Source: a virus | DNA: 64,000 nucleotides | Virus record (IMG/VR): IMGVR_UViG_3300035666_000007 | Location: 34,035 to 98,034 of that record | Reading direction: 5' to 3' (one strand) | Shown: piece by piece, positions 1 through 64,000 of the stretch | Layout: each line of letters opens with the position of its first letter | Position numbering within the stretch: position 1 is the stretch's first letter | Position numbers and translations under genes: made by a program | Notes under the pieces: generated by a model | Database searches by the model: none | The model's input: the letters and a program-made list of their open reading frames with translations, nothing else | What the model was told of the DNA's origin: nothing

Positions 1-119
1 CGCGACACACAGCAAAAGTGTCAAAACAACAATTGCGATCTTGCGAAAATCGTATTCGTGTGGAAATTCCATGAGATTTAGAATAGATTAAAATTGTTAG
101 AACTTGGCAAGCCGCGACT

Positions 120-467
120 CTAGGACTGGCGACTTTCCATTTTTTGATAAGCAATAGCCAGTAGTTCGTTGACAGATAGAGAATCTGCATTGCGGAAGGG
201 TTTGATGCCCTCCTCAAACGGAACAGACTGTACGCTACGGGCTTTGATCTCAACTGTCACTTCTGGCTGACGGGAGACCATCTCCGCAAACTCGCCCCCG
301 TAACCCACAAACCCTGCAGTCGGCTGGTAAAAGGAGATTCCAGTTGCGTAGTAATCAGAAAGAAGCCAAAGATTCCGGTCTTTCTTGTCGTGAGCGAATT
401 GCGGAAGGCTGATGGCCATTCGCTTGCCATCAGCAATAACAAAGCCTCTCTTGGCGAACAGGTCCAT
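120..467 (-). CDS. hypothetical phage protein
   Basis: 115 aa ORF; its ATG overlaps the stop of the upstream gene. Confidence 0.6.
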   Translation of the reverse strand: MDLFAKRGFVIADGKRMAISLPQFAHDKKDRNLWLLSDYYATGISFYQPTAGFVGYGGEFAEMVSRQPEVTVEIKARSVQSVPFEEGIKPFRNADSLSVNELLAIAYQKMESRQS

Positions 468-733
468 CAGCTTTCCGTCAGCATCAGGATTTCAGACTGG
501 TCATGCTTAAGCAATTCGGCTAGATCAGCCTTCGCCTTGGCAAGCATAAGCTCAAGCCTTTTGATTTCAAGAAGGCGATTTTTGATAATTTTCTTCACCT
601 CGCTTTGCTCATCAGCCTCCAGCTCAAGCATCGCTTCTTGAAGCAACGCCTTGTTATCGCCTGACAGCTCAATATCAGTGAAAGTGGTTTTAAGGGCAAT
701 CATTGACTGTTGGGAATGATAGGGATCTGCCAA
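467..733 (-). CDS. hypothetical coiled-coil protein
   Basis: 88 aa, heptad-rich L/E/K, tightly packed in the minus-strand block. Confidence 0.6.
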   Translation of the reverse strand: MADPYHSQQSMIALKTTFTDIELSGDNKALLQEAMLELEADEQSEVKKIIKNRLLEIKRLELMLAKAKADLAELLKHDQSEILMLTES

Positions 734-782
734 ATTGGGTGCGGCTTTGGCGGGCCGCGTTATCTACATGGCGGCCTTAAGA

Positions 783-1004
783 TCAGGTGATATTCGCCTT
801 GATGATCGAATGACATTGCTGCACGGTGAGTATATCCGGATCGGACTGAGACAGAGCAACATCAAGGGCCGCAATAGCGGATGACAGACGCGGACTCTTC
901 CATCCCTGTCCGGGAGGCCCTTCGTCACAGTGACTTTCAGCGGCTTCGAGAATTACTTGCCACTGATCGCTGGCCAGGGTGATCGTCTTGGTAGGGATGG
1001 TCAT
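783..1004 (-). CDS. hypothetical protein
   Basis: 73 aa; ATGA overlap with the upstream ORF. Confidence 0.6.
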   Translation of the reverse strand: MTIPTKTITLASDQWQVILEAAESHCDEGPPGQGWKSPRLSSAIAALDVALSQSDPDILTVQQCHSIIKANIT

Positions 1005-1324
1005 GGAAGGGGCTCCTGAGGCGCCGGCAACTCAACGCGCTCAACGGTGAGCATCTCGCCCTTGCGCTTGAACCGATAAAGTTGGCTTTCGTCAGGATTT
1101 GCAAAAGTCCGAAACAAGGCACCATTATACCTGACTCCATGAATCAGATAAGTATCGGTCCACACGTCGTAGTGGTTAGGACGAGAAAGAAAGTGGCCAA
1201 GCATTTCCCGTGGAAACAGCAAGGTACGCAAGCTCACTGCCCACCATGGCAATATACGGCCTTCGGGCACGTATTGATGAACCACTGAATTAAAAAGGTT
1301 AGAGCGAGATCGGAAAAAGTTCAT
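1001..1324 (-). CDS. hypothetical protein
   Basis: 107 aa ORF in an operon-like array. Confidence 0.6.
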   Translation of the reverse strand: MNFFRSRSNLFNSVVHQYVPEGRILPWWAVSLRTLLFPREMLGHFLSRPNHYDVWTDTYLIHGVRYNGALFRTFANPDESQLYRFKRKGEMLTVERVELPAPQEPLP

Positions 1325-1330
1325 GATAGC

Positions 1331-2020
1331 TCAAGAATTGTTTTGCGGCACCGGCAGGGCGTTGTGAGGAAGGGAGTGGGAGTCATGAACCGGCTCCTCA
1401 TCGCGGTTGGGCGTGTCGAGGACCCATCTGCGCAGCGTCGCATTTGCAAGTCGGCACGGGATTTCCGCTGGTCGGTAGAGCCAACACCTCCCCTCCGCAT
1501 CGCACCACCCCTCGCGCTCCCAGGGCCGTTCAGCGACCGGCACCGGCTGGATGGTGGGGCGGGCGTAGCGGGTGATGGCAGCCAGCAGTAGCTCACTCAT
1601 CTCGCAATGGGCTGACTCCAGGCATCCTCCGGGCTTCAACCATGTGGCCCAGGGCTCCTTGCTATACGCGAAGGCGATCAGGTTTACATGGTCCGGGCTC
1701 ACCCCCTCCGGCTCGGGCTGGACGGTGGGGCGGCACCAGCGGGACTCCAGCAGATCGCCAGCGGCAATCAGTAGTTGCTGCAGAGGGCTTCCTGGCTCAG
1801 CCTCAACCGCTGCTTCGTGGCAGCCGACAGCAACGGACGGGGGCCACTGCAATTCCCGCCCTTCATCCGTCACCCCCTCCGGCTCGGGCTGGGCTAGCAA
1901 GGCGCGGGCGCGGTCTACCAAGGGAATCATGTTTTCATGCAGATCATCGGGGTTTGTTGATCTGCTCCAGACGAAGATTACCTCAGAGCACAAGGCGCGG
2001 TAGTCGTTTGGGGTAGTCAT
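1331..2020 (-). CDS. modular phage protein with repeated QPEPEGV linkers (DUF551-like C-terminal part)
   Basis: DYRALCSE...RARALLAQPEPEGV, a second QPEPEGV, and PTIQPVPVAERPW...GRCW. Confidence 0.65.
   Translation of the reverse strand: MTTPNDYRALCSEVIFVWSRSTNPDDLHENMIPLVDRARALLAQPEPEGVTDEGRELQWPPSVAVGCHEAAVEAEPGSPLQQLLIAAGDLLESRWCRPTVQPEPEGVSPDHVNLIAFAYSKEPWATWLKPGGCLESAHCEMSELLLAAITRYARPTIQPVPVAERPWEREGWCDAEGRCWLYRPAEIPCRLANATLRRWVLDTPNRDEEPVHDSHSLPHNALPVPQNNS
1699..1892. repeat. 23-bp direct repeat TCACCCCCTCCGGCTCGGGCTGG (1699-1721 and 1870-1892)
   Basis: identical copies read directly; they encode the QPEPEGV linkers. Confidence 0.9.
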
Positions 2021-2045
2021 GATTCATCGGGGGTAGTTGTGGTCT

Positions 2046-2432
2046 CTAGAGGGGTGTCTGCTCGGAAAGTTTGGCCACCAGCCCTTCCGCGATTCGTATT
2101 CCAATTTTTGAGTCTTCGGCTTGAGCCTCTAAAATGGAGATTCTTCTTCGCTGCCTGGCAATAAACGAATCTAGTGCCTCTTCCTTAGTGGGGCACGCAT
2201 AACGCTTTCTGGCGTCCTTGAGAACAAATCTTTCATCCCCTGAGTAGGTTTTAATCCATGCCCCCTTGGGGGTGTGACGTGAAACCATAAAGTCTCGAAC
2301 CTCGACTGCAACGCTGTGCCCCGGCAGTGGATCATCAAACTCATCAACTCCGTTGCTATAGCGGACTATTTCGTATCTATACCACCGTTCATAACTGGTG
2401 TCCAGGTAGCCCGTCGAATAGCCGGTCATCAC
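2046..2432 (-). CDS. hypothetical phage protein
   Basis: 128 aa with HTPKGAWI...RYACPTKEEALDSFIAR, a motif typical of small phage proteins. Confidence 0.7.
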   Translation of the reverse strand: MMTGYSTGYLDTSYERWYRYEIVRYSNGVDEFDDPLPGHSVAVEVRDFMVSRHTPKGAWIKTYSGDERFVLKDARKRYACPTKEEALDSFIARQRRRISILEAQAEDSKIGIRIAEGLVAKLSEQTPL

Positions 2433-2447
2433 TTCAAGTTCTCCTCT

Positions 2448-2699
2448 CTAAGGGGTATTTGCGTAGATAGCATCAGGGCGCACTTGACACCATGGATACC
2501 GGCGAGCACGTGCCTCAGGGAGAAGGTCGATGCAGCCGACTGACTCCAAGGGCCCCAGCTCTTGGACGAACTGACCCGTTCCATCTTCGTTATCCCTTAA
2601 CAGATAAAAGCTCCCAAGATCAAACTCATGTCTGTACCTATGACCTGGAGGGAAAAACGGACTGCTTGGATCGCGGAGTCGATTGTAATGCATAGCCAT
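2448..2699 (-). CDS. hypothetical protein
   Basis: 83 aa ORF fitting the gene packing. Confidence 0.55.
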   Translation of the reverse strand: MAMHYNRLRDPSSPFFPPGHRYRHEFDLGSFYLLRDNEDGTGQFVQELGPLESVGCIDLLPEARARRYPWCQVRPDAIYANTP

Positions 2700-2711
2700 T
2701 AGTGTGTTCCT

Positions 2712-2924
2712 CTAGTGAAATTGATGCGGATAGCTTTCAGGGTCCAATGGGTTGCACCCTGGCGTAAAGAAAAATCCTTGCCCTTCGTCGCAGTCATCAT
2801 CAACCTCTTCGTGCGTCTCGACCTTTTGGCTGTTGATAGCACCGCACGATTCGCACTCGGTATGGGTGAGCGCACTAAATGGACCACGCCAAGTCACAGT
2901 GCCGCCGCAATGAGAGCAATTCAT
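2712..2924 (-). CDS. small zinc-ribbon protein
   Basis: CSHC...CESC. Confidence 0.6.
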   Translation of the reverse strand: MNCSHCGGTVTWRGPFSALTHTECESCGAINSQKVETHEEVDDDCDEGQGFFFTPGCNPLDPESYPHQFH

Positions 2925-2980
2925 TAGTCTCCTTCACTTGTGTGTTGATTCAGCTCGGACATCGAAGATAAAGCGCACCA

Positions 2981-3280
2981 TTAGCCCTCTTTGTTGGGAG
3001 AATCAGGAGTGCAAACAACCCACCTGTCGATCGACTCAGCTCGGTCGGCTTCGTCCAAAAGCCGATCCCTGATCTCTCGCCTGGCCAGGTATTTCATCTT
3101 GGCCAAGTCGCCAGCGTTGCCGCTGGGAAACTCCTCCTCGGGAACGATGTGGTCAGCCAAGGCCCGGATCTCGGCAGCATTGCCCTTGGCAATCACATCT
3201 AAATCTCTAAGCCCCAGGTCCGTGGCCTTCGCATAGGCGTTAGCCATTATTCGCCATAGCGGTGTTCTCGGGAATGCCAT
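2981..3280 (-). CDS. hypothetical phage protein
   Basis: 99 aa, AAEIRALADHIVPEE...LLDEADRAE. Confidence 0.65.
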   Translation of the reverse strand: MAFPRTPLWRIMANAYAKATDLGLRDLDVIAKGNAAEIRALADHIVPEEEFPSGNAGDLAKMKYLARREIRDRLLDEADRAESIDRWVVCTPDSPNKEG

Positions 3281-3304
3281 TGAATCTCCTTGGTAGCGGT
3301 GGCT

Positions 3305-3535
3305 TCAAACAAACGAAAACGGAATGTGATCTTCTACGTAAGGCTCGTCCTGGGTTTGCAGATCGCGCCACTCGCGACCATTCTCAGCACCCTTGCTCCA
3401 AGGAAACAGGGCTTGCAGCACGGGAACCATATTTCCATTGCCGTCGCCTCGACGAATCAGGCGATAGGCAATAGGCGCTGCTGTATGCGAAATCTGAATC
3501 TTACCAGTATTGGAGACTGTCATGACGGGGGGCAA
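3305..3535 (-). CDS. hypothetical protein, paralog of 4343-4645
   Basis: PIAYRL...LQ..F.W..G...G.EWRD shared with 4343-4645. Confidence 0.7.
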   Translation of the reverse strand: MPPVMTVSNTGKIQISHTAAPIAYRLIRRGDGNGNMVPVLQALFPWSKGAENGREWRDLQTQDEPYVEDHIPFSFV

Positions 3536-4032
3536 GAGTGATCACCAAAAAGCACGCAGCAAGACAAGGCTTCGTTTCTTTTTGCTGCTAATTCAACAGG
3601 GTTTCGCATCCGAGACTTGAAACCATCAAACCAGTGACAGCATTCCAGGTAAAAGTATTCAGTATCAGTTGGGGGCGCCGCAATGTAGCGCCCGTGGTAT
3701 CTCCACGTGGGTTTTCTCTTGCAGAATGGACAGGGTGCATTGTCAACTCCAATCACCTCCAGCAGCTCTCTCCCCGCTTTTGGCTCTTCTCCGTTGTACT
3801 CGGACCATTCGACTGCCCCCTTCGGCAGTAGCACTCGGTAGCCATCCCAATAGTCAAAACTTGGAGAAAGGACACTTGCCAATCCCGCGCCACGCAGTCG
3901 ATACTTTGCGAGAAATACCAGAGTTACGCCTTCAAGAAATTTGTGCGGCAATCGCCAAATGTACCAACCTTCAGAAGGGGGCTTTTCCTGCCTATAGTCA
4001 CGAAACTCGTAACGGGCTGACTGGATGATCAT
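3520..4032 (-). CDS. two-domain protein with a C-terminal Lar-like zinc finger
   Basis: PCPFCKRKP...YLECC; ATG 4032 preferred over the longer ORF-track start. Confidence 0.55.
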   Translation of the reverse strand: MIIQSARYEFRDYRQEKPPSEGWYIWRLPHKFLEGVTLVFLAKYRLRGAGLASVLSPSFDYWDGYRVLLPKGAVEWSEYNGEEPKAGRELLEVIGVDNAPCPFCKRKPTWRYHGRYIAAPPTDTEYFYLECCHWFDGFKSRMRNPVELAAKRNEALSCCVLFGDHSCPPS

Positions 4033-4093
4033 GGTTGTGGGCTTAAAAGATGAATTGACAGCTGTAGCACGCTCGACCAAGCGTGCTTTTCGC

Positions 4094-4327
4094 TCAGGTC
4101 ATGACAATGTGCGGATGCTCGTGAGGGTGGCCTGGTACATCAACAAGAATGTTGAACTCCCTGCCGGCCCCATCAATCAACCCAGGCAGCTTTCCTGCCG
4201 TTCGCATGGCTCGCACATGCTCCCAAATGCGATAGAGAGGCGTATGCGTTGACGCAGAAAATTCGGCTTGATCATAAAACTTGCCGCTTCGCTTAAAGTA
4301 GGTGAGTTTGACAGTGATGCTTTCCAT
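4094..4327 (-). CDS. hypothetical phage protein
   Basis: 77 aa, LTYFKRSGKFY motif. Confidence 0.65.
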   Translation of the reverse strand: MESITVKLTYFKRSGKFYDQAEFSASTHTPLYRIWEHVRAMRTAGKLPGLIDGAGREFNILVDVPGHPHEHPHIVMT

Positions 4328-4342
4328 GGTGCCGTCAACTCC

Positions 4343-4645
4343 TCACAGAAGTGGGCCAAAAGGCCTGTCATTAGCGAGGTCGTGCGCGCTAAGGGTTTCG
4401 ATGTCCCTCCACTCCGTACCACCTCCCTCGAATCCCTGCTGCCACCTGAAGCAGCCCTGCAAGCGCAGATCAGTTGAACCATTGTCAGCACAGTCTCGAA
4501 CCAGTCGATACGCAATCGGAAGCGCATGCTCCATGCGAGGCGCAGCAATGGTGCCGCGCCTCGCATCGGAAACTCGCAAACGCCCCCCAGGCTTGTCAGG
4601 TATTTCCTTCGCCCAACCTTCTGACCCTTGGTCAACGCGGCTCAT
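4343..4645 (-). CDS. hypothetical protein, paralog of 3305-3535
   Basis: PIAYRL...LQGCFRW...EWRD. Confidence 0.65.
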   Translation of the reverse strand: MSRVDQGSEGWAKEIPDKPGGRLRVSDARRGTIAAPRMEHALPIAYRLVRDCADNGSTDLRLQGCFRWQQGFEGGGTEWRDIETLSAHDLANDRPFGPLL

Positions 4646-4759
4646 TTGTGCTCCGCAGCAAAAGCGGATCGAAACTGATAGGAGTGTAGCACCATTGGTG
4701 CCGATTGGCAAGCCAGTCAGCCGCCGTGGCTACCGTTTGACTAGGCGCGAAACCAAGAA

Positions 4760-5041
4760 GTGGCCGTCAAAGCAAGCATCCTGAAGAGACTCGTAACACA
4801 ACTGCGTCGCAATGGACTGGCGGAGGGCGTCGCAAATGCAGTTGCTAGAAAAAAACTACAAGAAGCTGGCATCCTAAAGAAAGGAAGCGAAGAGCTTACC
4901 GAATACGGCAAAAAGCGACAGGCGATGGGTGCATCCGGCAGGGCGAAAGATCGAGCAGCAAAAGCGAGCAACAGAAAGCCAAGCGAATACAAATACAATT
5001 CCAGAACCAATAAGGCTACGCTGAAGAAAAAGAGCAAGTAA
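4760..5041 (+). CDS. small highly basic protein
   Basis: 93 aa K/R-rich, GTG start, preceded by the -10-like element GGC-TACCGT at 4731-4736. Confidence 0.75.
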   Translation: MAVKASILKRLVTQLRRNGLAEGVANAVARKKLQEAGILKKGSEELTEYGKKRQAMGASGRAKDRAAKASNRKPSEYKYNSRTNKATLKKKSK

Positions 5042-6386
5042 TTTTATTTCTAGCACAAAAAACAAATTTATCTGTATCTATGCAGCACTTCTTGGCGGTT
5101 CCGCAGCTCCAAGGCCTCGGATCAGGAGCGGATCCGCAGCGCACACCGTTACTGAGGGGGGTGTGGGCCACCAGTTGAACCCAGTAGCCCCAATGCTTTT
5201 CAAGGGTCCGACGACTCAGGCCGGAGGCTCTTGCAACTTGCCGCTTGCTCCAGGAGGATGCGTCTTTGATGCTTTTCCAGATACGGGTAAGTCTTGCCTG
5301 ACTTTGCCTGAAAAGTCGCCTGTTGCGATCCTTGTCACTGCCAATTTTATCTTCAGGCACTCCCTCGGTGGTTCCAAATTTCTTGCGCAACGACGAACGC
5401 GCCCATCGCTCTGCAAGTCCACCAGTTTTTCGCATCAAGTCTTTCTTGGTTGAATGTGATGCGTATTCCTCGAAGCCTTCTGTTGCAATAGCTGTTTTAC
5501 GAATGATGGCGCCCAGCCTGAACGGGCACAGAATGTGGGGGTTGGCGAGTCGAACGGCTGTTGTGATTCCCGCCAAAACCCTTTGACTTTGTCCGTGCTG
5601 CGTCCATTTTGCAGTAGGCTTAATTTTTTCTACTCTTGCTGCCCCGTTTCCCTTCTCGATGCGCCAGCCCTTCTTTTTCGCCCTTGCGGTTTCCAGGATT
5701 TCACGCCAAGCGTTACAGATTTCTGTATCGCCTATATCTGCAAGTAGCTGAAGGTAAATCAGTTCTGCATCTTCAATAAATGTTTTGCCTGTAATCAGGG
5801 CGCTACCTGTTTGTCCTGGCAGTCGAAAACCGTTGCTGCGAGCACGTTCCGTTTCGCTGTACTCGATCTGAGATGGGAACAGCTCGGCTTGGCCTGCTGC
5901 TGCCACCATCCCAGAGCGCTCCAGTAGCTCGCGTCCAACCCAGTGGGCCAGCCAGCAAGGGATGGCGCTGGGCAGGCTCACGTAGGGATGCAGACCGCCT
6001 GATGCGCTGCTCCTGAGCAGGGAGACCCGTCCTCCAATCAGCTCGACGTGGCGTTGCAGTTCAAGCAGTTCGCTGCTTTCCCCGTATCGATCCCAATATT
6101 GGCTGCGGTATTTTTTCTTTTGGTCAATATCAAATACGATAACCCTGGTGTTTTTTTCTGGGCGATAGCCTGTGATTTTGCTTTCATCTGCAAGGTGTCG
6201 CAGAAGGCCTTCGATCCTGTATGGCCTTGGGAGTGATCGCCAGCTGCCACCCTCTCGCTTTTCGATCACCTCGTACCACCCCCCGCTGTAGGCCGCCCGC
6301 AGCCACTGCTCTTGGGGAGGGGCTTGTCGATTCGGGGGTGGGGCCACTATGATTGGAAGCGAACTTGAACTTGACTCGTTCACCAC
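5016..6386 (-). CDS. replication initiator with a primase-polymerase (AEP-like) domain and C-terminal HTH
   Basis: VIVFDID (motif I), SSASGGLHPY (motif II), ELFP...GFRLP, and a C-terminal SKRQVARASGLSRRTL helix-turn-helix. Confidence 0.65.
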   Translation of the reverse strand: MVNESSSSSLPIIVAPPPNRQAPPQEQWLRAAYSGGWYEVIEKREGGSWRSLPRPYRIEGLLRHLADESKITGYRPEKNTRVIVFDIDQKKKYRSQYWDRYGESSELLELQRHVELIGGRVSLLRSSASGGLHPYVSLPSAIPCWLAHWVGRELLERSGMVAAAGQAELFPSQIEYSETERARSNGFRLPGQTGSALITGKTFIEDAELIYLQLLADIGDTEICNAWREILETARAKKKGWRIEKGNGAARVEKIKPTAKWTQHGQSQRVLAGITTAVRLANPHILCPFRLGAIIRKTAIATEGFEEYASHSTKKDLMRKTGGLAERWARSSLRKKFGTTEGVPEDKIGSDKDRNRRLFRQSQARLTRIWKSIKDASSWSKRQVARASGLSRRTLEKHWGYWVQLVAHTPLSNGVRCGSAPDPRPWSCGTAKKCCIDTDKFVFCARNKITCSFSSA

Positions 6387-6567
6387 AGCGGCCCTCCCCT
6401 CTCAAAAGAAGATCCGCTGTCGAGGCCTGGGGGGTTAACCACTCCCCGGGCCTCACCCCTTTTTGGGGGTGCCTTGCTTGGACCAGCCTACCCCAGCGGC
6501 GAGCATTGGACCAGGCCCCCCAGGGATACGCTCAGCCGTTGCTCGGAATCCGCCTGAGAGTTCTCAC

Positions 6568-6598
6568 AAAAAAACCTCTGGGCTCCAGCACCCAGAGG
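6568..6598 (-). terminator. intrinsic terminator between the Panacea gene and the rep leader
   Basis: minus strand CCTCTGGG-N8-CCCAGAGG followed by T7. Confidence 0.75.
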
Positions 6599-6702
6599 CA
6601 ACCAACTCTCCAGTTGCATTAAAGCGATTTTGCGCCTTAAAGGCAACATTTGTCTTCAAATGCAAATTGTAGCATAAAGCACATCTGCCTTGATGGTACT
6701 TG

Positions 6703-7176
6703 CTAATTTGCTATTTTGCTTTTGAAATATATTTTCATGAGTTCCTCGGAAACGTTCAGGTGCTTTCTACCTGGATTTTCTGCTATTGTTTTATACCACG
6801 GCCCCTCTTCGTCGTTTGCTAAGCGTGAAAGCTGAACCAAGTTAAACTTTTTCCCGTACACTTCCCAGATTACGGACAAAAACGCAACTACGGGTAAAAG
6901 GTCATCGCAGTGGTCGGCAGCGCCGGTGGATGAAATATTTCCTGTTCCATATTGCAAGAATTGTTCTCTTATATCTATACAGACTGGACCGTATCGAAAA
7001 GCCTCGATTTTTTCGTCAAACAAGGGTCTTTCGTACATGGCCAGGAACCATCCTTGCGCAAAGTATAAAAGTCTTTGCAGCTTTATTGAATTTATTGCCA
7101 TTTTGTTTTGATGCGATTGATTGATGAACCAATTGGCAATTTGAATCGATGTGTAATCTGGCCGCTTGTTTTTCAT
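6703..7176 (-). CDS. Panacea-domain (DUF4065/SocA/GepA-like) antitoxin
   Basis: IANWFI...IKLQRLLYFAQG...LFDEKIEAFRYGPV...EGPW signature. Confidence 0.85.
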   Translation of the reverse strand: MKNKRPDYTSIQIANWFINQSHQNKMAINSIKLQRLLYFAQGWFLAMYERPLFDEKIEAFRYGPVCIDIREQFLQYGTGNISSTGAADHCDDLLPVVAFLSVIWEVYGKKFNLVQLSRLANDEEGPWYKTIAENPGRKHLNVSEELMKIYFKSKIAN

Positions 7177-7219
7177 GTTTCAAGGTTTATGTCTTTGTGA
7201 GTTGACTGGTGCGGAGTCT

Positions 7220-7480
7220 CTACTCTTGCGATTTTCCGGGGATCTTTACGTCTTCTATCGCGATTGCATTCTGGATGGCGTCATAAAGCGCCGAAGGGTG
7301 CAAGTGGTAGCGCTTTTCGTTGTGAACAAGTGTCACTGGATAGCCAAGTCGAATACATGCTATCGTGGCTTCAGCTAGGCAATCGTCAATATGGCTGTTA
7401 GAACATGCGTCGAGGACAAGTTGTTTGATTTTTGTTTTTTCGAGGATGTTGGCAGTGTTGAGAATGTTTTTCATTGGCAA
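7220..7480 (-). CDS. hypothetical protein
   Basis: 86 aa ORF. Confidence 0.55.
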   Translation of the reverse strand: MPMKNILNTANILEKTKIKQLVLDACSNSHIDDCLAEATIACIRLGYPVTLVHNEKRYHLHPSALYDAIQNAIAIEDVKIPGKSQE

Positions 7481-7539
7481 TTTACTTGTTGGTAGTGATG
7501 TTTGGCGAGATTGCTGGATGTTGCGCTTTAGTGGCTGCT

Positions 7540-8421
7540 TTAGAAATGGAAATCGAATTCTGAGCCATCATCGAGAAGACTCCAGTCAACCGAAATTGCA
7601 CGATGAAGCTTGTTGTTGACGATTGCACTGGCAATTCCTTCGTAGCTGCCAAGCTGACAAAGAAGCTCGACCAGCTCGCCCTCTAGCCGCTGTTTTTGGG
7701 TCTGCTCGGTTTTTTCTTGACTGCCTGCCAGCACCTCTGCGACCAGTTCGTTATCAGCTAACGGGCTTTCCGCTGCTTGATTCCGGGTCGGTGACACGCG
7801 CTCCCGCTCTCGGGTCATGGCTTTTTCGGCGCGAAGTTGTTGCAGTTCGGCGCGCTCAGCTTCCTGAATGCGAAGAGCGTCCAGTGCTTCTTTCAGCTTT
7901 TCGGTGATTTCAGACTGAAGATTCTTGCCGGCTGGCGCAAATTCTTCAAGGCTGTCGATGTCGATCTCAGCAAGCTCTGCTAGCCGTTTTTCGGCCTCAG
8001 AAGAAGAGGTAACATTGGCGGCCAGGCCTGCAATCCGTACAAGAACCGACTTGTGTTCGTCGATTCGAGCTTGCTCTTGTGCTTCGATTGCCTTGATGGC
8101 CGTTTCGTGTGGCTCGATCAGTCCCTGAACCGCAGCCTCAAGTAGCTTCGCTTTTTCGTCAACAGCTTTTCCCCGCTGAACATGAACTGCCTTGGCATTT
8201 TTCCTGGCTCGCTCAATTGATCCCTTGATCAGGCGCAATTGATACATCCAGCTACGCGCTTCTTTGTTGCCGGTTTTGTCTCGATAGTCAAAGCTTTTGC
8301 TTTCGGAGTCCTGGGTTGCGATTGCAATTTCTGCTGCAAGCGCCTCCCATTTGCTAAGAGCGCTGGTCTCCTGTACGGCAACTTGTGTGATTGAGAGCTG
8401 ATTTTCTGGAGCGGAGGTCAT
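7540..8421 (-). CDS. coiled-coil phage protein (DUF1351-like)
   Basis: IERARKNAKA...GKAVDEKAK...IEPHETAIKAIE helical pattern. Confidence 0.6.
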   Translation of the reverse strand: MTSAPENQLSITQVAVQETSALSKWEALAAEIAIATQDSESKSFDYRDKTGNKEARSWMYQLRLIKGSIERARKNAKAVHVQRGKAVDEKAKLLEAAVQGLIEPHETAIKAIEAQEQARIDEHKSVLVRIAGLAANVTSSSEAEKRLAELAEIDIDSLEEFAPAGKNLQSEITEKLKEALDALRIQEAERAELQQLRAEKAMTRERERVSPTRNQAAESPLADNELVAEVLAGSQEKTEQTQKQRLEGELVELLCQLGSYEGIASAIVNNKLHRAISVDWSLLDDGSEFDFHF

Positions 8422-8672
8422 TTGGTTGGAGCCGTTCGGCTGTAATGTGTAATTTTTGAAATAAAACTTTTTGCGCTGAAAGAAAGCAGAGGGAAAGCTT
8501 TTTCGGCGAAGTAGTCTTGATGGAGTTTGGACCAGGCGAACCAGTAAATACTACCCCAGCACGCATTGAGCAAAGCGTCCATCGGTTCGCCGCTCTTGTT
8601 TACCCAGGCAATTTTCCCAATTCGCCCATAGTCCGAGTTGATTGCGATTGGCTGACAGCAGCTGCTTTTCAT
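8418..8672 (-). CDS. hypothetical protein
   Basis: 84 aa, ATGA overlaps on both sides. Confidence 0.55.
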   Translation of the reverse strand: MKSSCCQPIAINSDYGRIGKIAWVNKSGEPMDALLNACWGSIYWFAWSKLHQDYFAEKAFPLLSFSAKSFISKITHYSRTAPTK

Positions 8673-9070
8673 GCTTTTGCCAATACTTTCGTTGGGCTGG
8701 TTTTTTTGAGCCTCGGATGGGCGGTGACAATTGTTTTTTGTTTTTCCTTGTTCCTCAGTTCTTGCTGTTCGGCGTGCATGGCCAAATGTTTCTCAAGTGC
8801 GTTCATGTGCGGGCACTTGCTTCCGACCTGATGTCGCTTGAAGTATTCGCGCAGATCTGCAAGTATTGCGAATTCGTATTCAGATCTTTCCGGCCCCCAG
8901 GTTCCATGTGTTTCGTTCAACTTGTGCAAGTCATACCATTCGCTGTCACTCAGGTATCTTCTCTTGGATGCCCAGAGTAGGTCGGAGAAATGTAGCTTTT
9001 GACTCCTTCTTTGTTCTTTTTCGGCCTTTGCTCGTTCCTTCGCTTCTCTGCGTGTTAAAAATGTTGCCAT
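8669..9070 (-). CDS. hypothetical basic protein
   Basis: 133 aa ORF. Confidence 0.6.
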   Translation of the reverse strand: MATFLTRREAKERAKAEKEQRRSQKLHFSDLLWASKRRYLSDSEWYDLHKLNETHGTWGPERSEYEFAILADLREYFKRHQVGSKCPHMNALEKHLAMHAEQQELRNKEKQKTIVTAHPRLKKTSPTKVLAKA

Positions 9071-9080
9071 GGTTTTCTGA

Positions 9081-9323
9081 TTAAAAAAGCGATAACTGTT
9101 TTCTGTTGCTGGAGTTCGTGGCTTTTGTTAGTGACCGAGTAGAGAGGTGGATGAGAGGAAAGATCCAGCTTTGCTCAATCGCATAAAGGGATTGGAGCCG
9201 GCAAATGAAATGCGGAACCTTTTGACCGCTGACCTTGCCGGTGACGATAAACTCGTTGTCGCCATGCCAGCGTGCGTAAACAGTCTCGCCGATTTCAATT
9301 TTCTGCGTGGATTTTCGAGTCAT
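9081..9323 (-). CDS. small SH3/KOW-like protein
   Basis: IEIGETVYARW...FIVTGK beta-strand pattern. Confidence 0.5.
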   Translation of the reverse strand: MTRKSTQKIEIGETVYARWHGDNEFIVTGKVSGQKVPHFICRLQSLYAIEQSWIFPLIHLSTRSLTKATNSSNRKQLSLF

Positions 9324-9451
9324 CTGACTGGTTCAATAGATAAAAGCAGCGTGTGAACTCCTTAAGTGTACGTGGGACCAATGGTCCTGTCAAGTGATCA
9401 ATCTTGTACTACGTCCAGTAGTCGCAAGTGTCACACTACTCATAAGCGTTT

Positions 9452-9736
9452 TTAATTTGTAAGGAGATTCTCGCAGGGCTTCATAATGCGCGACTTGGCC
9501 CCGGCCTGCTTGATGGTATATCCTTGTACGTGAATCCTCCACGCAGCGGCGCAGATGGCTGTTATCGACTGCTCCATTGGCTTCCTGTCTGTCTTGGAGA
9601 TGGCCATATGCTTGTCCTTGAGCAGCCATTCCAGTTGCTCCAGCTCTTCTGCTCCTTCTTGAAGTTTTTGCTTGGCCTTCAGATAGCAGTTGTGAATTTC
9701 TGCGTTGTCAGAAGAGGATGGGGTAAAGTCGAACAT
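9452..9736 (-). CDS. hypothetical protein
   Basis: 94 aa ORF. Confidence 0.5.
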   Translation of the reverse strand: MFDFTPSSSDNAEIHNCYLKAKQKLQEGAEELEQLEWLLKDKHMAISKTDRKPMEQSITAICAAAWRIHVQGYTIKQAGAKSRIMKPCENLLTN

Positions 9737-9893
9737 TGTTTTTTTTGATTTTTTTTACGGTTATTGATTCAGCTTTTGCGTGAAGCCCGTTAACAAGCTG
9801 CAGAGCCTCGACGATGTTTCCGCACTCAACAGTTGCGGCGATCGTCCTGTTTTCTAGGGTGGCTTCGTAGTGAAAAACCTGGATGGCGTGCAT
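9708..9893 (-). CDS. hypothetical protein
   Basis: 61 aa from ATG 9893; first gene of the leftward block. Confidence 0.45.
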   Translation of the reverse strand: MHAIQVFHYEATLENRTIAATVECGNIVEALQLVNGLHAKAESITVKKIKKNNVRLYPILF

Positions 9894-9941
9894 GGCTGAG
9901 ACGGCATGATTTAGTGTTGCTGGTAGCCCCCAAGCGTTGAG

Positions 9942-10463
9942 ATGGCCAGGAAGTACAGCCAGGATAAGCCATTTCCATACAAAATTCACGTTTTTGACAA
10001 GGAGACTTACGAGGGTGAGCTTCGGAGGCGGAAAGAGTCACGGGTGCGGATGGTCGTGGAAACGATTGCGTGGAAGCAAGGGGCCCTGCGCCGAATCAAG
10101 TTGCGGTTTGCCCACCAGATCTCAAAAATGAGACAGCAGATCAAGAGGCCATGGTACTGCTACTACACGGTTCATGGCTACGGTGCTTCAAGCGGCGGGG
10201 AGTTCATTTGCCCACAAACCTCCATGAGGGCCAGGCGGATAAAGCAGGATTATGCGTTTTTCTTTCGCCAATACTACGCGAAATGCGTCAAAACTTCGCT
10301 GGCGATTCTTGGTTGGCTTTCCGATTTGGAACCTTATGAGTACACCGTTGAACTGCATCATTATTTGCTTCGACTGGTTGTCGTTCAGTATCCATCAAAG
10401 CATTGGATAGAGAGGCATGAGCAGCATTGCCCAGAGGAATTTTCATGTTCGCTTGGGGCCTAG
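9942..10463 (+). CDS. hypothetical protein
   Basis: 173 aa ORF at the strand switch. Confidence 0.5.
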   Translation: MARKYSQDKPFPYKIHVFDKETYEGELRRRKESRVRMVVETIAWKQGALRRIKLRFAHQISKMRQQIKRPWYCYYTVHGYGASSGGEFICPQTSMRARRIKQDYAFFFRQYYAKCVKTSLAILGWLSDLEPYEYTVELHHYLLRLVVVQYPSKHWIERHEQHCPEEFSCSLGA

Positions 10464-10968
10464 TGGTTATCCCTACTTCAGCAAAACGCAAACAGTCAAT
10501 AGATTTGCGTTATGCAAGGAGTCCTTGCTGCATGAAAATGGCATCATTCTTAGATTCAAGAAGATTTACGGAAGTCTGCGCGATATTGAGCTTTGCGCAC
10601 TTACCGAGTTTGACTCGATTGAAGAATTATCCGATAGGTACGAAAGACTGAATTCGCTTGGATACGGAGGCGAATTTTTTAAGCCAGATACGGTTTCGTC
10701 ACCAGAAGGAGGTCTATATCCATTTCTGAGAGTGAGAGGCAGGAAAAGGTATGAATTTATAGATTCTGGCTGTATTTGGATTGGCACAAAATTTGAGTAT
10801 CCGCGTGTGTTCGTGGATAATGAAATCGCCAACTGGTTCTGTCCATACTCTCCTGGCGGCGTTGTTCGCAGGGAGCCGTTTTTGCCATACGCAAAAGCTA
10901 TACAAATAATGCCGCGACTGCTGAATAGGAACAGGTATGCGGATCTCGATATTGATGGATTCATTTAG
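10417..10968 (+). CDS. hypothetical protein
   Basis: 183 aa; overlaps the previous ORF by 47 bp. Confidence 0.55.
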   Translation: MSSIAQRNFHVRLGPSGYPYFSKTQTVNRFALCKESLLHENGIILRFKKIYGSLRDIELCALTEFDSIEELSDRYERLNSLGYGGEFFKPDTVSSPEGGLYPFLRVRGRKRYEFIDSGCIWIGTKFEYPRVFVDNEIANWFCPYSPGGVVRREPFLPYAKAIQIMPRLLNRNRYADLDIDGFI

Positions 10969-11055
10969 CTCTTTGGAGCTTGTGAGTGGCCAGCAGCGGG
11001 CGATGGTTCCGAGGGATTGCCGATACCGCCGACTCTCCGCCCTTGCGGAAGGCGT

Positions 11056-11104
11056 AAAATTACTTTTGTATTTCCTTGACAGGCGGGGCTATTAGTGTTA
11101 CTAT
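11056..11104 (+). promoter_or_regulatory. early sigma70-type promoter P1
   Basis: UP-like AAAATTACTTTTGTATTTCC, TTGACA 11076-81, 17 bp, TG-T-TACTAT. Confidence 0.85.
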
Positions 11105-11132
11105 TAAATAGTAAATCAGCTCATCCAGCTAA

Positions 11133-11576
11133 ATGAATCAAGTGGTTGCACCTTATTCGTTTCAGGAAACAATCAAGATTGAACCTCGCAATAAAACCCT
11201 GCATGAGCAAATGTGCTTTATTGCTGACGAAGTTGTTCGCCATAACTTTTCAGACGTGGCTGTTCATGACGCAAGGATTCTGCGTCGCATGAAGCGAGGG
11301 GAAGTGAGGCTTTGGATCGTTAGCGAGCTTGGCAGTCAGTTTTTGCCAATGTATTGCCGCTTGACCGAAGTCGCTCGACAAGGCGATTACGAGTATGTGT
11401 TGTCGGCAGTCGAGGTAACAATTATGCGCCTTCTTCAGAGTGACCCGTTGAGCATGGCGCGTCAAAAGCAGTTTTTTGATACGGCAAGATTTTATTTTGT
11501 CACCAAAGGCGTTGGCGCTTGCGATGGTTCGATTGAATCTGCTAGCTTTTGTGACGTTGTCAACCTCGTGCGCTGA
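11133..11576 (+). CDS. early hypothetical protein
   Basis: 147 aa, first gene after P1. Confidence 0.7.
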   Translation: MNQVVAPYSFQETIKIEPRNKTLHEQMCFIADEVVRHNFSDVAVHDARILRRMKRGEVRLWIVSELGSQFLPMYCRLTEVARQGDYEYVLSAVEVTIMRLLQSDPLSMARQKQFFDTARFYFVTKGVGACDGSIESASFCDVVNLVR

Positions 11577-11639
11577 GGCGGCGGAGGCTTTCTTCTGAAC
11601 CGCCAGACAGGTTTTTGCAGTGTTAGTTTACCTTGAATC

Positions 11640-11939
11640 ATGAAAACTCCAGAGCTTTATGTTTATGAGCTGCAGCTGCTTCTTTATTCCCTTCAACTTG
11701 ATTCCAGCATAATTGAGCAAAAAACGCTAAAAGATCTGAGAAGATCGGAAAGGTGGGCTTTGCTTTGTTTCTGGAGAAGGCGAAGCATCGTGATGGCGGC
11801 TGCAATCAGAGCGGAAGCTGCCATGCAATCGCTGAAAGCGATAGCCGAGCTGCGAGATAAACTCCTGGAAAGCACAGGGGTTGACGAGGACATGCGCCCG
11901 ATCACTTTCAAACAAATGCTGAAATTCAATGACAAATGA
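11640..11939 (+). CDS. early hypothetical protein
   Basis: 99 aa. Confidence 0.6.
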   Translation: MKTPELYVYELQLLLYSLQLDSSIIEQKTLKDLRRSERWALLCFWRRRSIVMAAAIRAEAAMQSLKAIAELRDKLLESTGVDEDMRPITFKQMLKFNDK

Positions 11940-12258
11940 ACAATTGCTGATTGAAGAGTGCAGCAAGTTTGCTCTTTACATTGCAAACAAAGATGCAAAA
12001 ACATGGAATGATCTTTGTCGTGACCTGACAATTATCTGGAAGAAAAACTTAAACGATGAAAAGATTTTCGACTTTCTAGCCTTTGATCGCTGCCACAGGA
12101 CTGTTGGCGGAATGTCTGGTAAATACCTCCATTCCTGCTGCCCAGCAGAGTTGAAGAATTTGTTTTACCGAAACAATCGTGCCGTGATTGCGTTGACTTC
12201 GCAAGAGATCATGTTCAGGATCAAGGACGAGCTTAAGATTGGCAATTATTACGAATGA
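11929..12258 (+). CDS. early hypothetical protein
   Basis: 109 aa. Confidence 0.65.
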   Translation: MTNEQLLIEECSKFALYIANKDAKTWNDLCRDLTIIWKKNLNDEKIFDFLAFDRCHRTVGGMSGKYLHSCCPAELKNLFYRNNRAVIALTSQEIMFRIKDELKIGNYYE

Positions 12259-12683
12259 AATCACCCACAACAGCCCCAGTCGTTTGCATTGACAATCCAA
12301 TTCTTCGGTATATGACGGAAGCCTTGTTGTTTTCGTCTATCGTCGAGGATCAGTCGCTCAGCAAGAATTACAGCATCTGCGATATTGACCAAGGCTGCTT
12401 AAGCAGGCTGTATGCAGATTTTCAGCGGTTCATTGATAGATGTGAGTCGGAGATTACGGCAGCAATCGGGGGCGACTGGGAAAGTCTTGAAGCCTTTTAT
12501 CTTGGCATCCATCAGGAAGGATGCGTTGAAAGAGATTTTATTTATACCAGAAACCATGACGGAAGTGGATTTTGGGATACGGGTCGATGGGATCCTCGGG
12601 TTTCGCAGATTCTCTCCAACGCGGCGCATCGCTTTCCTCAGATTGAGTGCTTTGTAGGCGATGACAAAAAAATTTACTTTTGA
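12255..12683 (+). CDS. conserved early phage protein
   Basis: DFIYTRNHDGSGFWD motif (DFxxTRNxxGxGFWD family). Confidence 0.75.
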   Translation: MKSPTTAPVVCIDNPILRYMTEALLFSSIVEDQSLSKNYSICDIDQGCLSRLYADFQRFIDRCESEITAAIGGDWESLEAFYLGIHQEGCVERDFIYTRNHDGSGFWDTGRWDPRVSQILSNAAHRFPQIECFVGDDKKIYF

Positions 12684-12722
12684 TTGCGCCTAGTGCCGCC
12701 TTCTTGACCTTGCCTTAAGGCG

Positions 12723-12771
12723 GAAATTAGTTTTGTATTTCCTTGACAGCTGGCACCATTGGTGCTAATAT
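12723..12771 (+). promoter_or_regulatory. early promoter P2
   Basis: GAAATTAGTTTTGTATTTCC, TTGACA 12743-48, 17 bp, TG-C-TAATAT. Confidence 0.85.
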
Positions 12772-12830
12772 TGTAAATGCTGGGGAGTAACCCGCTCTCC
12801 TCGCCGATCACTTTTATTCATTCCAGAACC

Positions 12831-13229
12831 ATGGATTACGTCATGCCCGCACTTGTGGATCCGCGCCCACTTGATCCACCCGAAGAGAATTGGCCTGAAG
12901 CTCAGTCAGAGTGTATTGTTGACGGGCTTCATGGTATTTACGTTCCTCAGCAATTCTGTCAACGATACGAGAAAATTGATCGTATCAGTCAAGGGGACTG
13001 GGACAATTGCCTTGCCGGTCCAGACAACGAAAGCTACTGGGATTCATGGGATCAGATACTGAGCGACTGGACTTTTGAAGAAGCCGATGGCAATGGTGGA
13101 GTCTGGAAGATTTCCATTAAGCAAGATGGAGACCTGTTTCAGTGTCGAGAGTTCTTGCGTGCGGAAAAGCCGGACAGCTCTGATCCGGCTCTAGCTTCTT
13201 CGTCAGACGAAGAAACGCTCAGCTGCTGA
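12831..13229 (+). CDS. acidic conserved early phage protein
   Basis: GIYVPQQF...GPDNESYWDSWD...QDGDLF; ATG 12831 lies after the promoter leader. Confidence 0.75.
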   Translation: MDYVMPALVDPRPLDPPEENWPEAQSECIVDGLHGIYVPQQFCQRYEKIDRISQGDWDNCLAGPDNESYWDSWDQILSDWTFEEADGNGGVWKISIKQDGDLFQCREFLRAEKPDSSDPALASSSDEETLSC

Positions 13230-13285
13230 TACAGGCTCTTTCCCTTTAAGTGATTCCCCCCTTAAGCGATTCTTCCCCCCCACCA

Positions 13286-13594
13286 ATGAAAACGATCAAG
13301 GCCGCACTGATTGCCACGCTGGCATTTTCTTCGACCACGCTCTTTTCTGCACGCGCACTTGCTGGTCCCGTATGGGCTGACAGCGTTGCGCGTTCCCATT
13401 GCGAATATCTCGCGATGGGAATTGGCTGGAAAGAGTCAATGGACATGGCGTTCAGCGATAACTCCCACTGGGCGTCCGAAATCTCATCGGCTGGCAAAAA
13501 CTCAAGCAGGATTATTTTGTTTTCTATTTTCAATCGCTGCTTGGAAATGAACAACGAAGCCTTCAAGGTCTACCAAGGTAAATCTGTCATTTGA
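13286..13594 (+). CDS. putative secreted protein
   Basis: MKTIKAALIATLAF...ALA signal peptide; two Cys. Confidence 0.65.
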   Translation: MKTIKAALIATLAFSSTTLFSARALAGPVWADSVARSHCEYLAMGIGWKESMDMAFSDNSHWASEISSAGKNSSRIILFSIFNRCLEMNNEAFKVYQGKSVI

Positions 13595-13599
13595 CTATT

Positions 13600-13896
13600 A
13601 TGCCCCTTAGAAATACTGTCATTGCCTATTCACGGTTGAATGGTAGCAATCGTCAGCTTGGTTCGCTTGAAAAAGTTGAAGCCTTGAGGGATGAGCTGCA
13701 GTCTGTTCTTGCGGAAGATCAGCGGCAGCATGTAATGGATGAAGAATTGCTGGGGCTAAGCGATGCAATTGATGAATTTTGCAGCATCGTTGATGCCCAT
13801 GTGAACTTCGATCGAACACCTCATTTTTTGTATGATAACGATGGAGGTGAGCCAGGCGTTGGCGTGCGCAATGCAGCAGAGCGGTTAATTTCTTAA
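13600..13896 (+). CDS. acidic hypothetical protein
   Basis: 98 aa, LYDNDGGEP. Confidence 0.6.
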   Translation: MPLRNTVIAYSRLNGSNRQLGSLEKVEALRDELQSVLAEDQRQHVMDEELLGLSDAIDEFCSIVDAHVNFDRTPHFLYDNDGGEPGVGVRNAAERLIS

Positions 13897-13921
13897 AAAT
13901 TGTTCTTACTTGCTTTCAGCT

Positions 13922-14074
13922 ATGAATTCAAATGCTTCCCTGATTTTACTTGCGCTTGGCCTTCTTGTTTTATCCGCTGAAACCCTTATGCTTAGGCGAG
14001 ATGTTAAGCGCCTGACTGGGCGTCTTGATCGTGTCAAGCGATCATTCCCTTTCCGCTCCATGCCGAACAAGTAA
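13922..14074 (+). CDS. 50-aa membrane-anchored peptide (below the ORF-track cutoff)
   Basis: MNSNASLILLALGLLVLSAETLMLRR...; fills the gap between neighbours. Confidence 0.55.
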   Translation: MNSNASLILLALGLLVLSAETLMLRRDVKRLTGRLDRVKRSFPFRSMPNK

Positions 14075-14076
14075 AG

Positions 14077-14277
14077 ATGGACAAAAGTAGGAAGATCAGA
14101 ATTCTCTTGATGTCCCTCTCGTATATGTATAAGTATGGGGAGGCCTTTGTTGATCTGCTTAAGGATAGCTCTCAAGAGGAAAGCGCGAAAGCGTGGAAAA
14201 TCTTGAGAGAGCAAATCAAGGCAGTGCATTCCGAGCTGAAAGAAAAGCTCGATGGCGAGGCCAGGGCGCAGCCGTAG
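14077..14277 (+). CDS. hypothetical protein
   Basis: 66 aa. Confidence 0.55.
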   Translation: MDKSRKIRILLMSLSYMYKYGEAFVDLLKDSSQEESAKAWKILREQIKAVHSELKEKLDGEARAQP

Positions 14278-14433
14278 ATTGCGCTGAGACGCAGGCAGGG
14301 GCGGCTCCAAAGCGCCTCGGGGCAGGATTGGATATGGACAAGCCGTTTTTCGATTTGGCGGCTTGTGACGGCCTCACGGAGCACGCTTCTCTGCCGCAGT
14401 TGCGGAGTTCAATTTTCAACGTGTGAACAATCT

Positions 14434-14688
14434 ATGACAACAAAAAGCACTTCGCTTAGGATTGCGAGGATCACGGGATACTCTCGCAGGTTTCGGCTGC
14501 ATGGATACAAGAGCAGATATGTCAAGACGAAAAGCGGCGCCTGCATTTGTTCTCTTTGCTGCGAAAGTGACATCGAGAGATTTGCACTTGATGATTCCTG
14601 GCTAGTCGTCAGGGATGGAGTGAACAAGAGGGATCCATATTTGTTCTGCGACAATTGCCTAACAAGAATTGAAATTTTCCAACCTTAG
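14434..14688 (+). CDS. zinc-finger protein
   Basis: CSLC...LFCDNC. Confidence 0.6.
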   Translation: MTTKSTSLRIARITGYSRRFRLHGYKSRYVKTKSGACICSLCCESDIERFALDDSWLVVRDGVNKRDPYLFCDNCLTRIEIFQP

Positions 14689-14706
14689 GCACGGTTTAGC
14701 AGCGCA

Positions 14707-14755
14707 AAAATTAGTATCAGATAAGCTTGACAGCAGGCTAAATATATGAGATACT
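14707..14755 (+). promoter_or_regulatory. early promoter P3
   Basis: AAAATTAGTATCAGATAAGC, TTGACA 14727-32, 17 bp, TG-A-GATACT. Confidence 0.8.
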
Positions 14756-14805
14756 AAAGGTGTCGGTGAGCCGTGTGCTCGCTGGCGCCCCATCGCATTA
14801 GACGG

Positions 14806-15093
14806 ATGAACATCAATCAGGTAAGCAGTTTTAGGATTCAGACATCAGCCGACGATCTCGTTCGCATCTTTTGCCGCAATAATTTTGCGACAAGTGCAAA
14901 GGAGGAATTTGTCTTTGTGTGCCAAAATCGCAAAGGCGAGGAAAAGTATAAATTTTTTATCCTCGAATCAACGGCTGAGCTTTCATTGAGCAATGCGCTC
15001 AAGCTGCAAGAAAAGAATTCCGATCTTGTCCGTGTCGAAGTTACCAAATTGGAGACTGGCACTTCGTTCAATTACCCCCGTCCTTTTGTTTGA
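14806..15093 (+). CDS. early hypothetical protein
   Basis: 95 aa after the P3 leader hairpin. Confidence 0.6.
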   Translation: MNINQVSSFRIQTSADDLVRIFCRNNFATSAKEEFVFVCQNRKGEEKYKFFILESTAELSLSNALKLQEKNSDLVRVEVTKLETGTSFNYPRPFV

Positions 15094-15094
15094 T

Positions 15095-15346
15095 ATGGCT
15101 GACTATTGCGTCGTCACTCCTTACGGGTTTCCTGTGCTGGGAACAAAGGCAGAGATTATTGATCGCCTTTGCCATCCTAGATTTGACAACAGCATGAGGT
15201 TGATTTTCAAGTTTCCCGGCCATCAAGAGGTTGTCGCCCACAGTTACTCAAATGAGTTTTCTGCTCTTGAGGCGGCAAGCGATGCTGTCCATGTTTTATG
15301 GGCGAAATTGCCGGAGTATGGCTACAGAATCTACAAGGCTGTTTAG
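15095..15346 (+). CDS. early hypothetical protein
   Basis: 83 aa from ATG 15095. Confidence 0.6.
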   Translation: MADYCVVTPYGFPVLGTKAEIIDRLCHPRFDNSMRLIFKFPGHQEVVAHSYSNEFSALEAASDAVHVLWAKLPEYGYRIYKAV

Positions 15347-15386
15347 GCACTTTGCCTGATTTACTTGTTCTTTTTAATTTCCCGAC

Positions 15387-15566
15387 ATGAATCAAGATCA
15401 AAAAATTCAATTGGTTGAGAACATGCGTCGCTACGGCGGAAATTTTGTTAGCAAGCTTGCAGATGCGATGATTGCAGCAGATCCGCAAAACTTTCAGCGC
15501 ATTTGTGATGCTTTCCCTGAAATTGTCAAACGGTTTGAAAGACCATGGATTGCCATCAATGGCTAA
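15387..15566 (+). CDS. 59-aa conserved phage protein (below the ORF-track cutoff)
   Basis: MRRYGGNFVSKLADAMIAADPQNFQRICDAFPE motif. Confidence 0.75.
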   Translation: MNQDQKIQLVENMRRYGGNFVSKLADAMIAADPQNFQRICDAFPEIVKRFERPWIAING

Positions 15567-15594
15567 TTCTTAATTCGTTCAATCAGTCAAAACA

Positions 15595-15936
15595 ATGAGC
15601 ACTTTTACTTCCGAGAAGTCTCTTCTGGTTAGATCCTTTGTCGAAGGAGCCGTTCGAGACTTTGAGAACACGATTCAACTGCTAGCAGATCAGTATCGAA
15701 GCTCTTGCCTAATTCCGTTTTGCAAAAAGTACGGTGTTGAGTTTATCAGAGAAGCGAATGAGTATCAATTCTGCGGCAGCCGTCCGCCCTTTCTTTTCCG
15801 TGTTAAGCCGGAGTCAATAGACATTCCCGATTATCAAGAAATCTGCGCAGTTCTTAATCTTGAGATCAGCGCGCTGGGGCTCCCTCCGGTTGCGTTCTTG
15901 ACGTTTTTCGACAGCGTCAAAGCCGAACATCTTTGA
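15595..15936 (+). CDS. early hypothetical protein
   Basis: 113 aa. Confidence 0.6.
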   Translation: MSTFTSEKSLLVRSFVEGAVRDFENTIQLLADQYRSSCLIPFCKKYGVEFIREANEYQFCGSRPPFLFRVKPESIDIPDYQEICAVLNLEISALGLPPVAFLTFFDSVKAEHL

Positions 15937-15973
15937 ATAGCTTTTTAGTTTTTTTCTTTATCCAATCAGAACA

Positions 15974-16762
15974 ATGCTTAGTTTCCTTAAGTGTCAGCAG
16001 GCTATCGAATCTCAACTCAAGCGAGGCTTTGACAAGAAAAAGCTTGGACACAATACCTATCTTCGCAAGCTTACTCAGAACAGGTACGCGATTACGCTGC
16101 ACCAAACAGATATAATTGTAATCTCTGAGCGGAACGGTGAAACAATTTACTGTCTAAACAGTGGCGGCTACCGAACGGTTACAACCAAGGACAGGCTTAA
16201 TTCGCTGTCGCCTGCACGCATCTATCAGAAGCGCGGGGTTTGGTATCTGAGTGAAAACAACGACACGAAGAATGATATTCCCTACTTCGACTTTGTCGAA
16301 GTTGACGCCCGTGGCATGGTTGTCAATAAAGACTCGGTTCCGGCTGATCTTATCGAAAAGAGAAAATTACTTGATCGCCTGATCAATGAATACATTCGCG
16401 GCTTTGCAAAGGACGCTGTTGAAAACGGACTTCGCAAGCCCGAGACCGGGGACTGCTTGATGTGCCGTCTTTATCTTGACAACCAAGACAAAGATGACAT
16501 GGGGCACGTTTGTTGCCATTTGTACGAAAAATATTACACTCGCATCTTTTTGTATTACTGCCTGAAGATGCATGGATACAGCAATCCTGGATTTACCTGG
16601 GCTCTTATTGCCAAGCACTGCGAGAATGGGCGAGATGAAATGCTAAAGCGCGAGCTGCGTTATGGCTTCGCAAGAATAAAAGAGCGACTGCTTAATGTCT
16701 TTGACATTTCCGAATACAAAGCCGCTCAAGAGCGCTTGAGGGAGCCTGAACTTGTTGATTGA
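15974..16762 (+). CDS. conserved early phage protein
   Basis: LHQTDII...LNSGGYRTVTTKDRLN...IYQKRGVWY; C-terminal GDCLMC...H..CH. Confidence 0.75.
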   Translation: MLSFLKCQQAIESQLKRGFDKKKLGHNTYLRKLTQNRYAITLHQTDIIVISERNGETIYCLNSGGYRTVTTKDRLNSLSPARIYQKRGVWYLSENNDTKNDIPYFDFVEVDARGMVVNKDSVPADLIEKRKLLDRLINEYIRGFAKDAVENGLRKPETGDCLMCRLYLDNQDKDDMGHVCCHLYEKYYTRIFLYYCLKMHGYSNPGFTWALIAKHCENGRDEMLKRELRYGFARIKERLLNVFDISEYKAAQERLREPELVD

Positions 16763-16764
16763 TA

Positions 16765-16813
16765 AAAATTAAATTTGCTTTTGCTTGACAGCAGGTAAAA
16801 TATATGGTACTAT
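16765..16813 (+). promoter_or_regulatory. early promoter P4
   Basis: AAAATTAAATTTGCTTTTGC, TTGACA 16785-90, 17 bp, TG-G-TACTAT. Confidence 0.88.
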
Positions 16814-16873
16814 TAAGTATGCAAGCGCAGCCTGTGTGCCGCGCTTGTTTTTGTTCTTTTGCTCCTTAGATCA

Positions 16874-17062
16874 ATGGCAACTTACAAGACAATTCTTTTT
16901 CGGTTTGATGGGCCGGACAAGGTTCTTGACCGTGGGCTAACGCTTAAGAAAGCGAAAGAGATTTGCAGCGATCCTGATACGTCTTCTCGTACTTGCGAGA
17001 AAGCTGCAAACTTCAAGGCCTGGGGCGACGGTCCTTGGTTTGTCGGATACGAAAAAGAATAG
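16874..17062 (+). CDS. conserved small phage protein
   Basis: GLTLKKAKEICSDPDTSSRT...GPWFVGY. Confidence 0.75.
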   Translation: MATYKTILFRFDGPDKVLDRGLTLKKAKEICSDPDTSSRTCEKAANFKAWGDGPWFVGYEKE

Positions 17063-17096
17063 CTTGTCTTGATCGCAGTTTTTACAAATTAAATCA

Positions 17097-17501
17097 ATGA
17101 AAGCATTACGAATTGCCGAGCGCTTAAACATTTCTCTGTTTGACGCAAACATCGCCTTGAGCATTATTCGAGGCAGGACCAACCCAGAAAACTTCGCAAG
17201 GCGTTTCCCCCGCACTTACGGTTGGATCAATCAGTGCTATCACAAGCCACGAGCAAGCGAAATCGCACTTGAAGCCTTGAATGAATTGCTCGGTACGCAT
17301 GGAGTTGAAGTAATTCGCGACGAGCGATTTCATTGCCCCTTCGACAGTTACCTTGGAGACATTGTTGCGAGCTACCTAAACACCGGGGATGCTTACGCAA
17401 CAACGATTCTCTTGGATCACATTTCCAGCAAGTGGCGACTGATTAGTTGGGGCGATTTTGTGGAATCGCTTGACGCAAGGGCGGAGGAAGAAGATGTCTA
17501 G
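17097..17501 (+). CDS. conserved early phage protein
   Basis: HGVE...YLNTGDAYATT...SWGDFVE. Confidence 0.75.
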   Translation: MKALRIAERLNISLFDANIALSIIRGRTNPENFARRFPRTYGWINQCYHKPRASEIALEALNELLGTHGVEVIRDERFHCPFDSYLGDIVASYLNTGDAYATTILLDHISSKWRLISWGDFVESLDARAEEEDV

Positions 17502-17685
17502 TGTTGTTTTTGGTACGCTTAATGCCGCGAGATCAGAAAAGGCAAAACGTAAATATCCGCACGAAATCCTGAAGACAGAAAGACACGGGGACTCATGCCT
17601 TTATTCAGATGGCACAATTGTTCCCGCCCATCGCTGTACTTGCGGTGGCACCAAGCAGTTCATTTATTCACTGAGGCTTAAATGA
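17494..17685 (+). CDS. hypothetical protein
   Basis: 63 aa with Cys/His residues. Confidence 0.5.
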   Translation: MSSVVFGTLNAARSEKAKRKYPHEILKTERHGDSCLYSDGTIVPAHRCTCGGTKQFIYSLRLK

Positions 17686-18017
17686 CCAAGACTACCGCGA
17701 TCACGATTTCCGGTTCTTTTACTATTGACGCGCTTGCGGGCGTAAAAAGCTTTGAGCATCGGAAGATTTTGGACGGCGATCAGGTGCTAATCTATTTTGA
17801 AAATGGATACGGCGCAAGTGTCGCAAGGCATTCTTATTCGTATGGCGGCCTTGAGGGATTTTACGAGCTTGCCGTAATTACCAAGCCTGAGAGCGAGGGC
17901 GAGGAGTTCACAATAGACCACGATTCTGTAACTGGCTGGCTTAGCACGGCAGAAGTTATCAATAAACTCACGGAGATTCAAGCTTTCCAACCCATCAGGC
18001 AAAACACCGATGTCTAA
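17682..18017 (+). CDS. conserved phage protein
   Basis: FENGYGASV...SYGG..G.YELAVI...VTGWL. Confidence 0.8.
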   Translation: MTKTTAITISGSFTIDALAGVKSFEHRKILDGDQVLIYFENGYGASVARHSYSYGGLEGFYELAVITKPESEGEEFTIDHDSVTGWLSTAEVINKLTEIQAFQPIRQNTDV

Positions 18018-18279
18018 TTTTCAAGAATGTCCACGCGCTTACGCAATTGAGCTGGTCGAAGCGGGTCGCTGCGATGCAAAGCAGTTATTGCTTACTTGCC
18101 TAAGCCTTATGTCCGCACGCGATGTCAGGGACGCGCTTGATGACAACGAATTGTCGCCTCGCTTTTTGGATTCAGTCGATGACGGCGTGGATTCGTTCAG
18201 CGAGGATGAGATCGGCCCGGAGGAGCGCAATGCTTGCGATCACTACAACGAACGCTACACTTATCCTTGTAACGACTAA
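18010..18279 (+). CDS. acidic hypothetical protein
   Basis: 89 aa, LMSARDVRDALDDNEL. Confidence 0.65.
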   Translation: MSNFQECPRAYAIELVEAGRCDAKQLLLTCLSLMSARDVRDALDDNELSPRFLDSVDDGVDSFSEDEIGPEERNACDHYNERYTYPCND

Positions 18280-18284
18280 TCCTC

Positions 18285-18539
18285 ATGAATTACTATCGCT
18301 TGATCGCCGAAGCCGTTAAGACTCACAAACGGTTGATTCAGTACCAGGACGCCGGAGTTGTGGATGCGCCCCTGCAGGAGAAAGCGGACAGGATTCATGA
18401 AATCTTTTACACAAAGGCTCCGTCCGGTTTCTTTCAGGAATACGTTTTAGCGGTCCACGCTCGCACCGGCAGATACACATGGCTTTGCGGCAGGGATGGA
18501 GTCAATGAATTCCTGAAGCGCCTTGGGGTTAACTGGTAG
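18285..18539 (+). CDS. hypothetical protein, paralog of 23973-24233
   Basis: AVK.HK.LI...FY.K.P...F..YV.AVH..TGR..WL.GR.GV. Confidence 0.75.
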   Translation: MNYYRLIAEAVKTHKRLIQYQDAGVVDAPLQEKADRIHEIFYTKAPSGFFQEYVLAVHARTGRYTWLCGRDGVNEFLKRLGVNW

Positions 18540-18572
18540 ATTTTGATTCTGTTAAATTCACACATTAGAACA

Positions 18573-19256
18573 ATGCCACAAACCAATCAAGGCGAAAAAA
18601 GACAAAGCTTTTCCTGCCTAATTCCTTTTGACGGCTTTTATTGCACACACCACGCTCAAAGGATTGACGACGAAGAGGAGGCGTTGTTCAGGTTTGATGA
18701 CGGAGAGATTCGATACCCGGATCTTTATGGGTCATTCTGGGAAAAAATTGATTACTTGTCTGTATTCAGGAAATACGCCAAATGCTACTTGGAGTTGGTT
18801 GGCTCAATTCTTGAGGTCGGCTTCACTCTTGAGGAGCTGCTTTGTCCAAGGGAGTACAATTTTTCAACAGACAGAATTTTTGCATCTATCAGTAGGGCGG
18901 ATTTTTGCAAGCTCTTAATCAAGGTTCGCGGAAAAAGCTTTCGAGAGACCGCGCTGGATATGTTTGCCAGTCGCCCAGGCTTCGCTAGCTTTTACTCGCC
19001 CAAGATTTCGAGTTGGGCGCCTATTGCGGATTGGGATCACAACCAGGCCGGTGCAGTTGTTGCGGCTGCCTTGAAGAGAGAGCTGGCGGAGTCGCGGATC
19101 GATCTTGATAGCCAATTAGATGAATTCATTGATTCATCAAGCATCCAGGACTGGCTGTGCAATGCGGTCGATGATAGCGGTATTCGCGTTCTCAGGATAA
19201 ATGATTATCTCAGGCTGCGTGATGAAAGAGTAAGCGCTAAAATCAGTTGTAGATAA
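18573..19256 (+). CDS. conserved acidic early phage protein
   Basis: PFDGFY...PREYNFSTDRIF...SRPGFASFY...WDHNQ. Confidence 0.75.
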   Translation: MPQTNQGEKRQSFSCLIPFDGFYCTHHAQRIDDEEEALFRFDDGEIRYPDLYGSFWEKIDYLSVFRKYAKCYLELVGSILEVGFTLEELLCPREYNFSTDRIFASISRADFCKLLIKVRGKSFRETALDMFASRPGFASFYSPKISSWAPIADWDHNQAGAVVAAALKRELAESRIDLDSQLDEFIDSSSIQDWLCNAVDDSGIRVLRINDYLRLRDERVSAKISCR

Positions 19257-19287
19257 CCTTGACAGGCAAGCCATTGTATGGCATAAT
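19239..19287 (+). promoter_or_regulatory. early promoter P5
   Basis: AAAATCAGTTGTAGATAACC, TTGACA 19259-64, 17 bp, TG-G-CATAAT. Confidence 0.88.
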
Positions 19288-19357
19288 TAAGTGATGCGAG
19301 GGCCGGTGTCGGCAAAGCCTCGCTTTTTTGTTCTTTGTTTTTCTTTTCACTAGATCA

Positions 19358-19765
19358 ATGCAAACACAAACCCTGACACGTTCTTGCACCTTAAGCTTTG
19401 AAGAGCTGCAAAAGAATGAATACCTCTTCAAGCGAATTAACACTTTATGCGGATTGATGGAATACAAGCTTCACAAGCCGCAACTCGGGAGAGCTGAGTT
19501 TGATTATTACGATTTCACAAACGGAACAAATGCTTGGCGCTTCGACGGTTTTATTACCGATGCGCAATGGAAGACAATCGCGCAACTGTGCATCAGCTAC
19601 AAGGCCGACATTGCAGAGGTAATTCGCGGCTTTGTTTTCGAGACCGAAAAGATCTCTGTTGTTGATGGCGAGCATAGTTCGACTTATTTTGTTCCAACTT
19701 CGATGTGCGGATACATTAAAAATATTTATTTCTTGATCGAGGAGGATGGACGATCTAATACTTGA
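19358..19765 (+). CDS. early hypothetical protein
   Basis: 135 aa from AGATCA-ATG. Confidence 0.7.
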   Translation: MQTQTLTRSCTLSFEELQKNEYLFKRINTLCGLMEYKLHKPQLGRAEFDYYDFTNGTNAWRFDGFITDAQWKTIAQLCISYKADIAEVIRGFVFETEKISVVDGEHSSTYFVPTSMCGYIKNIYFLIEEDGRSNT

Positions 19766-19799
19766 TTCGTAAATTTCGGCCACTTTATCCGCAAAAGCC

Positions 19800-20270
19800 A
19801 TGACTCTTTTCGACCTGCCTTCAAGTAATAGGATTAGCACCAGCCAAGTTCGGCTGGCGCTCATATATCGGAAAAGCAGCATTATGAAAATATACAAACA
19901 GTTTCCTCTCGTTGTTGGGGAAGACTTTTACAACTCAGCAATTGCAGAAATTGACAGCTTTCTGCTTTATATTGACGGGAGCAAGCAGATTTCAGTTATC
20001 AAAGGTGAAGATCCCGTCGCAACCGCAATTGAATTTACGATTTCCGAACTGCAAGACAAAATCGAGGGACTGCCCGTCGATGGATACTTCGGACGGGACA
20101 AGGACGAGCTTTGGTACTATTTTATTTGCAATGATCAAAAAGTCGTAGAGGACAAATACGAAACGCTTGACATGATGCTTGACGGGCAATGGCGAGCGAT
20201 TAGCTCAATTGGTACCCTCAACGAACTTTCTCTTGTCGGACAAGAGTTGCGTTACTTAGTTCTCGCCTAA
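19800..20270 (+). CDS. early hypothetical protein
   Basis: 156 aa; the true start could be a downstream ATG. Confidence 0.6.
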   Translation: MTLFDLPSSNRISTSQVRLALIYRKSSIMKIYKQFPLVVGEDFYNSAIAEIDSFLLYIDGSKQISVIKGEDPVATAIEFTISELQDKIEGLPVDGYFGRDKDELWYYFICNDQKVVEDKYETLDMMLDGQWRAISSIGTLNELSLVGQELRYLVLA

Positions 20271-20307
20271 CAGTTTCTTGTTTTTGCAATTTTTATCTAT
20301 CAAGCCA

Positions 20308-20724
20308 ATGCGCAAAACTTTAACTTTTCACAAATACGGCATGTCTTTCGAGGTCAAGATTTTTCTTGATGACGACAATCAAAAATTGTCAGTCTTTGGT
20401 ACTTTGTTTGATCAAAATGGCGATAGTGTTGCGAGCGGACAGGTGTCCGAAGTTGCTCGACTGTTTGCGCCGGCTCAGCTTTGTGACACTTGGGAGCGTT
20501 GGCATTTGAATACGATGCGCGCTGGGACTCCGGCGCAAGAGGAACTGATTAAGTTTGAGAGCAAGCGTCGCAGGGCTCTGGATCTTTCGCAAATGAGTTA
20601 ATGGCTCGCCTGTGATTTTCTTGAGGGGCACAACTTGCTCCTGGATGATGGATACAAATATGGCTGCTCTTGGCTAAAAGAGGAACTGCCACAAGATGTG
20701 ATTGACTATATTTATTCGCTTTAG
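20308..20724 (+). pseudogene. early gene interrupted by an in-frame TAA (20599-20601)
   Basis: WERWHLNTMRAGTPAQ...QMS*WLACDFL...DGYKYGCSWLKEELPQDVI continues in the same frame. Confidence 0.75.
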
Positions 20725-20803
20725 CTTGGTTGGCGAAAATTAGACTCGCAATAAAAAGCGAATACGGCTCTCGCTCTTTTCAAAAGTTCTTCGTCGCACA
20801 ACA

Positions 20804-21211
20804 ATGACTGCAATCACTCAGGATCAAATCAATCAAGAAATTTTTCAGTGGCAGGATCTTGGTCGTGGATTTCATGGGGGCAGGTTTGACTCGAAAGAAA
20901 TTTGCGTTTTTCACGACTCATCTGAAATATGCAACCTAGATTTTTCCGTTCGTCAATACACTTCAGACGAGGAGGATTGCTTTGGTGCAAACTATTCGCG
21001 CTGGCGCATTATTGTTTTCATCAAACAACGCAGACATGAACCCAGAACAGACGCGGAAGAGTTCGCGATTGAGTTTCCAGCAGAAGTGGGAATAAGTTAT
21101 TCAGAAAAGGAGTTTGCTATGGAGTTCTGTGAGTATGTACTTGCAAGTTTCTTGAAATATCAAAACTTATCGCGCTTGCCGTACGTTGACTTGCACCCAA
21201 GCGAAATCTGA
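20804..21211 (+). CDS. early hypothetical protein
   Basis: 135 aa. Confidence 0.65.
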   Translation: MTAITQDQINQEIFQWQDLGRGFHGGRFDSKEICVFHDSSEICNLDFSVRQYTSDEEDCFGANYSRWRIIVFIKQRRHEPRTDAEEFAIEFPAEVGISYSEKEFAMEFCEYVLASFLKYQNLSRLPYVDLHPSEI

Positions 21212-21218
21212 CATAGCT

Positions 21219-21267
21219 GAAATTAGTATTGCATAAGCTTGACATCCGGCGCTATATGTGTCATAAT
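21219..21267 (+). promoter_or_regulatory. early promoter P6
   Basis: GAAATTAGTATTGCATAAGC, TTGACA 21239-44, 17 bp, TG-T-CATAAT. Confidence 0.88.
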
Positions 21268-21324
21268 TAAGTATGCGAGCGCAAGGTGTGTCTCGTTTTG
21301 TTCTTTCGTTTTCACATCAGATCC

Positions 21325-21513
21325 ATGGCCATCAAGAAAAATCTTAAAGCGGCTTCCACCGGTTTTGCCGCGTCGGGTGCCGTTGTCGTTGTTGGCACGC
21401 TTCTTGCTTTTGTCATCGCCTCGCTGATTTCGGAAGATCAACGAGCCTATAACAATTGTTTAGTGAAGCACAAGTCGGTAGATTACTGCCGCCTGATCGT
21501 GAGTGGCAGATAG
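21325..21513 (+). CDS. small membrane protein
   Basis: one transmembrane segment followed by C-x8-C. Confidence 0.65.
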   Translation: MAIKKNLKAASTGFAASGAVVVVGTLLAFVIASLISEDQRAYNNCLVKHKSVDYCRLIVSGR

Positions 21514-21548
21514 CTTCATTGATCTTTTGTTCACAAGCAGCTTTTTCC

Positions 21549-21833
21549 ATGACTATTTCCTTGCATCGTCGCACTTCAAATGGTGTTTATCATTTCATGG
21601 GCGACTATTTAACAGACTATTTTGAGTTTGCCTTCAAGGACTGCGTCAATCAACATACCGGCAGTTATGTTTGGTTGTCTACTGATGAAAGCATTTCGCA
21701 TTCTCATTGCCTGGTCGCTTACGACCCGGATCACGACAGATACGAAGATGTCGATGACTGGGACATTCTGAAGATGGTTCAAGATGCCAGGAATCGCGGA
21801 GACTCTTCCCAGCCTTCCTTGCCGTTTTCCTGA
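21549..21833 (+). CDS. early hypothetical protein
   Basis: 94 aa from ATG 21549. Confidence 0.6.
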   Translation: MTISLHRRTSNGVYHFMGDYLTDYFEFAFKDCVNQHTGSYVWLSTDESISHSHCLVAYDPDHDRYEDVDDWDILKMVQDARNRGDSSQPSLPFS

Positions 21834-21873
21834 CCTGTGAATCGCGAAGCTTAACCTTACACACACCAGATCC

Positions 21874-22425
21874 ATGAACGCATCACAACTTTCTGGCAAA
21901 CTTGCAAAGATTGACACGCAAAGCCTTTGCAGTACCGGCTGCGTTTACCTTGAGTTTGCGGGTAAGCAGTCTGAATATCGCATTACTTTTAAGCTGTCTT
22001 CTGATCCCTACACGAATGTTTTCGATTTTGATTGTTACGGTAGGCTTGAATGGGCGACGTTATGGCCGCAAGATTTTGATGGCGGAGCGCGAATCATCCA
22101 AAGAGATCGGCGCGGCAACTTTCTTTGGTGGCAGCCGTACAAAGACGAAGACGGAAAGATCTACGATTCCGATCGCGACCGTTCCATCGTTCGCGATCTT
22201 GTTGAGTATGGTTTTTATCAGATAGAGCTAAAGTTTTATGGACCGCTGACCTCTGTATTTGGCACTCGCGTCGGCATTATCAAAGAAAGTACGCTTTGCG
22301 GCCTGGACAGCGACAGGCTAAGCGAAGCGGCAGTGCTTGTTCCTGATATGATTAACGATTGGGTTTTTGAACTTAACGCAGCTGACAAATCAACTTCGGA
22401 GCTTGTTGATGGCACTGCCAGCTGA
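21874..22425 (+). CDS. early hypothetical protein
   Basis: 183 aa, AGATCC-ATG start context. Confidence 0.7.
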   Translation: MNASQLSGKLAKIDTQSLCSTGCVYLEFAGKQSEYRITFKLSSDPYTNVFDFDCYGRLEWATLWPQDFDGGARIIQRDRRGNFLWWQPYKDEDGKIYDSDRDRSIVRDLVEYGFYQIELKFYGPLTSVFGTRVGIIKESTLCGLDSDRLSEAAVLVPDMINDWVFELNAADKSTSELVDGTAS

Positions 22426-22726
22426 CAAGCGCTCCCAGCAGGCTTTTTGGGTGATCGGAGCCCTTGAGCGACTGCAGGGACTTGGTTTCATTTCCGATGT
22501 TCAGCTTTATGTCGCACCTGGAGAAATAGATACATGGCAGAGTGTTGACGAAAGAAGGCGTGAAATTGTGGACGACAATTCTGTTCGGAGCTTGACTCGT
22601 TTTATTTGTGCTCACAGCGGCATGGAAGACAGGGAGAGTATAAATAAAGTAGTTCTTGCCGTCTTTCACTTTAGGGATCATCGGGAAGACATGGTTAAAT
22701 TTGCGATGAAAAGAACACTTAGCTAA
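22409..22726 (+). CDS. early hypothetical protein
   Basis: WVIGALERLQGLG motif. Confidence 0.6.
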   Translation: MALPADKRSQQAFWVIGALERLQGLGFISDVQLYVAPGEIDTWQSVDERRREIVDDNSVRSLTRFICAHSGMEDRESINKVVLAVFHFRDHREDMVKFAMKRTLS

Positions 22727-22774
22727 AAATCTCTTTTGCATAAGCTTGACAGGCAAAGCGTTATATGGCATAAT
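22726..22774 (+). promoter_or_regulatory. early promoter P7
   Basis: AAAATCTCTTTTGCATAAGC, TTGACA 22746-51, 17 bp, TG-G-CATAAT. Confidence 0.88.
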
Positions 22775-22899
22775 TAAGTCATGCGAGAGCCGCCCTGCGC
22801 GGTTTTCGCGCTTTTTACGCCTTTGATTTTTACTTCAATGATCTAAGTTTTTTTAGTTGAAGTGTAGTTTCACAAGCCGTATTCACCTCAGATCTTTCG

Positions 22900-23313
22900 A
22901 TGAAACTTTCAACAGTTTTGAATCACCAGCGCTGCTTGACAGGGCAACTGGAAAGCATTTACTTCAACGCAAGGCTGTGTCGTCCGAAACACAGTCAGAT
23001 ACTTGCTGAAACGCAAAAGCTTTTTACAAGTGAGACGTTTCGGTGATTGCCGCACTGGTCGCGTTCTGTGATTTTGGCAAGGCGCGAAACGCTCTCGAAA
23101 GAAATTTATCAGTATTTGCGTTTTGCGTTTATTGGTGCCGATGGTGTGCCGAGAGGGTTAAATGATTTGACAGCGGAAGACCGTCAGGCGGTTTTTGATG
23201 GCAAAATCACAGGGCATCATTATTGGATGAGAGAGAAATCAAGATCGGCTTGGATTGAGAATGGAGAACACAAAGAGCTAATCGTAAAAGAAATCACCAC
23301 GGAGTTCTACTGA
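22900..23313 (+). pseudogene. early gene interrupted by an in-frame TGA (23044-23046)
   Basis: ATG 22900 opens 48 codons (MKLSTVLN...ETFR), then TGA, then the same frame continues LPHWSR... to 23313. Confidence 0.65.
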
Positions 23314-23774
23314 TGAACGAATTACTCGCCCTTCAGGTTAAAAACCGCAATCAATTGAATGCAGTAGCAAACGAGCTGCAAAACAAATTTGGAGATCTTT
23401 TTGCTACGCTGATTGGCAAGAAAGCGATCAAGGTTACGCCCTATCGGACGTTTACCGCAAAGATCAAGGATCAGGTTGCGCAGATTGTTGATTTGCCTGA
23501 TGGATTTTCGATCGTTTACGATTGCGGTGGCTTGACTCGTGTATTTGCGAGTTTGACGAAAAGATTTGATTTCGTTGGTCGCACGTACTATTTGCGTACG
23601 AGCATTTTCGTTTGCCCTCTTGACAGAGAAAATGTCGCCCCTTTTGAGATTCTTCCCACCGTCAGGAGAACTGACTTTACCGTGGAAGAGATTGCTTCGG
23701 CAAGAGAAAGAATTGCCGAACTCGATCGAGAACTTAGCCAGCTGAAAGGGCTGGTTAATGACTTCTATCCCTGA
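23313..23774 (+). CDS. early hypothetical protein with a C-terminal coiled coil
   Basis: 153 aa. Confidence 0.7.
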   Translation: MNELLALQVKNRNQLNAVANELQNKFGDLFATLIGKKAIKVTPYRTFTAKIKDQVAQIVDLPDGFSIVYDCGGLTRVFASLTKRFDFVGRTYYLRTSIFVCPLDRENVAPFEILPTVRRTDFTVEEIASARERIAELDRELSQLKGLVNDFYP

Positions 23775-23781
23775 TTTAGCC

Positions 23782-23970
23782 ATGCATCACATTTGCTTGC
23801 TCCAGGATGGCGAGATGAACAGCCTCGCCGAATTCAACAGTTACGAAGACGCGGGTGATCATTACGATCAATTCTGCAACAAGCATCCAAACGGCTGGGT
23901 TGAAATTGTTTCAGATGCAGATTTCTTGATCACAAAAGCCGGAGCAAAACTTCAGGAGCAACCTTTCTGA
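23782..23970 (+). CDS. small acidic protein
   Basis: FNSYEDA...KHPNGWVEIV. Confidence 0.65.
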   Translation: MHHICLLQDGEMNSLAEFNSYEDAGDHYDQFCNKHPNGWVEIVSDADFLITKAGAKLQEQPF

Positions 23971-23972
23971 AA

Positions 23973-24233
23973 ATGAACGACCAAAAGTTAATTGACAAAG
24001 CTGTAAAAATTCATAAACAGCTGATCGAGAATGCAGGCAAGGATCCTGCTTTGATTGATCTTGCGCTTGAACGCAGAGCCAGCAAGTTGCATCATTTCTT
24101 TTACGAAAAAGTTCCGGCTCGTATTTTTCACAAATACGTCAAAGCGGTTCACGAATCCACCGGTCGCCCCAATTGGCTCGCCGGTAGGCAAGGCGTTCCT
24201 TACGGTTTCTGCCCCGACGATCGTTTGCCCTGA
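23973..24233 (+). CDS. hypothetical protein, paralog of 18285-18539
   Basis: aligned by eye. Confidence 0.75.
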   Translation: MNDQKLIDKAVKIHKQLIENAGKDPALIDLALERRASKLHHFFYEKVPARIFHKYVKAVHESTGRPNWLAGRQGVPYGFCPDDRLP

Positions 24234-24502
24234 ATCAATTCAAATACTTACAGCAGTGGTGTGGCTTTGTCTGCATCACTGCTTTTTTGTTTGTTGAGCA
24301 AGGTTGCCCCCTTCATCCCGTCCCGCACTTGCCGATCCACAGCAGGCCGCTGAGAGCCGCTGGAAGGCCTTTGCGGATGTCGATGCCCCTAGGAGACGCT
24401 GAAGCGTCGAGAGGCGTCTAGATGAGGCGTTTAGCGCTGTCTCCGTTGGTTTGAGATTGAGCCTTGATCGGTTAGCGTGCGAGCGTTCGAGATTCGCAAC
24501 GG

Positions 24503-24973
24503 ATGCGCAGACAGAGCACGTGCGAGGTGATGACGGTTGCGGAAGTGCATCGAAGATTGCGTGCAGTCAAACGCAGTCTTGCAAACAAAAGCCAGGTCTT
24601 GTATTATCAATCTCTTAATTTAGATTGTCTAAAACTTGACCTTACAGAGGTAGAGAGTTTCTACACTTGCCCGATCAGTTTTGACAAAAAGCAGTTTCTA
24701 GCATATATCATTAACAAACAGTCTTTGTTCAATCAAGACAACTTTATTCATGCAGATATTCTTGATTACGTCTCCAATCGCAAAAAAACAATTTGCAAAA
24801 GCTTTGCAGTAACAGCAATGCTTTTTACCAAGTACAGAGATTTTAGCGAAGTTCACAAACACGTTATTGTTTGCATTGGCAGCATCTATCACGCCCCCCG
24901 ACTCTTTTATAAGGATATGGCTAGCGGTCGAATTGTCTACGAGAAGTGCAGCGAGTATATAGACTTACTGTAA
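24503..24973 (+). CDS. hypothetical protein
   Basis: 156 aa, AT-rich. Confidence 0.5.
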   Translation: MRRQSTCEVMTVAEVHRRLRAVKRSLANKSQVLYYQSLNLDCLKLDLTEVESFYTCPISFDKKQFLAYIINKQSLFNQDNFIHADILDYVSNRKKTICKSFAVTAMLFTKYRDFSEVHKHVIVCIGSIYHAPRLFYKDMASGRIVYEKCSEYIDLL

Positions 24974-25046
24974 TGTAATTTTGAAAAATTCATTTCGCCC
25001 CATTCTCTTCTTTCTTCTTTCTTTTTCTTCTTTTTTCTTTATAGTC

Positions 25047-25727
25047 ATGACTGATTACAACTTTGAAATTCAAGACAGTAGTTTTGATCTTAATGATGAA
25101 CAACTTGATTCACTTAATTGTGAAGAACTTAATGTTTTAGAACAAGACACGAATCTTACCTCTCTCGCGCCCGTTGCTGACAGCAAGCAATCTAATAGCT
25201 CTACAGTAATGGATGATACGGTTAACCAATCGTGGCAGTTCAGATCGAAATTAGCTACCAATGAAACAGAAAAAGAATACCTTATCTTTAAGTTTTGGTT
25301 AGATGCAGGATCGGGACGATCAAAGCAGTACGTATCAAAAGTCTATAATTTAACAGAAAACTCTATCTTCAAGGTAGCAAATAAGAATAACTGGGACTTG
25401 AGAGCTACGGATTACGACTGTTTTCAGTTGCAGTTAATGACCGCTGCAGAGAACAGCCGTCGTGCTCAGTTGCATAAACAGAAGCTAGAAGAGTACCGTC
25501 AACAACAGGAGTTCATTGGGCGAAGCCTGTCATCCGATGCAGCAAAGTTAGCAGCAATTGTTAGCAATACGTTGGATCAGTTTATGTTAAATGATCGGTT
25601 GGTGGATATTCGTGATTTACCAGCTGTTTTGAATGCTGCTAACAAAGCAGCAGAGGTTGGTCGTAACTTGCAAAGTTCTGCATTAGGCGTTGATCAGTTG
25701 CTGACTGCTCTGGAAGAATGCGAGTGA
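25047..25727 (+). CDS. putative terminase small subunit-like HTH protein
   Basis: acidic N-terminus, ETEKEY..F...GSGRS...NNWDLRATDYD, then a helical oligomerisation region; lies upstream of TerL. Confidence 0.55.
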   Translation: MTDYNFEIQDSSFDLNDEQLDSLNCEELNVLEQDTNLTSLAPVADSKQSNSSTVMDDTVNQSWQFRSKLATNETEKEYLIFKFWLDAGSGRSKQYVSKVYNLTENSIFKVANKNNWDLRATDYDCFQLQLMTAAENSRRAQLHKQKLEEYRQQQEFIGRSLSSDAAKLAAIVSNTLDQFMLNDRLVDIRDLPAVLNAANKAAEVGRNLQSSALGVDQLLTALEECE

Positions 25728-25963
25728 CCGCTGCAATGCAATCAATCATGTGCGTGCGGTTGGCCAACCGTATGCATGGGTTGATGTTGTGCTTGCGGTT
25801 GAGGACCACCATCGCGGCGGTTGATCGGGCTGTTGGTGTTAGACAATGAGAAGCATAGAGAACGTCGATTCAGCCCTGTCCACGCCTGGGTTTCTTGATC
25901 GGTCAGTCAAGGTGACGTGGACTTAGACGGTGTAGACTCAGCTCCACCACTGGGTCGCCAAAA

Positions 25964-26377
25964 ATGCCCCCTGTCCCGCCCTCCGCTGCAGATGCCGATG
26001 CTGTTGCGGTTGCAAAAACAGATGGCCATTCCGGTTTTTGCATGTTTCATCCGCTGGAAGCAAGGAAATACTTTGCGCAAATCAAGCGGCGTGAATTGAT
26101 GCCTCGTGACTTTGCGGTGTTGTTTGCGGTTTTGTCGTTGTGCGATACGAAGACCGGACGGGTTCGATTCATCATTCAAGAGCTTGGCGAAGAGTTGGGC
26201 ATGCACCCCACCGTGGTTAGTAGCTCGATACGGCGACTCAAAAAGCATTTACTGATTGCCAATTGCGTGGATCCCGATGGGGACCGCTATTACTTAATCA
26301 ATCCGTATTTGTTGTCGGTTGGGCGTCGGCAGCGTTGGGGATTGTTGCTGAAGCGGTTTGAGCTGGCGCTGGAATAG
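25964..26377 (+). CDS. RepL-like winged-helix DNA-binding protein
   Basis: QELGEELGMHPTVVSSSIRRLKKHLLI helix-turn-helix plus YYLINPYL wing. Confidence 0.65.
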   Translation: MPPVPPSAADADAVAVAKTDGHSGFCMFHPLEARKYFAQIKRRELMPRDFAVLFAVLSLCDTKTGRVRFIIQELGEELGMHPTVVSSSIRRLKKHLLIANCVDPDGDRYYLINPYLLSVGRRQRWGLLLKRFELALE

Positions 26378-26592
26378 CCATTCAGGTTGCCTTCATGTTT
26401 TCGCATTCACGAAAGCCATTCAGGTTGCATTCAAATGCCCCATTCACGATTTGCATTCATGAAAGCCATTCACGATGGCCATTCATGCTGCATTCACGAT
26501 TTGCATTCACGATTTGCATTCACGATTTGCATTCACGAAAGCCATTCACGAAAGCCATTCACGATATGGATTCACGAAAGCCAGTCACGGAT
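26378..26592. repeat. tandem array A: about 17 copies of a 12-13 bp unit (CATTCACGATTTG / CATTCACGAAAGC)
   Basis: read directly; starts immediately after the wHTH stop codon. Confidence 0.95.
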
Positions 26593-26660
26593 GCGGATGG
26601 AAACCGGGCCCGGCGGAGGACTCAGGCTTTGGAGCCGTTGTCGATCGCCCACCCGGCTTG

Positions 26661-27060
26661 ATAGTTACAGATAGCGATTCCAGACAAATAGTTACAGATA
26701 GCGATTGTCACCTGATAGTTACAGATAGCGATTGTCACCTGATAGTTACAGATAGCAATTGTTGATAAATAGTTACAGATAGCGATTGCTATTTAATAGT
26801 TACAGATAGCAATTGTTGCATATCAGATAGCAATTGCCAGTAAATAGTTACAGATAGCGATTGTTGGCTAATAGTTACAGATAGTAATTGTTGCTTGATA
26901 GTTACAGATAGCGATTGTTATGTGTTAGACAGCAATGACTGATCAATAGTTACAGATAGTGATTGCTAGTAAATAGTTATAGATAGTGATTGTTATTTGA
27001 TAGTTACAGATAGCGATTGCTATTTGATAATAATAAATAGCGATTACTGGTAAATAGTTA
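26661..27060. repeat. tandem array B: about 15 copies of the 27-bp unit ATAGTTACAGATAGYRATTG-N7 (two units shortened to 21 bp)
   Basis: units start at 26661, 26688, 26715, 26742, 26769, 26796, 26823, 26844, 26871, 26898, 26925, 26946, 26973, 27000 and 27027. Confidence 0.97.
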
Positions 27061-27095
27061 TCACAAGCCCCGCGTTGGTGTTATCGAACACCAGC

Positions 27096-27147
27096 ACAGT
27101 TACCGATACAATTGCCAGTACAGTTGCTAATACAGTTACCGATACAG
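27096..27147. repeat. tandem array C: 4 copies of a 12-bp ACAGTTACCGAT-like unit
   Basis: ACAGTTACCGAT ACAATTGCCAGT ACAGTTGCTAAT ACAGTTACCGAT. Confidence 0.85.
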
Positions 27148-27269
27148 AGGCGGAAACAGTCCGGCTGTGGTGTCACCCCTTGTTGACACCAATGGTGCGG
27201 ATCGGTCCTATCCGTGGTAGGATCGGCAAAGCCGGAGGACCCCCTTTCCTCCCTCCGGCCCTTGGACCC

Positions 27270-27899
27270 ATGACCCGCACCACCAGCACCACCACCAGCA
27301 CCACGGAGCCCGCGCCCTCCGCCCTCATGGCGGAGTTGCTCGCCGCGTTCCATCAAGTCGCCGCCCAAGGCCCCAGCAAGCGCAGCAGCGCCGCCGCCGC
27401 TCCTGTCGATCCTTGGGAGGGTGTGACGCTCACCCTTGAGCAGGAGCGCGCCTTAATCAAGCTGGGTTGGCATCAGCAAGGCTGGACAGTCCGGGAGAAA
27501 GCCAGCCGCCAGGCCTTGCCGCCCCACCTAGCCAAAGCTGGCCCCCAACAGCCCGACGCCCGCAAGGTGGCGGAAGGCCTGGTAGACGTCCAGGGATTGG
27601 CCAACTGGAGCGCCTTAGGCATGATCTGCGCCCGCCTGGCTGCCTACGGCAAACTGCACGTTGGGGCCGTGGCGCAGGTCTTGGTGGCCACTGGAGCAGC
27701 CGGAGATTGGTCCGCCACGCCTGGCAAGTTTGCCTCAAAATTGGGATCCGTGTTGCGGGTGAAGATCACGCGAACGGGAGATGGCTACTACGAAGCCACC
27801 CCAAACGGCCATCAGCCCATGCACGACGTGCTAGCCCGTATGGCCGATGGCATCCTCAAACCAGCCCAGCCCGCCAAGCCCGCCAAGCCAGCCGACTGA
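27270..27899 (+). CDS. GC-rich hypothetical protein
   Basis: 209 aa from ATG 27270, after the hairpin GCCGGAGG...CCTCCGGC; T-rich N-terminus and PAK repeats at the C-terminus. Confidence 0.65.
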   Translation: MTRTTSTTTSTTEPAPSALMAELLAAFHQVAAQGPSKRSSAAAAPVDPWEGVTLTLEQERALIKLGWHQQGWTVREKASRQALPPHLAKAGPQQPDARKVAEGLVDVQGLANWSALGMICARLAAYGKLHVGAVAQVLVATGAAGDWSATPGKFASKLGSVLRVKITRTGDGYYEATPNGHQPMHDVLARMADGILKPAQPAKPAKPAD

Positions 27900-27965
27900 C
27901 CGCGCCCACCAGGGGGAGGACGCCCCTCCCCCACCCCTCCAAACCACACCGCCGCAGCTCCATCC

Positions 27966-28163
27966 ATGAATCAAGAACTCTTCATCACCCCCAATCACAC
28001 CCTCTTCATTTTCCAGCCTGTCTTTGATGGTTTTCAGGTTTCCATCCAAACGAACCACGAAAGGCCAAATGAAAGCGAACCTCTGACGCACTATGTACCA
28101 GCGAAAAAAGCCGAGCAGTTGCGATTTAGTCTCCTATTGCAAGGCGCACAAGAAATAACGTAA
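27966..28163 (+). CDS. hypothetical protein
   Basis: 65 aa, followed by the hairpin CCCGGTAG...CTACCGGG. Confidence 0.55.
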   Translation: MNQELFITPNHTLFIFQPVFDGFQVSIQTNHERPNESEPLTHYVPAKKAEQLRFSLLLQGAQEIT

Positions 28164-28461
28164 TAACTCAGTCTGGCCCGGTAGTTTGCACCCTACCGGG
28201 TCGCACCCTAAAGGTTGGAGGGGGGCAAGCCCTGCCTCCGAAGGGCAATGCGATACCCCCACCCTCAAATATTTTTTACCCATTACACCAGGCTTATACA
28301 CTTAACATATTCACCACTCTCTATTTTTAACTATAAAGAGTGGTATGGCTAAAAAATTTTTTGCTCTATTTTTCTGCAAACGCTGCTTCAATGTTGCCAC
28401 ACGAGACTTGCCCGACTTGAAGCGATCGAGTATTGTCACGGAGTCACTGAATTGACAATCA

Positions 28462-28776
28462 ATGAACCCGACTGGCGATCCATCGATCTCTGAGGCCATC
28501 GACCCTTGGGCGCACCGCTCTCAGAACATGCGCTGCAAGTCGTGCATGTGGTTTGCACCAAAGAAGAACGAGCAAGGCGTAATCGACATTGGGCGTTGTC
28601 GGCGTCATGCGCCAACCATGAACGGATTTCCTGTTGTGTTTGTAAATGATTGGTGCGGGGACCATAGGCTAAATGAAAATTATTCAGCCTGCGCCCTTGC
28701 TGATGGTGCAACCGTTTTGACGCCCTTGCTGATAGCGAACCCGCTTCACGGAAAGCACTCATCCGTGAGCCATTAA
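28462..28776 (+). CDS. Cys-rich metal-binding phage protein
   Basis: CKSCMWF...GRCRRHAP...FPVV...DWCGDH. Confidence 0.7.
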   Translation: MNPTGDPSISEAIDPWAHRSQNMRCKSCMWFAPKKNEQGVIDIGRCRRHAPTMNGFPVVFVNDWCGDHRLNENYSACALADGATVLTPLLIANPLHGKHSSVSH

Positions 28777-28807
28777 CGCAACAATCGATCAACTATCAAA
28801 TCAAAAC

Positions 28808-30538
28808 ATGGCCATGAAGTCCCCAATTGATTCACGCTTTCGTGTTGAAACTCTTAACGCAACTCTCAATCCGCAAACAACTGTTTGGTGCGCAATGCAC
28901 CAAGACTACTCTGAGGAATTTGTTTTTGACGAAACTGCTCCAAGCGAGAAGCGTGCTGGCGAAATCATCGTCAAGCGGTTGCTTTCTGGGGAGAAGGGGC
29001 ATTACGGCTGCTATTCAGCTGACACTGAAGTTCTGACGGCAAATGGTTGGGTTAAGTGGCCAAATGTTGAGCCTTCAATGGCCTTGGCCGCTGTTGACAT
29101 CGAAACAGGTGCAATCCGCTTCGAGCATCCGACTGGACTGCAACGCGTGCCATTTGCAGACGGGGACAAGCTCTATTGCTTGCAGTCGCAAAAACTTGAC
29201 ATGGCCGTGACACAAGACCATCGCATGGCTGTTTCACACCATCACAAGAGCAATGCTTGGAGCAATTGGCATTTCACAACTGCAGCAGAAGTTGCAGGCA
29301 GAACCGTTCGCTATAGACTCGCCGGAGAATTGCAAGAGCGCAAAATCCCCGACGACTGCCCTAGCGGCGTTGATTTGGTGCAGTTGTTCAAAATCGCTGG
29401 ATTTTTCTTTGGTTATGGCTGCCGCAGCAAGAACCAAGGACCGGGTTGCTTGCGCCTTGGGCTGCGACAAGTACGCAAAATTGCCTATCGATACAGCTAT
29501 GGTTTTGATATTGAGAGCAAGCAAAGTGATCGACTTACGCTGAAAAACAGCAAGGTTGCTGAATGGGTGCATCGCCACTTTGCGACAGAGAATGGCAAGG
29601 CGATCCCATCATTTGTAATGCACTTGCCAGTTGCCTTGTTTGAAGCGTTTGCAGATGGGCTCAGGAACAGTGATGGAACGCCCAAAGGAGCCACTTGGGC
29701 CCTCGACTCCACCGAGAAAGCCTCTCTCGATATACTGCAGGCTGCTTTTCATCTCAATGGGCAAGCGGCATCTCTGAGTCTCAATAACCCAAATGAAGAC
29801 GAAGAACGCGAAAACCACACGCCAAGCTGGAGAATTCATATTTCATGTCACGAACCATTCGCACTTGCTGAAGTTGGGCAAAAAGGAGGAACCCGAGGAA
29901 GCGAACAACTGCTTCCGTATCAAGGAGATGTCTATTGCGCCACCGTGTCAACAGGTGCGCTCCTGGTGAGGCGAAACGGCAAGCCGGTGGTGTGCGGCAA
30001 CTGCCTGGAACATCCACAAATCACGTTGAATGCCGGTTGGTTTCCGCACTCCGTCATGCAACAGGCGAGAACTCACCGCGTTGGGGTGAGTTTTGACTGT
30101 CAGTCTTTTCGTTACACGAGCGAGCGCATTCTCAATGTGGCAAGTGGAAAAAGAGAGATCGAAGAAGTCTTTTACTTGCGCCCCGAGGGTTTCTACTCTG
30201 ACAGGCAAGGGAAAAAGTACGAATACACAAAAGATATGCGGATTATTGATATTGCTCGTGCGTATGACGCTGCTGGACACTATGCGCATCAGATTCGTCA
30301 AGGCATGGCAGAAGAGCAGGCCAGGGGGCTTTTGCCATTCGACACCAGGCAGCACTTTGTTGTGAGCTTCTCGCTGCGAGCACTACTTCATTTTCTTGAT
30401 TTGCGCAGCAAACTGGATGCACAAATGGAGATTCGACATTTGTGTGATCTCATGTGGCCGCACTTGCAGGTATGGACACCTGATGTTGCCGAATGGTACA
30501 AAACGACTCGACTGCACAAAGCTCGCCTTGCACCCTGA
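28808..30538 (+). CDS. thyX: flavin-dependent thymidylate synthase, intein-containing
   Basis: GHYG|CLEH reconstituted after splicing; QQARTHRVGVSFDCQSFRY, EQARGLLP, AQMEIR; mature protein 245 aa. Confidence 0.93.
   Translation: MAMKSPIDSRFRVETLNATLNPQTTVWCAMHQDYSEEFVFDETAPSEKRAGEIIVKRLLSGEKGHYGCYSADTEVLTANGWVKWPNVEPSMALAAVDIETGAIRFEHPTGLQRVPFADGDKLYCLQSQKLDMAVTQDHRMAVSHHHKSNAWSNWHFTTAAEVAGRTVRYRLAGELQERKIPDDCPSGVDLVQLFKIAGFFFGYGCRSKNQGPGCLRLGLRQVRKIAYRYSYGFDIESKQSDRLTLKNSKVAEWVHRHFATENGKAIPSFVMHLPVALFEAFADGLRNSDGTPKGATWALDSTEKASLDILQAAFHLNGQAASLSLNNPNEDEERENHTPSWRIHISCHEPFALAEVGQKGGTRGSEQLLPYQGDVYCATVSTGALLVRRNGKPVVCGNCLEHPQITLNAGWFPHSVMQQARTHRVGVSFDCQSFRYTSERILNVASGKREIEEVFYLRPEGFYSDRQGKKYEYTKDMRIIDIARAYDAAGHYAHQIRQGMAEEQARGLLPFDTRQHFVVSFSLRALLHFLDLRSKLDAQMEIRHLCDLMWPHLQVWTPDVAEWYKTTRLHKARLAP
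29009..30001 (+). mobile_element. 331-aa intein with a degenerate LAGLIDADG homing endonuclease
   Basis: starts CYSADTEVLTANGW; block B VTQDHRM; ends VYCATVSTGALLVRRNGKPVVCGN followed by Cys+1. Confidence 0.93.
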
Positions 30539-30581
30539 CGCGCAGGAGGGGCTACCGTGCGTCTAGTGATCAAGCGGTAGT

Positions 30582-31982
30582 TTGCCAACAAAAGCCCGAA
30601 GCATGAGGTATGCCGACAAAGCGGCACTCCAAACGCTCGGGCTTTTTCATGACTCCTCGCTAATTAAAAAGTTCAAATCGCAAAACTATACCAGTTTCGA
30701 CCCAGAGATCTGCGAAAAAAGAATTATTGAAGACCTGCTGCCACATCAGCGAGATTTTGTTTGCGATTTTGACCACAGGTATGTGCTTTATGTTGGAGGT
30801 CTTGGGGCTGGAAAATCGTATAGTTCAGTAGCAAAAGCCTTGCTATTGGCCTTCCGCTCGCCTGGGGAGCAGCACATATATTTAGAGCCAACATTTCCAA
30901 TGATTAAGCAGGTGGCTTTGCCTACCTGGTTCAAAGTGATGAATAAATATGATATACCACATACTTTTCGTACCGCACCCTCGCCTGAAATTATCTTAAA
31001 ACTGCCCAAGGGCGATACGCAGATCCTTTTGCTGCCGCTTTTGAACTATGAGCGCTTGGTGGGCATCAACGCCGCCTCGCTGGTTATTGACGAGGCGGAC
31101 ACGGTCAAGCAAGAGGTGGCAGAGGCGGCCCTGGTGAAGCTGCAGGGGCGGGTTCGGGTCGGAAATTGCCCCCAAATTTGCTTTGCATCCACGCCTGAGG
31201 GGCGAAAATTTATTTGGAATTTTTTTGAAAAAGAAAAAACTGACGACAAGTGTCTTTATCGTGCAGATACAAGAGAAAATCCTTATCTGCAAGATGGATA
31301 TGTCACCGACTTGCTCGAAAAATATCCACCCCATCTGGTTGACGCCTATGTTAGAGGGCTATTCACCAACCTTGAAACTGCAACTGTTTTCTCGGAATTC
31401 AATCGTGAGGTCAATTCTTCAAGAATTTTCCACGCAGAAGACGGAGAAGTCATCCTTGTTGGAGCGGACTTCAACATTGGAAAATGTTCAAGTGTTTATG
31501 GCGTTATGCGCAACTCAGATAGAGGTCAGTCGCTGAATCTGTTTGACGAAGTCGTCGTAAGAGATACTTTCTCGCTGGCCGAGCATATTAAGCGCAAGTT
31601 TACCAGGCATGTTGCCAGGGGTATGGTGATTGTTTACCCGGACAGTTCTGGATCACACGCAAGCACGTCGTCAACACAGAGTGATCACGACATCTTAAGA
31701 GAAGCAGGGCTGAAAGTTGTCGCAGACAAGCGCAATCCACCTATTGCCGAGACAGTGGCGATGGTTAACAATTATTTGCATAAAAAACAAATTCTTGTCA
31801 ACGCTGCCACCTGCGGTGACACGGTCGAAATGATGGAAAGCTGGGCCTATGACGGTACGCTTAAGCCGAGCAAGGGGGGCGCAAACGATCATTCTCACTT
31901 TGGAGACGCAGTTCGCTATCTTGTATGGCAATCTATGCCTCGACCTGCGGCTGGACTTGGAAGAGGACAAAGGTGGAGATAG
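30582..31982 (+). CDS. terL: terminase large subunit
   Basis: Walker A GGLGAGKS, Walker B LVIDEAD, STPEG, nuclease motifs GADFN, YPDSSG, HFGDAVRY. Confidence 0.93.
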   Translation: MPTKARSMRYADKAALQTLGLFHDSSLIKKFKSQNYTSFDPEICEKRIIEDLLPHQRDFVCDFDHRYVLYVGGLGAGKSYSSVAKALLLAFRSPGEQHIYLEPTFPMIKQVALPTWFKVMNKYDIPHTFRTAPSPEIILKLPKGDTQILLLPLLNYERLVGINAASLVIDEADTVKQEVAEAALVKLQGRVRVGNCPQICFASTPEGRKFIWNFFEKEKTDDKCLYRADTRENPYLQDGYVTDLLEKYPPHLVDAYVRGLFTNLETATVFSEFNREVNSSRIFHAEDGEVILVGADFNIGKCSSVYGVMRNSDRGQSLNLFDEVVVRDTFSLAEHIKRKFTRHVARGMVIVYPDSSGSHASTSSTQSDHDILREAGLKVVADKRNPPIAETVAMVNNYLHKKQILVNAATCGDTVEMMESWAYDGTLKPSKGGANDHSHFGDAVRYLVWQSMPRPAAGLGRGQRWR

Positions 31983-32106
31983 GTATTATCTGCAAAATAG
32001 CTGCTCCCGCCTGTACTCTGCTTGCGCACTTGCTTTTAGGCCTTGCATTGTGAGAGCAGTTTAATCGAGGCTAAGGCTACGATGAAGTAGGCACTTTGGC
32101 GCAATC

Positions 32107-33813
32107 GTGGTACTCACACCTGGCTCACTGATCCCCAACGCTGACGACCAGCTTGGTCTTGACCCATTCGAGCGTCGCCATCCCGAAATTGAAGCCAATG
32201 TTGAAGGGGTCACAGGCGTTGCTGAGTATTCAATCGAACAGGCCCAGCAACTCGCAAGGCTGGCCCCTATTCGCTACTGCACGCTTCCAGAGTTTTACCT
32301 GGAAGAGGCGACAGAAGCATATATCCCGTCCGACTACCTTGAAGAGAAAGATAGTTATAATGTCAGAAAAACAAGAGCACAAAGCAGCTTTGAGCCATTT
32401 TACTGCTCGCTTCGCTCACTGACGGTTGGCACCGCGCTCCGAAAAGGTATCGGATTGCCCGAGAATGTTGGGGAAGAATGGGGCACGTTCTTTGATGATT
32501 GCGACCTTGAAGGTCATTCGCTTGTTTCGTTTTGCAAAGAAGCGTTTACTTCTGCCATTGACGACGGAGTCGCTGGGCTTTGGGTTGAGTACCCCAAGAT
32601 TTCTGCAAATATTTCCGCACGCGAAGAGCAGCTTATCAATGCCCGCCCGTATTTGGTTCTCCTCAAATGTGATCAGGTGCTCGACTGCAGGCACGATATT
32701 TATACGGCAGAAATTTTGGGGCGAACTTTGTTTGGCTCATTTCCGACCTACCTGCGCATCAAGAGCGAAATTCGTCGCCCAAGTGAATCAAATGAATTTT
32801 TTGAAGAAGTCTTACCTGCCGTTTTGGTCTACGACATCAAGCAGACGGCATACTCCGAAACAGGTGACATTGTTGAAGTGATGGCCACAGGAGAAAACAC
32901 AAAAAAACGCGTGAGATGTCGCACCTATGTTAAGCAAAACGTGCCAGGGAATACAGACAAGTACATCCTTGACAGCACAAGCTATCTTTCTATCCCATTT
33001 ATTCCTTTTGTTCCCGTATTTGGGGGCAAAAAAGAAGCTTATTTCCGCGCCCGCCCGCTTCTTCTCGACATTGCACGTCTAAACTTGCATCACTGGGCAG
33101 TTTCCGCTGATCTGGCGGAATCAATTCACCTGACTGCGTCGCCAATTTTGACCATGACGGGTGTTCGAGCCAACGACGAAATACGAGCAGGGAGCGGTCG
33201 CTCTTTGTCATCCGAGAATTCAGATGCAAAATTTGGAATGATGTCGGCTTCCATGGATGGAGCCGAAGTTACAATTAAAAACTTGCAGCGACTTGAAAAA
33301 TCAATGGAGCGGCTGGCTGCAGTTGCGATGACAACTGGCAAGACCCAGGCGGAGTCTGGCTTTGCAAAGTTGCTTGATCGATCGCAAAGTGATTCGCAGC
33401 TTGCCGTGCTGGTTCAATCACTGGAGGATGCGCTGAACAGGGCCCTGCTTTACGCTGCAACGTATCGACAATTCTCCGAAGTGCGCGTAACAATCAGTAA
33501 AAACTTTATCCCGGTCAAGCTGCACTCTCAGCAAGTCATGGCATACAGCGCCCTGTTCAAAGACAATGTCATGCCGCTTGGGCTATTTATGCGTATGTTG
33601 GAAGCTGGAGAGCTTTTTGAGGGCATTCCAGACTTCAGCATCGGTGACACGTTGCAAGCCATGGGGCTCAATGGGCGAGAAACGGCTAGGGATCTTGGGC
33701 TCGGCACACCCAGGGGGTCCGGCGAGGGCGTTGTGGTTGACAACAACGGGCCATTGAGCGAGGGGGCTGACAGGGAGAATGGCGAACCCGGCATTGAAGC
33801 AACTGAAGCTTGA
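32107..33813 (+). CDS. portal protein (DUF4055-like)
   Basis: follows TerL; 568 aa; IPFVP...PLLLDIARLNLHHW..SAD. Confidence 0.88.
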   Translation: MVLTPGSLIPNADDQLGLDPFERRHPEIEANVEGVTGVAEYSIEQAQQLARLAPIRYCTLPEFYLEEATEAYIPSDYLEEKDSYNVRKTRAQSSFEPFYCSLRSLTVGTALRKGIGLPENVGEEWGTFFDDCDLEGHSLVSFCKEAFTSAIDDGVAGLWVEYPKISANISAREEQLINARPYLVLLKCDQVLDCRHDIYTAEILGRTLFGSFPTYLRIKSEIRRPSESNEFFEEVLPAVLVYDIKQTAYSETGDIVEVMATGENTKKRVRCRTYVKQNVPGNTDKYILDSTSYLSIPFIPFVPVFGGKKEAYFRARPLLLDIARLNLHHWAVSADLAESIHLTASPILTMTGVRANDEIRAGSGRSLSSENSDAKFGMMSASMDGAEVTIKNLQRLEKSMERLAAVAMTTGKTQAESGFAKLLDRSQSDSQLAVLVQSLEDALNRALLYAATYRQFSEVRVTISKNFIPVKLHSQQVMAYSALFKDNVMPLGLFMRMLEAGELFEGIPDFSIGDTLQAMGLNGRETARDLGLGTPRGSGEGVVVDNNGPLSEGADRENGEPGIEATEA

Positions 33814-33844
33814 GGTATGCTTGGTCCAATCCGTTTCCCCGGTT

Positions 33845-34714
33845 ATGCCATTTGAGAACCTTGAAGAAGCCAACGCTGCATTCGACGAGCTGCAAGAGCG
33901 CCTGAGCAAGTCTGAAAGCGAGAACTCGAAACTCAAGGCGACCAAGCAAGGACTGATTGCAGATCTGAAGAAAAAAAAGAGTGTTGACTCTTTTTTGCGT
34001 GTTGCCGGCATTGAACTCAAGCCCGATGCGGCCGAAGAGGAGATTGCTGAGCAGATCGCTGCGCTCAGGACTCCTGCGCCCAGTGGCGACGAAGCCACAC
34101 CCCCGCCGGATCCCCTCCAGGCCGCCTCTCCCGATCCGTCCACGCCATCACAGCCTGGCTCACCACCCACGCCCGCTGACGCCATGAGCGCGGCGCTGCA
34201 GGGCAAGCTGGCCTCCATGGAGAAGCAGAACGAAAGCCTGGCCAAGCTGGTGCAACAGATCACCCAGGAGCGGGACGAAGAGCGTGCTCAGCGTCGCGAG
34301 GCACGCCTTGAGCGGAAAATTCTTGACGAACTCGCCAAGGCCGAATGCCGCCGCCCCAGCCACTTGTTCAAGCTTGAGCGAGAGAATTTTGATTTGCTTG
34401 ACGACGGAGATACTGTAATGTATCGAGTCGGAGAAGAACTCATGCCTCTCCGTGACGCAATTTCCAAATTGAAGGACGACGAAGAATATTCTGTTTACTT
34501 CAATGGATCAGGCGCTACTGGATCTGGACTCCCGCCCGGTCGCGCCACGTCGCATGTCGCCATGAACAATCCGTTTGCGGTCGGCTCTGTCAATGCCACA
34601 CAGGCTGCGGCGCTGTTTAACGACAAGCCGGAGCAAGCAAAGCAGTTGATCGGCCAAGCTCGGGCAGCTGGCAAACTCGATCCCACAATGGCAAAAGTAT
34701 TTGCTAGCGCCTGA
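33845..34714 (+). CDS. capsid scaffolding protein
   Basis: coiled coil, Pro-rich linker, GATGSG...NPF C-terminus; lies between portal and capsid. Confidence 0.75.
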   Translation: MPFENLEEANAAFDELQERLSKSESENSKLKATKQGLIADLKKKKSVDSFLRVAGIELKPDAAEEEIAEQIAALRTPAPSGDEATPPPDPLQAASPDPSTPSQPGSPPTPADAMSAALQGKLASMEKQNESLAKLVQQITQERDEERAQRREARLERKILDELAKAECRRPSHLFKLERENFDLLDDGDTVMYRVGEELMPLRDAISKLKDDEEYSVYFNGSGATGSGLPPGRATSHVAMNNPFAVGSVNATQAAALFNDKPEQAKQLIGQARAAGKLDPTMAKVFASA

Positions 34715-34735
34715 TCTTGTCTTGCTGTGCCTGAC

Positions 34736-34761
34736 AGCCCTCGGCTTCGGTCGAGGGCTTT
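34736..34761 (+). terminator. stem-loop with a cUUCGg tetraloop after the scaffold gene
   Basis: AGCCCTCGGC-TTCG-GTCGAGGGCT-TT. Confidence 0.7.
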
Positions 34762-34801
34762 ATCATGTCTGCAGGTATTCATTGACCTGCGACAAACAGC
34801 A

Positions 34802-34954
34802 ATGGCCAAGTCAGGACTTTATTCAAATATTAACGCCAAGCGCAAACGCATTGCCGCAGGCTCAAAAGAAAGAAAGGCCCGCCCTGGCGAAAAAGGCTAT
34901 CCAGCTCGCGGAGCGTTTAAGCGCGCTGCAAAAACTGCTAAGAAAAAGCAATGA
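34802..34954 (+). CDS. 50-aa highly basic protein
   Basis: GLYSNINAKRKRIAAGSKE...PGEKGYP...AAKTAKK. Confidence 0.75.
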   Translation: MAKSGLYSNINAKRKRIAAGSKERKARPGEKGYPARGAFKRAAKTAKKKQ

Positions 34955-35284
34955 GCATTCCTGACCGCGTCAAAAACAAGATGAAGGAGCTAGGAGTTTC
35001 TGGGGGTAAATAAGCCCAAGCGAACTCCAGGGCATCCCACAAAGTCGCATGTCGTCGTAGCAAAAGAAGGAGATACTTACAAGGTGATTCGATTTGGGCA
35101 GCAAGGTGTTGAAGGTGCCGGCTCGAATCCAAAAACAAAAGCGGAAAAAGCGCGTCGTACCAGCTATTATGCAAGGCACAATGCACAAGGAAAGCCCACA
35201 ACTAAGTTAAGCGCAAAATACTGGAGCCATAAGGTAAAATGGGGTGTAATTTTATTTTTCATCCCTTTTAATCATTTCCTTTAG
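34951..35284 (+). pseudogene. conserved basic phage protein split by a +1 frameshift in a G5 run (35002-35006)
   Basis: MSIPDRVKNKMKELGVSG joins VNKPKRTPGHPTKSHVVVAKEG...IRFGQQG...YWSHKVKW if one G is removed. Confidence 0.8.
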
Positions 35285-35443
35285 CTCAACCACGTATCGC
35301 CTTAGCTCCCCTGCTTTCAGCAAATGCCACTCATCAAGAGTCTGAAAATACATTTCATTGTGATTGTCGATACCTTTTAGGCAGCAGCGGACAACCTCGT
35401 TCCACTTTTCCCTGGCCGGCGTATTCCACGTGCGTCGCTCCAC
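35252..35443 (-). CDS. conserved small protein, antisense within the head module
   Basis: WNTPAREKWN...IDNHN...WHLLKA..LRRYVVELK. Confidence 0.7.
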   Translation of the reverse strand: MERRTWNTPAREKWNEVVRCCLKGIDNHNEMYFQTLDEWHLLKAGELRRYVVELKEMIKRDEK

Positions 35444-35521
35444 CCTTGACTCTTGCTCGCTACTACAAGGCTAGAAGGGCCCGGCGGTGTCTATTGTGAA
35501 TTAGAGCGCTTAACTCTCGTC

Positions 35522-35812
35522 ATGACCCTCAAGACCGATCGCAACGTTATTGGACGGCAGGTCACTACCGCCGTGGAAGAAGTGATTACGGCTCTTCACG
35601 TTGCTATTGATGCCGGCATCGCCAGTGGCAGTATTTATGTGATGCCCGCCGCTTTCACTCGCACTGACTTGGTGGCACTGTTCGCAGGTCTGCCGACCGT
35701 GACCGGCACGCGAACCCTGGACATCAGTGGCACCACCGGGAATGCCACCGTAAGCTCCGCCGAAAAACTGGTTGCTACCGGGAAGGGCTGGACCCTCGAC
35801 ACGACGCCCTGA
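35522..35812 (+). CDS. putative head decoration or structural protein
   Basis: 96 aa A/T/G-rich, ends ATGKGWTL. Confidence 0.6.
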   Translation: MTLKTDRNVIGRQVTTAVEEVITALHVAIDAGIASGSIYVMPAAFTRTDLVALFAGLPTVTGTRTLDISGTTGNATVSSAEKLVATGKGWTLDTTP

Positions 35813-35831
35813 GCCTGATTCGATCAAATTC

Positions 35832-35860
35832 GCCTCCCAGTCTTTCTGGGAGGCTTTTTT
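35832..35860 (+). terminator. intrinsic terminator
   Basis: GCCTCCCAG-TCTTT-CTGGGAGGC-T6. Confidence 0.85.
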
Positions 35861-36053
35861 GTGGGCGCAACTGCTAGTATGCCTGTAATCGCAGTTTCAT
35901 GGCCAGCTGTGCTGAGTCCAGTTACTGCAAATCGCGGCTGTGCCGCAAAACCTTTTACAAGTTAAGAGAGCCTGCGGCAGTGGTCGCACCTTCTCTTTTT
36001 CGGCGGTGCCGAGCTTGGCTGACACATCAATTCTTTCGCCATAGGGCAAAACA

Positions 36054-37037
36054 ATGATTTTCGCGGGTGTTCCTTTCATTCCTCAGCTTTTTCTTGCGTA
36101 CCAGCAGCAAGAAATTCAAGATCGCAATGCTCTGGTGACTTCGGGCTTGATGGTCACGAACGACGCCATCCAAGCCGAGTTCGCCAAAGGCGGCAAAACC
36201 ATTGACCTGCCTTTCTTCGGAGACCTGACTGGCGACTCCCAGGTTCTGGACGATGTCAACGGCTTGATCGCCGACACGCTCAATGGCGACCTTCAGACCG
36301 GCGTGCGCAACATGCGTGGCAAGGCCTGGAAGGCTTCGGACCTTGCCGGTGATCTGTCCGGTTCCGACCCCATGCGGGCCATTGCGAGCCGGACCGGCCA
36401 GTATTGGGTGCGGGACATGCAGAAAACGCTCATTTCCGTCCTTAAGGGGATGTTCGGGCCCGGCGGTCCCCTGGTTACCAGCCATGCAGTGGGAGGCGTC
36501 AGCACGGAACTGACCCAGTCCGCCATGGTGAGTGGCATCGCCAAGCTGGGTGACGCTGGTGAAGAGCTGACGGGAATCGCAATGCGCTCGCCAGTGTTCT
36601 ATAGGCTGATGGATTTGGACTTGATTGTTCCGGCAAGCACTACCAGCCAGCTCGATTCTCGCCTGTCCGCGCAAACCCTTGAGCGTGGCACGTATCTCGG
36701 TCGCCCCGTTATCATGGACAACACCCTGCCTGTGGACGTGGGCGCCGGTATTGGCGGCAAAGACGTGCATCACACGTACTTCTTTGGCCCTGGTGCCGTT
36801 GCCTACGCCACGGCTCCGGCCAAGGTTCCCGTTGAGCCTGATCGCGACAGCCAGCGCGGTATTGACTACCTGTTCAACAGGACTCACTACCTGATTCACC
36901 CCAATGGCGTTTCCTGGGTGGGCAACGCGGCTGGGAACTCCCCCACCAACGAGGAGCTGGCCACTGGCAGCAATTGGAAAAAGGTGTTCACCGACGATCG
37001 CAACATTCGCATAACTCGCCTCTTGGCTTGCGTGTGA
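36054..37037 (+). CDS. major capsid protein
   Basis: 327 aa; GGKTIDLPFFGDL, RGKAW...GSDPM, HPNGVSW...SPTNEELATGSNW; strong codon bias; position in the head module. Confidence 0.9.
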   Translation: MIFAGVPFIPQLFLAYQQQEIQDRNALVTSGLMVTNDAIQAEFAKGGKTIDLPFFGDLTGDSQVLDDVNGLIADTLNGDLQTGVRNMRGKAWKASDLAGDLSGSDPMRAIASRTGQYWVRDMQKTLISVLKGMFGPGGPLVTSHAVGGVSTELTQSAMVSGIAKLGDAGEELTGIAMRSPVFYRLMDLDLIVPASTTSQLDSRLSAQTLERGTYLGRPVIMDNTLPVDVGAGIGGKDVHHTYFFGPGAVAYATAPAKVPVEPDRDSQRGIDYLFNRTHYLIHPNGVSWVGNAAGNSPTNEELATGSNWKKVFTDDRNIRITRLLACV

Positions 37038-37059
37038 CCTGATTACGCATCGGCAATCC

Positions 37060-37095
37060 AAACCCACTGGCGTCTAGTATGCCAGTGGGTTTTTT
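37060..37095 (+). terminator. intrinsic terminator after the capsid gene
   Basis: AAACCCACTGGC...GCCAGTGGGTTTTTT. Confidence 0.88.
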
Positions 37096-37104
37096 GCTGA
37101 AGTC

Positions 37105-37380
37105 ATGGGAATGCTAAGCTTTCGCATCAACGAGCAGGTCGAGCTGGAGCGAGTAGCGCTCGCTGCCGCCAAGGGGAAAGAGGGGGGCGAGGGGGGCGAA
37201 GCCTGCCTGATGCCAGGGGCGGCCAAAGCGCCGGAAGCAGAAGCAGAAGCAGAAGCAGAAGCGGAAGCTGGCGAGACCGTCCAGGCCGAATCGACTTCGG
37301 AGCTTGAAAAAATTCCAACTTCTGCTTCATCGAAGGCGGCTACAGTGAAACCACAGCCGAAAACCTCTACTCAGAAGTAG
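37105..37380 (+). CDS. low-complexity head-associated protein
   Basis: 91 aa; (GAAGCN)x6 encodes an EA repeat at 37234-37269. Confidence 0.6.
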   Translation: MGMLSFRINEQVELERVALAAAKGKEGGEGGEACLMPGAAKAPEAEAEAEAEAEAGETVQAESTSELEKIPTSASSKAATVKPQPKTSTQK

Positions 37381-37405
37381 ACAGATCGGAATTACGTGAA
37401 CCGAA

Positions 37406-38065
37406 ATGGCCTTCGTCTCAACGCTAGGAGCCAGTAACGCAAACTCTTTCATTAGCGTTGCGAGGGCCACGTCTCTTTTGGGTGAGCTGCCTGACAGCCC
37501 TGGTGTTGTCGGGTGGCTCGCACTGACTGAAGCGCGAAAGGAGAAAACTCTTGTTGCTGCAGCAATGGCGATCAACCCTCTCCGCTGGAAGGGGTTTGCT
37601 GCAACCTCGGTGCAATCTCTCGCCTGGCCAAGGAAAGTTAAAATCGATGGTCGCAGGCTGCCGTCTGACGAGCTGCCGCTCGATCTGGAGTACGCAGTGG
37701 CCTACATGGCTGCGTTTCTGACCACGACTGGTGGCTATACCGGGATTTCCGCTGAAAATGATGGCGGCGTTGAGCTGCAGCAGAGCGATCAATACGAAGA
37801 GGTTGACCTTGGCTCGGGAGCGCTGAGGGTTAAACTCAAAGACGAAGATCAGGGGCGGTCGGGATTTGAGTACATCCCGCCTTTCGTCATGGACATTCTA
37901 TCCAGATACATTGTTGACAGTAGTTTCAACCAGTCCTACGTGTCCAGAGCGGGCTCCGCTCGAATTACCCCGTTTTACTCAGGCGCAGCTTATGGTCGTC
38001 GCATCAGAATTGTGGGCAATGCCATATTCCCCGCCTCTGGTGGTTGGGCGAGCAATCCTCTTTGA
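37406..38065 (+). CDS. head-tail adaptor (DnaT-like family)
   Basis: ANSFISVARA...WKG...QSLAWPR. Confidence 0.8.
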   Translation: MAFVSTLGASNANSFISVARATSLLGELPDSPGVVGWLALTEARKEKTLVAAAMAINPLRWKGFAATSVQSLAWPRKVKIDGRRLPSDELPLDLEYAVAYMAAFLTTTGGYTGISAENDGGVELQQSDQYEEVDLGSGALRVKLKDEDQGRSGFEYIPPFVMDILSRYIVDSSFNQSYVSRAGSARITPFYSGAAYGRRIRIVGNAIFPASGGWASNPL

Positions 38066-38071
38066 TCAGTT

Positions 38072-38449
38072 ATGTCTCTTGTTGATCGAACTTTTGGAAA
38101 ACTTCCTGGGCCCTTAATTGCAAGGTGGGGAATCTCGGCTGTTTACATTAAAGCGTCCGAGAATCAGCAATACGATCCGATGACAGGAACGGTACTGGGC
38201 TACGCAGAGGAAGTTCCCTTGAAAATTCTGATTACACAGTTAAGACCAGAAGAGGTCCAGGGCCTGTATCAGATGACCGATGTTAAGTTTTTAATTGCGG
38301 CCTCTTCGCTTGGCGAATACTATCCAAGGACGACCGACTCAATTCGCTACATGCAATACGGAGCCGAAAGAACTGCCAGGGTGATTGGGATGCTGTCCTA
38401 CAGGGGTGACAATCCTATACTGCATGTAGGCGTTGGAAGGCTGGGTTAA
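38072..38449 (+). CDS. head closure protein
   Basis: YDPMTGTV motif; position. Confidence 0.7.
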   Translation: MSLVDRTFGKLPGPLIARWGISAVYIKASENQQYDPMTGTVLGYAEEVPLKILITQLRPEEVQGLYQMTDVKFLIAASSLGEYYPRTTDSIRYMQYGAERTARVIGMLSYRGDNPILHVGVGRLG

Positions 38450-39066
38450 TGGTTGCAAGAAATGCCGGACGAGCCCCTGCTGCCCAGGTTGCCAGAAACC
38501 TGGCCGCTGCACAAAGAAGCTCGGCCAAGGAGCTTGAAAAGGGGCTTCGCAGACAGATTGCCCGTGGCGTTCAGGAATTTGCCGTCCGCTCGATGAACGA
38601 GCTGGCACAACGAGGCCCCGCCTGGAGTGGTGAATTTTCGCAGTCATGGGTTTTCGGCGCAGAAGGTCAGACTCCCGTGAGCGTAACGGCTGGCGCTCGC
38701 TCTGGAATTGGCAGGTATGGCAAAGCTGACGCGCCCGTGAGAGAAATAGAGAGACACTTGGATCGCAATGTTTCAAGATTCACCATTCTCAACACCGCGA
38801 GTCACGCCGCTATTGCAATTGACGAAGAGATGGGAGTCTTCAAGCATCAGCCTGAACCGCCGCTCAAGGAGCCCGATCTTGGCAGTGGAAGGGATCAGCC
38901 CAGTCTTCGGCACGACATTGGCGAAGATTTCGCTGGGCCAGAGGGACAGCATTCTGCCTCCAGGACCGCTGAAGAGGACTGGTTTGACACCTACGTCAAG
39001 GGGGGCGGCCTGAACAAAGACCTAAGAAACGGATTTTCGTATGGATTCCAGGACATTGGCCAATGA
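38449..39066 (+). CDS. neck or tail-completion protein (HK97 gp10-like)
   Basis: GPAWSGEFSQSW...N...HA; position. Confidence 0.65.
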   Translation: MVARNAGRAPAAQVARNLAAAQRSSAKELEKGLRRQIARGVQEFAVRSMNELAQRGPAWSGEFSQSWVFGAEGQTPVSVTAGARSGIGRYGKADAPVREIERHLDRNVSRFTILNTASHAAIAIDEEMGVFKHQPEPPLKEPDLGSGRDQPSLRHDIGEDFAGPEGQHSASRTAEEDWFDTYVKGGGLNKDLRNGFSYGFQDIGQ

Positions 39067-39533
39067 CGGATTATCAGAAAATCAGAGCAGCGATTGAAGC
39101 CCCGCTGCTGGTCGCTTTTAACAATCAAATACCGCCTGTTCCTGTTTATTTTGACAATGTAACAGCGGTTCCACCTGATGCTCCGAAAGAATACGTTCGC
39201 GTCAATTTGACATTCGGAGAGATGAGCGAGTCCACCTTGGCGATGGCGCTTGACAGGCCGCAAGGCGCAATTGTCATTCGCTGCTTCGCGCCCAAGGGGG
39301 GAGGCGCCGCAAGGTGCCAGGAGCTTGTCTGTATGGCGGCAACTGTACTCAAGACGCTTTCGGCGACCAAAAGAGACAGCTCCGAAGTTTTTGTAAGAGT
39401 GAGATCGATGACCGGGCCCACTTTTGCTGGTGAAAGAATCGAATCCATCGAGTCTTCGATGACAAATCAAGTGACTCATTTTATGGGCAAGATCTCTGCT
39501 GGTTGGCAAGCTATTCTGCCTTGCTCTGCGTGA
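39063..39533 (+). CDS. tail terminator (DUF4128-like)
   Basis: VYFDNV...G.IVIRCFAPKGGG; position. Confidence 0.7.
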   Translation: MTDYQKIRAAIEAPLLVAFNNQIPPVPVYFDNVTAVPPDAPKEYVRVNLTFGEMSESTLAMALDRPQGAIVIRCFAPKGGGAARCQELVCMAATVLKTLSATKRDSSEVFVRVRSMTGPTFAGERIESIESSMTNQVTHFMGKISAGWQAILPCSA

Positions 39534-39596
39534 TTTGCTCTCGCTAATCTGAGGTTAGTCGGGCAGTGCCCGCATTGTCGTCCTTCCCGCAAAACA

Positions 39597-40352
39597 ATGT
39601 CTTGTGATACCACCGTCCTTACGGGCACTTCTGGGGCTTTTTACTACAAGCCGGCCAATACCGAAGCTTGCATTGTTGCAGACAGCTTTCCTGCGACCGG
39701 CTCCAACATTTCTGTTGGCACATTTCTCGGCTTTCGGGTTAACGATCCCATCGCCCTGGCGTATCCGGTTGGCGCCACTGTGACCAATGCAATTGCTGCG
39801 GGCAACTACTTTGTCAAGACCTACGACGCAGCGACTGGAATCATGACGATTTCCAGCACCGCTGGTGGAGCGGCTGCAACTGCAACTGCAAAGCCCTCTG
39901 CCTTTGGCGCCGGATACGCAACAATCGTCTACAGGGATTTCGTTCCTGTTGGCCAGGTTCGCGATTGGAGCTTCGAGATCACCCGCTCTGAGATCGATGT
40001 AACGACCATCGGTGGCGGGGCCGGCCAGTATGCGCCTTTCCGCAAGTTCGTAACTGGCTTCGCCGATGGCTCTGGAACCGCAACCATTTACACCACCGAC
40101 GAAGACACCTCGATGTCGAATCGGATGGTCGAGGACGTGATTCAACGTCGCCAGGCCGGTGCTGCTGTCAAGCTTTACATTGATCAAGTCTTTGTTGGTG
40201 GCGTCGTGAGTGATCCCGTGAGTCGTTTCATCGAAAGCAGGGTGGTCCTGACCTCTGCAAGCCTCAATGTTAATCCTGACGACGCTCAATCGGTGACACT
40301 CAACTTCCGCCCTTCCGCTGCGCCCGAGTTTGACTTCACGAAATCTGCGTAA
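39597..40352 (+). CDS. major tail tube protein
   Basis: VRDWSFEITRSEIDVTT...GFADGSG; followed by a terminator. Confidence 0.85.
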   Translation: MSCDTTVLTGTSGAFYYKPANTEACIVADSFPATGSNISVGTFLGFRVNDPIALAYPVGATVTNAIAAGNYFVKTYDAATGIMTISSTAGGAAATATAKPSAFGAGYATIVYRDFVPVGQVRDWSFEITRSEIDVTTIGGGAGQYAPFRKFVTGFADGSGTATIYTTDEDTSMSNRMVEDVIQRRQAGAAVKLYIDQVFVGGVVSDPVSRFIESRVVLTSASLNVNPDDAQSVTLNFRPSAAPEFDFTKSA

Positions 40353-40372
40353 TTTGCTTGGTAGATTGCGGC

Positions 40373-40398
40373 AACCCCCTCGAAAGAGGGGGTTTTCT
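40373..40398 (+). terminator. intrinsic terminator
   Basis: AACCCCCTC-GAAA-GAGGGGGTTTT. Confidence 0.85.
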
Positions 40399-40480
40399 TG
40401 TGCGGAATCCAGCCAGCTCCTTGTCTCGCCCTCGGCGCAGCGCTCGCTGGCTACTATTCCAGTAGGGCTCGCGCTTTTCG

Positions 40481-40819
40481 GTGGCTATTCGTCCTGCCAT
40501 TTACCATCTGCTGGTTCAGCGCCGTGCCGACTATCCGCTTTGTCTGCGTTTTAAAAGCGCTGTCAGTGGACCGATAAACTTAGCTGGCTGGACTGTTGTT
40601 GCACAGGTCTGGAACAAGGCCAGAACGGTAAAGTACGCAGATTTTTCCGTTAGCTACATTGACAGGGCTGATGGACGTGTTGACCTTCTTCTGTCGGACG
40701 AAGCAACAAGCGCCCTCCCCAGTGAAGCCTTTTACGATGTTCTCTTGATCAATCCGGGTGGGGCAAAGGAATACTACCTGGAAGGCACAGTTTACACATC
40801 AGAGGGCTATAGCGCATGA
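40481..40819 (+). CDS. BppU-like fibre adaptor protein
   Basis: PINLAGWTVVAQV...YDVLL...YYLEG. Confidence 0.7.
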   Translation: MAIRPAIYHLLVQRRADYPLCLRFKSAVSGPINLAGWTVVAQVWNKARTVKYADFSVSYIDRADGRVDLLLSDEATSALPSEAFYDVLLINPGGAKEYYLEGTVYTSEGYSA

Positions 40820-42702
40820 CGACGGCTTCTTGCAGTAACGGGATTGTCGAGGTTCTTGTTGCGGGGCCGCAGGGGCCTGGCACTGTTGGCGCGACCTGGC
40901 TGCAGGGAGAGGGACCGCCTGGTGCGGGCATAGGCTCCAATGGCGATTTTTATCTTGATACCGAAGGCGGTGATATTTACGGACCAAAAACCAATGCGGG
41001 TTGGGGTTCGGTTATTTTCAGCATTGCAGCAGGCAGTGCGACGAATCTTGGTTACGATTCGGCTTCTCGGTTGCTGAGCAGCTCGACTGGGACCGACGTA
41101 GTTTTGCCAGAAGCTACGACAACTGTTGCTGGCTTGATGAGTAGCGGTGACAAGGCGAAAATTGCCGGCATACAACCTGGGGCTGAGGTTAACGTAAATG
41201 CTGACTGGAATGCCACGAGTGGTGACGCGCAAATCCTGAACAAGCCGCCTTTGGGGGGCGCCGCAGGGCTAAATGTTGGCACCACTGCTGGAACCGTTGC
41301 CGCTGGAAACGACGTTAGGTTAGGCGATCCTCGAATTCCGGTTGCACATAAGAGCAGTCATGCAATTGGCGGAGCCGATGCACTGACTCCCGCCGACATT
41401 GGCGCGGCAAACGCTGCGCAGGGGGCCCTGGCCGCCACTGCGGTGCAACCTGGCAGCCTCGCGGCGGTGGCCACCAGCGGTGCCTATGCCGACCTGAGCG
41501 GCAAGCCGGCAATTCCAGCCGCAGCCACGGCCACGCCGCAGCCACTGGGCACAGCAGCAGCCGGTAGCAGCTCGAATTACGCACGGGAGAACCACGTTCA
41601 CGGTATGCCGAACGCGGCGGACGTGGGCGCAGATCCATCGGGGACTGCTGCCAGTGCGGTGAGCGCACACATTGGAGACGCAGATCCGCACCCCAACAGA
41701 TACGCATCCACGGCCCAGGGAGCCCTGGCCGCCACAGCAATTCAACCAGGCAATGCAGCGCTGAGCGATGCCAGGGAGTGGAGCGCGGCAACGGTCAGCC
41801 AGGCCGAGGCTGAGGCGGGGGTCTCCACCAGCCGCCGCGCATTTTCCCCCCAGCGGGTGTTCCAGGCCGTTGCCTCCTGGTGGGCCGGAAGTGAGTTTGC
41901 GGCGAAATTGGCTGGGATTGCGACGGGTGCCACAGCAAACAGCACCGATGCGACGCTGCTGGCTCGCGCCAACCACACCGGCACGCAGGCTGTCGGGACC
42001 ATCACAGGGCTGGGCACCGCCGCCACGCTCAACCACGGCACAGCAGCTGGCAACGTGGTGAGGCTGGACCCGACGACAGGTCGGCTGCCAGCGGTTGATG
42101 GATCGCAGCTGACCGGTCTACCTGGCGGATCCGGAACCAGCTTCGGCGGCTACGCCGTTAATAACTACATCGTGCCGACAACAGGTGCTTTGGCCGCTGG
42201 TCAGGCAATCACCGCCAATCAAATTGCGCTGATGCCATTCATGGTGGAGCGTGCAATTACGCCATCTGAATTGGTAGTTAGAGTTACGACGGCTGCTTCT
42301 GGCAGTGAGTTTCAGCTGGCCATTTACGGTTCCGTCAATGGGCTGCATTCGGGAAATCCAATCTTTTCAACTGTCCCCCTCAGCGCTGGCACTACCGGAC
42401 CCATTCAGGCTGCGATGGCAGTCACACTGCAGCCCGGTGTTGTGTACTGGGGGGCGATTAACTCAAACGGCACGCCAACATTCTTGAGTGTTGCAGCAAA
42501 TAATTCATACCATTCTTCGATTGTAGGTGCCGGGACGCTATCAGAAGTGCTTTCAAATACGGGTACGTCTTTTCATTGCAGGATAGTTACAGGCCAAACG
42601 TATGGAACGTGGCCTGATCTAACAGGAGTGTCTTCTGTTGTGCCAACTTCAAACCAGCGCCGTGTACCTGTGTTTGCATTCTTGATCAACGCCCTGCCAT
42701 GA
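40816..42702 (+). CDS. fibre protein
   Basis: 628 aa A/G/T-rich; GDFYLD, ARANHTGTQ, LPAVDGSQLTGL. Confidence 0.75.
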   Translation: MTTASCSNGIVEVLVAGPQGPGTVGATWLQGEGPPGAGIGSNGDFYLDTEGGDIYGPKTNAGWGSVIFSIAAGSATNLGYDSASRLLSSSTGTDVVLPEATTTVAGLMSSGDKAKIAGIQPGAEVNVNADWNATSGDAQILNKPPLGGAAGLNVGTTAGTVAAGNDVRLGDPRIPVAHKSSHAIGGADALTPADIGAANAAQGALAATAVQPGSLAAVATSGAYADLSGKPAIPAAATATPQPLGTAAAGSSSNYARENHVHGMPNAADVGADPSGTAASAVSAHIGDADPHPNRYASTAQGALAATAIQPGNAALSDAREWSAATVSQAEAEAGVSTSRRAFSPQRVFQAVASWWAGSEFAAKLAGIATGATANSTDATLLARANHTGTQAVGTITGLGTAATLNHGTAAGNVVRLDPTTGRLPAVDGSQLTGLPGGSGTSFGGYAVNNYIVPTTGALAAGQAITANQIALMPFMVERAITPSELVVRVTTAASGSEFQLAIYGSVNGLHSGNPIFSTVPLSAGTTGPIQAAMAVTLQPGVVYWGAINSNGTPTFLSVAANNSYHSSIVGAGTLSEVLSNTGTSFHCRIVTGQTYGTWPDLTGVSSVVPTSNQRRVPVFAFLINALP

Positions 42703-43106
42703 TTGCTTACTCCTCTACTGGCATCACGATCACGGACGATCGCGACCCGTCCCGCCCCCCGCTGGTGCTGCCGGTTGGGTCTACATCGGCTGAGGTAGAA
42801 GCAGCAGTGGCGGAGTATTCCCCGCCGGATCCGCAGCCTGATTACGACGGCTTTGGAATATGGTTGCTGACCACACCTGAAATTCAGCAGGCGTATGACA
42901 TTGCGTTTGAAGGCAACAAACTATGGGCTGGATCGCTGCCACCTGCGGTGCTGGTTGCCGCCGATGGCGAGCCAAAACACCTCCGGACTACGCTGCTCTT
43001 GCTGCGGCGCCAAGGGCTGTTGAGTCAGGAGACACTGGCAGCGATGCTGGCTGCCGGCCAGCAATGCAACCTGCCGCCTGAGTTTCTGCAGGCGCTGGGG
43101 GGTTGA
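42699..43106 (+). CDS. putative fibre assembly protein
   Basis: 135 aa, coupled to the fibre gene. Confidence 0.55.
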   Translation: MIAYSSTGITITDDRDPSRPPLVLPVGSTSAEVEAAVAEYSPPDPQPDYDGFGIWLLTTPEIQQAYDIAFEGNKLWAGSLPPAVLVAADGEPKHLRTTLLLLRRQGLLSQETLAAMLAAGQQCNLPPEFLQALGG

Positions 43107-43289
43107 CAAGCGCGGCACCTGCGTTAACACACACCGCTTATCCGTTAATTTTATTTGTAAGCTTGGGCGAAAGCTGTTTCGAGTAGCCGCACCAGGCCGC
43201 TGCGGCTACTCGGACTGGCCCACTTCACCGCCAGGGATGCCTGGCACCACTGGTTGCAGTAGAGTTTTGCGGCACCCATCTCTATTTTC

Positions 43290-43661
43290 ATGACCGCCGC
43301 CGCTGCTGCCTCCACCGCCACTTCGATCAGGGCGATCGACCGCCTGCGCAAGGCGGCCAACTTTGAGCCGATCCGCCAAAGCGTCACCCTTGCCAATGGC
43401 GAAGAATTTGAATTTTACGTCAAGCCCCTGACCGCCGCTGAGCGTGAAAAAGCACAGAAGAACTCAAAATTCGCAAACGAGTTTGGCGTTCAAGTTCTTA
43501 TTCTGAAAGCTGAGGACGCAGAGGGTCAACCGTTGTTTGCGGTGGGCGAGGCCGCAATTTTGAAGCAAGAAATCGAAGACGAAGTGCTTCAAAAAATGAT
43601 TCTTTGCGTACTGCGGCCCAACGGCACTGAGGAGGAAGAAGCCGACTCCAAAAGTAATTGA
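43290..43661 (+). CDS. tail assembly chaperone (gpG analogue)
   Basis: PLTAAERE.AQK...KAEDAEGQPLF; lies between tail tube and tape measure. Confidence 0.8.
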   Translation: MTAAAAASTATSIRAIDRLRKAANFEPIRQSVTLANGEEFEFYVKPLTAAEREKAQKNSKFANEFGVQVLILKAEDAEGQPLFAVGEAAILKQEIEDEVLQKMILCVLRPNGTEEEEADSKSN

Positions 43662-43848
43662 AAAAGAGCTTGAGCAAGACTCAAGGCTGCTTTTTTTGCT
43701 GTCGCTCGCCGACAAAAAGCACATGACCTTGAATCAGCTTAAGCAATCAGTTACAGACGAGGAAGTGCTGCTTTGGCAGGCTTTCTACTCCATTAAGGCC
43801 AAGAGAGAAAAAGCAGAGGCAGATAAAATCAGAAAGAGGAGGCGCTAG
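43651..43848 (+). CDS. frameshifted C-terminal extension of the tail assembly chaperone (gpT analogue)
   Basis: the +1 frame from TCC-AAA-AGT gives KVIEKELEQDSRLLFLLSLA...MTLNQLKQSVTDEEVLLWQAFY...RRR*. Confidence 0.75.
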   Translation, partial: KVIEKELEQDSRLLFLLSLADKKHMTLNQLKQSVTDEEVLLWQAFYSIKAKREKAEADKIRKRRR

Positions 43849-43861
43849 TCGCCTCTTTTTT
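43839..43861 (+). terminator. terminator-like hairpin before the tape measure gene
   Basis: GAGGCG-CTAGT-CGCCTC-T6. Confidence 0.6.
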
Positions 43862-43906
43862 ATGCCCAGGCAGTTGATTAGACTGCTGGTAGCCAGTGTA
43901 TCGAGA

Positions 43907-46900
43907 ATGAATAGCATTGATGCCGCAATCAATGTAGTCGTCAATAATGCCTCTAAGGTAGATCGCCTTATTTCTAAGGTGAGTCAGCTTAATGCAATTG
44001 TAGAGAGCTTGAACAGGGCGCCAATTGACTTCAGTGGCTCAAGAGCAGTAAGCCAGCTTGATAGCGCAGATACTAGCCTGAAAATTTTCCAGAAAGCGGC
44101 CAAGGACGCCAAGCGCGATGTTAACGCTACTGCAAAATCGATAGATTCCTACGTAGATAGTCTTGATAGTATCCGGGGGCAGCTGGCCAAGCTTAATCCG
44201 GGGACGAAAAAATACGAAGACGCTCTTTCAAGGCAGGCCGAAATAACAGGAGAACTGATTGAGGCCAAAGAAAAATTAACAAAAGCCGAACAGGCTCTCG
44301 CGTCCGCCCAGTCGAGCGCCGCCGGACAAGAGAGTTTAATCAAGGAGGCAAAGGCAGCGCAAAAGTTAATTGGGGCCATCAATACACTTACCGACGAATA
44401 CCTGAAATATGGCGCAGTGCAGCAAAGAGGCGTTAGGGGGCAGATTCTCAAGAATCAGCCCAACTCCAGCCTTGCCGAACTTGGGGCCCAAGCGAAGGCC
44501 CTGGAGGTTGTTGCGGCCAACTCAAGAATAGCCTCTGCTGAATTTAATAGATTCACAATTGCTTCGCAAATTGCGGGTCAGAAAATTTACCAAGGCAGGC
44601 AAGAGCAGCTGAGGGCCGCAGCTTTCGGATTGTCGCCTGAGGCGCCAAGGGCAAATATTGGCAGGCAAGGGGATACTTCCCTGACCGCTGCCAGGTCTCA
44701 GATTTTAGATTTTGTAAAATCCTATGACACCGTTGTAAAAAGCGAAGCAGCAATGAGTGCCTTTGTCTCAAGGGGCTCAGAGCTTCAGTCCATTGTCCCC
44801 TATATCAGCAAAGAGTGGAAGCTGCTTGAGGATGTAATTAACAATGTCAATGCAGAGATGAAGGAAATGGTCAGCCGTGTGGCTGGTCTTCGCGGTCAAA
44901 GCTCTAAGATTCAATCCGCCCTGGGTCCAGCAACTCCCGTTGTTGCCATCCAAGGTGTTGGCGAGCAAGGGGAGGACGGATATGTCCCCGGTTCCGTGCG
45001 TGGCGCAACCCTTCAAGCTTTCAAGCAGCAAGAAGCTTATCGGAAAAAGATTGACGACTACAACACAAGGCAGGCGTTCCTTCAGGAAAGGATCGAGAAA
45101 TCAAGAGATGCTGGTCTGCTTACGGAAGAGCGATCCAGGCTGCTAATCAACAAACTGCTCGATGCCTCAGCCGACCTGGAGAGGGGCAATCTTGATGTCG
45201 CCAAATCAAAGACCATTGAGATCGAAAGACAAAGGCGGCAGCTTGAGATTATTACCAGGAATGAGGCCAAGCCTCGCTATTTTGGCATCAAGGATCTTGA
45301 CTTTCAAGACATATCCGGCAAGCTTTCCTCCGGTGGGCTTGTTCCCGGCTCGCCCCTTGGCAGGGTTTCCGAAACGACAGCAGCTGTTTCTCTCGCTCAA
45401 CAGAAAATGCGAGAAGAAGAGCGTGCCGTCGCTGATGCCTGGAAAATGCGTGGCGGGCCTGCGCTGCCGCCTGGTAGTGATGGCGCAAGCGGCAAGGGCG
45501 GTATTTACAGGACTGGCGAGTTCTCGCCGATGGACGGAAATCGTCGCCTGACCAACACGCTCGCCTCTGGTGCGATTATCGAACAATCGCTAATCAATTT
45601 ACAAAACAAGGGGGTTGACACTTCGGACAGACTTGTTCGCTTGCAGTCGGCTCTGAATGACGCAAAGCGAGATACGTTTGACATAAGTCTCAAAAATCTT
45701 GATGCGCTTTCCGATGAGGTGGGTCTGGCTGGTAAATATGCCCAACTGCAGAGGCAGATCCTTGCGGGGCAAGACAAGGCGGGCGAATCCGGCCTTCAGC
45801 AGGCCCTCAAGAGCCTTCAGGAGGCTCGCGGTGCTCGCGAAAGCTTCTTTGGCGGTGAATCTCCCGCAAAGGCGATTGATCAGATCGGGCTCGACGCCTT
45901 CGGAAACATTTCGCGCCTTTCAACTCGCGAGCTTAAGGCGTTATCCGCCACTTTCTCTGAAATGCGGGCGGTCCTTGATCCGACAATTCAGGGATTCGAT
46001 CGGCTCGATAATCAGCTTCGCGAGACGATCGGTAACATCAATCGCCAAGTCGAGCGCCGAGCGCCCGACGCCGACCTTCTGACCCGCCGCTTTGGCCCCA
46101 GGGCGGGTCGTGGTATCAGCGAAGGCCTGATCGGCGGCGCGTTCCCCTTGCTGTTTGGGCAAGGCATTGGGGCTTCGGCTGGCGGCCTTGTCGGCGGCGC
46201 CGCTGGTGGCTTCGCTGGCGGCGGACTGGGTTTTGGCTTGTCGCTGATTGGCACTGCAGCTGGCTCGGCGTTTGATACCTTTAATAACAATCTCAAAGAG
46301 GTAGCGAAAAACCTTAAAGATCCAACTGCTTCACTTGAGGCAATGAAGACGGCTGGCCTTCGGGTTACGCCGGAACTTGAATATCTGGTGCAAAAGCTTG
46401 AGTCGTCAGGTCGTGCAGCGGAAGCGCAAAGAGCCGTATTTGCCGAACTTGAGAAGCAGCTTGGGGCTGGTGGCGTTCAGCAACTGCAAGCCTTGAATGC
46501 CGAGCAGAAGGAGCTTGATCGTCAGTGGCAAGAGCTGTCGGCAACACTTACAACTTTGCTGCTCCCAGCAATTACTGGCACAATCGCAATTGTCAATGAT
46601 GTAATCAATGGATTTAAGGGTCTGGGCTCTGTCAAGCTTCCGCCGTGGCTGCAGAAGTCAATTGAAGCTGGAACCGATTTCCAGAATACGATTGGCTCTG
46701 TGGTCAATCCTGGCTTCGGCATTTCACGTCTTTTTGCCCAAAACGTAGTTAACAGAGGCCGCGAAGAAGCTGCCAAGCAGTCTGGCGCAGGCGCGGAAGA
46801 TTTAACCTTGCAAAAGCAAGAAGGGGCTCTTCAGGCTCAGCGCCAGGTCGCTGATGAAATCAAGTCTGCATACCGACAAGGCTTTCAAATCCAACAACGG

Positions 46901-49393
46901 GCTATCGACCTTGAGCGGAAAACTGCTGACATTCGCAGAAGAATTGAAAACGAAATTTTCAACAAGCAGCAGGAATTACTGCAGCGGCAGGCGGACAACG
47001 ATCGCAAACGCGCTCAGGTCGCAATCGAAGCAGTTGATTTAGAGTACCAAAAGCGAATTGCCAATGAAGAGGGGCGGGCCGCAGAGGTACTTGCTGCTGA
47101 AGCAGAGTTGCTCAAGACTCGCGCCCAAGGCGAAGCCGAAATTGCCACGGCCAAGAAGCTGCTTGAGCTGGATATTTCAAAGCGCCAAAGAGAAGCGCAA
47201 GATTATGTCTATAATTTGAGCCGTGAGGCTGACTCCATCAGGCGGGAGACGCTTAGCTTCGAGATGGAAGTGGCTGATTACAGGCTAGAAATTCAAAGAA
47301 AAATTGAGAACGAACGATTGATCGCCGCTGCAGCTGAGAAGGCCAAGGGCGGTGCTACAGCTTTCGCGGTTGGCGGGGCGTTTGACACTGGGCTAAAGAC
47401 TGGGCCAAGCTCAGTAATTGGCGGCAGCGCTCCGTATCATCAAGATATAAGTTTTGGGCCAAATGTTGGCCTTGAGCAACAGCGACAGCTAATGGTCGCG
47501 CTTGCGAAAGCTTACGACGATATGGGCAGAAAGATTGAGCTTTCAAATGAAGCGGTGAAGGGCAGAATATTTCCGCTTAAGGGCAGCGCTGCCGAACAGA
47601 ACAAATTCATTGCCGATGCTCTTGCCGCGCACAGGAGCAGGGGAGGCGGAACCGGAAGAAGTGCAATTGACTTCTATGCACCCGCCAAGGGCGAAAATCG
47701 TTTTGGTAAATCGGTTGAAAATGTTGCGATGTATGCGCCGATTGTTCCCGGCGCAAATCTGAGCTACAGCAAGGGTGGCGGGGCTGGGGCAAGCATTACA
47801 GCAACTCAAAACGGGCAAAAGATTTTTGAATTGATGCACGGCAGAACAGACAGGGCCTTGCCTGGTATGTCCAAAATGCCGGGATCAGCAGCCTCAGCAA
47901 CCGCAGCCCCAACTTCGACAGCCGCACAACTTGAAAAAGCAAGATCACAGGCTGATCGCCGCCCAGTAATTGCGCCAGTCCCCGTTGGCATGGCCGCAGG
48001 CGCGATGGCAAGGCTTAATGCTCAAGACACCGAAATCAAACAAGAAGCGATTGCCCTCGAACAGAGACTTGCTCAACTTCAAGAAGAAAGGGCTCGCCAA
48101 CGCCTTTACGAAGTGGCTCGCGGACCAATCGAAATCAGGCAGCGCCAGGAAGCCGTTGATCTTGCAAAAGCCGAACTTGCGGCAATCAAGCCGATATCTC
48201 AAGACAAGCAAGAGGCGGCTTTATTTGAAGCTCAGGCATTTGAAATACTTAAAAATAGACATGCTACCGACAAGGGAATACTTAAAACTACAAAGCTTCA
48301 AGGAGAAGAGAAAAAGAAGCTGGAGCAAGCGATTGCAGATGGCCTCACTAATACGGAAAAGCAAATCAAGCTTGACCGAGAAGCGCTGAAACTTGCCCAG
48401 GAGCGCAGGTTCATAGAGGCAAAAGCTGGCCTAACGCAGCAACTCGCCGTCACTGGTGCAGCCGAACAAGCCGGCTTCTTCGGTGCTGGCGCCAGCGCTT
48501 ATACAAACGAGCTGCTAAGGAGTGGAGACGCAGCTCAGGCGATGCAAATTGCTCAGCAGACCAAGGCGCTGGAAAACAAGCAGGCCATAGCCAGCATTCG
48601 AGGCGAGCTGAATAGCTTAATAGACTCCACGAATATAGGCATTAAGGCGGCCGATGGCATCGGTAGCGCTTTTTCTGGGGCTTTCCAGGGAGTGATAACT
48701 AGCTCCATGACAGCCGAAGAGGCTCTATCCAGCTTCTTCAAAGATGTTGGCGCGGCCTTCATTCAAATGGCCACTGAAATCATCGCCAAGCAGCTTGTCA
48801 TGATCACGCTGCAAACCATTCTCAAAATACTTGGAGCTGCTGGTGGCGGGGGCGGAGGCGGCTTCTCCGGGGGTGCGTCGGGCTTTGGTGGTTCATTTGA
48901 TGCGGGCATTCCCTCAGTCGGAAACACGACGGACTTTAGCGGTGCGTTCAAGTTTGCAGATGGTGATGCCTTCGGATCTCCCTCGCTGACCAAGTTTGCT
49001 GATGGCGCAGCGTTTACAAATTCAATTGTTTCTTCGCCTACGCTTTTCAAATTTGCTGATGGCGGAGCGATGGAAGATGGGGTGATGGGCGAGGCTGGCC
49101 CAGAGGCCATCATGCCGCTTGATCGCGGGCCGGACGGACGGCTTGGGGTGCGAGCGAGTGGGCTCAGGGAGGCGATGGGGCCTCCCCCTGGTTCCCCTGC
49201 GCCCTCGGTCCTTAACATGAGTTTTGAGAGCACTGTCATCGGAGGCGTTGAGTACGTGAGCCGCGAGCAGCTTGAACAAGCGATGGCGGAAACACGTCGG
49301 GCTGCATCCCGAGATGGGGCCCAGCGGGGCATGACGATGACCCTGGACAAGATCCAGAACAGCAGCTCCACTCGTCGTAAGATTGGGGTCTGA
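43907..49393 (+). CDS. tape measure protein
   Basis: about 1830 aa, helical, Gly-rich hydrophobic segment, lambda-type C-terminus FADG...GVMGEAGPEAIMPL. Confidence 0.92.
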   Translation: MNSIDAAINVVVNNASKVDRLISKVSQLNAIVESLNRAPIDFSGSRAVSQLDSADTSLKIFQKAAKDAKRDVNATAKSIDSYVDSLDSIRGQLAKLNPGTKKYEDALSRQAEITGELIEAKEKLTKAEQALASAQSSAAGQESLIKEAKAAQKLIGAINTLTDEYLKYGAVQQRGVRGQILKNQPNSSLAELGAQAKALEVVAANSRIASAEFNRFTIASQIAGQKIYQGRQEQLRAAAFGLSPEAPRANIGRQGDTSLTAARSQILDFVKSYDTVVKSEAAMSAFVSRGSELQSIVPYISKEWKLLEDVINNVNAEMKEMVSRVAGLRGQSSKIQSALGPATPVVAIQGVGEQGEDGYVPGSVRGATLQAFKQQEAYRKKIDDYNTRQAFLQERIEKSRDAGLLTEERSRLLINKLLDASADLERGNLDVAKSKTIEIERQRRQLEIITRNEAKPRYFGIKDLDFQDISGKLSSGGLVPGSPLGRVSETTAAVSLAQQKMREEERAVADAWKMRGGPALPPGSDGASGKGGIYRTGEFSPMDGNRRLTNTLASGAIIEQSLINLQNKGVDTSDRLVRLQSALNDAKRDTFDISLKNLDALSDEVGLAGKYAQLQRQILAGQDKAGESGLQQALKSLQEARGARESFFGGESPAKAIDQIGLDAFGNISRLSTRELKALSATFSEMRAVLDPTIQGFDRLDNQLRETIGNINRQVERRAPDADLLTRRFGPRAGRGISEGLIGGAFPLLFGQGIGASAGGLVGGAAGGFAGGGLGFGLSLIGTAAGSAFDTFNNNLKEVAKNLKDPTASLEAMKTAGLRVTPELEYLVQKLESSGRAAEAQRAVFAELEKQLGAGGVQQLQALNAEQKELDRQWQELSATLTTLLLPAITGTIAIVNDVINGFKGLGSVKLPPWLQKSIEAGTDFQNTIGSVVNPGFGISRLFAQNVVNRGREEAAKQSGAGAEDLTLQKQEGALQAQRQVADEIKSAYRQGFQIQQRAIDLERKTADIRRRIENEIFNKQQELLQRQADNDRKRAQVAIEAVDLEYQKRIANEEGRAAEVLAAEAELLKTRAQGEAEIATAKKLLELDISKRQREAQDYVYNLSREADSIRRETLSFEMEVADYRLEIQRKIENERLIAAAAEKAKGGATAFAVGGAFDTGLKTGPSSVIGGSAPYHQDISFGPNVGLEQQRQLMVALAKAYDDMGRKIELSNEAVKGRIFPLKGSAAEQNKFIADALAAHRSRGGGTGRSAIDFYAPAKGENRFGKSVENVAMYAPIVPGANLSYSKGGGAGASITATQNGQKIFELMHGRTDRALPGMSKMPGSAASATAAPTSTAAQLEKARSQADRRPVIAPVPVGMAAGAMARLNAQDTEIKQEAIALEQRLAQLQEERARQRLYEVARGPIEIRQRQEAVDLAKAELAAIKPISQDKQEAALFEAQAFEILKNRHATDKGILKTTKLQGEEKKKLEQAIADGLTNTEKQIKLDREALKLAQERRFIEAKAGLTQQLAVTGAAEQAGFFGAGASAYTNELLRSGDAAQAMQIAQQTKALENKQAIASIRGELNSLIDSTNIGIKAADGIGSAFSGAFQGVITSSMTAEEALSSFFKDVGAAFIQMATEIIAKQLVMITLQTILKILGAAGGGGGGGFSGGASGFGGSFDAGIPSVGNTTDFSGAFKFADGDAFGSPSLTKFADGAAFTNSIVSSPTLFKFADGGAMEDGVMGEAGPEAIMPLDRGPDGRLGVRASGLREAMGPPPGSPAPSVLNMSFESTVIGGVEYVSREQLEQAMAETRRAASRDGAQRGMTMTLDKIQNSSSTRRKIGV

Positions 49394-49776
49394 TGGCTGA
49401 CTTTCCTGCGCTCAAGCCCACGGCACGAAGCTTTCAGCTCGGGCAGTATCCGGTGAAGACCTATCGGGCGATGTCTGGTGCGGTGTTGCGTCGCAGCTAC
49501 GGCAATCGCCCCTACGGCGACAGCTTGGATCTTGAATTCAAGAACGTACCAGAAAGCGCGGTTAATTCAATTATCAATCATTACAAGAATCAGGGCGGCG
49601 GCACTCTTGGCTTTGACATTCCAGCCGTTGTATTCGAGGGATACTCGGAAGATCTCCAAAGCAAGGTTCGTGCCGTTGCTGGCACTGAGTGGCTTTACGC
49701 CGAGCCGCCTGGCGTCAGCAGCGTAATCAGAGGCATTAGCACTGTGACGGTGCGACTTGTGAGGGAGATAAAATGA
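49393..49776 (+). CDS. distal tail protein
   Basis: follows the tape measure gene; FPALKPTARS...WLYAEPP. Confidence 0.65.
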   Translation: MADFPALKPTARSFQLGQYPVKTYRAMSGAVLRRSYGNRPYGDSLDLEFKNVPESAVNSIINHYKNQGGGTLGFDIPAVVFEGYSEDLQSKVRAVAGTEWLYAEPPGVSSVIRGISTVTVRLVREIK

Positions 49777-50237
49777 GCGAAATACGCATGGCTCAGTATT
49801 TTTATCTTGTGACTGCAAACAATACGCAGCACAGATACCAAAACTTTTTTGTACGCGAAGCCCGAATACTGGATGGCGCACGTTACGAATTTGCGCCATT
49901 TCGAGCCGAGGGCAGCACGGCAAATTTGAATGGTGACAATGGGTTGCTACGCGTGCTATTCCCGAACGTGGAATACGCGATTCGCTTGGTTGAAGGCGGT
50001 GATGGAAATCGCCTCAGCCGTCTAACAATTACAACTCAATGGCTCAACGCAGCCTTGGCCCCGTCGCGAAGCTACCAAGAGCGGTATGTCGGAATTGGGG
50101 CAAGCTACGCAGATACCACCATTGAGCTGAGGTATCGTACCGCGATGGATTCTGTGGGCGCTCAGTTTCCAGCGCGTACCCTTACGCGCTCCCTTGTCGG
50201 CCCGCTGCCTCTCAATGCAGAACTTGTCCTTCAATGA
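49773..50237 (+). CDS. minor tail protein (gpL-like)
   Basis: YEFAPF...GAQFPARTL; position. Confidence 0.6.
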   Translation: MSEIRMAQYFYLVTANNTQHRYQNFFVREARILDGARYEFAPFRAEGSTANLNGDNGLLRVLFPNVEYAIRLVEGGDGNRLSRLTITTQWLNAALAPSRSYQERYVGIGASYADTTIELRYRTAMDSVGAQFPARTLTRSLVGPLPLNAELVLQ

Positions 50238-50607
50238 TTTGATTGGCTTGTCGTATAGATGGGCGGCGTCACCTTTGGACGGCAGCGGATTTACTGACTG
50301 CTTTCAGCTTACGTGCGAAGCCCGTCGCCGCCTTAAACTTGCCGATTATGGCCCAAGGTTTGCCTGGGTTTACGAAAAATACGACGAGAATACGTTCAAT
50401 CGCAAACTACTGCTGAGATGGCTGTTGCAAAACGGTCGGCGCTTGCGGGAGCCGTGCGCAGGCGCTGTAGCTCTGTTGCCCGCGACGACCGGGTTTGCTT
50501 TGGGTACAATCCTGGAAGATGGTGCCTTGTTCCTTTCGCCTGGGGGAGCAGTTATTAGAGCACCGCTGCCAAAAAACGTCGGCCATTACTTTTGGATGAA
50601 TCAATGA
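50215..50607 (+). CDS. NlpC/P60-like tail assembly protein (gpK-like)
   Basis: DLIGLSYRW...TDCFQL; the expected catalytic His is not evident. Confidence 0.6.
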   Translation: MQNLSFNDLIGLSYRWAASPLDGSGFTDCFQLTCEARRRLKLADYGPRFAWVYEKYDENTFNRKLLLRWLLQNGRRLREPCAGAVALLPATTGFALGTILEDGALFLSPGGAVIRAPLPKNVGHYFWMNQ

Positions 50608-53600
50608 CGCGCAAGCTGCTGCCGTACGAATACAACCTGATTGAAGCGCTAGACATCAGCAAGGAAGAGTATTTCGACTTTGTTGCGCAGCAGCACGTTT
50701 ACCGGGACATTAAGGAAGGCACTGCGCTAGATGCGCGGGCCGACCTTGGGCTAACAGCCCTGATTTTAACAATTGTTGGAATTCTGTTCCAGGCGGCCTC
50801 AGTATTGCTGGCGCCTAGGCCCAAGGCTCCTCGACAGCAGGGAGTGGAGCAAACAAGGGACCAGGCGCTGTCCCCGCGACTTGGTTTTAACAGCGCACAG
50901 GACCTTGCCGTTTATGGTGACGTTCTTCCGCTGGTTTACACTAATACTGCGCAAAATAGTAATGGTGGAGTGCGCGTATCCACTTTGTTGCTATGGTCAG
51001 CTATTCTTAGCTTTGGCAATAATCAATTTATGCGCCTGATGACGACGCTTGGCGCATCGAATATTGCGCGCATAGACCCCGAGCGCACAGCACTTGGACA
51101 GTTCCCGGCCAAAGACTTAGCACTCGGAAGCGTGTGGCAATATTACAACTCTGATGGACCGACAAGATACTCTCAGCTTATTAAGGGGGCTGGCACAGAT
51201 CCGACGATCACTTTTGCGAGCGACACCACTGCAAAGTTAAATGGACTGCCAGGCGCGGTAGAAGGCTTTAGTCAAGCATTTTCCCCCACCACGGCCAAAG
51301 CCGTTGGCGTCACTGGCTTTATTCCTGTCAACGCCGATGTTCTCATTCTTGACGAGAAAGGCAATTCGGTGCGCAGGCGCGTCGAAACTTATTTTCAATC
51401 GCAAAGTGGCGACTATTGGCCAAACAGCAGCGACCGCCCCATGGTACCAGTCGGCGACCTCTGGAATCTGTTTATAGCGCACACAATAGAATCATTGTCA
51501 TCCAGCGACACGTCCGGCATTGCACGTCAAGACGCATTAAGGGATTCAGCGTCACGCATTGACAACGGAGCTATTTTCAAGGCCGGCTCCGCCCTATTTC
51601 GCGTAGTGGCGGTTAGCTATGGTGACAGCGCAAACGGCATCGAGGAAGGCAATCTTTACGCTGTCCTTGAATGCACGCGAAGCGGCAAGCTGCCCAGGGC
51701 AGCGTACGGCCTTGGGCACTGGCAAGAAATGAGACGCAGGATCGCTGAGCTACAAGCAGCGATTGACCAGAACAACCGAAAGATTGCCCCGCTGCAAAAA
51801 TCCCGTGATGAGCTTCAAGCCGCTTTGTCTCGTGGAACCAAAAACGTCGTCATTCGCGGACCTCGCGGCATTAGTGCAGGAGTGCGGGCGCTTACTCAAG
51901 ACGACAGAAATTCCTATCAAAGCTCGATTAACGACCTCAACAGTCGCATTGGCACCCTGTTAAAGGAGAACGACAGCATACAGGGTCAAATTAACGATCT
52001 TGAAGGCCAGGGCGTTCCAAGAAGTCTTTATACAAAGGGGCTTGCTCGCGTAGAAGAAGCAGCATATGCAAGTGTTACGAAATGCAATGTACTTGACTTA
52101 GCTTTGCGCTTTCAAGTATATCGTCGCATCAGCGGTCGGGCCAGCGTATATGGCAAAGACCAAGTGAACTATGGTCATAGCGCATCAAATAACGGCACCA
52201 AGGCCCGCACCTGCATGTTTGCAATATGGTATCGTTTTGACAACTCGGGCGAATACTCCAGGCTGCCCTATATTTTTTGCTGCCGTGGGTTCAATCAGCA
52301 AAATATTTTTGCCTATGTTAAGCTGATTACCCGTAACGCAGGGCCGCGCTTTATTGAAGTCAAGCTGGAAGCCGTTGTTGATACTTATATCGAAATTAGA
52401 ACCTTCCATACTCGCGGCTATTGCTATATTAACCCAGTTGGCCCATTGATCACCCTTGGTCCCGATCTAACCGAGGACGGCAATCTTGAAGTTTATTTCA
52501 ATGGCTCAGCATATCTAGACGGCAACAGGGGCGATTACCCCCCCTTCAATAAGTCGCCAATCAATGCAAGCGAATTTGACTTATTCAATTACGATGCATT
52601 TTCGCAAACATCTTTTTCTTTCGACTCTTCGACTGAAATACAAATCACTGCTGTTACAGAGCAGTTAATTGAGTCATGGTCGAATTACAGCGGGAGTTTA
52701 TACAGAGGCCTCTCCAACCTTGCCCTGCACATTACATCGGGCTCCGGCACTCAAGATCTGCGAAGCGTAAGCGCGTACGTGACAGAGGGCAAGCGAGTTC
52801 GGCTCTTACCTACCAGTCAAAACTATTTCGGAAATGAAGCGACTGGCAGTGTTGACGACGACGCCGTTGCCGCTTTTGCCAACAGCGAACCAAGCAGCTC
52901 CACGTCGTTCGCACCAGATATTTTTCTGGATACTATTTTGGATGGAGTTAACGGTATTGGCCGTTATGCAAGCTTGCACTCGGTAGGTGTAATGCAGCTG
53001 GCGCAGAGCAAGCGCTTTTGCGAGCGCAACAATCTGTTCATGGATGGCTTGATTGCTGAAGCCCGGCCATGGCGAGAGTTTTGGGCACAGGCGGCGCCAC
53101 TCAGCTTACTGGAGCTTGGTAAAATCGGCGGCAAGGAAACCCTTGTTCCAACGCTGCCATACATAAAGTCAACTGGTGAAATTACTCGGGCCGTATCGAT
53201 CACGGCACTCTTTAATCAAGGAAACATTCTTGAGGATAGCTTCAAGGAAGAGTTTATCGACTACGGGGCAAGCGTACAGGATCTGATCATTACGTTGATC
53301 TACCGTGACGTTGAGCGCAGAGGCGTGTTTCCGCGCAACAACAGCGTCGAAGTACGCCGCACAGATACCCAGGAAGAAAATGCTGTTCGCGAAAGCCTGG
53401 ATATTTCGCAGTTTGTTAGCACGCGAAATCAGGCAATCCTGCTTGGGAAATACCTTTCTCAGTCGCGTCGCTTTAATCGTCGCGCCTGCGAGTTCCAGAC
53501 CTTCCCCACCGATACTTTTGTCATGCCCGGCAGCTATGTGTACGTTGAAACCAGCAATAATCAATGGGATGGAATTTATACGGGGCGCATTGAGGATGGC

Positions 53601-53939
53601 GGAGTTCTTAGCCTGCCAATCGCTAGCAGCATCCCTGATGGAATCTACAACGTGCTCACTTACGGCAGCAGTGATGGCACACGATCCTTTGAGCGGCTTG
53701 CGATTGCCGATGGCGTGGCCGCGAGCTTAAGCGCACTGACGGGGCAGTTGTTCGTGCTTGGGCAGGCCGTGCGAAACAAGCGCGTATTCAGAGTGACCGA
53801 GGTAACAATGGAGGAGGAGGGGGAGACCACGATACGAGGGGTGGAGCATCCATGCGACGCGGATGGCAATTCGCTCATTGCCCAAGGCTTGGATACCTAT
53901 GTAAGCGGACTATTTACCATCGACGGCAGGCCTGAGTAG
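50604..53939 (+). CDS. central tail tip / baseplate hub protein (gpJ-like)
   Basis: about 1110 aa; position; FMDG...W, LFNQGNI, FRVTEV. Confidence 0.75.
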   Translation: MTRKLLPYEYNLIEALDISKEEYFDFVAQQHVYRDIKEGTALDARADLGLTALILTIVGILFQAASVLLAPRPKAPRQQGVEQTRDQALSPRLGFNSAQDLAVYGDVLPLVYTNTAQNSNGGVRVSTLLLWSAILSFGNNQFMRLMTTLGASNIARIDPERTALGQFPAKDLALGSVWQYYNSDGPTRYSQLIKGAGTDPTITFASDTTAKLNGLPGAVEGFSQAFSPTTAKAVGVTGFIPVNADVLILDEKGNSVRRRVETYFQSQSGDYWPNSSDRPMVPVGDLWNLFIAHTIESLSSSDTSGIARQDALRDSASRIDNGAIFKAGSALFRVVAVSYGDSANGIEEGNLYAVLECTRSGKLPRAAYGLGHWQEMRRRIAELQAAIDQNNRKIAPLQKSRDELQAALSRGTKNVVIRGPRGISAGVRALTQDDRNSYQSSINDLNSRIGTLLKENDSIQGQINDLEGQGVPRSLYTKGLARVEEAAYASVTKCNVLDLALRFQVYRRISGRASVYGKDQVNYGHSASNNGTKARTCMFAIWYRFDNSGEYSRLPYIFCCRGFNQQNIFAYVKLITRNAGPRFIEVKLEAVVDTYIEIRTFHTRGYCYINPVGPLITLGPDLTEDGNLEVYFNGSAYLDGNRGDYPPFNKSPINASEFDLFNYDAFSQTSFSFDSSTEIQITAVTEQLIESWSNYSGSLYRGLSNLALHITSGSGTQDLRSVSAYVTEGKRVRLLPTSQNYFGNEATGSVDDDAVAAFANSEPSSSTSFAPDIFLDTILDGVNGIGRYASLHSVGVMQLAQSKRFCERNNLFMDGLIAEARPWREFWAQAAPLSLLELGKIGGKETLVPTLPYIKSTGEITRAVSITALFNQGNILEDSFKEEFIDYGASVQDLIITLIYRDVERRGVFPRNNSVEVRRTDTQEENAVRESLDISQFVSTRNQAILLGKYLSQSRRFNRRACEFQTFPTDTFVMPGSYVYVETSNNQWDGIYTGRIEDGGVLSLPIASSIPDGIYNVLTYGSSDGTRSFERLAIADGVAASLSALTGQLFVLGQAVRNKRVFRVTEVTMEEEGETTIRGVEHPCDADGNSLIAQGLDTYVSGLFTIDGRPE

Positions 53940-53969
53940 AGTGATCGCAAGTGACACTGGTGTGCGGCA

Positions 53970-54455
53970 ATGGGTTTTTATACTGGACGTAGCGGTAAAT
54001 TATACCTGCTAGATGATCTGACCAGCGCCCCTAACCCGCCAAACTCTGCAGCGGTTCTAAAAATTCGTGACTGGTCGCTCGAAACTAGCCTTGAATTGCT
54101 GGAAACGACCACGATTGATACCGCCGTCAAGAGCTATACGCCTGGAATGGTCAGCTCCAGTGGATCGGCCACCGTTGTTTACTATCGACGTGAATCAGGC
54201 GATGTTGGCGTGCAGTTTGAGCAGCTCCTTGACAGGATCATGAAAACTACCACCGAGGGAGTCACCGAAGCGGATCGCTGTGGCATGGTTCTTCGCGCCG
54301 GCAGCCGACCAGGAGGAGGGAGCGACATCAAGGACGACATTGCTTTCAATGCTTACATTACCAACGCCTCTATCACCGTTGGCACTGGCGAGCTTAGCAA
54401 CGTGTCAATACAATACACCGTGGACGGGCCTTTCCTGGAAAGAATCAACTCATGA
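53970..54455 (+). CDS. tail-tube-like minor tail protein
   Basis: IRDWSLETSLELLETTT...G.VSSSGSA resembles the tail tube protein. Confidence 0.65.
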   Translation: MGFYTGRSGKLYLLDDLTSAPNPPNSAAVLKIRDWSLETSLELLETTTIDTAVKSYTPGMVSSSGSATVVYYRRESGDVGVQFEQLLDRIMKTTTEGVTEADRCGMVLRAGSRPGGGSDIKDDIAFNAYITNASITVGTGELSNVSIQYTVDGPFLERINS

Positions 54456-55327
54456 CATTTTTCATTGGCGCTCTTGGCAATGTCAGATTGCGTCGCAACA
54501 ACGAAGTTTCACTGGCTTGCCTTGTTAGGGACGCAGACGTAACCGTGGTGCTAAACCGAATCGGCATTGATAGCGCGGAGGAAAACCTGCTGACAGGTGA
54601 TCGCGTCACAATCAGCACAGAGGATCCGCGTGGTCTTCTGTTTTTTGCTGTTAGCAGCTGGACGGATGGGGAGGGGGTGGAGCAGCGCAGCCTCAGCGGT
54701 TTTGTCAACGTCAACGCTGTTGGCGGCCTGCGTTTTTTTGAAACCTTTGCGGATGCTGTAAACAACAATCGAGCATCCGAGATTTCGGTCAAAAGCTTTA
54801 CTGGCGACCCGATAGCTGTAACTATTGCAGTTCGCGATGTCTCCGAGAATATTCTTGGATCCGTAACGAAATACACGTTTAACACAGATCGAGAAGCTCT
54901 CGATACTACGACATTGAGCGACAAATTTAAGCGCATGTATAGCGCCGGCCTAATCAGCGGATCTGGCTCTATTGATTGCATTTTCAGCTACGAAACATCT
55001 GGCATCAAGGAAACCCCCCTGCTCATGCTGGGGCTAATCAATCGTGTTGACATTGGAAGCCAGTTTGACTGCCTGCTCTCGCTTACGGATTCCGAAAATG
55101 ATCCCAGTGTTGCCAACATTTACTACGAATTCGAGGCCATGGTTACGCGCTCGGGGATCGAGGTATCCCCTGATGACGTGATCAGGTGTGGAGTTGATTT
55201 CGTGACTACGGGTGAAATTCGACTGCTGGTTGGTCGCCCGTCTGGATACATTCTCAAAGAGGACGAAGCTCGCATCGCACTCAATCAAGACAGCCTGTCA
55301 TTCCTGTTGACGGAAGTCGAGGACTAA
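54452..55327 (+). CDS. minor tail protein with a tail-tube-like C-terminal domain
   Basis: YTFNTDREALDTTTL...GLISGSGS. Confidence 0.65.
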   Translation: MTFFIGALGNVRLRRNNEVSLACLVRDADVTVVLNRIGIDSAEENLLTGDRVTISTEDPRGLLFFAVSSWTDGEGVEQRSLSGFVNVNAVGGLRFFETFADAVNNNRASEISVKSFTGDPIAVTIAVRDVSENILGSVTKYTFNTDREALDTTTLSDKFKRMYSAGLISGSGSIDCIFSYETSGIKETPLLMLGLINRVDIGSQFDCLLSLTDSENDPSVANIYYEFEAMVTRSGIEVSPDDVIRCGVDFVTTGEIRLLVGRPSGYILKEDEARIALNQDSLSFLLTEVED

Positions 55328-55357
55328 ACTGACTGCATCAGGGTAGCTTGGCTCGCC

Positions 55358-58300
55358 ATGTCGGATCAGAGAATTACGCAGCTCGCAAAGCTCAACCAGG
55401 CTGATGTAGCGGCTAACGACGTGCTGCCGATTGTTGACATCGGCTCAAGCATAACCAAAAAGATTGAAATCAAAGATCTTTTTCAGGCTGGCGCAAGCCT
55501 GGCTGATCAGAGCAGCATTGATCTGTCCAAGTTAAACCAAAACAGCGTCGTCAAGCTTGGCACGCTTTCGTTGGCGGATGCAGCGATTACCGCAATCAAG
55601 CTAGCTGACGACAGCAGTATTGCCTATGACTCGGTTGCTCCGGTTCTTGGCAACTTCCAGGGACGCGGCTACATCAATAACAGCAGCAGATATTTTCAGG
55701 TATGGGATGGCGTTGGGTTTCAGCAGGTGGTCACGCCGACCGCTGGCATTGAGGATTTTGCCGTAACCACCGCCAAGCTTGGCGATGGCGCTGTCACGAC
55801 CGAAAAGATAACCGCTCTCGGTCTTGGCACGAGCGCATACGCCGAATCCAGCGTTACAGCGATCAAGCTTGCCAACGGCGCTGTTATCAATGCCAAGCTG
55901 GCAGACGGTGCCGTCACAACGGAAAAAATTGATACTGCCGGACTAGCCGCTGCAGCGATTGCCGTCAATGCGATTACTACGCCCAAGATACTCAACGGGG
56001 CCGTTACCGCAGAAAAATTGGCCGCTGACAGCACTACGGTTGTTCAAGCCGGCGTACCGACTGGTGGCGGCACCTACGAGGGCCAGCTTTCATTCGATGT
56101 AAACACAGGCATTATTCGCGTTTGGGACAGTATTAACTGGGCAAGGGCGGCAGGAATCAGTCGGCTGACGTTTACCGACAATACTCCGCTCAACTTTTCT
56201 ATTGCGTATCCTGATAGCAATTCAGCAGCTATCACAACAACGCTGGACACTCAGCCGGCGAACCGGGTGTTCGTCGGCCCCGCTGCAGGGGCTGACGCAG
56301 CGCCAACGTTCCGAGCGCTGGTGCCAGCCGACCTGCCAAGCGCAACCAGCGCAACCCTCGGGATTGTGCGGCCTGGGACCGGCCTGGTGGCCAATGGTGG
56401 CATCCTGAATCACTCCAACGCCGTCACGCCAGGCACTTACACGAGGCTGATCGTTGACGCCCAGGGTCATGTGATTCAGGGCGACCTGCTGGAAGCGTCC
56501 GACATTCCCAGCCTCGATGCCGCCAAGATCACGACAGGCGAGCTGCCGACGGATCGACTTGCTGACAAAGTTGTCACCATAAACAAGTTGGGGGATTATT
56601 CCACTTCATCTCTTGGCGAAACCTTTCCTGTTCCGAGTTTCATTGGCCAGCTTCACCTGAATCCGCTGGACCGCAACTTTTTCATGTGGGACGGCAACGT
56701 CTGGGTGCCAATTGGTATTTCGGCGGGCCAAATTGTGTTTGCTGGCACATTTGACGCAGGCACGCCATCTGGCATTGGCAAGATTGAGAGCGTTACGCCA
56801 GACGGTGTTGCAGCCGGTTTCGTGGTTGGCGCTGCACTGCCAGCCTCGACTGCCGCAAATAGCAATTTCTATTTTGTTGTCAGCAAGGGCGGCACGATCA
56901 CTAGCGGCAACGCACCAAACACTACGCTTGCACCGCCGGACATCATTCTTTCTGTCTACAACGAAACCCTTCCTCGGTGGGTAGAGGTTGACGTGTCGTC
57001 CGGCTCTGGCGCCATTGCGGCATCGCAAGTCAGCTTCAATCCAGCGGCAAGCCTTGGCTCGACCAATGTGCAGACGGCACTGGAGGAAGTCAGCAACGAA
57101 TGCCGCAATGCTGACAATATATCGAGTGGAATTCTTGCGGTCGCCCGTGGAGGCACTGGTGTAGCAAGCTACAGCAAGGGAGACATTCTTGTAGCGACCG
57201 GAGCAGGGACACTGGTCAAGTTTCCGGTTGGAAGCAATGGGCAGGTTTTTCGTGCCAATAGCACCACCCTTACGGGGTTCGAGTGGGGAAATGATTTCAC
57301 CGGCACCGTTACCAGTGTTGGTAGCACTACCGCAGCCCTGACCGTTGGTAACTCGAACACTGCGCCGTCTCTCGCAATTCGCTCCGCCACAACCAGCGTT
57401 GATGGCATCGTTCAGCTAAGTGACAGTATCAATCTTACCAGCTCGGCGCTGGCGGCGACCCCAACTGCAGTTAAAGCAGCCTACGACCTTGCGGCACTTG
57501 CTCTTCCCAGGAGCGGTGGCGTCATTAGTGGTGCGCTAGAAATTGGCGCTACCGGCAGTCTGCTGTTTGAGGGAAGCACAAATGATGGCTTTGAAATAGC
57601 GCTTGCAGCGGCAGATCCGACAGCCGATCGCTTGATCACATTGCCGGATACGACTGGCACAGTTGTGACGACTGGGGACACCGGCAGTGTAACCAGTGCA
57701 ATGATTCTCGATGGAGCCATTGTCAATGGTGACATAAATGCGTCAGCCGCCATTGCTCACAGCAAGCTGGCCGCTATCACTGCTGGATTTGTACTACTGG
57801 GCAGCGCCACCAACGTGCCGACGGCGACTGCGCTGAGCGGGGACGTTACGGTAAACAGCAGTGGCGTCACATCTATTGGGGCTGGCGTCATTGTCAACGC
57901 TGACATAAGCGCCGTTGCTGCTATTGCAGGCACAAAAGTAGCTCCAAATTTTGGTAGTCAAAACATTGCAACAACTGGCACAAGTACAGCCGGCTTCTTC
58001 GTTCCCACAAGTAATGCTGTGCCGCCAAATGGCCTGTATCTGCCGGGAACCAACAGGGTTGGCATTGCGACCGCAAGCACTCCAAGGCTGGAAGTTGATG
58101 CAGCCGGAAGGTTGCTTGTTGGCGCGTCAAGCGCACGGGGTTCGGCTCTTTTGCAAATTGAAGGAGTGACCTCGGATCAGTCCGTTCTCTCCCTGACCGC
58201 GAACGCAAATAACTCTTCCGGTTCGCGTCTGGATCTTGGAAAATCTCGCAGCGGTTCAATTGGTGGAGTGGCAGCTGTCGCGGATGGCGACACTTTGGGC

Positions 58301-59020
58301 CAAATCCAATTTTTTGGTGCTGATGGCACTAATTTGCTGAGTGGCGCAACAATCCTCTGCCAGGTAAGCGGCACACCGGGTACCAATGACATGCCCTGTC
58401 GCCTTGCGTTCTTTACCACTGGAGATGGCGCTAGCAACCCGACAGAGCGGATGAGTATTTCCAGCGCTGGCACGCTGAGCCTGCTCAGTCCCATTGCAAA
58501 CTCACCCGTTGCTGTATTCGAGAACTCCTCAAACACGAGTGGAACTCAAGTTTTGACATTGCAAAATAAAGCAAATGCAAACAATACATCTTCCTACTAC
58601 CTGATCTGCCAAGAGGCAAACGTTGTCAACAGGATGCTAATCCTTGGAAACGGAAACGTCATGAACGTAAATAATTCCTACACCGGTCTTTCTGATGTCA
58701 AGCTTAAGGAAAACATTGTTGACGCAGGCACTCAGTGGGAAGACTTCAAGGCTTACCGAATTCGGAAGTACAATTTCAAGGCGGAAACCGGGCAGCAAAC
58801 ACACACCCAAATCGGGATGATCGCCCACGAGGTTGAGGAGATTTCGCCCGGCCTGATCACAGAGGTGCCTGATCTGGACGAAAAAGGCAACAGCCTTGGC
58901 ACGTCCACCAAATCAATCAACTACTCGGTGCTTTACATGAAAGCCGTCAAGGCTTTGCAGGAAGCGATGGAGCGCATTGAGGCTCTGGAGGTCAGGGTTG
59001 AGACCCTCGGGGCGTCATAG
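55358..59020 (+). CDS. long tail fibre with a C-terminal intramolecular chaperone (peptidase S74)
   Basis: AVTTAKL repeats, GIVQLSD, SDVKLKENI...GMIAHEVEE...KALQEAMERIEALE. Confidence 0.88.
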   Translation: MSDQRITQLAKLNQADVAANDVLPIVDIGSSITKKIEIKDLFQAGASLADQSSIDLSKLNQNSVVKLGTLSLADAAITAIKLADDSSIAYDSVAPVLGNFQGRGYINNSSRYFQVWDGVGFQQVVTPTAGIEDFAVTTAKLGDGAVTTEKITALGLGTSAYAESSVTAIKLANGAVINAKLADGAVTTEKIDTAGLAAAAIAVNAITTPKILNGAVTAEKLAADSTTVVQAGVPTGGGTYEGQLSFDVNTGIIRVWDSINWARAAGISRLTFTDNTPLNFSIAYPDSNSAAITTTLDTQPANRVFVGPAAGADAAPTFRALVPADLPSATSATLGIVRPGTGLVANGGILNHSNAVTPGTYTRLIVDAQGHVIQGDLLEASDIPSLDAAKITTGELPTDRLADKVVTINKLGDYSTSSLGETFPVPSFIGQLHLNPLDRNFFMWDGNVWVPIGISAGQIVFAGTFDAGTPSGIGKIESVTPDGVAAGFVVGAALPASTAANSNFYFVVSKGGTITSGNAPNTTLAPPDIILSVYNETLPRWVEVDVSSGSGAIAASQVSFNPAASLGSTNVQTALEEVSNECRNADNISSGILAVARGGTGVASYSKGDILVATGAGTLVKFPVGSNGQVFRANSTTLTGFEWGNDFTGTVTSVGSTTAALTVGNSNTAPSLAIRSATTSVDGIVQLSDSINLTSSALAATPTAVKAAYDLAALALPRSGGVISGALEIGATGSLLFEGSTNDGFEIALAAADPTADRLITLPDTTGTVVTTGDTGSVTSAMILDGAIVNGDINASAAIAHSKLAAITAGFVLLGSATNVPTATALSGDVTVNSSGVTSIGAGVIVNADISAVAAIAGTKVAPNFGSQNIATTGTSTAGFFVPTSNAVPPNGLYLPGTNRVGIATASTPRLEVDAAGRLLVGASSARGSALLQIEGVTSDQSVLSLTANANNSSGSRLDLGKSRSGSIGGVAAVADGDTLGQIQFFGADGTNLLSGATILCQVSGTPGTNDMPCRLAFFTTGDGASNPTERMSISSAGTLSLLSPIANSPVAVFENSSNTSGTQVLTLQNKANANNTSSYYLICQEANVVNRMLILGNGNVMNVNNSYTGLSDVKLKENIVDAGTQWEDFKAYRIRKYNFKAETGQQTHTQIGMIAHEVEEISPGLITEVPDLDEKGNSLGTSTKSINYSVLYMKAVKALQEAMERIEALEVRVETLGAS

Positions 59021-59066
59021 TCCCACTCCTGCTCTAGAGTCAGGCCGCTCCAAGGTTCGCCCTCCA

Positions 59067-59276
59067 GTGAAAGAACAACTTGCCCAGCTCATCGAGGCCT
59101 ACGCCGCAGCTCGCGCTAGCGGTAATTCCGTGTTGCAACAGCTGATCGCAATTCAATTGCAAAATTTCCTGAATCAGATCGAGATTACGGAAGCCAGCAC
59201 CCCCGAGTTATCCGAAGCCGGGGGAGTTGCCGCAGGCCAGGCGTTGGACGAGGCGCCCGCCGCAAGCGATGACTAA
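59067..59276 (+). CDS. small hypothetical protein
   Basis: GTG start; LIEAYAAARASGNSVL. Confidence 0.6.
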   Translation: MKEQLAQLIEAYAAARASGNSVLQQLIAIQLQNFLNQIEITEASTPELSEAGGVAAGQALDEAPAASDD

Positions 59277-59311
59277 TTCTTCTCCGATTACGCTATTCTC
59301 GCACTTGCGCC

Positions 59312-59446
59312 ATGGCCGTTAAAAGCAAAACCGGAACCGCCAAACTTGAGCATGTTCCCGGAAAACCTAAGATCACAACCCAAGGCAACAGCAAAAACAG
59401 TCGCCCTCGCGGAACCAGAAAGCTAAGGAGGAAGCAAGGCAAATAG
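59312..59446 (+). CDS. 44-aa highly basic peptide (below the ORF-track cutoff)
   Basis: MAVKSKTGTAKLEHVPGKPKITTQGNSKNSRPRGTRKLRRKQGK. Confidence 0.7.
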   Translation: MAVKSKTGTAKLEHVPGKPKITTQGNSKNSRPRGTRKLRRKQGK

Positions 59447-59512
59447 CAAAAGTGGCGACTGGGGCCTGGCGAAGACACTTCGCTAGGGTGCTCGTGAGGC
59501 TCCACCCCGCCC

Positions 59513-59776
59513 ATGACTATTCAACCAGCTAAGAGGCGGTTTAACCCCGTTCTAGTAATGGAGGCGACCGCAGCAGCTGTGCTAGCGGCATTGCTGATCT
59601 CCACTTTTGGGGGAGTGGCATGGCTCGTTATCCGACTGCCAAACAATCTTCAGCAACTCGAAAAGGATATTGCCAAATTTCTCAAGAATCAAGAAAATCT
59701 TGAGACGCGCTTTTCCGGATTAGATGAGAAAGTTGAAAGCTTGGATCGTCGCATTGTTCGCCTAGAGGTTGACTAG
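59513..59776 (+). CDS. membrane protein with a coiled coil (holin- or XhlA-like)
   Basis: N-terminal hydrophobic helix followed by heptad repeats. Confidence 0.55.
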   Translation: MTIQPAKRRFNPVLVMEATAAAVLAALLISTFGGVAWLVIRLPNNLQQLEKDIAKFLKNQENLETRFSGLDEKVESLDRRIVRLEVD

Positions 59777-59861
59777 GTAGTTGCACTTCTTAGTTTTGGT
59801 TCATATTAAGTATAGCTTGATTTATTGCTAGGCAAAATTAGTTGGCTTATGCATTGATGCT

Positions 59862-60242
59862 ATGACCACGCTCCCTCCTTTAATTGTTTATCCAGCTACA
59901 AGGCCTTTTGTGGTTTTGCGGAATAGCACATTTCGCAAGCGATTCCAGCTTAAGATTGACGGCAATCCGGTCAACCTTGCGACATTCGGCACGATCATTG
60001 ACGCAGACATCAAAGACTCTACCGGCCTGCAGATTGGGACCTTTGTTACGAGTCTCCCGCAAAGTGCCGGTTCCGCGATCCCTGGCTTTTTTGACTTGTC
60101 CTTGACGCCTGCGGCCAGCCTGGCGCTGCCGATCGGAACCAATCACAAATGGGACGTGTCTATTACCTATCCAGGCGGCGATCGTTTTTATTACTGCCAG
60201 GGCCCGCTTGAAGTTCGCGACACTGTTAGCAGGAACGAGTGA
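59862..60242 (+). CDS. second BppU-like fibre adaptor
   Basis: PVNLAT...WDVSITYPGGDRFYYCQG resembles 40481-40819. Confidence 0.65.
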   Translation: MTTLPPLIVYPATRPFVVLRNSTFRKRFQLKIDGNPVNLATFGTIIDADIKDSTGLQIGTFVTSLPQSAGSAIPGFFDLSLTPAASLALPIGTNHKWDVSITYPGGDRFYYCQGPLEVRDTVSRNE

Positions 60243-62542
60243 TGCCTACGTCATCCGCTGAAATTGAGCTGATCGACAGCCCTGATCAGGCAATTCAAAT
60301 TGAGATAGTCGAGAACGTCGAAACTGAGGTCATCGCCCTTGAGGGGACGACCGTCGAGCTGATCGAGCTGGTCTCAGGAGGCGGCGAAGGTAGTACCGGC
60401 ATAACGGGCAGCGACAACACGCCACAGCCAATTGGTGTGGCATTTGCGGGCACAGACGACGAAGCGTCGCGATCGGACCACGTTCACGCTCACGGAAATC
60501 AGGGCGGCGGATCGCTACACGCACTTGCGACCACAACGGCTGCCGGGTTTATGCCCGGTTCCGACAAGGCAAAGCTCGAAGCGGCAACTTCCGCGAATTC
60601 GGCCAGTTCCCTGGTCCAACGCGATGCATCCGGCAACTTTAGCGCTGGCACTGTTGCAGCAGCCTTGGCCGGCAATGCCGCAACAGCGACGAAATTGCAA
60701 TCGGCCAGAACCATCAATGGAGTGGCATTTGATGGGACTTCAAATATTTCAATTACAGCCGCCACGCCAAACGGCTTAACCTTTAGCAGTACCGGCAACG
60801 GTGCGACTGCTGGCAGCGCTTTCAACGGATCGGCGGCGCGAACCATCAGTCACAACAGCCTCGGCGCTCCCAGCGTGACGGGAGCCGGTGCGTCAGGCAC
60901 TTGGGGAATCAATATCTCTGGCAATGCAGCGACAGCGACAAGCGCAGCGCGGCTACAAACAGGAAGGCTGATTAACGGCACATCGTTTGATGGTACGAAC
61001 AATATATCAATCGCCGCCCCCCCCAGTCACTCTGTTTACAAAACGGTTTATGTGTCACCGGAAGGCAGCGATGCCTCGACGGGTCGCAATGAGGATCGCC
61101 CATTTGCACACCCTGAACGTGCAATGGAGTTCATTGAGTCGCAAGGCGAGCCCACTGGTTGGGCCGTAGTGCTTCTTGGTGGCGTGCAAACATCTGGCGA
61201 AATTCCAGTACCCAAGTTTACGACTATTCGCGGCGCCAACATGCAGCGTCGAAGCATCGTGAGCCCATCCCTTGGCAACGAAGAAAGCAATGTATTTCTT
61301 TGCGATAACGGCGTCCACCTTTACGGCCTAAAATTTGCTGGCTGGCAAATTGACGATTTTGACAATCCCACCAAAGGTTTCGCCATGGCGTTCAAGCCGG
61401 GAGCGATCATTCTTCCGGGCGGAGTTCCATATGGACAAAACTGCGTCGTCACCAGTGCGATGACGGATATTCCTACACCCTTGCCGATGGATCCCGAAAA
61501 CGGCAACCCTGCTCACCCGCGAGGCGGCGGCTGCGTCCTAGCTGACGCTTCCGTGCTCTCGGCCTACACCGTGTTCCCCAACATGATGACCTGGGGATTT
61601 ACACCCAGTTCGCACAATGGCATTGGCTATGTTGCGCGAAATCGAGCTTTTATCAATCCAATCAACGCCATTGGCATTGGTGCGCACAAGCATTTTGTGT
61701 GTCTCGATGGCGGGCGAATGGTGGTATCAGGTAGCTCATCTCAGTTTGGGGACTACAGTTTTTGGAGCGAAGGCAGCACCCAGCAAGTTGTGCCGCTCAA
61801 GGTCGCTCCTGGCGTCACCCAAACGCAGGCTGACATTGCAATGATCATCAACGCAAGGCGTACTGCCTTGATTGACGATGTGTGGGCATTCCTGGTCGCC
61901 AACCATAGCGCCACCAGTTGGCCGTCAAGTTTTGAGGCTTTAACGAGAAAAGACAGTGGACTCCTGCTTGACGCTCTAGCCGCATCCCTGACACATGGCT
62001 TCGAGAGGCCGATGCTCAACTTCGCTGAGGGGATGTTCAAATTCACGGGCGAATGCGTTTACACATACACCTATCATTCCGCCTTTAAGGCCAGCTGGGA
62101 TCGTTTACTATCACAGTTAATTGCTAGTGGTGAATTGACGACTGGCGCCGCAGCTTTTGCAAGCGCTTTGATTTCGCGACTAAAAGCAACTCTGGATAAT
62201 TACTGGTACGAAATTGGGAGCGCCCCGCCTCCTGCAACAGTTGAGCGAGTAAGGCGAAAATTGCGCAGTTTGATTACCGCAATTAACCATCAATGGACGG
62301 CGCCTGGTTCGGGCGTTGAGTTCTATCGAGTTCCTCCCGCTAGGGCAGCAAGGCAAATTAGGCGCAGCATTGTTGAGCGCAATGGCGGAAAAGTGATCTT
62401 CTCTGGCCAGGACGATGCCGGTAACGCAGTATTCGTTGGTGGTCTGACGATTGATGCACGTAGCGGTCAACTTGGTGGCCCTCCATTCGACACGGCTATT
62501 CGAGGTCGTGTCACTCGTGCTGTTATTTCTAGGAGCTATTGA
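60242..62542 (+). CDS. fibre or spike protein with a beta-helix-like domain
   Basis: ARTINGVAFDGTSNISI repeated; VYVSPEGSDASTG...PF motif. Confidence 0.75.
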   Translation: MPTSSAEIELIDSPDQAIQIEIVENVETEVIALEGTTVELIELVSGGGEGSTGITGSDNTPQPIGVAFAGTDDEASRSDHVHAHGNQGGGSLHALATTTAAGFMPGSDKAKLEAATSANSASSLVQRDASGNFSAGTVAAALAGNAATATKLQSARTINGVAFDGTSNISITAATPNGLTFSSTGNGATAGSAFNGSAARTISHNSLGAPSVTGAGASGTWGINISGNAATATSAARLQTGRLINGTSFDGTNNISIAAPPSHSVYKTVYVSPEGSDASTGRNEDRPFAHPERAMEFIESQGEPTGWAVVLLGGVQTSGEIPVPKFTTIRGANMQRRSIVSPSLGNEESNVFLCDNGVHLYGLKFAGWQIDDFDNPTKGFAMAFKPGAIILPGGVPYGQNCVVTSAMTDIPTPLPMDPENGNPAHPRGGGCVLADASVLSAYTVFPNMMTWGFTPSSHNGIGYVARNRAFINPINAIGIGAHKHFVCLDGGRMVVSGSSSQFGDYSFWSEGSTQQVVPLKVAPGVTQTQADIAMIINARRTALIDDVWAFLVANHSATSWPSSFEALTRKDSGLLLDALAASLTHGFERPMLNFAEGMFKFTGECVYTYTYHSAFKASWDRLLSQLIASGELTTGAAAFASALISRLKATLDNYWYEIGSAPPPATVERVRRKLRSLITAINHQWTAPGSGVEFYRVPPARAARQIRRSIVERNGGKVIFSGQDDAGNAVFVGGLTIDARSGQLGGPPFDTAIRGRVTRAVISRSY

Positions 62543-62545
62543 TCC

Positions 62546-63046
62546 ATGACTCGCATCAATACCGACCAGCCATCCAGCGGCAAACCGCTTCAGCTGTTTG
62601 TCCCGGCCACCTCAAATGGTGGCTTTGTCAGTACCAGCTGGGCAACACTGGCAGAAGCACCGGATTTTTCAGTTCCGTCCACCAGTGACGGTGGGGTGAC
62701 GCTGGATCCAGTTGACAATGGGCGAGAGCTGAGGGCCGGTGAGGTGTTTTTCGAGACGCCCTTGCAGGCGGTCAACAGCACCGTTACTACGCGCTGGATT
62801 GAGCTGCAAATGCTGCTCCAGGGCAGCAGCGGCGAGGCGATCCCCTTGAGCCCCAGGGTGCCCGTGCCGGCTGGTGACTCCATCTTCCTGTCCATCCAGG
62901 GCCTGCGCCTGCTGAAGACGAATTTCGGGGCGGTGGCCGGCGACCGATTGCAAATTCGAGCCGAAGTCGGCAATGCAATCAAGGTCATCGGCTCCGCTGT
63001 TGAACTGGAAGCTCAGAACCACGCACCCGACACGGAGGCCATCTAA
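62546..63046 (+). CDS. putative virion structural protein
   Basis: 166 aa beta-rich; GDRLQIRA. Confidence 0.6.
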   Translation: MTRINTDQPSSGKPLQLFVPATSNGGFVSTSWATLAEAPDFSVPSTSDGGVTLDPVDNGRELRAGEVFFETPLQAVNSTVTTRWIELQMLLQGSSGEAIPLSPRVPVPAGDSIFLSIQGLRLLKTNFGAVAGDRLQIRAEVGNAIKVIGSAVELEAQNHAPDTEAI

Positions 63047-64000
63047 TGAACAAGATCAAAACCGGCTCTGGTAAGAGACTGCTGACAGAAGCGCTTGTAG
63101 AAACTGCGCTTCCAGTCGCCTATGACGCTGCCGCAATGCCGGGGGCATCGGTGCTGGGAGTAGATGGGCAAATTTACACGTCCATCAAGATTGGAGAATC
63201 TTATCAGTGGTCAAAAGCGCCTTCAGCATTGTCAACAGGTGAGATATTTCTAGGGGTCAGCGAGCCACGTGTAAATTTCAACCATGTCATCGCTTCGGGT
63301 GGATACAGTTTTGCGCCTGCTATTCAAACTGAAAGCGCTGAGGCATCAGGCGCTTCAATCGGCATAACAAGGTATGTCGCAGGTAACGGACCATCTTATT
63401 TAATTTTGGCAAAGGTTAATAATGATAATCCATTAGAAAATACTGCTGTTGTTACGAGCCAAGACGTAGGCACTGTTTTATTTATGGGTGCCGATGGCAC
63501 AGAACTGATACCAGGGGCTGCAATTACAGCAACTGTTAGCGGAACCGTAGGTGCGCGGTCCGTGCCCATGCTTCTTAATTTTCGGACCAGACCCGAGGGC
63601 GCAGTTGACGGAGTGCCCATCACGGGCCGAATGCGCGTCATGCCCAACGGCAACGTGTTGATCAACAACACAACCGGTACTGAGAGGCTAGATGTAACTG
63701 GAAACATCAAAGCTAGCGGCAGTTTGATCGGCAGCAGCCTGGATATTTCCGGTCAAAGTGCCAGAACTACGGCACTGCAAGAGACTGCTTTGCCTATCTT
63801 GCTAGACGCCACTGCAATGCCTGGGGCATCGGTGCTGGGGAGTGATGGAAAAGTTTACACGTCCATCAAGGAATTCCAGGACTCCCCGTATCGCTGGTCG
63901 AAAATGACTGGGGAAACTGGGGGAGTTTTTTATCTTGGCGAGGGAAATCCAGCCGCTGATATTAGCAGAAACCAAACAGCAAGGTTTCAGCTTGAGACGT
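63046..64000 (+). CDS. fibre-like protein, truncated by the window end (absent from the ORF track)
   Basis: open from ATG 63046 to the end; internal repeat with a 227-aa period; FMGADGT domain like the one in 55358-59020. Confidence 0.8.
   Translation, partial: MNKIKTGSGKRLLTEALVETALPVAYDAAAMPGASVLGVDGQIYTSIKIGESYQWSKAPSALSTGEIFLGVSEPRVNFNHVIASGGYSFAPAIQTESAEASGASIGITRYVAGNGPSYLILAKVNNDNPLENTAVVTSQDVGTVLFMGADGTELIPGAAITATVSGTVGARSVPMLLNFRTRPEGAVDGVPITGRMRVMPNGNVLINNTTGTERLDVTGNIKASGSLIGSSLDISGQSARTTALQETALPILLDATAMPGASVLGSDGKVYTSIKEFQDSPYRWSKMTGETGGVFYLGEGNPAADISRNQTARFQLET

Follow-up and report, generated by a model that had tools for sequence, protein, structure and literature searches.

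Why do six of seven early gene blocks of a phage open with one kind of strong, host-type promoter and, immediately after it, a small RNA hairpin? The question arises from the window studied here (the whole stretch of 64,000 nucleotides that was analysed), which belongs to an uncultured freshwater phage genome of 98 kb with direct terminal repeats (DTR). Its TerL weakly matches Terminase_3/6N, the nearest terminases being those of siphoviruses (36% identity), and its portal is of the DUF4055 type. Seven homologous sigma70-type promoters are distributed over ~12 kb of the window (11076-22774), all on the plus strand: P1 (11076..11104, TTGACA-17-TACTAT, TG present), P2 (12743..12771, TTGACA-17-TAATAT), P3 (14727..14755, TTGACA-17-GATACT), P4 (16785..16813, TTGACA-17-TACTAT), P5 (19259..19287, TTGACA-17-CATAAT, 11/12 consensus), P6 (21239..21267, TTGACA-17-CATAAT) and P7 (22746..22774, TTGACA-17-CATAAT). 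They share one layout, i.e. an UP-like A-tract, TTGACA, 17 nt including TG (extended -10) and the -10 hexamer. AAAATTAG, TTGACA, TG and the -10 are conserved over the seven copies and relatives are alike, while no further copies were found elsewhere in the 98-kb genome. The early leaders are U/C-rich, with a start-codon context YAGAnCnATG, and those of the P1-P7 cassettes displayed no purine-rich Shine-Dalgarno (SD) sequence. No terminator was found upstream of any of the seven promoters, so that the transcription units are not insulated otherwise.

All six stems listed for P2-P7 in the first-pass annotation are present where it placed them, and their start, put at about 5-9 nt after the -10 box, was found 5-8 nt after the hexamer. 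On the plus strand, the P2 stem-loop (12779..12804) has a GGGGAGU/GCUCUCC core (-10.4 kcal/mol) and that of P3 (14762..14786) comprises 10 bp, three G-U pairs among them, with loop CGUGU (-14.4 kcal/mol, or -21.6 when extended to 14759-14789). Neither is followed by a U-run. Such runs had been reported for P4-P7 and they do occur there. P4 pairs GCAAGCGC with GCGCUUGU (16821-16848, or 16821..16852 with its U4; -14.6 kcal/mol). P5, the most terminator-like of the six copies, pairs GCGAGG/CCUCGC around an inner GCCG-GUGU-CGGC (19296-19323, or 19296..19329 with its U6; -15.0 kcal/mol), and P6 forms a weak GCGAG/CUCGU stem (21275-21296, or 21275..21299 with its U3; -8.6 kcal/mol). In P7, 11 bp are followed by GC and then by U5 (22783-22809, or 22783..22816 with this tail; -17.7 kcal/mol), and an alternative overlapping hairpin, GCGCG/CGCGC, directly adjoins the U5. 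The GTGT apex described for P3-P6 was recovered in P3, P4 and P5; in P6, GUGU lies within the stem of the minimum-energy fold. P1 has no comparable hairpin, the best one in its first 60 nt reaching ~-1.5 to -2.8 kcal/mol, against -8.6 to -17.7 kcal/mol over P2-P7. Folding z-scores of single 61-nt windows were weak save for P7 (z = -3.6), and the significance of the hairpins hence rests on their position and recurrence.

Both were examined in three diverged clades of related uncultured phages: A (the window phage and L121), B (L119, L120 and L122) and C (L272, L285 and L274). The promoter-hairpin layout was encountered in ~41 of 46 cassettes. In 34 cassettes from the window phage and four relatives, the best hairpin adjoining the -10 averaged -12.9 kcal/mol, compared with -6.0 kcal/mol in 200 random 60-nt windows from the same loci (Mann-Whitney p=4e-13), and 82% of cassettes versus 17% of random windows reached -10 or lower. 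In 41/41 hairpin cassettes of clades A, B and C, the start of the stem and position 6 after the -10 lie 0-3 nt apart; as all cassettes share ancestry, part of this regularity may have been inherited instead of selected. Stem sequences vary between clades (GCGAG, GUGAC, AUGGC, GCAGGGG). The earlier statement that stems differ in sequence with pairing kept thus holds for the window and for its relatives alike. A compensatory change is visible between orthologous cassettes (GCGAG/CUCGC in P5, GCAAG/CUUGC in L121-7876); in the clade-B alignment 78% of cells are paired, versus 44-55% with the partner slid, and the covariation score was equalled in 1/500 shuffles. Distant relatives L287, with SD leaders, and L282, with leaderless genes, displayed no hairpin at this place (dG 0 to -5.9).

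The hairpin acts as RNA, as indicated by a strand-specific fold. The sense strand folds better than the antisense strand in 36/44 cassettes (Wilcoxon p=2e-6; -13.2 and -9.1 kcal/mol, respectively), and the G-U pairs noticed on the transcribed strand amount to 68 of 378 pairs (18%).

The explanation that we favour, and to which these sequence comparisons lend about an even chance, is that the hairpin would be a 5'-terminal protective stem-loop carried by a cassette resembling the promoter-early stem-loop (PeSL) cassettes of T4-type phages RB49/phi1, T4/PST and KVP40/nt-1 (Arbiol et al. 2010, PMC2839356; Comeau et al. 2014, PMC4122927), leaky termination being a secondary or rival role. The argument comes from the invariant feature, the position at predicted +1 to +3. 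A plain 5'-end stabiliser had been mentioned as the simpler alternative in the first-pass annotation, and it is the one that best fits the conservation pattern. The early-right region is made up of a repeated cassette that consists, in order, of an A-rich UP-like tract, a near-consensus sigma70 promoter with extended -10, the stem-loop, a U/C-rich SD-less leader and a start codon within YAGAnCnAUG. With transcription predicted from the promoter to start 6-7 nt past the -10, the stem-loop would occupy the extreme 5' end of the early mRNA, preceded by 0-3 unpaired nucleotides, and would deny a single-stranded 5' end to decay enzymes (a pyrophosphohydrolase plus RNase E, or RNase J). It is established that 5'-terminal base pairing stabilises mRNA and that RppH requires at least two unpaired 5' nucleotides (PMC3997798 and its references 93-95). 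Protection would be of importance to this phage, whose U-rich leaders lack an SD-bound ribosome as a shield. In P4-P7, where a U-run adjoins the stem, the same hairpin may also be a leaky intrinsic terminator acting on upstream read-through and on part of its own transcripts. Hairpins of this protective kind would show how a phage shields SD-less U-rich early messages, and would constitute compact portable stabiliser parts.

Termination might instead be the main function, as was proposed for PeSL stem-loops, a reading that we regard as possible rather than probable. Hairpin and U-run would then block upstream read-through and abort a sizeable share of the promoter's own transcripts at ~+36 to +40, yielding abundant tiny RNAs and damping very strong promoters, whether regulated or not. 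Several copies look the part: P4, P5 and P7 combine a GC-rich stem base with U4-U6 abutting the stem, and a run of at least three U starts within 2 nt of the stem in 26/33 cassettes of clades A and B. Together with a mild enrichment of U just after the stem (0.67 versus 0.57 in the rest of the leader; Fisher p=0.009, with copies that are not independent), this makes some selection for termination plausible. Precedents also exist. E. coli RNAP stops in vitro at tR2, with release at +38, to an extent of 33-39%, and of 58% with NusA (PMC6978380); the one PeSL stem-loop put to the test in the literature acted as a strong terminator, cutting lacZ expression like rrnB T1 (PMC2839356); and 42 terminators were reported within phage 5'UTRs, most of them yielding short RNAs (PMC10914365). 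Since a terminator at +38 works on E. coli RNAP, RNAs of ~36-40 nt and self-attenuation are physically possible, and it is to this extent that the earlier proposal of ~35-45-nt RNAs stands.

As to the resemblance to intrinsic terminators, judged by a GC-rich stem, a short loop and a U-tract right behind the stem, P5 and P7 conform, P4 does so largely, P6 weakly, and P2 and P3 do not; the U-run is not a conserved feature, being absent from P2, P3 and most of clade C. These copies speak against a terminator as the main function, as P2, P3 and 6/8 clade-C copies have kept hairpin and position with no run of at least three U (tails such as UCUCAAAC, UUCACAAA and GAAAAACU); such a run occurs in only 2/8 clade-C copies, and runs in relatives are mostly U3-4. 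Moreover, U-richness is general in the leaders of this phage, those of promoterless early genes being as U-rich as cassette leaders, and the stretch behind the stem surpasses the rest of its leader in U only slightly. Most hairpin apices are irregular, with 12-16-nt loops or internal loops, whereas the canonical terminator closing the early region (24252..24289, plus strand), our in-genome reference for a real terminator, has an uninterrupted, perfect 13-bp stem, a 6-nt loop and U6 (-18.8 kcal/mol). Nor need a pure terminator sit exactly at +1, and the PeSL stem-loop of RB49/phi1 is found in five different positions. If the U-rich copies do abort their own transcripts, strong promoters that make tiny hairpin RNAs would provide the phage with a decoy or with an inexpensive throttle built into the cassette.

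We consider it improbable that the hairpin and the following UGUUCUUU motif form a loading site for an elongation/antitermination complex, in the manner of lambda nut (boxA plus boxB), HK022 put or the rrn leaders, where boxA comes after a 5' hairpin; binding of a small phage protein or of a Nus factor from the host would render RNAP termination-resistant. In P4, P5, P6 and three copies of L121 the stem is succeeded by GUUCUUU, which equals positions 1-7 of GYUCUUUAANA, the boxA consensus of gamma-proteobacteria (10.1101/091223); positions 8-11 (AANA) are unmatched in every copy. The count of this 7-mer in the window shows no enrichment (24 found, 27.5 expected) and it occurs in other U-rich leaders as well, while clade B has GUUCAC and clade C is devoid of such a motif. 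B. subtilis rrn operons do present a small 5' hairpin directly followed by boxA (PMC13753749), and clade-B loops are GNRA-like (GCAAG), but hairpin loops differ between clades. The same variation tells against the switch read through a GUGU loop that the first-pass annotation had envisaged: L121, although the closest relative, already shows GUGC or AUGC at the apex, the clade-B loops are GCAAG or GGGAGA, and GUGU is absent from the loops of P2 and P7. The window encodes, at 14434-14688, a small and conserved Cys-rich protein whose N-terminus is Arg-rich and which would suit a phage-borne factor, yet no early protein gave an informative family match. Rfam returned no match to the window at gathering score, nor to 10900-24400 even at E<=1, a further point against antitermination.

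It is equally a long shot that each early promoter would be a self-attenuating unit with a ~36-40-nt hairpin RNA as its default product, elongation needing engagement of the nascent 5' end before exit of the U-run, either by a ribosome on a 5'-terminal AUG/GUG or by a Nus-type complex on GUUCUUU. Such promoters would tie early expression and the tiny-RNA pool to the translation and elongation state of the host.

That the early RNAs carry a leaderless start codon at their very beginning appears very unlikely. A ribosome on the 5'-terminal AUG/GUG would translate a mini-ORF through the hairpin and thereby either link translation with the SD-less gene downstream or keep the terminator from forming. 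An ATG or GTG does lie 6-7 nt after the -10, at the predicted +1, in 32/46 cassettes from all three clades, genuine genes of the distant relative L282 start with ATG 7 nt after the -10, and several mini-ORFs (P3, P4, P5) terminate with the TAG in TAGATCAATG, leaving 4 nt to the start codon of the gene. However, the frame is not conserved: a one-base loop indel separates L119-10795 from L120-10795, and L119-12904 has TAG where L120-13107 has CAG. In-frame fusions (10 of ~38) equal chance expectation and the peptides are simply translated hairpin and U-tract. The start codon, at 0-2 nt from a stable stem, should be blocked for leaderless initiation, and eight cassettes have the hairpin and no RTG.

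Finally, it is very unlikely that the inverted repeat works as DNA, be it as the operator of an early shut-off repressor over +1 or as homology for a cassette recombination that shuffles genes. The repeat does coincide with the transcription start, often a place for operators; identity among cassettes amounts to 72-95% over ~100-130 bp, both inside one genome and across genomes; a cassette borders 7 of the ~14 indels that distinguish L119 from L120; and PeSLs are known to mediate such shuffling. Yet the G-U pairing and sense/antisense asymmetry are unexpected of a DNA palindrome, the arms vary by compensatory substitution instead of being fixed, and their spacing ranges from 12 to 17 nt, which speaks against a dimeric operator. 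Cassettes hold about one quarter of all gene junctions, so that the indel-edge association is no better than expected of junction-limited indels.

Set against known systems, the cassettes recall rrn leaders and lambda nut in the order of promoter, small hairpin and U-rich motif starting with GYUCUUU. They differ in that the 3' half of boxA (AANA) is absent and that clades B and C have not preserved the motif; nor was an N-like protein identified. With terminators of phage 5'UTRs, such as phiKZ T102 (71 nt), they share a promoter that runs almost directly into a terminator-like hairpin and two possible fates, short RNA or full mRNA (Putzeys et al. 2024, PMC10914365). Those terminators were seen experimentally, are individually different and give 70-250 nt, whereas here the cassette is repeated and the predicted RNA measures ~36-40 nt. 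The stem-loops of ompA and papA and synthetic 5' stem-loops likewise lie few nucleotides from the 5' end and conserve structure rather than sequence (Emory, Bouvet and Belasco 1992, cited in PMC3997798). These stabilisers belong to single cellular genes and had their half-life effects measured, in contrast to a multi-copy phage cassette, often with a U-run attached, that is known from its sequence.

The closest likeness is to PeSLs. Common to both are a ~100-bp intergenic cassette repeated among small early genes of unknown function, a near-consensus sigma70 promoter preceded by an AT-rich tract, a stem-loop with G-T pairs, a 3' end that holds the start codon of the following gene, and numerous copies at intervals of a few kb. 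Indels and gene replacements between close relatives often have their edges at PeSLs; here the share of 7 of ~14 between L119 and L120 does not clearly exceed expectation, given cassettes at about one quarter of junctions. The proposal of an undescribed regulatory system at this locus is not supported, both PeSLs (PMC2839356, PMC4122927) and short-RNA-yielding terminators inside phage 5'UTRs (PMC10914365) being already published. Yet PeSL stem-loops lie upstream of, inside or overlapping the promoter (five classes), mostly outside their own transcript, and PeSLs end in a Shine-Dalgarno sequence; here the hairpin always follows the -10, at predicted +1 to +30, and the leader is U-rich and SD-less. 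PeSL carriers are T4-type myoviruses, whereas the window phage is not T4-like (98 kb, DTR, TerL nearest to siphoviruses). Promoter/stem-loop cassettes now extend beyond T4-type phages to an uncultured freshwater lineage, in which the stem-loop has shifted onto the transcript itself and its position, not its sequence, is what is conserved.

The strict promoter pattern TTGACA-N17-NANNNT retrieved seven plus-strand sites in the window (11076, 12743, 14727, 16785, 19259, 21239 and 22746), i.e. the sigma70-type early promoters P1 to P7. All of them displayed an A-rich tract upstream (AAAATTAG...) and a TG extended -10, and no further cassettes of this kind (UP-like tract, promoter, stem-loop and leader) were found elsewhere in the genome. 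RNAfold placed a hairpin directly 3' of the -10 at P2 to P7 and none at P1, and all six stems named in the first-pass annotation proved correct. The U-rich runs reported there behind P4 to P7 were likewise present (U4, U6, U3 and, after GC, U5, respectively), with no such run behind P2 and P3; the GTGT apex described for P3 to P6 was recovered at P3 to P5 and was ambiguous at P6. A stretch inside a 202-nt gap (about 20714-20782, +), colinear with P6 and P7, reads TTGGTT, 17 nt, CAATAA and a hairpin of 5 bp (AGCGA/UCGCU), with CUUUUC behind it; this stretch was rejected as an eighth, decayed cassette, its alignment to P6/P7 scoring no better than shuffled sequence.

The IMG/VR record measures 98,034 bp with direct terminal repeats, and the window, its right 64 kb, carries ThyX, large terminase, DUF4055 portal and tail-fibre genes. 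G+C content was lower (0.45-0.47) between 9.9 and 24.3 kb, where small plus-strand ORFs are dense; products of the small early ORFs gave no informative family match (Pfam, PHROG). The early-right region ends at a canonical intrinsic terminator (24252-24289, +; 13-bp uninterrupted stem, U6), directly 3' of the last small early gene and ahead of the terminase/RepL-like block. A divergent promoter that points leftward (TTGACA-17-TACACT, 9365-9393, -) lies at the left end of the early region; it is devoid of a 5' hairpin, and transcription from it would start near UAAGGAG. With blastn, no isolated phage gave a match. As to the host, no tRNA genes occurred in the window, and the best TerL matches were Synechococcus siphoviruses (36%, level with enterobacterial phages), a weak hint.

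Relatives were found in IMG/VR and JGI metagenomes with a 262-aa early protein (15974-16762). Three clades of uncultured phage loci displayed the same layout (UP-like tract, TTGACA, 17 nt, -10, hairpin): clade A, with the window and L121 (58% amino-acid identity); clade B, with L119, L120 and L122 (about 41%); and clade C, with L272, L273, L280 and L285 (about 41%) and L274 (33%). Stem sequences varied by clade (A, GCGAG/CUCGC; B, GUGAC/GUCAC or AUGGC/GUCAU; C, GCAGGGG or AUGCGAGAGAGG), and in 41 cassettes the stem started within 0-3 nt of the sixth position behind the -10 (predicted +1 to +3). Since cassettes share ancestry, such counts are not independent. More distant relatives displayed no hairpin beside the -10 (dG 0 to -5.9); among them, L287 has Shine-Dalgarno (SD) leaders and L282 genes start directly 7 nt after the -10. 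An IMG/VR scan with a generic promoter pattern returned unrelated phages only, and clade-specific UP/-35 patterns yielded extra near-duplicates and zero new clades. In the covariance-model and Rfam searches suggested by the first-pass annotation, model R1, built from clade B, recovered clade B and otherwise only marginal matches (P6 and one L121 copy), so that there is no cross-clade sequence family, and the hairpins had no match in Rfam. For clade A, hairpins of unequal length kept the MAFFT alignment from accommodating one shared structure.

The best hairpin beside the -10 averaged -12.9 kcal/mol, versus -6.0 in 200 windows drawn at random from these loci (p=4e-13), and the sense fold was stronger than the antisense one in 36 of 44 cassettes (-13.2 vs -9.1 kcal/mol, symmetric search, p=2e-6). 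The earlier observation that stems differ while pairing is kept, with G-U pairs, was borne out: G-U accounted for 68 of 378 pairs, 78% of cells were paired in the clade-B alignment versus 44-55% with the partner slid, and a compensatory G-C to A-U change was observed between the orthologous cassettes P5 and L121-7876 (from L121). Among 500 clade-B shuffles, none matched the pairing level and one matched the covariation score. Arm spacing ranged from 12 to 17 nt, hence a poor fit to a dimeric operator. On all these grounds, the hairpin works in the transcript.

Our first choice for its role, to which we give roughly even chances, is a 5'-terminal protective hairpin in a cassette resembling PeSLs (promoter-early stem-loop cassettes of T4-type phages); the U-rich copies would in addition be leaky terminators. 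The invariant feature across cassettes was the position at the predicted 5' end. Stabilising stem-loops at mRNA 5' ends are defined by just this, because the pyrophosphohydrolase will not act on fewer than two unpaired 5' nucleotides and pairing of the 5' terminus stops RNase E-mediated decay (PMC3997798). The predicted stem would thus shield early mRNA from 5'-end-dependent decay, and what had been noted as the simpler alternative becomes the preferred reading. Leaders that carry the hairpin are U-rich and devoid of an SD, which late genes lack too; protection would be needed where no SD-bound ribosome covers an RNase-E-prone leader, which fits. Early start codons instead displayed the context YAGAnCnATG (TAGATCAATG, CAGATCCATG, CAGAACAATG; 16864-16876, 19348-19360, 21315-21327, 15964-15976 and 18563-18575), preceded by a U/C-rich leader often containing UUCAC; clade C displayed CAGAAAAAATG and late genes AAAACAATG-type contexts. 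We infer that base pairing may occur between GAUC of the start context (-5 to -2) and the GAUC that immediately precedes the anti-SD in 16S rRNA.

Attenuation or termination as the primary role, in line with what the first-pass annotation proposed for P2 to P7, is the main rival and clearly less probable; the earlier interpretation was supported only in part. P5, P7 and, to a lesser degree, P4 do look like intrinsic terminators, at least three U lay within 2 nt of the stem in 26 of 33 clade A and B copies, and U was mildly enriched right after the stem (0.67 against 0.57, p=0.009, with non-independent copies). The short promoter-terminator distance is no obstacle, since on a T7A1 template tR2, with release at +38, terminates at 33-39%, and at 58% with NusA (PMC6978380). 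However, P2 and P3 are devoid of the run and at least three consecutive U occurred in only two of eight clade-C copies, the place of the hairpin being unchanged. Moreover, leaders of promoter-less early genes were equally U-rich (11-13 T per 25 nt), and hairpin apices were irregular compared with the phage's own terminator at 24252-24289. No terminators were found upstream of any promoter, so that insulating the units is not generally required. In a few copies only, the promoter spacer could pair with the 5' arm and would then act as an anti-terminator in read-through transcripts; this was discarded as not systematic.

A leaderless start codon opening a mini-ORF through the hairpin has a low probability. 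Of 46 cassettes in the three clades, 32 had ATG or GTG at predicted +1, 6-7 nt past the -10 (12777, 16819, 19294, 21273 and 22781 in the window; also L119-L122 and L272), and no other part of the transcript was as well conserved. Real genes of the distant L282, including the homologue of ORF 15974-16762, open with ATG at the same place and are leaderless, since it falls at the predicted transcript start. Yet mini-ORF frames differ between orthologues. A boxA-type site at GUUCUUU behind the clade-A stem is also improbable. This 7-mer equals positions 1-7 of boxA (gamma-proteobacterial consensus GYUCUUUAANA), B. subtilis rrn operons display a 5' hairpin followed by boxA, and six clade-A cassettes have UGUUCUUU, corresponding to the 5' two-thirds of boxA, behind the hairpin (16852-16859, 19329-19336, 21299-21306, plus L121 copies). 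However, it is only a half-match, the 3' AANA being missing, and the 7-mer was neither enriched nor present in clades B and C. A conserved factor that would read the loop, as in the switch formerly proposed, is not supported, since GUGU is replaced by GUGC/AUGC in L121, GCAAG/GGGAGA in clade B and others in clade C. Complementarity between GUGU and leader CACA was also dismissed, inspection of clade B revealing no co-variation. An 84-aa protein (14434-14688, +), Arg-rich at the N-terminus (RIARITGYSRRFRLH) and Cys-rich in its C-terminal half, which ends ...LFCDNC..., may bind nucleic acids; it had no family match, and in clades A and B its C-terminal motif was kept immediately ahead of the cassette equivalent to P3. 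Scanning early proteins for Arg-rich motifs gave several weak candidates, without family match.

PeSLs are repeated cassettes of the hyperplastic regions of T4-type phages, ordered as AT-rich tract, strong sigma70-like promoter, stem-loop, and SD with start codon, and they mediate ORFan shuffling (PMC2839356, PMC4122927); one stem-loop assayed was a strong terminator (PMC2839356). Window cassettes share this architecture and also head blocks of small unknown genes. Between L119 and L120, several insertions or replacements started or ended exactly at an upstream or downstream cassette edge (e.g. L119 4828-6028, 16270-17413 and 17541-17747); about half of the indels end at such edges, no clear excess given that cassettes fill about a quarter of gene junctions, and one cassette pair was 95% identical with flanks at about 81%. 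Terminators within phage 5'UTRs that yield abundant short RNAs are documented as well (PMC10914365), so that the claim of an undescribed regulatory system is not supported. The window cassettes depart from PeSLs in that the stem-loop always occupies the predicted transcript 5' end, in contrast to the five positional classes of RB49/phi1 PeSLs, mostly in or before the promoter, that they are devoid of an SD, and that their carrier is not a T4-like phage.
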